Origin: a virus
Taxonomy: Duplodnaviria; Heunggongvirae; Uroviricota; Caudoviricetes
Length of the DNA stretch: 5,214 nucleotides
Virus record (IMG/VR): IMGVR_UViG_2778261572_000007
Reading direction: 5' to 3' (one strand)
Shown here: positions 1 through 5,214 of the stretch, piece by piece
Numbering within the stretch: the first letter of the stretch is position 1
Layout of the letters: each line of letters opens with the position of its first letter
Translations under genes and position numbers: made by a program
The notes under the pieces: generated by a model
The model's input: only the letters and a program-made list of their open reading frames with translations
Databases searched by the model: none
Told to the model about the DNA's origin: nothing

Positions 1-16
1 TGGAGGATGTTTTACG

Positions 17-100
17 GTGACCTGGCCTGAAGCATTCACAACGGTAGGAATTGCACTGGCGGTGGCGCTGGTTGTGTATTCGATTTGCCGCTGGGGATAA
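17..100 (+). CDS. Candidate small hydrophobic peptide (27 aa, VTWPEAFTTVGIALAVALVVYSICRWG), or alternatively the C-terminal tail of a longer gene entering from upstream of the window
   Basis: GGAGG at 2-6, then GTG at 17 (10-nt spacer), open to TAA at 98-100. The product is essentially one transmembrane-like helix. A hairpin terminator follows directly (106-138). The same frame is open back to the window edge, so a longer upstream gene cannot be excluded. A second frame (ATG 7 to TGA 28-30) could equally be the tail of an upstream gene overlapping this start. Confidence 0.3.
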   Translation: MTWPEAFTTVGIALAVALVVYSICRWG

Positions 101-105
101 CAAAC

Positions 106-138
106 AAAAACCCCGGATTGATGGTCCGGGGTTTTGTT
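106..138. terminator. Bidirectional rho-independent terminator
   Basis: 7-bp GC-rich stem CCCCGGA (111-117) / TCCGGGG (125-131) with a 7-nt loop, flanked by AAAAA (106-110) and TTTTGTT (132-138). It therefore gives a U-tract for transcripts from either strand: the plus-strand ORF ending at 100 and the minus-strand antitoxin gene ending at 157. Confidence 0.6.
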
Positions 139-156
139 ATTCATGGTGAATTTTTA

Positions 157-474
157 TTAACAGATTGACTGAATTCCGTTTTTCTCAACCACAGAAAGCA
201 AACGAAGGGCAGGGCCACCAGGGCGCTTTATTCCCCTTTCCCAGTCTGAAATGAGGTTTTTACTGACATTAAGATATCTGGCGAAAACAGGTTGAGACAG
301 ATGCTCGCGCTCGCGAAGTGCCCGGATTCTTTCTGGCGACATTGTTGGCGCTGGTTGCAGACAAAGTTCATCAAACTCTCTCATAGTTTGTTTTGTTACT
401 GCGCCAATATCCTGAAGTGACTCCATCATTTCATGTACGGATGCAAGCGCATCACTGCGGTAATTTTTACTCAT
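157..474 (-). CDS. XRE-family helix-turn-helix antitoxin / transcriptional regulator (105 aa)
   Basis: Complete minus-strand ORF. The C-terminal half (LSQPVFARYLNVSKNLISDWERGIKRPGGPALRLL) looks like an XRE-type HTH. Its start ATG (474-472) overlaps the stop of the upstream toxin-like ORF in an ATGAGTAA junction. A GGAGG Shine-Dalgarno lies 6 nt upstream, inside the toxin 3' end. Family assignment is from recalled motifs, not a search. Confidence 0.8.
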   Translation of the reverse strand: MSKNYRSDALASVHEMMESLQDIGAVTKQTMREFDELCLQPAPTMSPERIRALREREHLSQPVFARYLNVSKNLISDWERGIKRPGGPALRLLSVVEKNGIQSIC

Positions 475-838
475 TGGGTACCTCCGTAAACTGACCCTGC
501 AGGATCAATTGCGCCAGTTGTTCATCAGTAAGATTGAGAACGTGATGCGCAGCTTTTCGAAATGCATTTTCCTCGATGGCTGTAATATTTTCTCTCTCAT
601 TCTTTGCGTACGCATAGATGAAAAAAGCCTTTTCTGCGACGCGGTAAAAAATTATTGTCCTATAACCGCCTGATTTACCGCCACCTCTTCGGGCTAATCG
701 CTGCTTAATGACACCACTACCCAAATCTGCGGATATGAGTCCCTTATCAGCTAGTTCCACGACTTCTCGCAGAGCTTTATCGGAAATCCGATTTTTTCGT
801 GCGAAGCGTTCAAACCAGGCATTTTTGAAAATGCGCAT
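467..838 (-). CDS. RelE/ParE-superfamily-like toxin (123 aa; HigB-like toxin-first arrangement)
   Basis: Minus-strand ORF from ATG 838-836 to TAA 469-467. The segment GGGKSGGYRTIIFYRV...FFIYAYAKNERENI resembles the core of RelE/ParE-fold toxins that pair with HTH antitoxins. The longer 171-aa ORF in the track starts inside the AT-rich intergenic region and has an implausible Cys/Tyr-rich N-terminus, so the ATG at 838 (or 850) is preferred. The start is uncertain by a few codons. Confidence 0.7.
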   Translation of the reverse strand: MRIFKNAWFERFARKNRISDKALREVVELADKGLISADLGSGVIKQRLARRGGGKSGGYRTIIFYRVAEKAFFIYAYAKNERENITAIEENAFRKAAHHVLNLTDEQLAQLILQGQFTEVPNE

Positions 839-1079
839 GTTTGGTTCCATATCGTTGTGTAATACATAGTGTGACACAATTAAATAGGATGGGCAATATA
901 CATACAGGGGGCTTGCTAAGGGATGGCAGCTCAAAAAACACTCTATTTTTAGAGTATACAAATGACAGAAAGAAAAAGTCATTGTTTTTTCTCATGAAAT
1001 ACGCATTTTTTGGGAGTGAAATCGTTATTTGTAGTGGATATATTCCAGCCATGTTTTATCCAATACCAGAGGTTTTACA
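839..1079. promoter_or_regulatory. AT-rich divergent intergenic region with candidate operator inverted repeats; exact promoters not resolved
   Basis: 241 bp between the minus-strand toxin start (838) and the plus-strand ORF at 1080. Inverted repeat TTGTGT (855-860) - N13 - ACACAA (874-879) sits just upstream of the toxin start. A perfect 6-bp inverted repeat ACTCTA (940-945) - TTTT - TAGAGT (950-955) lies mid-region. No clean sigma70 -35/-10 pair could be assigned by eye. Confidence 0.3.
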
Positions 1080-1292
1080 ATGCAGAAGTTGATCGCCGCG
1101 AATTGTAAGTACGCAGTTATTCGTTGTGACGATATGTCGGTTGTAGCTGAAATGGATTGTTTTCCGGATGGGGCCAGGGCTGTATGGCATCGAAAAGGGG
1201 GCATACTTAGGGTAAGAGCTTTGCGGCCTGATGAGCGAATTGTATCGAAAACAGTGCTCAGGGAGATCGTGTATCAGTTTATGCGGACTTGA
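1080..1292 (+). CDS. Hypothetical protein (70 aa)
   Basis: ATG at 1080 preceded by AGAGG (1068-1072) with a 7-nt spacer. It is the first plus-strand ORF after the divergent intergenic region. No motif recognised. Confidence 0.5.
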   Translation: MQKLIAANCKYAVIRCDDMSVVAEMDCFPDGARAVWHRKGGILRVRALRPDERIVSKTVLREIVYQFMRT

Positions 1293-1356
1293 ACAAGTTG
1301 CATGTATCAACAATAATGCCAACCAAAATGGCTGAACACCATTTTACCTGACAAAG

Positions 1357-1650
1357 ATGCGCCAGCAGAGAAAACAGATGGCGCACAAGACCAAATTACA
1401 CAATTCTGATACCGTTCGTGCCAGCAGGCGCGGGCGGCGTTCTCACGCATTCAAATCTGACTGGTTCCAGCATGATTCATGCACTGAAGAACAGGCCGAA
1501 TGGCTGATTCAGAACTACCGCAGACGTGGTTACGAGTTTCAGAAAGACCTCAGCCTCGACTTCCGACACTGGATAATCTCCGTCAGGCTTCCTTACTCTG
1601 AACGCCCACCGCGTCCGTCTCGCACATTCCAGCAACGCATCTGGAGGTAA
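1357..1650 (+). CDS. Hypothetical basic protein (97 aa), translationally coupled to the downstream gene
   Basis: Arg/Lys-rich N-terminus (MRQQRKQMAHKTKL...RRGRRSH). Its TAA (1648-1650) sits 1 nt before the GTG start of the next ORF and immediately follows that gene's GGAGG. The start is uncertain: ATG 1357 has no clear SD, and ATG 1378 is an alternative. Confidence 0.5.
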   Translation: MRQQRKQMAHKTKLHNSDTVRASRRGRRSHAFKSDWFQHDSCTEEQAEWLIQNYRRRGYEFQKDLSLDFRHWIISVRLPYSERPPRPSRTFQQRIWR

Positions 1651-1651
1651 C

Positions 1652-2701
1652 GTGCGGGTATTACTTCGACCTGTTCCGGTACCGGAACTCGGGCTGGTGG
1701 TCCTTAAGCCTGGTCGTGAATCCATGCAGGTATTTCATAACCCTCGAGTGCTGGTGGAGCCGGAACCGAAAAGCATGCGCGGTCTGCCGTCCGGAGTCGT
1801 TCCTGCCATTCGCCAGCCGCTGGCGGAAGACAAAACATTGCTGCCGTTTTTCAGTAACGAACGGGTGATTCGTGCTGCTGGCGGCGCTGGTGCACTTTCT
1901 GACTGGCTGTTGCGTCATGTCAAATCCTGCCAGTGGCCTCATGGCGACTATCACCACAGCGAAACCGTCATACATCGTTACGGTACCGTCGCGATGGTGT
2001 TGTGCTGGCACTGCGACAACCAGCTGCGCGACCAGACCTCCGAGTCACTCGGGCAACTTGCTCATCAAAACCTGTCTGCATGGATGATTGACGTCATTCG
2101 TCACGCAATGAATGGCACACAGGAGCGGGAATTATCTCTGGCTGAATTATCCTGGTGGGCGGTCCGCAATCAGGTGGCGGACGCGCTACCGGAAGCGGTA
2201 TTACGTCGTTCGCTGGGGGTGCGTGCGGAAAAAATCCGCTCAATGTACCGTGAAAGCGACATCGTACCGGGAGAGCAGACCGCCACCAGCATACTGAAAC
2301 AGCGCACAAAAAATCTTGCGCCGCTGCCTCACGCCCACCAGCAACAGAACCCACCACAGGAAAAGACGGTGGTCAGCATTGCCGTTGATCCTGAGTCTCC
2401 GGAATCTTTCATGAAACGACCTAAACGTCGCCGCTGGGTTAACGAGAAATACACACGCTGGGTTAAGACACAGCCGTGTGCGTGTTGTGGTAAGCCAGCC
2501 GACGATCCCCATCACCTGATTGGTCATGGTCAGGGCGGAATGGGGACAAAATCTCACGATATTTTCACGCTACCGCTGTGTCGGGAGCATCACAACGAGC
2601 TTCATGCGGATCCTCTGGCGTTCGAAGAAAAGCATGGTTCTCAGGTTGATTTAATTTTTCGTTTTCTTGATCACGCCTTTGCAACTGGCGTGCTTGGGTA
2701 A
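1652..2701 (+). CDS. Prophage protein of unknown function with a C-terminal Cys/His (HNH-like, probable zinc-binding) cluster; recalled as resembling DUF968 / YdfU-like prophage proteins (349 aa)
   Basis: 1050-nt ORF starting at GTG 1652 with GGAGG at 1643-1647. The C-terminus carries CACCGKPADDPHHLIGHG...LPLCREHHNELH. It sits directly upstream of rusA and Q, a position where lambdoid prophages carry nin-type accessory genes. The family name is from memory and is not verified. Confidence 0.75.
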   Translation: MRVLLRPVPVPELGLVVLKPGRESMQVFHNPRVLVEPEPKSMRGLPSGVVPAIRQPLAEDKTLLPFFSNERVIRAAGGAGALSDWLLRHVKSCQWPHGDYHHSETVIHRYGTVAMVLCWHCDNQLRDQTSESLGQLAHQNLSAWMIDVIRHAMNGTQERELSLAELSWWAVRNQVADALPEAVLRRSLGVRAEKIRSMYRESDIVPGEQTATSILKQRTKNLAPLPHAHQQQNPPQEKTVVSIAVDPESPESFMKRPKRRRWVNEKYTRWVKTQPCACCGKPADDPHHLIGHGQGGMGTKSHDIFTLPLCREHHNELHADPLAFEEKHGSQVDLIFRFLDHAFATGVLG

Positions 2702-2713
2702 AAGAGGTGACTG

Positions 2714-3070
2714 ATGCTCATAGATTTGGTTTTACCTTACCCGCCGACGGTGAACACTTACTGGCGACGCCGTGGCAGCACATATTTTATCTCGGATGAG
2801 GGAAAGCGTTATCGCCGGGCTGTGGCGCTTATTGTTCGCCAGCAGCGGCTGAAATTAAGCCTGTCCGGAAGGCTGGCGATAAAGGTGATTGCAGAGCCAC
2901 CGGATAAGCGTCGTCGCGACCTGGACAATATCCTGAAAGCACCGCTGGATGCGCTGACGCATGCGGGAGTGTTAATGGACGATGAGCAGTTTGATGAAAT
3001 CAATATCGTTCGTGGTCAGCCAGTATCTGGTGGACGTCTGGGGGTGAAGATTTACCCCATAATGCATTAA
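2714..3070 (+). CDS. rusA: Crossover junction endodeoxyribonuclease RusA (Holliday-junction resolvase), 118 aa
   Basis: Size and motifs match RusA: N-terminal LPYPPTVNTYWRRRG and the acidic catalytic region RRRDLDNILKAPLDALTHAGVLMDDEQ. SD AGAGGTG lies upstream of ATG 2714. The position immediately upstream of Q is typical of lambdoid phages that carry rusA instead of ninG/rap. Confidence 0.9.
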   Translation: MLIDLVLPYPPTVNTYWRRRGSTYFISDEGKRYRRAVALIVRQQRLKLSLSGRLAIKVIAEPPDKRRRDLDNILKAPLDALTHAGVLMDDEQFDEINIVRGQPVSGGRLGVKIYPIMH

Positions 3071-3084
3071 GAGCAGGTCAAAAA

Positions 3085-3906
3085 ATGAAACTGGAAGATT
3101 TACCGAAATACTACTCCCCAAAATCACCTTGCCTGACCGATGCATCGGCCTCAACGTCAAAAGATGCGCTGAGTATCACTGATGTGATGGCCGCGCAGGG
3201 CATGACACAGAATCGGGCTGAGATGGGGTTTTCTGCGTTCCTGGGGAAAATGGGCATCAGTATGAATGACAGGGCGCGGGCAACAGAATTACTGGCAGAT
3301 TATGCACTCAGTCGGTGCGATCGTGTGGCGGCGTTGAGAAAACTTCCGGCAGAAATAAAACCGTTAGTGATGCGCATTATGGCTTCGTACGCTTTTGAGG
3401 ATTATGCCCGCAGCGCAGCGAGTAAAAAGCAGTGCCCTTGTTGCTATGGGGAAAAATTTATTGAAAGCGTAGTTTTTACAAACAAGGTCCAGTATCCGGA
3501 TGGTAAGCCGCCGGTATGGGCAAAGTGTACGAAAGGTGTGTATCCGTCTTACTGGGAAGAATGGAAAAAAGTCAGGGAGGTGGTAAAAGTTGCCTGTCCG
3601 GAGTGTGGCGGAAAGGGTGAGGTTTCCACCGCCTGTAAGGATTGCCGTGGGCGTGGTGTCGCCATTCATCGTGAAGAGTCGGTAAAACGTGGTATGCCTG
3701 TTATCAGAGACTGCCGGCGTTGTGGCGGTCGTGGCTATGAAAGACTGCCATCAACGGAGGCATTTAATGCCATATGCAAAGTGACGAGCGCTATCACGCT
3801 TGATACATGGAAAAAATCAGTGAAACGCTTTTACGATACGTTGGTGGTTCGGTTTGACATTGAAGAGGCATGGGCGGAGCGGCAGTTAAAGAGAGTAACG
3901 CGATAG
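3085..3906 (+). CDS. Q: Late-gene antitermination protein Q-like (273 aa) with four CxxCxGxG zinc-finger-type repeats
   Basis: Called mainly on position: directly after rusA and directly before a P_R'-like promoter and tR'-like terminator. Contains CPCCYGEK, CPECGGKG, CKDCRGRG and CRRCGGRG repeats. Assignment to a specific Q family is not verified. Confidence 0.75.
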   Translation: MKLEDLPKYYSPKSPCLTDASASTSKDALSITDVMAAQGMTQNRAEMGFSAFLGKMGISMNDRARATELLADYALSRCDRVAALRKLPAEIKPLVMRIMASYAFEDYARSAASKKQCPCCYGEKFIESVVFTNKVQYPDGKPPVWAKCTKGVYPSYWEEWKKVREVVKVACPECGGKGEVSTACKDCRGRGVAIHREESVKRGMPVIRDCRRCGGRGYERLPSTEAFNAICKVTSAITLDTWKKSVKRFYDTLVVRFDIEEAWAERQLKRVTR

Positions 3907-3911
3907 TGTTG

Positions 3912-3939
3912 TTGATTTTTCCCGAATCTGTGGTAAATT
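3912..3939 (+). promoter_or_regulatory. P_R'-like late promoter (-35 TTGATT, 16-nt spacer, -10 TAAATT with upstream TGg extended -10-like context); a qut-like site is expected to overlap
   Basis: TTGATT at 3912-3917 and TAAATT at 3934-3939, 6-8 nt after the Q stop (3904-3906). Lambda P_R' also uses a TAAATT -10. A small hairpin CGCCC(3941-3945)/GGGCG(3952-3956) plus T-run sits in the predicted initial transcribed region. The predicted start is near 3946. Confidence 0.5.
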
Positions 3940-4115
3940 CGCCCTAACGATGGGCGTTTTATGCCTGACGTTAGAAGAATTTTTACAACTCGCCCTGATG
4001 GGACTTGTGAGACTTCCGGGCAGGAAGCCAGGAGTAGCGATAAGGCGATGGCAAGCCTGCTGCCCCTGTGTAAAAGGCACCTTAATGGTGCCTTTGTCGT
4101 TTTTATCAAAAGATC

Positions 4116-4137
4116 CCCGCCACTGGCGGGTTTTTTT
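4116..4137 (+). terminator. Rho-independent terminator, tR'-like
   Basis: GC stem CCCGCC (4116-4121) / GGCGGG (4125-4130) with a 3-nt loop, followed by seven T (4131-4137). It lies about 190 nt downstream of the predicted P_R' start, matching the lambda P_R'-6S RNA-tR' architecture. Confidence 0.65.
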
Positions 4138-4265
4138 ATGCCTGAAAAGTGGCGCAGGACGTTAAGTGCACTTGCAAAGAGCAGATGGTTGCACAATTAG
4201 CTAAGGCGGCTGATTCTGAATGCATATTATTCCCGCTGGCTGTCGTTACGGATGTGGCAATAAAA

Positions 4266-4342
4266 CCGTCGCTAGCTCATCCGGATAGAGCATCAGCCTT
4301 CGAAGTTGATGGCGCGGGGTTCGAGTCCCCGGTGACGGTCCA
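4266..4342 (+). tRNA. tRNA-Arg, anticodon TCG (UCG), 77 nt with encoded CCA
   Basis: Manual cloverleaf: acceptor CCGTCGC / GTGACGG (7 bp, one G-U); D-arm GCTC-ATCCGGATA-GAGC; anticodon arm TCAGC-CTTCGAA-GTTGA (anticodon positions 34-36 = TCG); variable loop TGGCG; T-arm CGGGG-TTCGAGT-CCCCG; discriminator T then CCA. Confidence 0.75.
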
Positions 4343-4344
4343 TT

Positions 4345-4856
<512 letters not shown>

Positions 4857-4874
4857 ATTTTATAACCCAGAACG

Positions 4875-4898
4875 GGCGTCAGAAATGACGCCTTTTTT
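4875..4898 (+). terminator. Rho-independent terminator (GAAA tetraloop hairpin plus T6)
   Basis: GGCGTCA (4875-4881) - GAAA - TGACGCC (4886-4892), then TTTTTT (4893-4898). It lies 19 nt after the stop of the 4548..4856 ORF and upstream of the Lom-like gene. Confidence 0.7.
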
Positions 4899-4922
4899 AT
4901 TGCAGAAAAGCGAGAGGTAATT

Positions 4923-5214
4923 ATGCGTAAACTTTATGCCGCCATTTTGTCCGCAGCCATTTGTCTGGCCGTATCCGGTGCGCCTGCATGGGCGTCTGAA
5001 CATCAGTCTACGCTGAGCGCGGGGTATCTTCATGCCCGGACGAACGTTCCCGGCAGTGATGATCTGAACGGGATTAACGTGAAATACCGTTATGAGTTTA
5101 CGGACACACTGGGGATGGTGACGTCGTTCAGCTATGCAGGAGACAAGAATCGCCAGATTACCCGTTACAGCGATACCCGCTGGCATGAAGATTCCGTGCG
5201 TAACCGCTGGTTCA
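4923..5214 (+). CDS. Lom/Ail/PagC/OmpX-family outer-membrane protein, 5' part only (continues beyond the window end)
   Basis: ATG 4923 with GAGAGG SD (4912-4917, 5-nt spacer). N-terminal signal peptide [24 protein letters not shown] with an AWA|S cleavage site. The mature N-terminus [10 protein letters not shown]...[28 protein letters not shown] matches the first beta-strands of the Ail/Lom family (the G-x-N-V-K-Y-R-Y-E signature). No stop codon before 5214. It is absent from the ORF track only because it is unterminated. Confidence 0.85.

Follow-up and report, generated by a model that had tools for sequence, protein, structure and literature searches.

A toxin-first gene pair of probable HigBA2 type, with an operator predicted across its family, in a degraded Qin-like prophage

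Two short genes on the minus strand of a 5,214-nt stretch of viral DNA (IMG/VR record IMGVR_UViG_2778261572_000007; the whole stretch is called the window below) have the appearance of a toxin-antitoxin (TA) pair, which raises the questions of what family they belong to, where the toxin begins, and what such a pair might do for the element that carries it. An earlier note on this DNA had proposed a toxin-first module consisting of a 123-aa RelE/ParE-like toxin and a 105-aa XRE-HTH antitoxin. Both genes lie at the coordinates given there (Table 1), and profile-HMM searches with the two proteins bear out the assignment: the toxin matches PF06296, a TA family, over its full length, and the antitoxin contains an HTH_3 domain. 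The proposal can be refined to a HigB2-type toxin with a HigA2/YiaG-like antitoxin, and we consider it very likely that the pair is a type II TA operon of the HigBA2 kind (PF06296, relE-yiaG), carried as accessory cargo by a lambda-like prophage. The family, the retention of catalytic residues, the obligate pairing, the coupling signals, the conserved predicted operator and the terminator are all established computationally here. The module itself is already known, with a RefSeq-annotated toxin, a characterised family prototype and a relE-yiaG type described in 2025, and beyond its correct annotation the pair matters little. What we add is modest: an architecture of operator and promoter that is predicted across the family.

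Table 1. Features of the toxin-antitoxin pair and of the surrounding prophage genes; positions refer to the window.
Feature	Position	Strand	Description
Bidirectional intrinsic terminator	107-135	both	stem 107-117/125-135; 21 nt past antitoxin stop
Antitoxin gene	157-474	minus	105 aa; XRE-type HTH protein
8-nt gene overlap	467-474	minus	ATGAGTAA, antitoxin start over toxin stop; plus strand reads ttactcat
Toxin gene	467-838	minus	123 aa; PF06296 / HigB2-type RelE superfamily, predicted mRNase
Shine-Dalgarno sequence for antitoxin	481-485	minus	GGAGG, within toxin 3' end; plus-strand cctcc; 6 nt before ATG
Inverted repeat	855-865 and 869-879		two arms, upstream of toxin; coincides with predicted operator
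Predicted operator	858-876	minus	19-bp imperfect palindrome TGTCACAC-TAT-GTATTACA; cross-locus motif
Predicted autoregulated promoter	868-896	minus	-35 TTGCCC (896-891), 17-nt spacer, -10 CACACT (873-868)
Alternative sigma-70-like match	953-982	minus	ATGACT-18-TATACT; generic scan, 9/12; ~115 nt upstream of toxin ATG
DUF968 gene	1652-2701	plus	
RusA	2714-3070	plus	
Antiterminator Q	3085-3906	plus	
tRNA-Arg	after Q	plus	
Tail protein J fragment	4548-4856	plus	last ~100 residues; then Lom-like start

The match between the toxin and PF06296 covers residues 1-120 of the protein and positions 1-120 of the 120-position profile (E 4.2e-47; 159.7 bits, with a curated Pfam cutoff of 27 bits). The best phmmer matches in the PDB are chains of V. 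cholerae HigB-2 (VcHigB2; E 2e-4), and the predicted fold leads to the same protein. An AF2 model of the toxin, built from 30 homologs and of moderate confidence (pLDDT 71.6), returned VcHigB2 chains as its top six Foldseek matches in the PDB (probability 0.98-1.0, TM 0.43-0.54), the first four of them at a probability of 1.00; other HigB, RelE and ParE toxins followed at much lower probability. Identity to VcHigB2 is only ~20-28% overall. In the PDB phmmer alignment, K49, R51, R64, Y82 and K84 of VcHigB2 stand over K45, R47, R60, Y77 and K79 of the toxin, and the toxin keeps the basic, Gly-rich beta2-beta3 loop (ARRGGGKSGGY). Four of these VcHigB2 residues, R51, R64, Y82 and K84, are important by mutagenesis (PMC5416850), and work on the Coxiella toxin has added K49 to the HigB2 active-site set (PMC10098735). 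K45, R60 and K79 do not vary across the 30 homologs, and R47 reaches a conservation of 90% or more. Position 77, the equivalent of Tyr82, is Phe in most of these homologs and Y75 is invariant; thus, Y75 may be the functional, catalytic tyrosine in this subfamily.

Does this toxin cleave mRNA, or could it instead be a gyrase poison of the ParE type? RefSeq contains a protein 100% identical to the toxin (WP_001217946.1) under the generic name 'type II toxin-antitoxin system RelE/ParE family toxin', and ParE and ParDE structures do appear far down the fold-search list, both of which a ParE reading could claim for itself. Yet those ParE structures reach a probability of at most 0.2, as opposed to 1.0 for HigB2, the toxin has no match to PF05016, and the RelE-type catalytic Arg/Arg/Tyr/Lys set is retained. 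The family that it does match, PF06296, has ribosome-dependent mRNases as its characterised members; its prototype, HigB-2, is encoded in toxin-then-antitoxin order and cleaves mRNA in a ribosome-dependent manner (PMC11980606). Gyrase poisoning is hardly credible on this evidence, and from its family and active site the toxin is predicted to be a RelE-type mRNase and not a ParE-type poison. NCBIfam offers no toxin-specific model, its sole match to the toxin being a spurious SDR hit (E 0.0095), and the PHROGs match is phrog_5869, a family of unknown function.

The partner protein has its HTH_3 domain at residues 50-94 (Pfam, E 8e-8). Its best PDB match is Antitoxin HigA-2 (E 9e-8, residues 44-99), and with K-12 YiaG it shares 31% identity over residues 13-99. 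NCBIfam returned only sub-threshold matches for it (MqsA, DicA, YiaG and NadS), and PHROGs matched phrog_2104, again of unknown function. An identical protein exists in RefSeq, where it is named only as an HTH protein; it can now be labelled a HigA2/YiaG-type antitoxin. In the AF2 model (pLDDT 81.6), helices span residues 8-22, 28-39, 47-56, 61-68, 72-80 and 87-99. The N-terminal 43 residues, which are predicted to be helical, are conserved as strongly as the HTH domain, as would be expected if these residues neutralise the toxin. On the DNA-binding side, the base-contacting residues R68, E71, N72 and R77 of VcHigA2 correspond to N73, S76, D77 and I82 in the PDB alignment. Since all four are replaced, DNA recognition by this antitoxin is predicted not to be identical to that of VcHigA2.

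If the open reading frame of the toxin is drawn mechanically, it extends to 982 and would encode 171 aa. Three observations place the start at the ATG at 838 instead. First, the PF06296 profile aligns with the 123-aa form from its very first residue. Second, the RefSeq annotation of the toxin in a 99.9%-identical E. coli locus is exactly 467-838, again 123 aa. Third, the corresponding position is a start codon (ATG, GTG or TTG) in 70 of the 77 homologous loci compared. An in-frame upstream start that would add at least 20 residues is present in only seven of the 77; we therefore reject the 171-aa ORF as the real toxin, and annotations that carry the long call should be cut back to 123 aa. By cross-locus comparison, the N-terminal extension (839-982) is predicted to be non-coding, and it holds the conserved predicted operator and promoter. 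The Shine-Dalgarno sequence of the toxin gene itself is weak.

The earlier note had pointed to an inverted repeat within 839-900, and the repeat found there proves to contain a palindrome that is conserved family-wide. An alignment, across loci, of the 200 nt that precede the toxin gene showed the palindrome T[AG]T[AC]A[CT]AC-TNN-GTGT[GT]ATA in 71 of 76 non-redundant loci. It ends 11-35 nt (median 22) ahead of the toxin start codon, and only 1 of 1520 shuffles scored as high. Four E. coli variants have upstream regions that cannot otherwise be aligned, and the palindrome is their sole conserved block. The instance in the window, TGTGTCACACTATGTATTACACA (856-878, the PWM window), scores 26.2 bits and lies 17 nt from the toxin ATG. 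The consensus T[AG]T[AC]A[CT]AC-N3-GTGT[GT]ATA, together with the promoter geometry described next, is a ready target for EMSA or reporter experiments.

Counted from the motif start, a TTGACA-like hexamer occupies positions -18 to -13 in 15 of the 71 loci; no other position has one in more than three. This fixed position of a -35-like hexamer would put the -10 element at motif positions 6-11. In the window the same geometry gives the promoter at 868-896, the predicted -10 element of which is overlapped by the predicted operator, with a transcription start predicted near 861. Its hexamers are weak (3/6 each), and a generic promoter scan did not call it; we infer this promoter solely from the positional conservation across loci. 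Going upstream from the toxin ATG on the minus strand, the first promoter-like site in the generic scan is the one at 953-982, which is kept in E2865 and not in the O104:H4 or PhiR12_3 variants.

The junction of the two genes is as the earlier note had described it, with the antitoxin ATG lying over the toxin stop in ATGAGTAA and a GGAGG for the antitoxin inside the 3' end of the toxin gene. In the homologous loci, the antitoxin match begins within a few nucleotides of the end of the toxin match, or overlaps it. The operon also has its own terminator, another feature noticed earlier: the stem is a perfect one of 11 bp (100% complementary), rich in CCCCGGA, with runs of A and T to either side, and it is called on both strands. 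Rfam returned no RNA-family match within the module, which thus gives no hint of an RNA antitoxin of type I or type III.

These features can be assembled into a mechanism. A single transcript would probably run from the weak promoter, with its -10 element inside the 858-876 palindrome, to the terminator at 107-135. The 123-aa RelE-fold ribonuclease would, by homology, enter the ribosomal A site and cut mRNA under translation. Translation of the antitoxin would be coupled to that of the toxin through the ATGAGTAA overlap and would also use the antitoxin's own GGAGG. Binding the toxin, and so neutralising it, would fall to the N-terminal helices of the antitoxin (residues ~8-39), and its C-terminal HTH would form a dimer on the palindrome, repressing the operon. 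Should antitoxin synthesis stop, through loss of the element or under stress, proteolysis of the antitoxin would leave free toxin, and translation would be arrested. In this scheme the RNase activity, the neutralisation, the repression and the lability of the antitoxin are presumed by analogy with characterised relatives.

How closely are the two genes tied to each other, and where do they occur? A homolog scan with one genome per species gave at least 579 loci with relatives, and the best 80 were kept. In these best 80 of at least 579, the toxin homologs are 52-68% identical to the toxin and come from Proteobacteria, Cyanobacteria, Acidobacteriota and Verrucomicrobiota. An antitoxin homolog lies directly downstream in 78 of the 80 (47-82% identity, mostly full length), and the other two loci end at the end of a contig. 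An index of public assemblies has a protein identical to the toxin in 776 blocks. The eight of its contexts that were read all show it paired with the antitoxin, and each time the pair lies between replication-region genes (YdaS/YdaT, DnaC-like, DUF1627 and others) and DUF968-RusA-Q. By DNA similarity, the module is present in 235 of 5426 complete E. coli genomes, always on the chromosome; none of the complete genomes covers 80% or more of the window. Most toxin homologs lie on the chromosomes or plasmids of unrelated bacteria, with 274 plasmid records and only 2 phage records, and a tblastn search with the toxin matched 19 Coxiella plasmid records. Searches of phage DNA and phage proteins found only one phage with the module, PhiR12_3, whose toxin gene is frameshifted.

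The window is a degraded Qin-like (lambda-like) prophage, in which Q is joined to a fragment of tail protein J. The earlier note had compared the position of the pair with that of relBE-hokD in Qin and had suggested a swappable slot. The K-12 annotation does have relB-relE-hokD-rem directly upstream of ydfU (DUF968) and ydfT (Q), and the same position holds hokD-rem in N2250, hokD with a hypothetical gene in Z1323CEC0011, and hokD with this module in E2865; qualitatively, the slot is indeed swappable. Recurrent toxin cargo in one lambdoid slot makes this a place to test prophage stabilisation against host defence. In the O104:H4 C227-11 prophage, the interval from the replication genes to NinB-NinE-RusA-Q contains hokD, a Doc-family toxin and a decayed copy of the module, in which the toxin is split by two frameshifts and the antitoxin is intact; this is a related case in a different nin region.

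Toxin genes broken by one or two frameshifts beside an intact antitoxin are found in some E. coli copies (O104:H4, PhiR12_3), and thus toxin activity appears to be dispensable in some hosts. The pair in the window could itself be functionally decayed, with a toxin that is inactive or poorly expressed and an HTH protein that survives mainly as a transcription factor or an anti-addiction antitoxin, as the orphan YiaG of K-12 may do. The degraded state of the host prophage itself, with its Q-J junction, would suit this explanation, as would the weakness of the toxin Shine-Dalgarno sequence and of the promoter, and K-12 keeps a solitary YiaG (the 31% identical relative of the antitoxin). However, both ORFs are intact in the window and all catalytic residues are present, the coupling signals and the predicted operator are intact as well, and the identical toxin occurs in as many as 776 assembly blocks, with the antitoxin at its side in 8 of the 8 contexts read. 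We regard functional decay of this copy as very unlikely, and continue with the pair as a TA operon of the HigBA2 kind.

What would such an operon do for its carrier? Its most likely role is selfish addiction that stabilises the prophage segment. Addiction is the best-supported role because relatives stabilise replicons or support a plasmid host, and because homologs are common on plasmids and rare in phages. The module could also be an anti-phage abortive-infection system, in which infection by another phage would shut off host transcription or degrade the antitoxin, freeing the mRNase to abort the infection. This is compatible with HigBA2 biochemistry and differs from addiction in biological role only; moreover, the module is prophage-borne and its slot repeatedly holds toxin genes (hokD, relBE, Doc), and for other toxins of the RelE superfamily a part in defence has been proposed or demonstrated (HigB-type toxin-antitoxin-chaperone systems are one example; see also the review PMC11980606). 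On the other hand, no model in PADLOC-DB v2 matches the toxin, and the antitoxin has generic HTH matches only (E 3e-5 or weaker). The ratio of 274 plasmid to 2 phage records among the homologs fits addiction as well or better, and the decay of the toxin with retention of the antitoxin in O104:H4 and PhiR12_3 argues against strong selection for defence. Our search of the literature on PF06296 modules found no test of phage defence, and no experiment on the E. coli pair itself came up in searches by accession or for HigB2 together with prophage. Defence by this module is possible as a speculation, and we think it unlikely.

A more elaborate version of the idea, which we rate as quite unlikely, treats the whole interval between the replication genes and DUF968-RusA-Q of Rac/Qin-like prophages as a toxin hotspot (hok, relBE, Doc, HigBA2-type) and the module within it as a conditional device, either for abortive infection or as a checkpoint on induction. 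The module is antisense to the early-right operon and ends in a bidirectional terminator, and silencing of the antitoxin by read-through would therefore be possible: N-antiterminated transcription, during induction or superinfection, could silence the antitoxin by transcriptional interference and release the mRNase. Addiction remains the role that we favour.

The pair can be placed among known systems at several distances. K-12 relBE, which sits with hokD in Qin, has the same prophage slot, the same toxin superfamily and the same general mechanism (a ribosome-dependent mRNase, here by homology), but its toxin belongs to PF05016, its order is antitoxin-first, and it is co-directional with the phage genes, whereas the pair in the window is antisense to them. 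The K-12 RelB antitoxin is of the RHH type. HigB/HigA of Proteus vulgaris Rts1 and HigBA of K-12 (YgjN/YgjM) resemble the pair in being toxin-first with an HTH antitoxin; their toxins, however, fall in PF05015 and PF09907, not PF06296, and because the Pfam family differs we reject membership of the toxin in the Rts1 HigB or K-12 YgjN families. The HigB toxins of PF05015 and PF09907 are without a C-terminal helix, and their antitoxin is fully folded and leaves the active site uncovered (PMC5416850).

With V. cholerae HigB2/HigA2 (VCA0468/0469; PDB 5JAA, 8A0X), the pair has both PF06296 and the toxin-first order in common, and the two toxins share RelE-like active-site residues and a Gly/Lys-rich beta2-beta3 loop. 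The V. cholerae toxin is a ribosome-dependent mRNase (PMC11980606, PMC5416850), and the system stabilises replicons (PMC11980606). The antitoxins are alike in length (~104 aa) and in layout, with an N-terminal neutralising segment, which in our case is only predicted, and a C-terminal HTH. They differ at the N-terminus, where two helices are predicted here and where VcHigA2 has a disordered segment that folds to a helix and a strand. In V. cholerae, HigA2 has as its operator one inverted repeat of 19 bp, TGTACGC-N5-GCGTACA, located after the -35 element and over the -10 element (PMC11006873). The operator predicted here is of the same kind, one 19-bp inverted repeat lying over the predicted -10 element and sharing the outer bases (TGT.../...ACA), but it consists of 8-bp arms and a 3-nt spacer in place of TGTACGC-N5-GCGTACA. 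The differing half-sites and base-contact residues fit separate specificities for the two antitoxins. The genomic settings differ too, a prophage here and the superintegron for V. cholerae HigBA2.

ToxP/AntitoxP of the Coxiella burnetii plasmid QpH1 (CBUA0028/0027) is another HigBA2-like, toxin-first pair, for which toxicity, rescue and translation inhibition have been shown (PMC10098735). AntitoxP and the ToxP/AntitoxP complex bind the promoter, and the pair is required for normal growth of the plasmid-bearing host (PMC10098735). It differs from the pair in the window in being plasmid-borne, in its identity of less than 60%, and in its role in plasmid maintenance in an intracellular pathogen.

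Finally, 'bicistronic relE-yiaG modules' of PF_RelE have been described bioinformatically, with E. coli VREC0535 as an example (Gerdes, mBio 2025; PMC11980606). There, as here, the toxin is a PF_RelE protein encoded ahead of a YiaG-like HTH antitoxin that has two N-terminal helices (predicted ones in our case), and, as judged from the published description, our pair is very probably of the same module type. The same study reports extended, heterogeneous and disordered N-termini for PF_RelE toxins (PMC11980606), whereas the corresponding stretch in the window, 839-982, is predicted to be non-coding and to contain the operator and promoter. This comparison suggests that the reported 'extended, disordered N-termini' may be over-called starts that run across the operator.

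The toxin gene of the HigBA2-type (relE-yiaG, PF_RelE) module can be lengthened by an in-frame extension of 48 codons (839-982, minus strand), giving an ORF of 171 aa that is also called in a public gene set (P0001). Both the conserved predicted operator and the predicted promoter lie within this extension. PF_RelE toxins paired with YiaG have been reported to possess N-termini that are "extended, heterogeneous, disordered" (PMC11980606), and these may reflect the same over-calling of the start codon as in the window.

Copies of the module with a broken toxin gene were found in E. coli O104:H4 C227-11 (7302-7668 of locus L004; two frameshifts) and in phage PhiR12_3 (5302-5669 of locus L088; one frameshift). 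In both copies the antitoxin is intact, at 92-94% identity, and the O104:H4 copy adjoins hokD and a Doc-family toxin. In E. coli K-12, yiaG (3479-3769 of locus L086) encodes a solitary HTH protein with cspA and hokA as neighbours. The window antitoxin shares 31% identity with K-12 YiaG across 87 residues, including the N-terminal helices, and YiaG looks like an orphan antitoxin of the relE-yiaG module type. Separately, one prophage that carries the module (L094) also encodes, at 687-1382, a further TA-like pair made up of a Pfam ParE_toxin match and an HTH protein, located downstream of its Q and methyltransferase genes.

Two small plus-strand ORFs separate the module from the DUF968 gene (see table). 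One of this pair, encoding 70 aa, accompanies the TA module in several prophages, and similarity to prophages lacking the module starts at approximately position 1358 of the window. At the right-hand end, Q is followed by tRNA-Arg, a C-terminal remnant of J and a Lom-like ORF. The lysis genes, the head genes and most tail genes have been deleted, and thus the prophage is defective and Qin-like. A second tRNA, immediately 3' of tRNA-Arg at 4345-4417, matches the Rfam tRNA model with 48 bits; ARAGORN made no call for it in the window. Related prophages have a tRNA-Thr at the equivalent position. Because homology to these prophages stops near 4410, the second tRNA copy may have been damaged at the deletion junction.

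Features of the window flanking the TA module
Feature	Position	Strand	Match or remark
Small conserved phage ORF, unknown function	1080-1292	+	phrog_1813
Small conserved phage ORF, unknown function	1357-1650	+	phrog_1212
Antiterminator Q	3085-3906		
tRNA-Arg	4266-4342		3' of Q
Tail-tip protein J, final ~100 residues only	4548-4856		Pfam Ig_GpJ_C
Lom-like ORF	from 4923		runs past window end

Since TA transcription runs antisense to the plus-strand string of phage genes, and the terminator at 107-135 is predicted on both strands, this terminator could double as a nin-type terminator of rightward phage transcription. Antitermination read-through past it would then run antisense to the TA transcript. 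The relBE genes of K-12, which occupy the same slot, are co-directional with the phage genes, whereas the module in the window is antisense to them.

Follow-up and report, generated by a model that had tools for sequence, protein, structure and literature searches.

A widespread lambdoid-prophage gene pair: a small accessory gene and a DUF968 protein of the HNH fold class

What do two abutting genes in the early operon of a lambdoid prophage, lying just upstream of a Holliday junction resolvase gene, contribute to the phage, and do their products act as partners? The genes lie on the + strand of the window, the whole 5,214-nucleotide stretch of DNA analyzed here. This region comes from a defective lambdoid prophage and makes up the distal part of its delayed-early ("nin-like") operon, with the gene order 90-aa protein, YdfU/DUF968 protein, RusA and Q. 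The gene rusA (2714 to 3070; Pfam RusA, E 3.4e-17) follows the ydfU-like gene after a gap of 12 nt that contains aAGAGGt, and the Q-type antiterminator gene (3085 to 3906; Pfam Antiterm, E 2.4e-52) marks the 3' end of the operon, with three terminator-like hairpins located 3' of it (3940-4130). A RelE/HTH toxin-antitoxin module is located upstream. The minus-strand ORFs inside the region (e.g., 1477-1725 and 1661-2011) were discarded, as they have no homology support and it is the + frame that is strongly conserved at the protein level across genera.

The gene pair is ordinary and very widespread. The region is matched in 4570 of 5426 complete E. coli genomes (84%), with up to nine copies per genome, in agreement with an earlier note on this DNA which described the family as widespread in prophages. 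The ydfU-type gene is thus among the commonest prophage genes in E. coli.

The small upstream gene and its junction

The maximal small ORF (1357 to 1650, + strand) would encode 97 aa from ATG 1357, the length given in the earlier note. The ORF is present, but the product is most likely 90 aa long, starting at ATG 1378 (1378 to 1650; PHROG 1212), because this codon is kept in 12/12 Escherichia/Shigella sequences and corresponds to the PGAP start in the homologues (calls of 90-92 aa), while ATG 1357, at the position of a mosaic breakpoint, is CTG in two of the three aligned Escherichia-type homologues. The protein is basic overall (pI 10.8) and falls into two parts. Residues 1-24 (1378 to 1449) form a strongly basic extension (7 K/R, 1 D/E, pI 12) that is under weak constraint (dN/dS 0.73, compared with 0.13 in the remaining core) and predicted to be disordered (pLDDT <50 at residues 1-21). 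The conserved 66-aa core (1450 to 1647; pI 9.5) has a β-α-β-β order followed by a Pro/Arg-rich tail ending in W-R. The extension is seen only in Escherichia/Shigella homologues; those of Klebsiella, Citrobacter and Kluyvera are 66-67 aa long, begin at window residue 25 and lack it. The "highly basic N-terminus" noticed previously is therefore true of the window copy, but the proposal of nucleic-acid binding that was built on it loses its footing, since this is the non-conserved, disordered and lineage-specific part of the protein.

The small gene is a real gene under selection. A profile search recovered 310 clusters, and every match with a named organism belongs to the Enterobacteriaceae. No Pfam or NCBIfam family matched the protein, no recognized fold or family was found for the core, and the ORF carries no annotation in the Qin prophage of E. 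coli K-12. Two identities were considered and rejected. Some phage records carry the label "toxin to Rem", but K-12 Rem is an unrelated protein of 83 aa encoded one gene further upstream. P1 PdcA is equal in length (66 aa) and position, but its hhalign probability is 0.1%. Separately, the small protein and YdfU were found once as a natural in-frame fusion (P0038).

The junction between the two genes reads ctGGAGGTAAcGTGcgg (1643 to 1654), with GGAGG at 1643-1647, TAA at 1648-1650 and GTG at 1652-1654, so that the final codons of the small ORF, TGG AGG, constitute the Shine-Dalgarno sequence of the next cistron. The arrangement reported from the window is invariant in 11 further Escherichia/Shigella loci, except for a c>t change of the spacer in two of them. 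The survey was extended to 83 loci centered on ydfU and 17 centered on the small gene. In the 23 ydfU loci that contain the small gene, its last codons are always G-rich and Shine-Dalgarno-like (mostly TGG, then AGG, GGG or GAG), and the next start lies 0-3 nt from its stop in nearly all of them, the next gene being ydfU in 12 and rusA in 11. This is the conserved layout of translational coupling. Since the following cistron has its ribosome-binding site in the terminal codons of the small ORF, joint translation of the small gene with ydfU, or with rusA in other phages, is probable.

Does joint translation make the two proteins partners? Such a conclusion would overread the junction. The homologues of ydfU abut or overlap a variety of upstream genes, encoding RusA, Rha/ANT, KilA-N, ORF6N, a methyltransferase or a LexA-like protein, and stop/start coupling is thus general for ydfU, whatever gene lies upstream. 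Furthermore, the small gene is missing from 60 of the 83 ydfU loci, and where it is present rusA separates it from ydfU about as often as not (11/23). Wherever it was found, however, the next gene downstream of it is ydfU, or rusA followed by ydfU (23/23 ydfU-centered and 17/17 small-gene-centered loci, 40/40). The small gene is best read as an optional extra of the RusA/YdfU module. The gain here is a modest one: a corrected start and a domain map for a gene that is conserved, selected, always attached to this module and missing from the K-12 annotation.

Architecture of the YdfU-like protein

The downstream ORF (1652 to 2701, GTG start) encodes, as previously described, a protein of 349 aa. 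It matches Pfam DUF968 (PF06147) with 258 bits against a gathering cut-off of 27.8 (E 5.8e-77), profile positions 1-171 aligning to residues 160-346, and PHROG 96, "HNH endonuclease", over its full length (residues 1-348, E 5e-175). It shares ~96% identity with a cluster comprising 4842 E. coli sequences and is 86% identical to K-12 YdfU, with which it is collinear throughout (residues 1-349), and is hence a member of the DUF968/YdfU family. The HNH fold class of this family is not new. DUF968 has been classified as a His-Me finger (HNH) domain (PMC5714182; PMC4999995), group 7 of the superfamily includes YdfU/DUF968 (Jablonska et al., 2017), and fusions of the domain to ERF, Rad52 and RusA are published. 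Searches of NCBIfam and PADLOC, and single-sequence and profile searches of the PDB, returned no match for either the small protein or YdfU, and the link of YdfU to solved structures lies at the fold and profile-profile level. The family had been called functionally uncharacterized, which agrees with the searched literature, where no experiments on YdfU, YbcO or PdcB were found and P1 PdcB is listed as non-essential and of unknown function.

In the AF2 model (pLDDT 87.7; pTM 0.57) the protein consists of two domains on a flexible linker: an N-terminal domain (residues 1-228; 1652 to 2335), a segment predicted to be disordered (residues 229-240, pLDDT <50; 2336 to 2371) which is indel-rich in the alignment, and a C-terminal HNH/His-Me finger domain (residues 241-349; 2372 to 2698). 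The C-terminal domain contains the Cys/His string noticed earlier, C-x-C-C-G...PHH...GHG...C-x-E-HH-x-E-L-H, which reads QPCACCGKPADDPHHLIGHGQGGMGTKSHDIFTLPLCREHHNELH (residues 274-318, nt 2471-2605). Its motif residues are conserved among 35 homologues of 25-85% identity: C276 in 35/35, H288 in 32/35, D303 in 35/35, and H314 and H318 each in 31/35. The proposed zinc ligands C279 (26/35), C310 (28/35) and position 313 (C in 15 and H in 11, 26/35) vary more. This conservation and the DUF968 score are far beyond chance. The model has the His-Me finger superfamily's β-β-α-metal fold, in which H288 ends the strand 285-288 and has HH in Ref and AH in YbcO as its aligned counterparts, the invariant D303 lies in a loop, and H314 and H318 are carried by the helix, consistent with a helix metal ligand and a zinc knuckle. 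The fold comparison suggested in the earlier note retrieved the HNH/His-Me finger proteins Ref, YbcO and the HNH domain of Cap5, and the HNH-type zinc module proposed there is borne out as a predicted fold with conserved motif residues. As judged from sequence conservation, the HNH core (2477 to 2605) would comprise a knuckle of C276/C279 and C310/H313 together with H288 as the putative general base, D303, H314 and H318. Judged from sequence and fold, the C-terminal domain appears to be a zinc-stabilized HNH nuclease module of the Ref/YbcO type with its active-site residues intact, which may well cut DNA.

No family could be assigned to the first ~160 residues of YdfU. The N-terminal domain is nevertheless predicted to be folded (pLDDT 82-96 over residues 1-190) and contains a second Cys/His cluster, absent from the earlier note, formed by C93, H101, C118 and C121 (C93 ... 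H101 ... C118-W-H-C121-D-N; 1928 to 2020). In the same 35 homologues C93 and C118 are invariant (35/35 each), W119 is kept in 34 and D122 in 32, and the two remaining positions alternate, with C in 21 and H in 13 at position 101 and H in 27 and C in 8 at position 121. The cluster spans a helix, a loop, a β-hairpin and a further helix in the AF2 model and, to judge from its sequence conservation, is probably a structural zinc site; as a putative second site that defines the N-terminal domain it is likewise a modest gain. An internal HNH duplication is a suggestion only: an hhalign comparison of the N- and C-terminal parts aligns the Cys/His motifs and the order of secondary structure, but with E 0.08 and a probability <1%. 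An Orf/NinB-like N-terminal domain, as in the Orf/NinB-HNH fusions (Curtis et al., 2014), was not supported.

Possible roles during phage growth

The reading that we favor, by a little, is a nin-like operon encoding a zinc HNH endonuclease, YdfU, that acts alongside RusA, with the small gene as an accessory. During phage growth YdfU would nick or cut the DNA of intermediates that arise in recombination or replication (D-loops, forks or junctions), in the same pathway as RusA, and would fill the genomic slot held in lambda by Rap/NinG. The N-terminal domain, which is specific to the family, would most likely provide substrate recognition. It is also possible that YdfU needs a partner such as a RecA filament, like P1 Ref. 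The neighborhood is compatible with these proposals: rusA is found within ~2 kb and on the same strand in 64 of the 83 ydfU loci, a context which fits the role in recombination that had been guessed from rusA in the window, and ydfU is placed directly before Q or rusA-Q. Recurrent neighbors in related prophages are connected to RecA or the SOS response (DinI, a prophage RecA, proteins with a LexA DNA-binding domain and pol III theta), in parallel with the order hot-humD-phd-doc-pdcA-pdcB-lpa of the P1-like phage RCS47. The nin region is, however, known to accumulate accessory genes of unrelated kinds, and evidence from the neighborhood is weak for this reason. A more specific version, which we regard as tentative and rather unlikely, places YdfU in a Ref-like HNH class that needs a RecA filament or branched DNA, with the zinc-containing N-terminal domain reading DNA structure, RusA completing the module and the PHROG 1212 core protein as a third component that tunes or targets it. 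If a Ref/Rap-like reading is true, the majority of E. coli strains possess, in addition to RusA, at least one further structure-specific nuclease, which could affect how prophages recombine with one another, how cells recover from DNA damage and how phages evolve as mosaics. The three-part module, if real, could shape prophage mosaicism, SOS outcomes and antibiotic lethality, as reported for Ref.

Is catalysis required at all? YdfU could mainly be a non-catalytic DNA-binding or regulatory protein, for instance in late-gene activation, its HNH fold serving as a zinc-finger module. A PdcB-type branch, seen in P1-like phages, keeps the whole architecture and has lost the HH pair (3/35 aligned sequences and RCS47 PdcB), and some conserved function must therefore be independent of catalysis; in addition, the gene lies directly upstream of a late activator, Q in lambdoid and Lpa in P1-like phages, and the annotation given to one member of the family is phage transcriptional regulator. 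The place beside Q is, however, common to many unrelated nin genes, and the retention of H287/H288, D303, H314 and H318, each in at least 31 of the 35 homologues, would be unexpected for a purely structural finger. We consider this role for the family as a whole unlikely.

The small gene invites a different question, namely whether the pair is a toxin with its immunity protein, or a toxin-antitoxin pair, in which the small protein is the co-translated inhibitor of a toxic HNH nuclease. The layout, with a small gene placed upstream and joined by stop/start coupling, recalls those of type II toxin-antitoxin and colicin-immunity pairs, the natural fusion of the two proteins could be read in the same sense, and HNH domains have an intrinsic toxicity that often calls for control (PMC5714182). 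The loci do not show the obligate company that such a pair would keep: of the 83, 23 carry the small gene and 12 have it adjacent to ydfU, with rusA between the two genes in the other 11. DNase immunity proteins are typically acidic DNA mimics, whereas the small protein is basic, its core included. Neither protein matches a toxin-antitoxin or defense component in PADLOC, Pfam or NCBIfam, and we hold the pairing to be quite improbable.

A nuclease of defense or counter-defense, directed at superinfecting phage or host DNA and unrelated to recombination, is in our view very improbable. HNH effectors are common in defense systems, with the Cap5 HNH domain among the fold matches; toxin-antitoxin modules are found nearby (RelE/HTH in the window, relBE and hokD in K-12 Qin, phd-doc in the P1-like phage), and the prevalence of the gene in E. 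coli prophages is very high. The lack of a PADLOC match and the tight association with rusA argue against it, as does the position of the gene inside the early operon and on the operon strand, unlike that of an insert with independent transcription. A scan of the + strand from 1357 to 2714 found no strong promoter or terminator. Finally, a packaging-associated HNH nuclease assisting terminase, suggested by pdcB lying two genes upstream of pacA/pacB in P1-like phages, can practically be dismissed, given that ydfU is an early-operon gene separated by Q from the late genes in lambdoid phages, that the window prophage retains it despite having lost the lysis genes, the head genes and most of the tail genes, and that terminase-associated HNH proteins are small, whereas a two-domain protein of 349 aa has the wrong size and architecture.

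Comparison with known systems

The nearest relative is YdfU of K-12 Qin (b1560), of the same family and architecture, with a small ORF upstream and Q downstream as in the window. Qin differs in having no rusA between ydfU and Q, and its upstream insert is relBE-hokD-rem in place of the RelE/HTH module.

The best structural match to the C-terminal domain of YdfU is P1 Ref (PDB 3PLW), an HNH nuclease that depends on RecA and makes its cuts inside D-loops (PMC4330346). The spacing of the Ref motifs, PCIAC...LHHIAG...LPLCRWHH, is the same as that of the YdfU HNH core, although the match is at profile level only (55 columns, 79%) and Pfam RecA_dep_nuc (PF16786) does not match YdfU at E up to 0.1. 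Ref has a disordered basic N-terminus of 76 residues and a long helical finger, whereas YdfU has a folded N-terminal domain of 228 residues and no disordered basic DNA-binding segment of the Ref type was found in it. As YdfU lies outside the Ref and NinG Pfam families and its N-terminal domain is folded, unlike that of Ref, a dependence on RecA would be an analogy only.

YbcO (DLP12/phage 82; DUF1364, PDB 3G27) is a single domain of 96 aa that lacks the N-terminal domain of YdfU and has AH where YdfU has HH at the catalytic position. DUF1364 (PF07102) gives no Pfam match to YdfU, the relationship being at profile and fold level, and YbcO is thus a sister family. Lambda Rap/NinG (PF05766), a branch-specific endonuclease, occupies the equivalent slot near the end of the nin region and immediately ahead of Q; it is likewise placed in the His-Me finger class, and acts on D-loops and junctions. 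NinG has no Pfam match to YdfU, and hhalign gives 7% over 18 columns, with nothing beyond the zinc knuckle; homologues of NinG, NinH, NinB and NinE were absent within 3 kb of ydfU in all 83 loci. Rap/NinG is therefore a positional analogue of YdfU and not a member of its family.

The C-terminal zinc-finger HNH motif and the setting of phage recombination are also found in "DUF968" Orf-HNH fusions of Gram-positive phages (Curtis et al., 2014). P1/P7 PdcB, by comparison, is a homologue of YdfU over its full length, including the N-terminal Cys/His cluster (hhalign 100%, E 2e-67, 27% identity). In the P1-like phage it is likewise preceded by a toxin-antitoxin module and followed by a late activator, but it lacks the DPHH catalytic pair, and the 66-aa PdcA encoded upstream of it is unrelated to the small protein of the window.

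YdfU and its two domains

The 349-aa protein encoded at 1652-2701 (plus strand) is a member of the YdfU/DUF968 family (Pfam, E 5.8e-77) and is covered over its full length by PHROG 96 ("HNH endonuclease"). It shares 86% identity with YdfU of Escherichia coli K-12. The family is well populated and already annotated: the nearest cluster (about 96% identity) represents 4842 sequences, and an exhaustive search returned 3074 cluster representatives at E <=1e-3, many of them full-length homologues with identity down to 28%. The model built from 35 diverse homologues (mean pLDDT 87.7) has two domains, connected by a disordered linker (residues 229-240).

The Cys/His string from which the earlier note had proposed an HNH-like zinc-binding module is found at residues 274-318, and the module is borne out by Pfam, PHROG 96, profile matches and residue conservation. 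Ref, the RecA-dependent HNH endonuclease of phage P1, is the best structural match, with McrA and other HNH enzymes ranking lower. In profile comparisons the core matches the DUF1364 protein YbcO (82%, E 1e-5) and Ref (79%, E 1.6e-5, 36% identity across 55 columns), while lambda NinG gives no match (7%). Among the 35 homologues, the zinc-knuckle and partner positions are C276 (35/35), C279 (26/35), C310 (28/35) and residue 313 (C or H in 26/35); the proposed active-site positions are H287 (31/35), H288 (32/35), D303 (35/35), H314 (31/35) and H318 (31/35). In YdfU, a zinc-type HNH module whose catalytic residues are intact is joined to a family-specific domain. The conservation agrees with the nuclease function predicted for YbcO (Kaur and Subramanian, 2016, PMC4999995) and with the work of Jablonska et al. 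(PMC5714182), who drew attention to the neighbouring RusA and Q and suggested a part in recombination. The HNH assignment made from sequence was right but had already been published, and the recombination role repeats a published hypothesis.

The N-terminal 228 residues, on which the earlier note did not remark, are modelled as a folded domain of their own. Its first ~160 residues lie outside any Pfam model, and the domain has no match among solved folds; in particular, fold and sequence comparisons do not support an Orf/NinB-like domain. The domain carries a second conserved cluster, in which C93 and C118 are invariant, W119 is present in 34 of the 35 homologues and D122 in 32, residue 101 is C in 21 and H in 13, and residue 121 is H in 27 and C in 8. 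Interchange of Cys and His at two positions, next to invariant Cys residues, typically marks a structural zinc site, and the cluster is a putative second one. Could it be a second active site? The predicted order of its elements (helix, Cys loop, β-hairpin, helix) mirrors that of the HNH module. However, the profile comparison between the two domains is not significant (E 0.08) and residue 102, the equivalent of the catalytic His, is not conserved, so that the cluster is better read as a structural or recognition module.

The small upstream gene

Both ORFs of the pair described in the earlier note are present, the small one lying on the plus strand directly before ydfU. Its start had been placed at ATG 1357, giving 97 aa. 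This codon coincides exactly with a mosaic breakpoint and is replaced by CTG in two of three aligned homologues, whereas ATG 1378 is kept in 12/12 Escherichia/Shigella sequences and is also where PGAP places the start, so that a 90-aa product is most likely. The basic N-terminus exists but shows the lowest conservation in the protein. A profile search found 310 clusters, with no Pfam domain and no name on any of them, and every organism-named match was from Enterobacteriaceae. Homologues outside Escherichia are 66-67 aa long and start with MKKxWFQH, at window residue 25, the same extent as PHROG 1212. Among the 12 Escherichia/Shigella sequences, dN/dS is 0.13 for the 66-aa core, indicating a real gene under purifying selection, and 0.73 for the 24-residue extension. 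AlphaFold predicts residues 1-21 to be disordered (pLDDT <50) and the core to form a confident β-α-β-β unit (pLDDT ~90) that gives way to a Pro/Arg-rich tail of lower order.

An intact 92-aa homologue (73% identity by tblastn) is found in the Qin prophage of K-12, on the minus strand at L004 4307-4585 (NC_000913.3, about 1644306-1644584). It occupies the 346-bp "gap" between rem (b1561) and ydfU (b1560), terminates in the same CTGGAGGTAAcGTG junction and has no annotation in the RefSeq record. In some phage records (as at L003 3021-3299) the small ORF carries the label "toxin to Rem"; this was rejected, K-12 Rem being an unrelated 83-aa protein encoded one gene further upstream. At the Rem position the window has a 70-aa ORF (1080-1292, plus strand; PHROG 1813), whose match to Rem is marginal (E 0.02).

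The small ORF and ydfU meet at ctGGAGGTAAcGTGcgg (1641-1657), as the earlier note had described, and this junction is unchanged in 11 further Escherichia/Shigella loci, save for one spacer base in two. In 23/23 loci the small ORF ends in G-rich codons that resemble a Shine-Dalgarno sequence (mostly TGG, then AGG, GGG or GAG) and supply the ribosome-binding site of the next cistron, which probably contributes to the invariance of W89. Tight coupling, however, is not specific to this pair. In a set of 83 loci built around ydfU homologues of 44-95% identity, for the most part with a single locus from each species, the gene just upstream may encode RusA of two divergent types, a Rha/ANT, KilA-N or ORF6N antirepressor-like protein, a DNA methyltransferase, a replication-associated protein or a LexA-DNA-binding-domain protein, and in most loci it overlaps the ydfU start through ATGA or GTGA. 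The coupling thus belongs to the operon.

The small gene occurs in 23 of the 83 loci, straight before ydfU in 12 (Escherichia, Shigella, Klebsiella) and before rusA-ydfU in 11. Conversely, four further homologues in 17 places lie directly before rusA-DUF968 or DUF968 in every case. It appears that the small gene relies on the RusA/YdfU module and not the reverse, an asymmetry that speaks against an obligate pair of toxin and immunity protein and favours an optional accessory. A natural in-frame fusion of the small protein to YdfU was read in P0038 (438 aa) and a YdfU-RusA fusion in P0056 (447 aa), single sequences that carry little weight; for three 607-aa proteins (P0039-P0041), length and Pfam hits to DUF968 and the Q antiterminator suggest a further fusion. 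All these proteins are rare, occurring as singletons or in very small clusters, and may reflect gene decay or faulty assembly.

A defective lambdoid prophage

The window comes from a defective lambdoid prophage whose host is Escherichia-like. Its closest DNA matches are E. coli chromosomes (92-95%), and its YdfU is 95% identical to an E. albertii homologue. On the minus strand (157-982) lie a RelE-family toxin gene (PF06296, E 1e-46), probably with an internal true start at about 838, and an HTH antitoxin gene, which follows it with an 8-nt overlap. Judged by its sequence, a G+C-rich hairpin with a T run (107-135; aaaaaccccggattgatggtccggggttttgtt) just past the antitoxin gene resembles a bidirectional terminator. 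For most E. coli and phage relatives the alignment runs only rightwards from the breakpoint (~1346-1358), and to its left they have hokD in place of the RelE/HTH module. Toxin-antitoxin modules just 5' of ydfU homologues are seen elsewhere too (relBE and hokD in Qin, phd-doc in P1-like phages).

Downstream of ydfU, all on the plus strand, are rusA (2714-3070), a Q-type antiterminator gene (3085-3906) and three terminator-like hairpins with T tracts (3940-3956, 4073-4095 and 4116-4130); the late promoter and Q-controlled terminator region would be expected at 3906-4135. Two adjacent tRNA genes follow (4266-4342 and 4345-4417), of which ARAGORN calls only the first (tRNA-Arg, anticodon TCG) and Rfam scores the second as well (48 bits). 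The stretch immediately beyond them (about 4418-5214) holds the final ~100 codons of the tail-tip gene J (Ig_GpJ_C, E 4e-25), followed by the Ail/Lom gene lom (E 3.5e-54), so that the lysis, head and most tail genes have been deleted; ydfU is intact despite this defective state.

YdfU as a proposed phage recombination nuclease

What the analysis adds to published knowledge is modest: a corrected start and core for the small gene, its strict attachment to the RusA/YdfU module, its absence from the K-12 annotation, and the putative second zinc site. Interest in the family rests mainly on how common and how little studied it is. The ydfU gene belongs to the delayed-early operon and shows a persistent association with the Holliday-junction resolvase RusA (64/83 loci have rusA no more than about 2 kb away on the same strand), and YdfU would be a DNA endonuclease that cuts intermediates of recombination or replication. 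YdfU fills the slot just before Q that lambda Rap/NinG holds, and no NinG, NinH, NinB or NinE homologue occurs <=3 kb from ydfU in any of the 83 loci. Its sister protein YbcO is likewise joined to rusA, by overlap, in DLP12, and DUF968 HNH modules have been reported fused to ERF, Rad52 and RusA (Curtis et al., 2014; Jablonska et al., PMC5714182). DinI, prophage RecA (353-361 aa in loci L089-L105), LexA-like proteins and pol III theta recur just upstream in related prophages, echoing the P1-type order hot-humD-phd-doc-pdcA-pdcB-lpa. In L089-L105 (Citrobacter, Kluyvera, Raoultella and relatives) a DNA methyltransferase gene also lies 5' of the small gene, rusA and DUF968.

The nin region gathers unrelated accessory genes, and this, together with the differences from known enzymes, calls for caution on the nuclease and recombination reading. 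Ref cuts only within RecA-made D-loops (PMC4330346), but by sequence YdfU belongs to neither the Ref nor the NinG family, and its N-terminal domain is folded where that region of Ref is disordered. pdcB, the P1 homologue, is non-essential, and the PdcB-type branch found in P1-like phages no longer has the HH pair but retains the rest. PdcB of the P1-like phage RCS47 (L086 3905-4948), which matches P7 Upf95.7, is a full-length YdfU homologue without the catalytic DPHH pair that nevertheless keeps, as in YdfU, the N-terminal Cys/His cluster and the remaining HNH scaffold.

What the first reader, a model, noticed from the sequence alone, without database searches (positions are those of the whole stretch)
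3085..3906. Large Q-type antiterminator carrying four DnaJ-like CxxCxGxG repeats
By position this is the late antiterminator, but at 273 aa and with four CxxCxGxG repeats (CPCCYGEK, CPECGGKG, CKDCRGRG, CRRCGGRG) it differs from the small single-zinc-finger lambda Q. The repeat form is the same as in the DnaJ cysteine-rich domain. Whether this is a distinct Q lineage or a Q fused to an extra zinc-ribbon module is unclear from sequence alone.
Basis: partly seen in the sequence, partly recalled or inferred. Interest (0 to 1): 0.45.

Follow-up and report, generated by a model that had tools for sequence, protein, structure and literature searches.

The report
Phi80-type long Q antiterminator, ordinary
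This gene encodes a common, already annotated relative of the phage lambda late-gene antiterminator Q that has a second zinc-binding hairpin inserted next to lambda Q's own zinc ribbon, as in phage phi80 Q and E. coli K-12 YdfT, so it is ordinary.

Summary
ORF 3085-3906 (+) encodes 273 aa with four Cys motifs at residues 117, 171, 184 and 210. The open question is resolved. The protein is not a separate Q lineage. It is a full-length, collinear member of the lambda-Q family (Pfam PF03589, 175 bits). Residues 1-113 match lambda Q 1-113 and residues 182-273 match lambda Q 116-207. The extra ~68 aa (114-181) are an internal insertion at the base of lambda Q's zinc-ribbon arm. Lambda Q itself carries two CxxCxGxG motifs (CRDCHGTG, CGRCKGVG), which correspond to motifs 3 and 4 here. 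Motifs 1 and 2 flank a predicted long beta-hairpin and probably bind a second zinc. The same architecture occurs in phi80 Q (269 aa, annotated with its own pR' and Q site), K-12 Qin YdfT, ST104 gp23 and Stx2c-phage Qs, and in most 50%-identity clusters of the family. The identical protein is annotated in RefSeq, and close homologues occur in 2495 of 5426 complete E. coli genomes. A lambda-like PR' follows the gene: -35, extended -10, AACGAT pause element at lambda's spacing, then terminators and tRNAs. The one open point is what the second ribbon does, because only short lambda Q appears among solved structures.

The parts
3085..3906 (+). Q antiterminator gene, 273 aa plus stop. It is the long, phi80-type form of the lambda-Q family.
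   Evidence: ORF. PF03589 at 2.4e-52. phrog_127 matches over the full length at 1.5e-110. Identical to RefSeq WP_089653492.1 'antitermination protein'.
3085..3264 (+). N-terminal segment, aa 1-60. It is homologous to the lambda Q segment that is disordered when free and folds into the RNA-exit-channel torus and flap-tip contact.
   Evidence: phmmer alignment to 7ubm_Q residues 1-113. AF2 pLDDT is below 50 for aa 1-25. The role of lambda Q residues 1-60 comes from PMC9388147. G39 is invariant.
3265..3423 (+). First half of the Q body, aa 61-113, ending in the conserved DYxRSAA motif.
   Evidence: Alignments A1 and A4. Helices 60-80 and 92-108 have pLDDT of 86 or more. The lambda Q body is residues 61-113 plus 153-207.
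3424..3627 (+). Inserted module absent from lambda Q, aa 114-181. It comprises motif 1 (C117/C120), a predicted long beta-hairpin (strands 125-136 and 159-170 with a variable tip at 137-158) and motif 2 (C171/C174). It is probably a second zinc ribbon.
   Evidence: It is a gap in lambda Q. Strands come from the AF2 models. The cysteines are conserved, while the tip is variable in length and sequence.
3628..3738 (+). Lambda-type zinc-ribbon arm, aa 182-218. Motif 3 (C184/C187) corresponds to lambda Q C118/C121 and motif 4 (C210/C213) to lambda Q C144/C147.
   Evidence: Residue-by-residue alignment to 7ubm_Q, 4mo1_A and 7ubj_A. The lambda Q arm is residues 114-152 and is a zinc ribbon.
3739..3903 (+). 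Second half of the Q body, aa 219-273. It is homologous to the helix-turn-helix and C-terminal helix of lambda Q.
   Evidence: Helices 223-233 and 239-272. T272 corresponds to lambda Q T206 and L268 to L202, and both are conserved.
3912..3917 (+). -35 element of the late promoter PR' (TTGATT).
   Evidence: It aligns with lambda PR' TTGACT.
3918..3933 (+). Spacer carrying the conserved box TTTCCCGAATCTGTGG, the putative Q-binding element.
   Evidence: The TTTTCCCGAA box lies at the same place downstream of Q in phages Evi, Kpn_R1, Midgardsormr38 and mEp237, whose Qs are 50-97% identical. Phi80 has its annotated Q site at the same position. Binding was not tested.
3931..3939 (+). Extended -10 element of PR' (TGgTAAATT).
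   Evidence: The TAAATT hexamer is the same as in lambda PR'.
3946..3951 (+). -10-like sigma-dependent pause element (AACGAT), 6 nt after the -10 as in lambda.
   Evidence: Sequence and spacing are identical to lambda PR'.
4073..4104 (+). First terminator-like hairpin plus T-rich tail.
   Evidence: Scan. Also present in the MFE fold.
4116..4139 (+). tR'-like intrinsic terminator: a GC hairpin CCCGCC-ACT-GGCGGG followed by T7. It lies about 190 nt after the pause element, close to the size of the lambda 6S RNA unit.
4266..4342 (+). tRNA-Arg (anticodon UCG) downstream of tR'. It would be transcribed by Q-modified polymerase.
   Evidence: ARAGORN. Rfam 53 bits.

Best explanation
The gene encodes the late-gene transcription antiterminator Q of a lambdoid prophage. 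It is a member of the lambda-Q family in its long, phi80-type form. By homology it should work like lambda Q. The helix-turn-helix body and the zinc-ribbon arm bind a Q-binding element between the -35 and -10 elements of PR'. The protein then docks on RNA polymerase paused at the AACGAT -10-like element. Its disordered N-terminus folds, with NusA, into a torus in the RNA-exit channel. The polymerase then reads through tR' into the tRNAs and late genes. This protein differs from lambda Q by a ~68-aa insertion (aa 114-181) at the junction between body and arm. The insertion supplies two more CxxCxG knuckles at the ends of a long beta-hairpin. I infer that motifs 1 and 2 bind a second zinc and motifs 3 and 4 bind the lambda-equivalent zinc. 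This gives two zinc ribbons side by side, in sequential rather than DnaJ-style nested pairing. I also infer that the second ribbon braces the arm base and adds a peripheral second arm without changing the basic loading geometry. What is shown: family membership, collinearity with lambda Q, the insertion boundaries, cysteine conservation and the PR'/tR' anatomy. What is inferred: zinc binding by motifs 1 and 2, the cysteine pairing, and the role of the insertion.
For: Family and collinearity:
- PF03589 scores 175.5 bits against a cut-off of 26.7. Neither PF06530 (Q21) nor PF06323 (Q82) appeared among the Pfam hits at E<=0.1.
- phmmer against PDB gives lambda Q 7ubm_Q at 4.8e-40. Query 1-113 matches lambda Q 1-113 and query 182-273 matches lambda Q 116-207.
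- Foldseek of the AF2 model (pLDDT 82.8) finds only lambda Q structures at E<=0.001, best 2e-13.
- Alignments place the insertion between lambda Q G115 and A116, and equate C184/C187/C210/C213 with lambda Q C118/C121/C144/C147.

The same architecture elsewhere:
- Phi80 Q (269 aa) has the same insertion with a recognisably similar sequence. Its record annotates pR', a Q binding site and terminators.
- K-12 Qin YdfT (250 aa) also has it.

The inserted module:
- The AF2 models show strands 125-136 and 159-170 with knuckles at both ends.
- The motif 1 and motif 2 cysteines are present whenever the insertion is present. All three 2-motif representatives lack motif 1; two of them lack motif 2 as well, and in the third (P0192) the placement of its first motif is uncertain.

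Promoter and context:
- PR' has -35, -10 and AACGAT at lambda's spacing, followed by two terminators.
- The lambda Q mechanism and residue roles come from PMC9388147.
Against: - No experiment was done on this protein. Activity is inferred from homology and from the intact reading frame.
- In this particular window the late region is deleted just after the tRNAs. This copy may therefore no longer control a lytic programme.
The sequential pairing rests on homology to the lambda Q zinc site and on the predicted hairpin geometry.
- Lambda Q residues that contact the beta' zinc-binding domain (110-112, 117, 122-126) flank the insertion point. The insertion could therefore alter the polymerase contact rather than being peripheral.
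Confidence: 0.9

Rival explanations
1. The four motifs form a genuine DnaJ-type cysteine-rich domain, with nested zinc centres (1+4 and 2+3) and chaperone-like or thiol-disulfide activity, fused into Q. On this reading the protein has a second function unrelated to antitermination.
For: - PF00684 (DnaJ_CXXCXGXG) hits at 1.5e-6 over aa 171-218.
- TIGR02349 (DnaJ) gives a weak hit.
- One Serratia homologue is named 'chaperone protein DnaJ' by its source (P0034).
Against: - The PF00684 score of 28.8 bits is below the family cut-off of 32.7.
- Motifs 3 and 4 are residue-for-residue the lambda Q zinc ligands, which pair with each other in the crystal structures. This excludes the DnaJ 1+4/2+3 scheme unless the site was rewired.
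- There is no J domain, no G/F region and no DnaJ C-terminal domain.
- Motifs 1 and 2 lie from 14 to more than 60 residues apart in homologues, unlike the fixed DnaJ spacing.
Confidence: 0.03
2. The second zinc-ribbon hairpin is a functional second arm that makes specific extra contacts, either with DNA (a longer or different Q-binding element) or with RNA polymerase or NusA. Long-form Qs would then load differently from lambda Q.
For: - The insertion sits between lambda Q residues that touch the beta' zinc-binding domain, at the hinge of the DNA- and sigma-region-4-contacting arm.
- The base of the hairpin (GFIEaeVFTNK and REVvrV) is conserved across many clusters.
- Phages with this Q subtype share their own spacer box TTTTCCCGAA, which differs from lambda's.
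Against: - The hairpin tip is the least conserved part of the protein. It is reduced to a few residues in some homologues, for example P0126, P0133 and P0156. This argues against a conserved partner such as RNA polymerase.
- The PR' geometry (-35/-10 spacing, distance from -10 to the pause element) is the same as in lambda.
- The different spacer box can be explained by the divergent helix-turn-helix and arm alone.
Confidence: 0.3
3. In this window the gene is a leftover of a decayed prophage. It is intact in sequence but has no late operon to switch on, and at most it drives the tRNAs, a J fragment and lom.
For: - The window departs from the intact prophage inside the second tRNA at about 4410. 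It continues in frame with the last 147 codons of tail-tip gene J, then lom.
- No complete E. coli genome covers more than 77% of the window.
Against: - The Q reading frame, the PR' elements and the terminators are all intact. The Q gene is 100% identical to the copy in an apparently complete prophage.
- This rival concerns the context, not what the protein is.
Confidence: 0.5

Closest known systems
Phage phi80 Q (gp17, AFV29194.1, 269 aa), lambda-Q family
   Same: It has the same long architecture. The insertion lies at the same place with clearly related sequence (CDCCDGGGFTEAQVFTNKVSYPWGKPPYWSK...REVVRVKCKPCNGKG). Overall identity is 41%. The gene is followed by an annotated pR' with a Q site between -35 and -10, an AACGCT pause-like element and a terminator.
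   Different: Motif 3 is CxC (SCR-CHGKG) rather than CxxC. The C-terminal body is more divergent. The spacer box is TCGCGGA rather than TCCCGAA.
Phage lambda Q (207 aa; PDB 4MO1, 7UBJ-7UBN)
   Same: It is collinear over all 207 residues, at about 29% identity by tblastn over the full query and 40% in the MAFFT alignment. The N-terminal segment, the body with its helix-turn-helix, the zinc-ribbon arm with two CxxCxGxG motifs and the C-terminal helix all correspond. The PR' -10 TAAATT and the AACGAT pause element are the same.
   Different: Lambda Q lacks residues 114-181 of this protein and so has one zinc ribbon instead of two. The spacer (QBE) sequence differs.
E. coli K-12 Qin prophage YdfT/QuuQ (b1559, 250 aa), together with mEp460 and Stx2c-phage Qs
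   Same: They are long-form lambda-family Qs with four Cys motifs. YdfT lies next to a DUF968 gene (ydfU), as here.
   Different: The hairpin is shorter (250 aa in total). Identity is about 39-43%. K-12 Qin has no rusA between ydfU and ydfT.
DnaJ/Hsp40 cysteine-rich domain (PF00684; PDB 1EXK) and anti-TRAP
   Different: The Pfam hit is below threshold. The zinc pairing is probably sequential rather than nested. The spacing is variable. No other DnaJ domains are present, and the context and function are transcriptional.

Membership tests
Lambda-Q family of antiterminators (Pfam PF03589) | Score against the family profile above the curated cut-off | tested here: met
   175.5 bits against 26.7, E 2.4e-52. 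phrog_127 'anti-termination protein Q-like' matches the full length.
Lambda-Q family of antiterminators (Pfam PF03589) | Collinear homology to lambda Q across the N-terminal segment, body (HTH) and C-terminal helix, with the lambda Q fold | tested here: met
   phmmer against 7ubm_Q covers lambda Q 1-113 and 116-207. Foldseek finds only lambda Q structures, best at 2e-13.
Lambda-Q family of antiterminators (Pfam PF03589) | Four zinc-ligand cysteines of the arm (lambda Q C118, C121, C144, C147) | tested here: met
   C184, C187, C210 and C213 align with them and are invariant. Zinc binding itself was not measured.
Lambda-Q family of antiterminators (Pfam PF03589) | Gene placed at the end of the nin region, directly upstream of PR', a promoter-proximal -10-like pause element, tR' and the lysis genes | tested here: met
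   rusA lies upstream. PR' and AACGAT are at lambda's spacing. Terminators follow. The identical gene lies upstream of holin, lysozyme and terminase in NZ_CP148440.1. In the window itself the late genes are deleted.
Lambda-Q family of antiterminators (Pfam PF03589) | QBE binding and antitermination at tR' | not testable with these tools
   This needs a reporter or an in vitro transcription assay.
Q21 family (PF06530) and Q82 family (PF06323) | Match to either family profile | tested here: not met
   Neither family appeared among the Pfam hits at E<=0.1. The family definitions come from PMC9388147.
DnaJ cysteine-rich domain (PF00684) | Score above the curated cut-off | tested here: not met
   28.8 bits against 32.7. 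The TIGR02349 score of 24.6 is far below its cut-off of 377.
DnaJ cysteine-rich domain (PF00684) | Four CxxCxGxG repeats | tested here: inconclusive
   Three repeats are exact and one is CxxCxGxK. Many homologues have CxC at motif 3.
DnaJ cysteine-rich domain (PF00684) | Nested zinc centres (motifs 1+4 and 2+3) | not testable with these tools
Homology to the lambda Q zinc site (motifs 3+4) and the predicted hairpin 125-136/159-170 argue for 1+2 and 3+4.
DnaJ cysteine-rich domain (PF00684) | Embedded in a J-domain chaperone (J domain, G/F region, C-terminal domains) | tested here: not met
   No such domains were found in the Pfam or NCBIfam scans.

The most novel reading that the evidence does not exclude
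The two-zinc, four-motif architecture may be the ancestral and predominant state of the lambda-Q family, with textbook lambda Q a reduced derivative that lost one ribbon. The second ribbon may then be a working second arm that contacts DNA or RNA polymerase in the loading complex, giving long-form Qs a different QBE footprint or NusA dependence from the solved lambda Q complexes.
Probability: 0.2. Interest if true: 0.4.

Novelty: already known. Interest (0 to 1): 0.15.

Why it matters
It matters little as a discovery. The protein is annotated, very common in E. coli prophages, and has the same architecture as phi80 Q and K-12 YdfT. Three points are still useful.

- Databases occasionally mislabel such proteins as DnaJ because of the motif.
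- All lambda-family Q structures found in the PDB searches here are of the short form, which is the minority form. Long-form Qs, including those of Stx2c-converting phages, carry a second zinc ribbon next to the polymerase-contacting surface whose role is unknown.
- The conserved TTTTCCCGAA box gives a testable Q-binding element for this subtype.

Tried and rejected
- **Distinct Q lineage (Q21 or Q82 type).** Rejected. Neither family profile was among the Pfam hits, whereas PF03589 matched strongly.
- **Terminal fusion of a zinc module.** Rejected. The extra residues are internal, between lambda Q residues 115 and 116.
- **Insertion as a tandem duplication of the lambda-type arm.** Only weak support. 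BLASTP of residues 113-182 against 183-224 gave E 0.002 for a single comparison, essentially the knuckle plus its preceding strand. Left open.
- **Cysteine pairing from the model.** Not possible, because coordinates of the AF2 models are not exposed. Only secondary structure was usable.
- **Key older literature.** Guo & Roberts 2004 (PMC415771) and Vorobiev 2014 (PMC3951671) are not held in the library. I therefore could not confirm what has been published about the phi80 insertion. Full-text searches for Q together with CXXCXGXG or DnaJ found nothing relevant.
- **Known RNA in the PR'-tR' interval.** Rfam found none, only the two tRNAs.
- **Direction of evolution.** An NJ midpoint-rooted tree scatters the three short forms among the long forms. 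The tree is star-like, has no support values, and recombination is likely, so this is only a hint.

Full report
**Observation.** The window has an ORF at 3085..3906 on the + strand that encodes 273 aa. In 100,000 shuffles of the protein, no shuffle gave more than two matches to C..C.G, and 96.7% gave none. All eight cysteines are invariant or nearly invariant in 109 homologues. Motif 1 ends in K rather than G.

**What the protein is.** Pfam places it in PF03589 (Antiterm, the lambda-Q family) at 175.5 bits against a cut-off of 26.7. The Q21 (PF06530) and Q82 (PF06323) profiles were not among the hits at E<=0.1. The DnaJ_CXXCXGXG model scores 28.8 bits, below its cut-off of 32.7. PHROG 127 ('anti-termination protein Q-like') matches the full length.

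A sequence search of the PDB finds lambda Q (7ubm_Q) at 4.8e-40 in two collinear blocks. Query 1-113 aligns with lambda Q 1-113, and query 182-273 aligns with lambda Q 116-207. An AlphaFold2 model built from 109 homologues has mean pLDDT 82.8. Among solved structures it matches only lambda Q entries at E<=0.001, best at 2e-13. This is the same lineage as lambda Q, not a separate Q family.

**Anatomy of the difference.** Alignments with lambda Q, phi80 Q, K-12 YdfT, ST104 gp23 and the mEp237, mEp460 and mEp554 Qs place the extra residues as one internal insertion. It lies between lambda Q G115 and A116, corresponding to residues 114-181 here.

- Lambda Q has its own two CxxCxGxG motifs, CRDCHGTG (C118/C121) and CGRCKGVG (C144/C147).
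- These are motifs 3 and 4 of the window protein (C184/C187 and C210/C213).
- According to PMC9388147 they bind the zinc of the 'Q-lambda arm', a zinc ribbon spanning residues 114-152.
- Only motifs 1 and 2 are therefore extra.

In the full-length and isolated-module AF2 models, motif 1 is followed by a 12-residue strand (125-136). A loop with short helical turns (137-158) follows, then a second 12-residue strand (159-170) leading into motif 2. Two equal antiparallel strands bring motifs 1 and 2 together, which is the layout of a zinc ribbon. Motifs 3 and 4 likewise flank the lambda-type strand-helix-strand arm.

I therefore infer two adjacent zinc ribbons with sequential pairing (1+2 and 3+4), not the nested 1+4/2+3 pairing of DnaJ. 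I could not verify this from coordinates, because the model files are not exposed.

**How common the architecture is.**

- The identical protein is RefSeq WP_089653492.1 'antitermination protein'. Homologues at 80% nucleotide identity or more occur in 2495 of 5426 complete E. coli genomes.
- Phi80 Q (gp17, 269 aa) carries the same insertion with clearly related sequence. Its record annotates pR', a Q binding site and terminators.
- Phi80 Q is the subject of Guo & Roberts 2004, cited in PMC9388147, but that paper is not held in the library.
- K-12 Qin YdfT (250 aa), ST104 gene 23 and the Q homologues of Stx2c-converting phages are also long forms.
- A search of 1.84 billion cluster representatives finds only 236 clusters at E<=1e-3, so the family is small.
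- Nearly all of the near-full-length representatives I aligned have three or four motifs. Only three have the two-motif form (P0218, which is lambda-type, P0185 and P0192).

Among the long forms, motifs 1 and 2 lie from 14 to more than 60 residues apart. The hairpin tip is the least conserved region, whereas the cysteines are present in every sequence that has the insertion. On an NJ midpoint-rooted tree of the shared columns, the three short forms fall in different places among the long forms. This hints that the short lambda form arose by loss. The tree is star-like and has no support values, so the hint is weak.

**Regulatory context.** Directly after the stop codon lies a lambda-like late promoter:

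- -35 TTGATT (3912-3917)
- extended -10 TGgTAAATT (3931-3939)
- the -10-like pause element AACGAT (3946-3951), 6 nt after the -10 exactly as in lambda PR'

The promoter spacer carries TTTTCCCGAATCTGTG. This box is conserved at the same place downstream of related long-form Qs in phages Evi, Kpn_R1 (Klebsiella), Midgardsormr38 (Erwinia) and mEp237. It occupies the position of the annotated Q site in phi80, so it is the likely Q-binding element.

**Mechanism.** By homology with lambda Q (PMC9388147), the following steps are expected:

1. The helix-turn-helix body (aa 61-113 and 219-273) and the lambda-type arm (182-218) bind the QBE.
2. The arm tip contacts sigma region 4.
3. The region around the arm base contacts the beta' zinc-binding domain of polymerase paused at AACGAT.
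4. The N-terminal ~60 residues fold with NusA into a torus that narrows the RNA-exit channel and blocks terminator hairpin formation. These residues have low pLDDT here, as expected for a segment that is disordered when free.

Several positions support this. G39 is conserved, and L268/T272 correspond to lambda Q L202/T206.

The insertion sits at the hinge where the lambda Q arm swings by about 75 degrees. It lies between lambda Q residues 110-112 and 117, which touch the beta' zinc-binding domain. Two facts suggest how it is accommodated. The promoter geometry is unchanged from lambda, and the hairpin tip is variable and sometimes almost absent. The most likely role of the second zinc site is therefore to brace the arm base, with the hairpin as a peripheral second arm. 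A specific extra contact with DNA or polymerase is possible but less likely. These last points are inference.

**This particular copy.** The window follows the intact prophage up to about 4410, inside the 3' acceptor arm of tRNA-Thr. It then continues in frame with the last 147 codons of tail-tip gene J (4413-4856), followed by lom from 4923. No complete E. coli genome covers more than 77% of the window. This prophage has therefore probably lost its lysis and morphogenesis genes. The Q gene and PR' are intact but may have nothing left to switch on apart from the tRNAs, the J fragment and lom.

**Verdict.** The open question is answered: the protein is a lambda-family Q with an internal second zinc ribbon. 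The architecture is long present in sequence databases and in a classically studied phage (phi80), so novelty is low. The one point of residual interest is that the only lambda-family Q structures found are of short lambda Q, while the common long form has an uncharacterised second ribbon next to the polymerase-contacting surface.

Noticed in passing
window 4345-4417, junction at about 4410/4411: A second tRNA follows tRNA-Arg. Rfam scores it at 48 bits, and it corresponds to tRNA-Thr in NZ_CP148440.1. ARAGORN does not call it. Its 3' acceptor arm is replaced (…TTCGATTCCGGTA|AGGGGAAAC instead of …GGTAGTCGGCACCA). At that point the window leaves the intact-prophage sequence.
   Followed up: yes
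window 4413-4856 and 4923-5214: Directly after the junction the frame is open for the last 147 codons of tail-tip protein J (the Ig_GpJ_C domain). An Ail/Lom-family gene then starts at 4923 and runs off the window. The lysis, head and most tail genes appear to have been deleted between the tRNAs and the 3' end of J. No complete E. coli genome has this exact junction; the best coverage of the window is 77%.
   Followed up: partly
window 3917-3933; L010, L011, L012 and L004 downstream of Q: The box TTTTCCCGAA(t/a)(c/t)(t/c)G lies between the -35 and -10 of PR'. It is conserved in E. coli, Klebsiella and Erwinia phages whose long-form Qs are 50-97% identical. Lambda and phi80 have different boxes. 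It is a candidate Q-binding element for this Q subtype.
   Followed up: partly
window 157-982, minus strand: A RelE/ParE-type toxin (Pfam RelE, 1.3e-46) overlaps a downstream HTH_3 antitoxin-like gene (157-474). The 171-aa ORF is longer than the Pfam domain, which covers aa 49-168. The true start is probably an internal Met near MEPNMRIF.
   Followed up: no
window 1652-2701; L010 1-317: A DUF968 protein (349 aa, YdfU-like, with an HNH-like Cys/His C-terminus) lies two genes upstream of Q. In the phage Evi record the orthologous gene is annotated 'Phage antitermination protein Q', which looks like an annotation error carried over from its neighbour.
   Followed up: no
P0034 (Serratia quinivorans homologue): A long-form Q homologue (59% identical) is named 'chaperone protein DnaJ' by its source. 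This is probably a mislabel caused by the CxxCxGxG motifs.
   Followed up: no
window 3946-4139: The PR'-tR' interval of about 190 nt would give a short terminated transcript during lysogeny, like lambda 6S RNA or the StxS precursor described in PMC7547250. A 2026 preprint links the PasD sRNAs to PF03589 Q genes. Rfam found no known family here, and I did not compare the interval with Pas or StxS sequences.
   Followed up: no
homologues listed: Most homologues carry a precomputed Pfam hit PF27659.1 in addition to PF03589 and PF00684. That family is not in the local Pfam copy, so I could not tell which part of the protein it covers.
   Followed up: no

What the first reader, a model, noticed from the sequence alone, without database searches (positions are those of the whole stretch)
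3907..4140. P_R'-tR' unit predicted to make a ~190-nt short transcript (lambda 6S-RNA-like) gating tRNA and downstream expression
A TTGATT-16-TAAATT promoter sits 6 nt after Q, and a strong terminator ends about 190 nt after the predicted start. This is the same geometry as the lambda P_R' to tR' short transcript of roughly that length. Everything downstream (tRNA-Arg, the tRNA-Thr-like sequence, the remnant ORF, possibly the Lom-like gene) has no obvious promoter of its own, so it would be Q-dependent. The overlapping ORFs in the track (3950..4165, 3961..4200) are probably non-coding.
Basis: partly seen in the sequence, partly recalled or inferred. Interest (0 to 1): 0.45.

Follow-up and report, generated by a model that had tools for sequence, protein, structure and literature searches.

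The report
Lambda-type late promoter with rebuilt leader
This is the ordinary late-gene switch of a lambda-like prophage (Q gene, always-on promoter, pause site, terminators). Its short leader RNA is about 190 nt instead of the family's usual 65 nt, because a deletion fused it to an RNA module from a neighbouring toxin cassette.

Summary

**What is there**
- The 273-aa gene at 3085-3906 is a lambda-Q-family antiterminator (PF03589; E 5e-40 to lambda Q structures).
- Directly after it lie TTGATT (3912-3917), a 16-nt spacer and TG-n-TAAATT (3931-3939).
- Six nt further on is AACGAT-GGG (3946-3954). This is lambda PR' geometry, including the sigma-dependent pause element.
- Across 84 related loci the promoter block is nearly invariant while its flanks vary. 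The pause hexamer changes only at positions 3 and 4.
- The predicted start is A3946.

**Refinements**
- There are two tandem terminators: T1 (4073-4104) and T2 (4116-4137). They predict RNAs of about 157 and 192 nt.
- The family norm is a single terminator giving about 65 nt.
- The match in length to lambda 6S RNA is coincidental.
- The window is a rare derivative (3 of 5426 E. coli genomes). An approximately 600-nt deletion removed the original terminator's 3' half and a mazF-like toxin gene. That fused the PR' leader to a conserved, structured 120-nt "module A" that keeps its own terminator.
- The overlapping ORFs are not conserved.
- The late genes downstream have been deleted: tRNA-Thr is truncated and joined to a J remnant.

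It is a new member of a known kind, of modest interest. No transcript data were available.

The parts
3085..3906 (+). Q antiterminator gene (273 aa), lambda-Q family, with a roughly 68-aa Cys-rich insertion (residues 114-181) at the position of lambda Q's zinc-ribbon arm
   Evidence: Pfam PF03589, E 2.4e-52. phmmer against PDB 7ubm (lambda Q), E 4.8e-40: residues 1-113 and 182-273 align with lambda residues 1-113 and 116-207.
3912..3917 (+). -35 hexamer TTGATT of PR'
   Evidence: Sequence. Invariant in 38 distinct relatives, while the 8 nt just upstream vary.
3918..3933 (+). 16-nt spacer TTTCCCGAATCTGTGG. It is the candidate Q-binding element and carries the extended -10 TG at 3931-3932.
   Evidence: Nearly invariant in relatives; one common C/G polymorphism. 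Its position matches the lambda QBE (PMC9388147). Binding was not tested.
3934..3939 (+). -10 hexamer TAAATT, identical to that of lambda PR'
   Evidence: Alignment with lambda. Conserved in relatives.
3946..3954 (+). Predicted transcription start (A3946) and sigma-dependent pause element: -10-like AACGAT followed by the GGG discriminator
   Evidence: Same sequence and same 6-nt distance from the -10 as in lambda, where it occupies +1 to +9 (PMC5001585). In relatives only hexamer positions 3 and 4 vary.
3946..3994 (+). Ancestral 5' leader (+1 to about +44) plus the remnant 5' arm of the original tR' hairpin (CTCGCC, 3989-3994)
   Evidence: Shared with all loci carrying this Q type. In them the next bases complete a terminator at +42..+65.
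3995..4115 (+). Module A: an imported, structured RNA segment. In other prophages it lies 3' of a mazF-like gene, behind its own TTGACA-17-GATACT site.
   Evidence: Homology starts at 3993. Parental arrangement seen in L210. Fold z-score -4.3 for the whole leader. Substitutions fall in loops or are wobble-compatible.
4073..4104 (+). Terminator T1: a 9-bp stem with a TTAAT loop and the tail GTCGTTTTT. It predicts an RNA of about 155-159 nt.
   Evidence: Hairpin energy -14.1 kcal/mol. Nearly invariant across module A copies: one loop change and one wobble change.
4116..4137 (+). Terminator T2: CCCGCC-ACT-GGCGGG plus T7, of the tR' type. It predicts an RNA of about 192 nt.
   Evidence: T2 and its 3' flank are homologous to the short-type tR' and its flank in relatives.
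4266..4342 (+). tRNA-Arg (UCG), the first gene behind the terminators
   Evidence: ARAGORN. Rfam, 53 bits.
4345..4410 (+). tRNA-Thr (UGU) lacking its 3' acceptor strand. The deletion junction with the J remnant is at about 4410.
   Evidence: Rfam, 48 bits with acceptor mismatches. Not called by ARAGORN. Alignment with intact copies.

Best explanation
This is the late regulatory cassette of a lambda-Q-family prophage.

**Mechanism, inferred by homology with lambda**
- Sigma-70 RNA polymerase starts constitutively at about A3946, using TTGATT-16-(TG)n-TAAATT.
- Sigma region 2 re-binds the -10-like AACGAT-GGG at +1 to +9, and the complex pauses at about +16 to +18.
- Without Q, the polymerase terminates at T1 (RNA of about 157 nt) or at T2 (about 192 nt).
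- With Q bound to the promoter spacer and loaded onto the paused complex, the polymerase ignores T1, T2 and later terminators.
- It then transcribes tRNA-Arg and whatever lies downstream.

**Shown directly**
- Homology of the Q protein to lambda Q.
- Base-for-base correspondence of the promoter and pause element with lambda PR'.
- The conservation pattern across relatives.
- The terminators.
- Late-operon synteny in an intact relative.

**Inferred**
Promoter activity, the pause position, terminator efficiency and Q dependence.

**History of the leader**
- The leader is a recent chimera. The family's normal leader is about 65 nt.
- In this lineage an approximately 600-nt deletion removed the 3' half of the original tR', a mazF-like toxin gene and the promoter-like site in front of module A.
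- PR' therefore now transcribes module A, and the cassette's own terminators T1 and T2 do the job of tR'.
- In this window the late operon itself has been deleted. The gate now controls only one tRNA, a truncated tRNA, a J remnant and possibly lom.
For: **Q protein**
- PF03589, E 2.4e-52.
- Lambda Q structures 7ubm/7ubn, E 4.8e-40, with G39, L202 and T206 equivalents conserved.
- PMC9388147 defines the cassette as Q, PR', SDPE, terminator and late genes, and equates PF03589 with the lambda Q family.

**Promoter and pause element**
- Lambda reads TAAATT-TGACTC-AACGATGGG. The window reads TAAATT-CGCCCT-AACGATGGG.
- PMC5001585 places the lambda pause discriminator GGG at +7 to +9.
- The composite motif is unique in the window, with 0 expected by chance.

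**Conservation**
- 84 loci were anchored on the Q 3' end, with no motif required.
- The -35, spacer and -10 are nearly invariant. The stop-codon region and positions -6 to -1 vary.
- The pause hexamer variants AACGAT, AATGAT, AACTAT, AACAAT, AAAGAT and AATTAT all keep A-A-N-N-A-T; one locus (L085) departs from this.
- This PR' and leader occur in 2496 of 5426 complete E. coli genomes.

**Terminators**

**Family norm**
About 68 of 71 relatives have a single terminator at +42..+65.

**Parental arrangement**
L210 carries Q, PR', the short tR', mazF, module A, T1 and T2 in that order.

**Synteny**
The intact prophage in strain Z1323CEC0011 is 99.8% identical over 3800-4410. There, tRNA-Arg/Thr/Gly, holin, lysozyme, terminase, head and tail genes follow the unit.
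Against: - There are no transcript data for this or any related locus. Start site, pause and termination are all predictions.
- The hexamers are weak (8/12) and the spacer is 16 nt.
- Lambda has a -35-like TTGACT just upstream of its pause element, which helps Q reposition sigma region 4. The window has TCGCCC there, and that stretch varies among relatives.
- The spacer (candidate QBE) shows no clear similarity to the lambda QBE. The Q arm that reads the QBE carries a 68-aa insertion. Q-DNA recognition therefore cannot be transferred from lambda.
- T1 has an interrupted U tract, so its efficiency is uncertain.
- The prophage is defective, and nothing shows that Q is ever expressed.
Confidence: 0.85

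Rival explanations
1. The biologically relevant product is module A itself. On this view it is a conserved regulatory or antitoxin-like small RNA belonging to a mazF-like toxin cassette, and the PR' fusion is simply another way to keep it transcribed. This is not exclusive of the best explanation.
For: - Module A is 92-100% conserved in three different upstream contexts, and in each a promoter or promoter-like site lies upstream of it: its own TTGACA-17-GATACT (10/12), the cassette's TATAAT site after a mazF deletion, or PR' (window).
- Homology to the window begins 1-4 nt from the start predicted for that TTGACA-17-GATACT site.
- In 36 E. coli genomes, mazF never occurs without module A. Module A occurs without mazF in 12 of them.
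- No protein antitoxin ORF flanks mazF.
- Substitutions avoid paired positions: 8 of 12 variable columns are unpaired and 3 are wobble-compatible.
Against: - Only two independent deletion events underlie the asymmetry.
- There are no true compensatory changes inside module A.
- Pairing to the mazF 5' region is no better than for shuffled sequences.
- There is no Rfam family. The isrK hit scores 19.8 bits against a cut-off of 50, E 0.51.
- Module A could simply be the mazF 3' UTR and terminator.
- It was not found outside E. coli prophages.
Confidence: 0.25
2. The region encodes a small protein (ORF 3961..4200 or 3950..4165, comparable to the annotated orf-64 of lambda). The hairpins would then be incidental.
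For: - The ORFs exist.
- PGAP annotates a 65-aa hypothetical protein, in the same frame as ORF 3961..4200, over module A in some genomes.
- Lambda also carries an annotated ORF inside its 6S region.
Against: - There is no Pfam match.
- The ORFs start at +5 and +16 of the predicted transcript, within its first 16 nt.
- In about 68 of 71 relatives these frames end after 17-22 codons (sequences).
- The frame crosses two terminator hairpins and a mosaic junction.
- It is broken by a 1-nt deletion in L093, L097 and L101, and by T-run lengths of 6 to 9.
- The first codon after the internal ATG differs non-synonymously (GCA versus ACA).
Confidence: 0.03
3. The cassette is an inert relic. In this defective prophage, Q is never made and PR' read-through has no consequence, so nothing is functionally gated.
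For: - The lysis and morphogenesis genes are gone. tRNA-Thr is truncated at 4410 and joined to the last 102 codons of J.
- The junction is absent from all 5426 complete E. coli genomes.
Against: - Q is full length.
- The Q 3' end, PR', leader and tRNA-Arg are 99.8% identical to the intact Z1323 prophage, so no decay is visible.
- PR'-type promoters are constitutive in lysogens of lambda and of Stx phages (bioRxiv 10.1101/2024.10.31.621285; PMC7547250). The short RNA would therefore still be made.
- tRNA-Arg(UCG) and lom remain downstream.
Confidence: 0.15

Closest known systems
Phage lambda Q - PR' - 6S RNA - tR' cassette
   Same: - Homologous Q protein.
- Identical -10 hexamer TAAATT.
- Identical 6-nt gap.
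- Identical AACGAT-GGG pause element at +1 to +9.
- An intrinsic terminator giving a short RNA of similar length (about 192 nt against 194 nt).
- The late operon lies behind it.
   Different: - The -35 is TTGATT, not TTGACT, and the spacer is 16 nt with an extended -10 TG, against 17 nt in lambda.
- The spacer (QBE) sequence is unrelated.
- There is no TTGACT-like element before the pause hexamer.
- The promoter sits 5 nt after the Q stop, against 42 nt in lambda.
- RNA sequence beyond about +10 is unrelated.
- There are two tandem terminators instead of one long hairpin (-25 kcal/mol in lambda).
- Q carries a 68-aa insertion in the DNA-reading arm.
- The similar length is coincidental, because the family norm is 65 nt.
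Short-leader cassettes with the same 273-aa Q (for example phage Evi, Stx2a phage Stx2_EH1910, and many E. coli prophages); K-12 Qin ydfT/quuQ is a more distant cousin
   Same: - Same Q, same promoter and same first roughly 44 nt of transcript.
- K-12 Qin shares the initial transcribed sequence AACGATGGGC..GACGTTA and a terminator at about +65.
   Different: - They have one terminator at +42..+65, so the RNA is about 65 nt.
- The window has a 126-nt insert and a second terminator.
- Qin has a different -35 and spacer, and a 250-aa Q.
StxS (Stx1/Stx2 phage PR'-tR' transcript, 258 nt, processed to a 74-nt Hfq-binding sRNA; PMC7547250)
   Same: - A short RNA made constitutively from an antiterminated late promoter during lysogeny.
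- It is the precedent for such leaders acquiring regulatory function.
- That paper's speculation that PR' leaders are a substrate for sRNA evolution fits the module A capture.
   Different: - No sequence relation was tested or apparent.
- Those phages were not examined here.
- No evidence of Hfq binding, processing or targets exists for this RNA.
IsrK of Salmonella Gifsy-1 (Rfam RF01394)
   Same: - A hairpin plus terminator architecture.
[quoted passage not shown]
- It gave the only Rfam hit in the region (4077-4136).
   Different: The hit scores 19.8 bits against a gathering score of 50, E 0.51. That is chance level and not membership.

Membership tests
Q-dependent late regulatory cassette, lambda-Q family (as defined in PMC9388147) | A lambda-Q-family antiterminator gene (Pfam PF03589) immediately upstream | tested here: met
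   PF03589, E 2.4e-52. Lambda Q structures, E 4.8e-40 over both halves.
Q-dependent late regulatory cassette, lambda-Q family (as defined in PMC9388147) | A sigma-70 promoter (PR') directly downstream of Q | tested here: met
   The -10 is identical to lambda and aligned with it. The block is nearly invariant in 38 distinct relatives while its flanks vary. The hexamers alone are at chance level. Promoter activity was not measured.
Q-dependent late regulatory cassette, lambda-Q family (as defined in PMC9388147) | A sigma-dependent pause element: a -10-like hexamer in the initial transcribed region followed by a G/C discriminator | tested here: met
   AACGAT-GGG at +1 to +9, identical to lambda (PMC5001585). 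Hexamer positions 1, 2, 5 and 6 are conserved in relatives. Pausing itself was not measured.
Q-dependent late regulatory cassette, lambda-Q family (as defined in PMC9388147) | A Q-binding element between -35 and -10 that is recognised by the cognate Q | not testable with these tools
   The spacer TTTCCCGAATCTGTGG is conserved with this Q type but unlike the lambda spacer. Binding needs a gel-shift or footprint experiment.
Q-dependent late regulatory cassette, lambda-Q family (as defined in PMC9388147) | A -35-like element just upstream of the pause hexamer, used to reposition sigma region 4 (TTGACT in lambda) | tested here: not met
   The window has TCGCCC at the equivalent position. The stretch -6..-1 is the most variable part of the promoter region among relatives. 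This is a lambda-specific enhancer rather than a universal requirement.
Q-dependent late regulatory cassette, lambda-Q family (as defined in PMC9388147) | An intrinsic terminator downstream of the pause site, ahead of the late genes | tested here: met
   T1 (4073-4104) and T2 (4116-4137). A strict terminator is expected 0.002 times per strand.
Q-dependent late regulatory cassette, lambda-Q family (as defined in PMC9388147) | Late genes (lysis, morphogenesis) downstream | tested here: inconclusive
   They are present in the 99.8%-identical intact prophage of Z1323CEC0011. In the window they are deleted: only tRNA-Arg, a truncated tRNA-Thr, a J remnant and lom remain.
Q-dependent late regulatory cassette, lambda-Q family (as defined in PMC9388147) | A short terminated transcript without Q, and read-through with Q | not testable with these tools
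   No expression data were found. Literature searches by sequence returned nothing relevant.
Lambda 6S RNA (as a homologous RNA) | Sequence or structure homology along the RNA | tested here: not met
   Only about +1 to +9 is shared. The rest does not align. The length match arises from an insertion/deletion history.
IsrK (Rfam RF01394) | Covariance-model score above the gathering threshold | tested here: not met
   19.8 bits against a gathering score of 50, E 0.51.
Hfq-dependent PR'-derived sRNA (StxS-like) | Hfq binding, processing to a stable 3' fragment, and trans targets | not testable with these tools
   Only generic features are present: a terminal hairpin, a U tract and an A/U-rich linker at 4096-4114.
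Small protein gene (lambda orf-64-like) | A reading frame conserved among relatives | tested here: not met
   The frames are truncated to 17-22 codons in most relatives. Elsewhere they are frameshifted. There is no Pfam hit.

The most novel reading that the evidence does not exclude
Module A (3995-4115) may be a functional small RNA that normally accompanies, and perhaps neutralises or regulates, a solitary mazF-like toxin in lambdoid prophages. In this lineage a deletion would have discarded the toxin and placed the RNA under the constitutive, Q-gated late promoter. If so, the PR' by-product transcript has become the delivery vehicle for an imported regulatory RNA. That would be a natural snapshot of antiterminated leaders serving as a platform for sRNA evolution. 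It might also be a MazF-family toxin with an RNA partner instead of a protein antitoxin.
Probability: 0.12. Interest if true: 0.65.

Novelty: new member of a known kind. Interest (0 to 1): 0.3.

Why it matters
**Annotation**
- The 3907-4140 interval should be labelled as the late promoter, pause site and terminators of a lambda-Q-family cassette, not as coding sequence.
- PGAP calls a hypothetical protein over the same DNA in some genomes.
- This Q and PR' type is present in about 46% of complete E. coli genomes, including some Stx2a phages. The defined promoter, pause hexamer and terminator are therefore useful landmarks for predicting late-gene and toxin control.

**Biology**
- The contrast between the usual 65-nt leader and this rare 157/192-nt chimeric leader is a natural experiment.
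- It addresses whether PR' short transcripts are mere by-products or can carry regulatory RNA, a question still open for lambda 6S RNA.

**Limits**
The mechanism itself is textbook, and no part of it is surprising.

Tried and rejected
- **Rfam, all 4227 families, permissive threshold.** Only the two tRNAs passed. The isrK hit at 4077-4136 is at chance level.
- **Module A in other collections.** It was not found in the phage collection with a distant blastn. A scan of one genome per species with the 17-nt T1 hairpin returned 101 loci, but blastn showed these are only unrelated palindromic hairpins. Module A is so far seen only in E. coli prophages.
- **Second IMG/VR pattern.** It added only two new module A variants (L207, L210) plus three chance hits.
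- **Literature searches.** Searches by sequence strings and by the gene names quuQ and ydfT gave nothing relevant.
- **Antisense pairing of module A with the mazF 5' region.** It was not better than shuffled sequences: 10% of shuffles scored as well. The first attempt timed out.
- **Covariation in module A.** Too little variation exists for a real test. The only changes on both sides of a pair are in T2, which has two alternative hairpin versions.
- **Circularity check.** A first conservation analysis selected loci by the motif itself, so it was circular for the -10 and the pause hexamer. It was redone anchored on the Q 3' end.
- **Alternative promoters in 3940-4265.** None reached 8/12. The best -10-like hexamer, TATTAT at 4225-4230, has no usable -35.
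Full report
**Setting**

The window is part of a defective lambdoid prophage of E. coli. On the + strand it carries the following features:
- a DUF968 gene (1652-2701);
- rusA (2714-3070);
- a 273-aa antiterminator gene (3085-3906);
- a 360-nt non-coding stretch;
- tRNA-Arg(UCG) (4266-4342);
- a tRNA-Thr that lacks its 3' acceptor strand (4345-4410);
- the last 102 codons of the tail-tip gene J (4548-4856);
- a terminator (4874-4893);
- the start of lom.

An intact prophage in E. coli Z1323CEC0011 is 99.8% identical over 3800-4410. There the sequence continues with complete tRNA-Thr, tRNA-Gly, holin, lysozyme, terminase, head and tail genes. The finding therefore sits exactly where a lambdoid late promoter belongs.

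**Observation**

- stop codon: 3904-3906;
- TTGATT: 3912-3917;
- 16-nt spacer, with TG at 3931-3932;
- TAAATT: 3934-3939;
- CCCGCC-ACT-GGCGGG plus T7: 4116-4137.

The hexamers by themselves are not evidence. They match 8 of 12 consensus positions. Sites that good occur 10 times on the + strand, against 9.9 +/- 3.1 in simulations, and the standard scan did not list this one. The terminator is far beyond chance, with 0.002 strict terminators expected per strand.

It has a 9-bp stem of -14.1 kcal/mol and the tail GTCGTTTTTA.

**Why the promoter is real**

The upstream protein is a genuine homologue of lambda Q.
- It hits Pfam PF03589 at E 2.4e-52.
- It hits the lambda Q chains of PDB 7ubm/7ubn at E 4.8e-40.
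- Residues 1-113 and 182-273 align with lambda residues 1-113 and 116-207.
- PMC9388147 equates PF03589 with the lambda Q family. It defines the cassette as Q, PR', sigma-dependent pause element (SDPE), terminator and late genes.

The DNA matches lambda PR' in sequence and in register.
- Lambda reads TAAATT-TGACTC-AACGATGGG, with +1 at the first A of AACGAT.
- The window reads TAAATT-CGCCCT-AACGATGGG.
- In lambda, AACGAT is the -10-like pause-inducing element and GGG at +7 to +9 is its discriminator (PMC5001585).
- The composite motif is unique in the window, with none expected by chance.

The element is conserved in the pattern expected of a promoter and pause site. I collected 84 loci encoding this Q type, anchored them on the Q 3' end, and required no motif.
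- The -35, the spacer TTTCC(C/G)GAATCTGTGG and the -10 are nearly invariant.
- The bases just upstream (Q stop region) and positions -6 to -1 vary freely.
- The pause hexamer occurs as AACGAT, AATGAT, AACTAT, AACAAT, AAAGAT or AATTAT.
- Only positions 3 and 4 change, so A-A-N-N-A-T is kept. One locus (L085) departs from this.
- That is the signature of recognition by sigma region 2.

By analogy the start is A3946, with the pause at about +16 to +18. This PR' type occurs in 2496 of 5426 complete E. coli genomes. It is also found in phage Evi and in an Stx2a phage. K-12 Qin has a cousin with the same initial transcribed sequence and a terminator at about +65.

**The leader is a chimera**

In about 68 of 71 related loci the leader runs AACGATGGGCGTTTTATGCCTGACGTTAGAAGA(T/A)TTTTTACA. 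It then goes straight into CCCGCC-N4-6-GGCGGG plus T6-7 at +42..+65. The family's short RNA is therefore about 65 nt.

The window, Z1323CEC0011 and strain E9 instead keep only the 5' arm of that hairpin (CTCGCC, 3989-3994). Next comes 121 nt of unrelated sequence (module A, 3995-4115, including T1). Last comes a complete tR'-type terminator (T2), whose 3' flank is homologous to the flank of the short-type tR'.

Module A occurs elsewhere, about 70 nt downstream of a solitary mazF/pemK-like gene (PF02452). That gene is inserted after the tR' of prophages with either a Q82-family Q (PF06323) or this same Q. In those prophages module A is preceded by TTGACA-17-GATACT (10/12). The start predicted for that site lies 1-4 nt from the point where homology to the window begins.

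IMG/VR contig L210 shows the full parental order:
- the 273-aa Q;
- the same PR' and leader;
- the short tR';
- a TATAAT site;
- mazF;
- TTGACA-17-GATACT;
- module A;
- T1;
- T2.

The window equals L210 minus about 600 nt, with CC microhomology at the junction. The match in length to lambda 6S RNA (about 192 nt against 194 nt) is therefore an accident of this deletion and not a conserved geometry. Beyond +9 the RNA is unrelated to 6S. The arrangement is rare, seen in 3 of 5426 genomes.

**Predicted products and function**

Transcripts from A3946 should end at T1 (about 155-159 nt) or at T2 (about 192 nt). The 192-nt RNA folds markedly better than shuffled sequences (-74.2 kcal/mol, z -4.3). 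It forms three internal hairpins plus the two terminators.

Q-modified polymerase would be expected to read through both terminators into tRNA-Arg and beyond. No promoter-like site of at least 9/12 lies between 3940 and lom on the + strand.

The literature gives direct precedent:
- lambda 6S RNA (194 nt, plus a 121-nt processed form) is present in lysogens (bioRxiv 10.1101/2024.10.31.621285);
- the PR'-tR' transcript of Stx phages is the regulatory sRNA StxS (PMC7547250).

**ORFs**

ORFs 3950..4165 and 3961..4200 have no family match. They start at +5 and +16 of the predicted RNA and run through two terminators and a recombination junction. In most relatives the same frames stop after 17-22 codons. 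Within module A copies the frame is broken by a 1-nt deletion and by T-run lengths of 6 to 9. They are not genes. The PGAP hypothetical protein placed over module A in some genomes is probably spurious.

**Is module A itself functional?**

Points in favour:
- It is 92-100% conserved.
- In all three arrangements a promoter or promoter-like site lies upstream of it (own site, cassette TATAAT site, or PR').
- Its few substitutions avoid paired positions: 8 of 12 variable columns are unpaired and 3 are wobble-compatible.
- In 36 genomes mazF is never found without it, whereas it is found without mazF 12 times.

Points against:
- Those 12 cases trace to only two deletion events.
- There is no compensatory covariation.
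- Pairing to mazF mRNA is no better than for shuffled sequences.
- No Rfam family matches.
- A 3' UTR plus terminator would look the same.

I rate an independent RNA function at about 0.25, and the more specific antitoxin or regulator reading at about 0.12.

**Differences from lambda that limit transfer of mechanism**
- The spacer (candidate QBE) is unlike lambda's.
- The Q arm that reads the QBE and contacts sigma region 4 (residues 114-152 in lambda, PMC9388147) carries a 68-aa Cys-rich insertion here. It gives a sub-threshold DnaJ CXXCXGXG match.
- The lambda -35-like TTGACT ahead of the pause hexamer is absent, and that stretch is variable.
- The promoter has a 16-nt spacer with an extended -10 TG.

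**Verdict**

The finding is a correct recognition of a textbook regulatory cassette in a common but uncharacterised lambda-Q subfamily. The refinements are the two terminators, a family norm of 65 nt, a deletion-fusion origin for the long leader, and deleted late genes. It is a new member of a known kind. Interest is modest and comes mainly from the captured RNA module.

Noticed in passing
window 3424-3627 (Q residues 114-181): Relative to lambda Q, this Q has a roughly 68-aa insertion with extra CxxC motifs. It gives a sub-threshold DnaJ CXXCXGXG match (E 1.5e-6). The insertion sits at the position of the zinc-ribbon arm that reads the QBE and touches sigma region 4 in lambda. Its consequence for DNA recognition is unknown.
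   Followed up: partly
window 4345-4420: tRNA-Thr(UGU) matches intact copies up to 4410 and then loses its 3' acceptor strand. It is joined to sequence leading into the C-terminal 102 codons of J. The junction is absent from all 5426 complete E. coli genomes searched.
   Followed up: yes
L008 1922-2645; L210 12520-13250: A moron inserted behind tR' in several prophages. It has a TATAAT site and a solitary mazF/pemK-like gene with no neighbouring protein-antitoxin ORF. Then come two palindromes (ATCGATAATCG-AAAA-CGATTATCGA and ACACAC-ATA-GTGTGT), TTGACA-17-GATACT, module A, T1 and T2. mazF is never seen without module A (24 genomes have both, 12 have module A only, 0 have mazF only).
   Followed up: partly
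L205 (K-12 MG1655 Qin) minus strand, about 7450-7355 (record about 1642449-1642354): Downstream of ydfT/quuQ, K-12 has the same initial transcribed sequence (AACGATGGGCTTTGTATACCCGACGTTAAG) and a terminator (CCCGCTGATGAGCGGGTTTTG). The -35 and spacer are different. This predicts an unannotated PR' RNA of about 65 nt in K-12. Public K-12 TSS and Term-seq data could test it.
   Followed up: partly
window 4138-4175: The stretch just after T2 (ATGCCTGAAAAGTGGCGCAGGACGTTAAGTGCAC) is conserved. It has apparently co-varying short stems: CCTG..CAGG here, ACTGA..TCAGT in short-leader relatives and GTGCC..GGCAC in others. It is conserved across otherwise mosaic contexts. Its function is unknown.
   Followed up: no
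window 157-841, minus strand: A toxin-antitoxin-like pair: a RelE-family (PF06296) ORF at 467-841 followed by an HTH_3 (Xre-type) ORF at 157-474. A bidirectional terminator lies at 107-135.
   Followed up: no
window 4874-4893: A strong intrinsic terminator (GGGCGTCAGAAATGACGCCT plus T6) lies between the J remnant and lom. No promoter-like site precedes lom. Expression of lom would need either Q-modified polymerase or an unrecognised promoter.
   Followed up: no
window 4271: tRNA-Arg(UCG) has G at acceptor position 6 (a G-U pair). The Z1323 and EC71 copies have A there (an A-U pair). Pairing is kept.
   Followed up: no
window 4116-4130 versus L008 2623-2638: T2 exists in two hairpin versions of equal length: CCCGCC-ACT-GGCGGG and CCCGC-CACTGA-GCGGG. 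It coincides with a mosaic boundary, since homology of EC71 to the window starts here. This suggests that tR'-type terminators act as recombination joints.
   Followed up: partly

Follow-up and report, generated by a model that had tools for sequence, protein, structure and literature searches.

In phages 21, SfI, Sf6 and ST64T, tRNA genes for Asn (GUU) and Thr (UGU) lie immediately downstream of the antiterminator gene Q (PMC3636060). In Stx phages such as 933W, Min27, Nil2 and 06-3462, a trio of tRNA genes, ileZ-argN-argO, is found upstream of stx. The name argN reportedly originates in the 933W genome paper (Plunkett et al. 1999, J Bacteriol), and a literature search by the names ileZ, argN and argO returned nothing relevant. 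Here we analysed a stretch of 5,214 nucleotides (hereafter the window), in which a tRNA-Arg gene with a UCG anticodon (positions 4300-4302) lies at 4266-4342 on the plus strand. The gene sits in the same niche as the tRNAs of phages 21, SfI, Sf6 and ST64T, whose isoacceptors are other than Arg, and its partner in the window is likewise a Thr(UGU) gene, although a truncated one.

The nearest phage matches are the tRNA-Arg genes of Min27, Nil2, 06-3462 and many other Stx-converting phages, which are labelled either argN or "tRNA-Arg, codon recognized CGA" and share the scaffold of the window tRNA at 84-89% identity (blastn over positions 8-77; the full-length alignment adds the common C1-G72, U73 and A20). 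Like argN, the window gene has a UCG anticodon, a C1-G72 end pair, U73, A20 and an encoded CCA, and it sits downstream of Q and the terminator tR', at the head of the late region. Unlike the ileZ-argN-argO trio, the window type is Arg(UCG)-Thr(UGU)-Gly(UCC), with neither an upstream CAT tRNA nor a downstream stx, which makes it a sister sub-clade of the same scaffold; no upstream remnant of a CAT (ileZ-like) tRNA was detected even at E<=1. A tRNA-Arg(UCG) downstream of Q is already known from GenBank and RefSeq annotations, being catalogued in Stx and other lambdoid prophages with near-identical copies annotated. As an overall explanation we consider it probable that the gene belongs to the argN family, acts as a codon supplement of the late operon and is, in the window, the survivor of a deletion.

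The tRNA-Arg(UCG) gene and its family

ARAGORN made a single call in the window, a 77-nt tRNA-Arg with anticodon tcg at exactly 4266-4342 on the plus strand, and thereby returned the isotype and anticodon that the initial annotation had read by hand. Rfam model RF00005 gave a full-length match at 4266-4339, scoring 53 bits (E=1.2e-9; gathering score 29), and flagged no non-canonical pairs. The cloverleaf consists of 7/4/5/5-bp stems and a 7-nt anticodon loop, with all 21 pairs of the window copy being standard. The acceptor stem is formed by C1-G72, C2-G71, G3-C70, U4-A69, C5-G68, G6.U67 and C7-G66, the discriminator is U73, and the CCA is encoded at 4340-4342, as initially described. The tertiary nucleotides U8, A14, G18G19, A20, U33, T54-T55-C56 and A58 are all present.

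Comparison with relatives gave the same picture. Across 16 relatives, 99% of the cells in the cloverleaf alignment were paired, versus 29-55% in slid-register controls, and compensatory changes were seen at five pairs, with none of 500 shuffles reaching the observed covariation score. Folding of the single sequence was not distinctive (z=-1.69, with the anticodon arm in another fold), as is common among tRNAs, so the evidence for the gene rests on the covariance model and on the comparison with relatives. The G6.U67-bearing allele of the window is also present, identical, in the intact prophages L019 and L024; the wobble pair is thus no decay of this remnant. Taken together, it is almost certain that 4266-4342 encodes a real tRNA-Arg(UCG) with an intact structure, one of the argN family carried by lambdoid E. 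coli prophages, and the clean cloverleaf and phage-borne character that had been proposed for it both hold, the gene sitting in a prophage downstream of Q and terminators.

The C1-G72 end pair had been singled out as unusual. It does differ from the host tRNA-Arg(ACG), but it is invariant within the family: C1, C2, G3, G71, G72, A20 and the CCA are common to all 16 aligned members, and U73 to 15 of them. A degenerate pattern of the UCG version matched at least 120 IMG/VR contigs, and the 83 copies among the matches listed represent 32 alleles, all of the Stx type, with C1-G72 and U73 in 31 of the 32. As a signature of the family, C1-G72 marks the lineage as a whole and is no peculiarity of the window copy. 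The same pattern occurred in only 3 of about 185,000 species-representative genomes, which fits a gene that travels with prophages and not with core chromosomes.

The sub-clade of the window is rarer, with 11-17 differences from every one of the 32 alleles among the IMG/VR matches listed; the exact window tRNA-Arg was absent from the IMG/VR search. Copies at least 97% identical were found in only 4 of 5426 complete E. coli genomes (strains Z1323CEC0011, Z1323CEC0014, A30 and EC71), all labelled tRNA-Arg in RefSeq, where the labelled copies are 97-99% identical, and the draft assemblies GCA_044691025.1 and GCA_024243155.1 also carry a near-identical gene. In these four strains and the two draft assemblies, the tRNA is 97.4-100% identical to that of the window and is accompanied by the same Q, the same terminators and the same Arg-Thr order. 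These prophages keep an intact tRNA-Thr, tRNA-Gly and lysis genes, where the window has a deletion junction between tRNA-Thr and the tail-tip gene J instead. The intact prophages L019 and L024, both from draft assemblies, are 100% identical to the window over 3907-4410 (504 nt), including the tRNA allele. Separately, locus L020 (4682-4759) carries a 78-nt allele of the same tRNA-Arg whose T-stem has one additional C in its 3' strand (GTCCCCCGG), which could be a homopolymer sequencing error or a damaged copy.

The Arg tRNA genes known from E. coli K-12 have the anticodons ACG, CCG, UCU and CCU only. The host tRNA-Arg(ACG), whose A34 is deaminated to inosine (ICG), is encoded by argQ, argV, argY and argZ, and was present in all 5426 genomes with a median of four copies. 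Like the window tRNA, it is 77 nt long, has A20, C35, G36, A37 and A38 and reads CGA. The two anticodon loops (CUUCGAA in the window, CUACGAA in the host) differ solely at position 34. In the remainder they diverge: the host tRNA has G1-C72, A73 and A34 against C1-G72, U73 and U34 in the window, the anticodon stems (UCAGC/GUUGA versus CUCGG/CCGAG) are entirely different, the acceptor end of the window tRNA (U73, C2-G71, G3-C70) departs from host tRNA-Arg, and only 47 of 77 positions (61%) are identical.

These comparisons also bear on whether the gene derives from a host tRNA gene, a piece of which was duplicated when the prophage integrated, since many prophages integrate into tRNA genes and Stx phages use tRNA-Arg sites (PMC7946995). 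An attachment-site remnant would hardly be full length and only 61% identical to host tRNA-Arg(ACG), and the same tRNA type occurs in phage genome records. In intact relatives, moreover, the gene lies mid-prophage, between Q and the lysis genes and about 17 kb from the integrase, a position that refutes this origin and leaves it with practically no probability.

The late-control block and the deletion junction

A lambdoid nin/late-control block makes up the left part of the window and holds a RelE/HTH pair, a DUF968 (YdfU) gene, rusA and Q. The RelE-family toxin (PF06296) and HTH antitoxin genes, at 157-474 and 467-838 on the minus strand, lie upstream of the late-control genes; the same pair is present in L019, L025 and Br_190, with hokD/rem in its place in other relatives. 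Q is an open reading frame of 273 aa at 3085-3906 on the plus strand, with homologues annotated as "antitermination protein (Q)" and with the PF03589 Antiterm domain on an identical protein. The protein is complete, and intact prophages encode an identical one.

A candidate late promoter, pR', was picked out by eye at 3912-3939 on the plus strand (TTGATT, a 16-nt spacer and TGgTAAATT, an extended -10). It matches 8 of 12 consensus positions plus the TG, the scanner cut-off being 9 of 12, and its location just after Q and about 130-190 nt before the terminators is one that we take to resemble lambda pR'/6S RNA. From this motif and its position we infer a putative late promoter at 3912-3939. No sigma-70 promoter near tRNA-Arg passed the promoter scan, and a dedicated promoter directly upstream of the gene was considered and rejected, as a -10 that looks good by eye (TATTAT, 4226-4231) has no matching -35.

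Tandem intrinsic terminators resembling tR' follow at 4073-4140 on the plus strand, with hairpins at 4073-4095 and 4116-4130 and a T tract each, and a third terminator-like hairpin between Q and tRNA-Arg lies at 3940-3956. The terminator scan found 4 sites versus 0.8 expected in shuffles, and the phage Nil2 record carries the annotation "tR' late terminator" at the equivalent place. The succession of Q, promoter and terminators presumably corresponds to the pR'/tR' arrangement of lambda-like phages, and the tRNA-Arg begins ~125 nt past the last of the tandem terminators, downstream of Q. The region 4077-4136 (plus strand) also gave a sub-threshold Rfam match to isrK, an Hfq-binding sRNA known as a prophage late-region RNA in Salmonella (19.8 bits versus a gathering score of 50, E=0.058); this match over the tandem terminators probably reflects just the terminator hairpins.

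Downstream of tRNA-Arg, after a 2-nt spacer, lies a tRNA-Thr(UGU) pseudogene (4345-4410, plus strand), of which only the 5' ~66 nt remain, the 3' acceptor strand being lost. Rfam scores the element (4345-4417) at 48 bits, above threshold, with mismatched acceptor pairs, and ARAGORN makes no call; homology to intact Thr genes stops at 4410/4411 and there is no cloverleaf fold. A three-way comparison places the deletion junction at 4409-4411, where a 3-nt TAA microhomology connects tRNA-Thr to J. Namely, with a slash marking the junction, the Thr gene of L019 reads ...CCGGTAA/CCGGCA, the J gene of PhiR70_1 reads ...CAGATTAA/GGGGAAAC, and the window reads ...CCGGTAA/GGGGAAAC. From 4409 on, the sequence agrees at 99.4% identity with the 3' end of J plus lom in PhiR70_1. 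This part comprises a 3' fragment of J (4411-4856, plus strand; lacking a start codon, with about 148 codons and its stop at 4854-4856), a terminator-like hairpin between J and lom (4874-4903, plus strand) and the 5' part of lom (4923-5214, plus strand), an Ail/Lom outer-membrane protein gene whose translation matches annotated Lom and which runs off the window.

The order in intact relatives is Q, Arg(UCG), Thr(UGU), Gly(UCC), holin and lysozyme, with terminase through J and lom coming later. The location of the gene between Q/tR' and the late genes is seen on its upstream side in the window and on its downstream side in the intact prophages L001, L019 and L024. The window lacks tRNA-Gly together with every gene for lysis, head and tail that would precede the final ~148 codons of J, and no virulence or toxin gene lies 3' of tRNA-Arg within it. 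From this alignment we read the window as a prophage scar left by a deletion with 3-nt microhomology. The Thr/J junction was not found in the 5426 complete E. coli genomes, the GTDB species representatives or 26 fetched loci; a real deletion is more likely than an assembly chimera because of the microhomology and because an analogous holin-J fusion exists in E. coli N2250. There (L007 4798-6960), a truncated holin is joined directly to an N-terminally truncated J, 3' of Ile-Lys-Thr-Gly tRNAs. The N2250 scar is an independent one, and deletions from the late-operon leader to J seem to recur.

The tRNA slot itself is mosaic in the lambdoid manner. An identical 273-aa Q in L019-L026 is followed by variable modules, which are either Arg-Thr-Gly tRNAs, a DNA methyltransferase and then tRNA-Gly only, or a ParE-HTH pair without tRNA.

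Predicted charging, decoding and codon supply

The identity set of bacterial ArgRS consists of A20 (the major determinant, in the D loop), C35 and G/U36 (PMC9976931), and it is complete in the window tRNA, which has A20, C35 and G36 with the anticodon U34-C35-G36. Minor determinants are the discriminator A/G73 and the acceptor pairs G2-C71 and C3-G70 (PMC9976931); at these positions the window tRNA has U73, C2-G71 and G3-C70, U73 being among the bacterial Arg discriminators in Table 1 of PMC9976931. The acceptor end raises the question of a wrong isotype, in which C1-G72 and U73 would lead to charging by ProRS, GlyRS or CysRS and to miscoding of CGA/CGG, given that C1-G72 acts strongly as a determinant for E. 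coli ProRS, and U73 as one for GlyRS and CysRS (PMC9976931). However, ProRS also requires G35, G36 and A73, GlyRS requires G1-C72, C35 and C36, and CysRS requires a GCA anticodon, none of which sets is found in the window tRNA. With the ArgRS set complete and no rival synthetase set in place, and with a miscoding tRNA unlikely to stay conserved in at least 120 viral contigs, we rejected mis-charging as very improbable.

Position and sequence features suggest how the tRNA would work in intact relatives, where it appears as the first gene after Q, the late promoter and tR' and heads the closely packed Arg-Thr-Gly cluster before the lysis genes. From this position, it would be transcribed with the late operon, from the late promoter, once Q permits read-through of tR'. 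Going by general tRNA biology, RNase P would cleave the precursor at C1, and trimming would stop at the encoded CCA. C1-G72 is also the end pair of E. coli tRNA-Pro and is hence compatible with both processing and elongation. The tRNA would then be charged by the host ArgRS through A20, C35 and G36, and it is predicted to decode CGA through Watson-Crick pairing and, through wobble, CGG as well. In the host, by contrast, CGA is read only via the inosine-bearing tRNA-Arg(ICG) and CGG via a separate tRNA-Arg(CCG). This corresponds to the usual bacterial CGN scheme as laid out in PMC3711424, with tRNA-Arg(ICG) for CGU, CGC and CGA and a second tRNA-Arg(CCG) for CGG. The benefit would lie in modestly better translation of prophage genes, in which CGG, and to a slight extent CGA, is more frequent than in host genes.

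The initial annotation had supposed that the tRNA adds decoding capacity for CGA/CGG-type codons in late or virulence genes, and codon usage backs this weakly. In the late genes of the intact Z1323 prophage (L009), compared with 42 flanking host genes (L013), CGG was enriched about 2.3-fold (14.0 versus 6.2 per 1000, OR 2.26, p=3e-8), but the excess of CGA was not significant (5.7 versus 4.0 per 1000, OR 1.45, p=0.07), and AGA and AGG, codons outside the reach of this tRNA, were enriched more than either. In the window's own genes the odds ratios were 2.6 for CGA and 2.3 for CGG. AGA, AGG and ATA were all more enriched in the prophage (OR 2-7) with no tRNA for them in the Arg-Thr-Gly cluster, which indicates that the codon matching is loose. 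The codon data are hence compatible with supplementation and are not specific evidence for it, leaving it weakly supported; we put the codon-supplement mechanism of tRNA-Arg(UCG) at even chances or slightly better. As side observations on codon usage, AGA and AGG were enriched 3-7-fold and ATA 2-3-fold relative to host genes in the Z1323 prophage and the window genes, and among the codons of the other cluster tRNAs, ACA (Thr UGU) was not significantly enriched in late genes (OR 1.24) and GGA (Gly UCC) was enriched (OR 1.72).

In the window, a microhomology-mediated deletion would have spared the tRNA-Arg while removing its presumed client genes and altering its 3' processing context. The downstream tRNA-Thr, truncated here, would normally supply the RNase P cut that frees the 3' end of tRNA-Arg. 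With the client late genes deleted and this site lost, the window copy may be poorly matured or functionless. Taken to its end, this would make the window copy a silent relic, intact merely through the recency of the deletion, unexpressed or unmatured and making no contribution. The prophage is defective, the junction at 4409-4411 removing tRNA-Gly and all lysis and morphogenesis genes; three terminators stand upstream of the gene with no promoter found by the scan; the truncated Thr deprives the window of the normal downstream RNase P site; and a recent deletion is suggested by the 504 nt in which the window is 100% identical to intact relatives. Still, the window has a complete Q that matches that of intact prophages exactly, the tRNA-Arg gene bears no disabling change, and exonucleases and RNase E are known to process the 3' ends of tRNAs even where RNase P makes no cut downstream. 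We regard silence of the window copy as a minority possibility, and one that is compatible with the explanation at the level of the family, in which the gene would serve codon supply in intact prophages.

Anticodon switching and a possible anti-defence role

The scaffold defined by C1-G72, U73 and A20 carries UCG, UCU or UUU anticodons in different prophages. TCG copies are those of the window, Z1323, EC71 and the Stx phages. TCT copies occur in 2015C-4136CT1, O8:H8, Br_190 and Stx2d_112808 (L005 1501-1577, L006 1501-1577, L008 6932-7008 and L018 394-470), and TTT copies in 689R5, 606R7, PPompW_EH2201, 95-3322 and N2250 (L002 5180-5256, L014 401-477, L016 401-476, L010 601-677 and L007 4273-4349). 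When the anticodon loop is masked, the Stx2d_112808 copy (TCT) has 2 differences from the TCG copy of Min27 and 12 from the nearest other TCT copy. On the scaffold tree, which is built on only about 68 sites with recombination possible, it nests inside the TCG Stx clade, and the TTT copies fall at two places. The closeness of the Stx2d_112808 copy to Min27 and the two placements of the TTT copies imply that the anticodon of the scaffold switched more than once, as far as a tree of this size can tell.

Odd anticodon loops are found among the UUU ("Lys") versions. In L002, L014 and L016, the universal U33 is replaced by C33, T38 is found in L010 601-677, L007 4273-4349 is likewise among them, and L011 601-678 has an 8-nt anticodon loop that ARAGORN reads as "tttt". 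Several UUU versions were left without annotation by PGAP or the phage authors, and A20 and U73 are kept. Gene decay or escape from nucleases may account for these versions.

According to the anti-defence idea, phage tRNAs take the place of host tRNAs that defence nucleases have cut (PMC10264068), and the tRNA-Arg might mainly stand in for host tRNA-Arg lost to a toxin or defence nuclease that cleaves tRNAs, such as a colicin D-like enzyme or a Toprim/OLD-type nuclease yet to be described. Its U34 might cover several CGN codons alone, and the Thr(UGU) gene and Lys(UUU) scaffold versions would serve likewise against P2-OLD, PARIS and PrrC. Precedents exist for the partners: phage tRNA-Thr(UGU), including that of the lambdoid phage 21, rescues cells from P2-OLD (PMC12445682), and the PARIS nuclease AriB cleaves Lys(UUU), Thr(UGU) and Asn(GUU) tRNAs, with phage versions rescuing (PMC12409363), its target anticodons exactly matching those in Q-downstream tRNA clusters. 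For Arg, colicin D targets tRNA-Arg (PMC12409363, PMC10264068). Additional support comes from the repeated swapping of UCG, UCU and UUU on the scaffold, from an acceptor end and anticodon stem unlike those of host tRNA-Arg (47/77 identical) and from the weakness of the codon enrichment. Against this, colicin D is the only enzyme known to attack tRNA-Arg and none is known in a lambdoid infection setting; the P2-OLD paper makes no mention of tRNA-Arg (PMC12445682), and among Q-downstream tRNAs the anti-P2-OLD function has been demonstrated only for Thr(UGU), not for Arg (PMC12445682). Moreover, the anticodon loop equals that of host tRNA-Arg(ACG) save for position 34, so that it holds no obvious loop escape mutation. 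On this evidence we consider replacement of a cleaved host tRNA-Arg unlikely as the main role.

The P2-OLD cleavage signature has been reported as a paired CNG motif (PMC12445682). By eye, the prophage tRNA-Thr(UGU) (L019 4760-4835; window 4345-4410) has C28-U29-G30 paired with C40-A41-G42, plus A37; it keeps the paired motif, so resistance to P2-OLD is not predicted on this basis. In the corresponding region, the window tRNA-Arg has CAG on the 5' strand and UUG on the 3' strand, and the Stx-type argN has CAG/CUG.

A broader and more speculative reading, which we hold to be improbable, joins the switching scaffold with its neighbours. The scaffold would form the second slot of the lambdoid Q-downstream cluster, with exchangeable anticodons, and together with Thr UGU, Gly UCC and Ile/Met CAU it would make up a kit of replacement tRNAs that sustains late translation when defence or competitor nucleases cut the tRNAs of the host, instead of a codon supplement. 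The acceptor end and anticodon stem, both unlike the host's, would then protect the Arg member from a putative Arg-tRNA nuclease.

As a discovery, the locus carries little weight, a Q-downstream tRNA-Arg(UCG) being a catalogued feature. For annotation, it can be recorded that the gene is real, that its tRNA-Thr neighbour is a pseudogene even with an Rfam score above threshold, and that a deletion has scarred the prophage at this locus. More widely, an active question for Thr(UGU) and Lys(UUU) is whether prophage tRNAs serve codon supply or act against tRNA-cleaving immunity, and a scaffold that swaps its anticodon would be a reasonable test case for it.

Follow-up and report, generated by a model that had tools for sequence, protein, structure and literature searches.

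The lom gene of bacteriophage λ lies between the tail gene J and the side tail-fibre gene, and the gap between J and lom contains a hairpin-plus-T-run terminator and a GAGAGGT Shine–Dalgarno (SD) sequence. λ lom has been reported to be expressed from the repressed prophage (PMC1151598, PMC7067206), its status as a lysogenic-conversion moron is textbook knowledge (PMC7067206, PMC3594210, PMC1151598), and adhesion of λ Lom to buccal epithelial cells has been reported, as cited in PMC3594210 and PMC1151598. Lom belongs to the same superfamily of 8-stranded barrels as Ail of Yersinia, Rck and PagC of Salmonella, and OmpX of E. coli. (A λ-length chain of 206 aa, entitled 'Outer membrane protein lom', is deposited as chain C of PDB entry 9wso; a search for recent Lom literature found no paper describing this structure.)

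Two kinds of prophage locus are also close to the one analyzed here. In E. coli lambdoid prophages that encode WP_001230352.1 (for example, those of CFSAN064036 and phage PhiR70_1), lom follows a full-length J of 1132 aa and a whole tail module. In decayed Qin-type prophages at ydfJ (for example, those of N2250, EC25 and UK_Dog_Liverpool), genes for a DUF968 protein, RusA, Q and tRNAs stand before a fragment of J and lom, the lysis and morphogenesis genes in between having been lost by internal deletion. In particular, the N2250 locus (L004, 12298–16869) retains a holin fragment fused to a 2-kb J fragment, and then a lom that is cut at about codon 116, together with a tail-fibre fragment; this arrangement, listed in at least seven complete genomes, is an independent deletion of the same kind as the one we describe below.

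The stretch of DNA that we analyzed (5,214 nucleotides, referred to here as the window) is identical to the entire contig NLMV01000122.1 (5,214 bp) of the draft assembly GCA_002229415.1. The features of its right-hand part are as follows.

3085 to 3906, plus strand: Q antiterminator gene, 273 aa (Pfam PF03589 Antiterm, E = 2.4e-52)
3911 to 3955, plus strand: putative pR'-like late promoter, TTGATT, 16 nt, TAAATT, then AACGATGGG (−10-like pause element), from alignment with λ pR'
4073 to 4137, plus strand: two tandem terminator-like hairpins at the tR' position (4073–4095 and 4116–4130, with a T-run on each)
4266 to 4342, plus strand: intact phage tRNA-Arg (anticodon UCG), from ARAGORN and Rfam RF00005 (53 bits)
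4345 to 4410, plus strand: remnant of tRNA-Thr (UGU) lacking the last ~10–11 nt (3' acceptor strand and CCA), from comparison with the related locus L001
4409 to 4410, no strand: putative deletion junction, at a dinucleotide TA common to both parents, from match ends and base-by-base comparison with L001 and L003
4409 to 4856, plus strand: J', the last ~148 of the 1132 codons of the tail-tip gene J (3' end, encoding the receptor-binding domain), terminated by the stop codon at 4854–4856
4874 to 4900, plus strand: terminator-like hairpin GGGCGTCA-GAAA-TGACGCCT followed by T6, the normal post-J terminator, from a hairpin scan
4912 to 4918, plus strand: SD sequence GAGAGGT of lom, read directly, 4 nt before the ATG
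4923 to 5214, plus strand: lom, codons 1–97 of an expected 199, an ORF from ATG 4923 that is open to the last base
4923 to 4994, plus strand: predicted signal peptide of lom, codons 1–24, read from the sequence

An earlier note, made from the letters of the window, had called the last gene an Ail/Lom-family outer-membrane protein gene with a signal peptide, and both assignments were borne out. The ORF scores 184 bits against the Pfam family Ail_Lom (PF06316; cut-off 23, E = 3.5e-54) over profile positions 1–97 of 199, and PHROG 108, 'Lom outer membrane protein', is hit at E = 1.5e-46. Indeed, its 97 residues are the N-terminus of WP_001230352.1 (199 aa), with no residue differing, and that full-length homologue scores 399.9 bits against PF06316 over positions 1–199. 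The homologue in L003 ends in the C-terminal aromatic β-signal ...VGVGYKF; the window reaches lom codon 97. Residues 1–24 have the n/h/c layout of a predicted Sec signal peptide (MRK, a hydrophobic core, and APAWA followed by SE), which is closed by an A-W-A (A-x-A) cleavage motif read from the sequence and aligns with the signal region of λ Lom. λ Lom (NP_040601.1) is in the same Pfam family, is the nearest solved structure (PDB 9wso_C, E = 2.2e-49, compared with ~2e-18 for OmpX and Ail), and occupies the same position after J; it shares 46% amino acid identity with the full-length homologue and, unlike it, has an 8-residue insertion in the first loop. When the full-length homologue was scored against NCBIfam equivalog models, the matches to Rck (115 against a cut-off of 258) and OmpX (98 against 176) were weak and below cut-off. 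Because these scores are far below the Rck and OmpX cut-offs, the protein is not an orthologue of either, and the serum-resistance and invasion phenotypes of such proteins are not simply transferable to it. On these sequence comparisons the window protein is a member of the Lom subfamily, and not an orthologue of Ail, Rck, PagC or OmpX, and the gene is an already known, ordinary allele of lom.

The 448 nt that run to the end of the J stop codon (which lies 66 nt before lom) are the 3' end of J, something that the earlier note's entry on lom did not mention. J' matches Pfam PF12421 (Ig_GpJ_C) with E = 1e-37, aligns with positions 1061–1163 of the 1163 of the NCBIfam model lambda_TipJ, and has 99.6% nucleotide identity with the intact J of L003. 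The hairpin in the J–lom gap (4874–4893, with 8 pairs, a GAAA loop and a T-run after it) is conserved in intact prophages, and the gap as a whole (69 nt) folds at −17.6 kcal/mol (z = −2.98); λ has a hairpin with a T-run at the corresponding place, with a different hairpin sequence. The GAGAGGT SD is kept in 15 of the 15 J–lom junctions that we compared, that of λ among them. The earlier note was right that a strong SD stands just after a terminator. However, from the 3' end of J through its stop codon, the hairpin with its T-run and the SD as far as the start of lom, the sequence of the window is the same as in L003, L008, L009, L010 and L015, and the other intact loci compared are 1–2 bases off. 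Over 4409–5214 (806 bases) the window differs from L003 by three substitutions, all of them synonymous by codon reading, and it is 99.6% identical to the J–lom block of H1–H25 and 99.4% identical to that of phage PhiR70_1, all of which are annotated as J then Lom. WP_001230352.1 loci share with the window the 97 Lom residues, the order of the two genes, and an upstream J 3' end, terminator and SD that are 99.4–99.6% identical in nucleotides, whereas they have the full-length J where the window has the last ~148 J codons alone. Since the J'–terminator–lom block is 99.6% identical to the J–lom junction found in intact prophages of E. coli, the place of lom is the canonical one; judged by this collinearity, the SD and terminator before lom are the ordinary J–lom intergenic region and not a new cassette. 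The claim that lom sits in an atypical position is therefore misleading.

The longest ORF with a start codon inside J' (4548–4856) encodes 102 aa. We set this ORF aside as a candidate for a free receptor-binding domain: it is without a signal peptide, and frameshifts in J yield the same ORF in many genomes. (Homopolymer tracts in the 3' region of J vary among public genomes between G3 and G4 and among C4, C5 and C6, at window positions 4412–4415 and 4472–4476 and, in L007–L016, around 9863–9935; in many records this variation splits J into ORFs of ~1011–1043 aa and 102 aa, and the index of the collection has the 102-aa ORF in 108 blocks. The variation could be sequencing error, decay or slippage.)

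To the left of J', the Q of the window is in the same Pfam family (PF03589) as λ Q. Just after the Q gene, the putative late promoter aligns with λ pR' over TTGA..GGTAAATT..AACGATGGG, with the pause element at equal spacing, which by homology suggests a late-promoter function for 3911–3955. The tandem hairpins are followed by the intact tRNA-Arg and by a second tRNA-like sequence (4345–4417) that scores 48 bits against Rfam and that ARAGORN does not call in the window. In the relative L001, ARAGORN calls an intact tRNA-Thr of 76 nt, as part of an intact Arg(UCG)–Thr(UGU)–Gly(UCC) trio (L001 21267–21499), and the match of L001 to the window ends at 4410. (In this phage tRNA cluster after tR', the window has Arg intact, Thr cut and Gly deleted; in other relatives Ile or Lys replaces Arg.)

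The two halves of the window meet at 4409–4410, where the 3'-truncated tRNA-Thr is joined to about codon 985 of the 1132 codons of J, and where the dinucleotide TA constitutes 2 nt of microhomology. With a slash marking the breakpoint, the intact tRNA-Thr parent reads ...GTTCGATTCCGGTA/GTCGGCACCA, the intact J parent reads ...CTGTCAGATTA/AGGGGAAACTGTCAGCC, and the window reads ...GTTCGATTCCGGTA/AGGGGAAACTGTCAGCC. Consistent with such a join, every left-side match, with annotations as Q, tRNA-Arg and tRNA-Thr, stops at 4410 or 4411, whereas, among the matches listed, those of the right side mostly begin at 4409 and none begins earlier; the right-side matches listed by megablast all span 4409–5214, are up to 99.6% identical and are annotated as gpJ and Ail/Lom family protein. 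Z1323CEC0011, which is intact and is the closest relative of the left side (99.9% identity over 3000–4410), has the order tRNA-Arg/Thr/Gly, lysis, terminase, head, tail, J, Lom, with ~20.5 kb between the two breakpoints. This interval contains tRNA-Gly, the genes for holin, lysozyme, spanin, HNH, terminase, portal, protease, capsid, connectors, tail tube, tape measure and tail-tip proteins, and most of J.

Taken together, these comparisons lead us to read the gene as a standard lambdoid-prophage lom of which the window has the 5' half, encoding a Lom-subfamily member of the Ail/Lom 8-stranded β-barrel outer-membrane proteins, in its canonical place directly downstream of J, in a lambdoid Escherichia prophage that has probably lost ~20 kb by one illegitimate-recombination deletion (a reading to which we give a probability of about 0.85). 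A single deletion by illegitimate recombination is the simplest reading of the junction. The deletion, proceeding via the 2-nt TA, would have fused the T-arm of tRNA-Thr, downstream of Q, pR', tR' and tRNA-Arg, to about codon 985 of J, and it would have taken out tRNA-Gly, the genes for holin, endolysin and spanin, those for terminase, head and tail, and 87% of the J gene, presumably leaving the 448-nt J' remnant without a function of its own. The distance of about 1 kb between Q and lom that the earlier note had remarked on is real (1,017 nt from the Q stop codon at 3906 to the lom ATG at 4923); lom would be this close to Q because one ~20-kb deletion runs from inside tRNA-Thr to inside J. 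That note's idea of a rearrangement accordingly survives in one respect, in that a rearrangement appears to have brought lom near Q and the tRNAs, and fails in another, in that lom was not displaced from J. As for the protein, what is known of the family suggests that a Lom precursor would be exported by the Sec pathway and cleaved after AWA (Ala24), that the mature protein would be inserted into the outer membrane in a BAM-dependent manner as a small 8-stranded β-barrel, and that its surface loops might mediate adhesion and perhaps complement resistance.

How the join arose admits of a variant. The right-side J–lom allele differs from that of Z1323CEC0011, with which it shares 92% identity, and that over 4839–5214 only. 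Because the J–lom allele of the window is not that of its closest left-side relative, recombination between two prophages could also have produced the join, and we regard recombination between two different prophages as equally possible as a simple internal deletion. Integrase-mediated recombination at the tRNA 3' end, which is a typical integrase target, was rejected: the event did not restore the 3' end of the tRNA, and the partner site lies inside J and has only TA in common with it.

We did not find the junction elsewhere. A megablast search with 3900–5214 against 5,426 complete E. coli genomes and 50,697 phage records returned no record spanning both halves; an exact 30-mer and a G3/G4-tolerant pattern found no occurrence in GTDB representatives, IMG/VR or JGI metagenomes; the junction is absent from the 26 related loci compared; and exact-protein look-ups with the 102-aa J' ORF and with Q yielded only loci that lack it. 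The decayed prophages at ydfJ differ from the window in having other breakpoints (from inside the holin gene to ~2 kb before the end of J), alleles that are only 92–94% identical, and a lom that is itself truncated.

What lies beyond position 5214 bears on whether lom encodes a protein. Because the window is a whole contig, both of its ends are assembly breaks, and lom is cut by the end of the contig. Provided that the join is real, lom might be disrupted past 5214, whether through a frameshift, an IS element or a second deletion, in the course of a general prophage decay that leaves no protein. The independently deleted Qin-type prophage of N2250, whose lom breaks off at about codon 116 in a fusion with a tail-fibre fragment, sets a precedent, and by analogy decay of lom in the window prophage would be a real possibility. 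Moreover, short-read contigs frequently end at IS elements, and lomR of the K-12 Rac prophage is reportedly interrupted by IS5. However, the 97 codons are intact, the protein that they encode is identical to that of the full-length homologue with the nucleotide differences being synonymous, and the abundance of lom accounts equally well for the contig end: 4,645 of the 5,426 complete E. coli genomes carry the 5' region of the gene (4857–5214), in a median of 2 copies and a maximum of 14, and a repeat of this type is presumably the kind of sequence at which short-read assemblies typically break. On balance we consider a disrupted lom unlikely.

A less probable alternative is that the window is an assembly chimera, in which a short-read assembler or a chimeric library fragment created the join at 4409/4410, so that in reality this lom would belong to an intact prophage, behind a J of full length, and the Q–tRNA region would run into lysis genes. 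In keeping with a chimera, the window is a whole 5.2-kb contig from a draft assembly, its right part is a multi-copy repeat, and the junction, which none of the collections searched contains, is known from a single draft assembly. However, the parents have only TA in common, whereas a de Bruijn or overlap assembler would be expected to need a shared k-mer; the contig is recorded in two samples; and real deletions of the same type occur in closed genomes. A chimeric origin is thus improbable.

The position of lom also raises the question of its transcription. The earlier note had proposed that a promoter be mapped between 4857 and 4922, but a scan of 3850–5214 at a threshold of 9/12 gave no σ70-like site (the pR' homologue scores 8/12 against the consensus and so falls below this threshold). 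By eye, the J–lom gap has poor hexamers only, and its one candidate, TATAAC at 4861–4866, was rejected, being without a −35 element and having the terminator straight after it. Nor did we find a lom promoter in the literature that was accessible. The sole recognisable promoter upstream of lom in the window is the pR' homologue, with three terminators intervening. If the ~20-kb deletion is as we suppose, lom would as a result be the first intact protein-coding gene after pR', tR' and the tRNAs, in the slot of the lysis genes (or of stx in Stx phages). This arrangement raises the possibility that, on induction, Q-modified RNA polymerase reads through the three terminators and strongly expresses the Lom adhesin from a prophage that is unable to lyse, as a domesticated, induction-coupled surface-protein switch; we consider this very unlikely, and mention it as a conjecture. 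The proposal that lom is a candidate lysogenic-conversion moron agrees with the textbook status of λ lom and adds nothing new on this locus, where the upstream hairpin belongs to J and the downstream end of the gene lies beyond the window. That lom was independently acquired or relocated here as a moron cassette carrying an SD and a terminator of its own, beside the Q–tRNA region and away from the tail genes, is hardly tenable: its 1,017-nt distance from Q and the view of λ lom as a moron expressed in lysogens (PMC7067206, PMC3594210) would fit, but 448 nt of J accompany lom in a block collinear with intact J–lom at 99.6%, the border on the left falls within a tRNA, lom is flanked neither by repeats nor by insertion signatures, 3850–5214 is without a promoter-like site, and the GC content of lom (53.8% here, 55.5% at full length) resembles that of J (56.1%).

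The odd-looking position of lom would thus be a prophage deletion scar and not a new cargo arrangement, and the truncation of the gene would be due to the end of the contig. For lom itself, a long-known λ accessory gene with this allele in most E. coli genomes, the finding matters little. The breakpoint, from the T-arm of a phage tRNA to J with 2 nt of microhomology, adds one more example of lambdoid prophage decay that keeps lom, and retention of lom during decay is mildly consistent with selection for keeping accessory outer-membrane genes.

Two other features of the window lie to the left of Q. On the minus strand, 157–982 encodes a RelE-family toxin (PF06296), of 123 aa if translated from ATG 838 or of 171 aa from the ORF-opening ATG 982, which overlaps an HTH antitoxin of 105 aa. 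This toxin–antitoxin pair is also present in L021, L022 and L026, and hokD stands at the corresponding place in L017, L018 and L020; that the RelE/HTH pair and hokD alternate at the same place indicates that toxin–antitoxin cargo is swapped between otherwise similar prophages. Finally, the C-terminal part of the DUF968 protein encoded at 1652–2701 (349 aa) weakly matches an HNH-nuclease-like family (PF16784, E = 9e-5), and the exact sequence of the protein occurs in this one contig only in an index of 153 billion genes.
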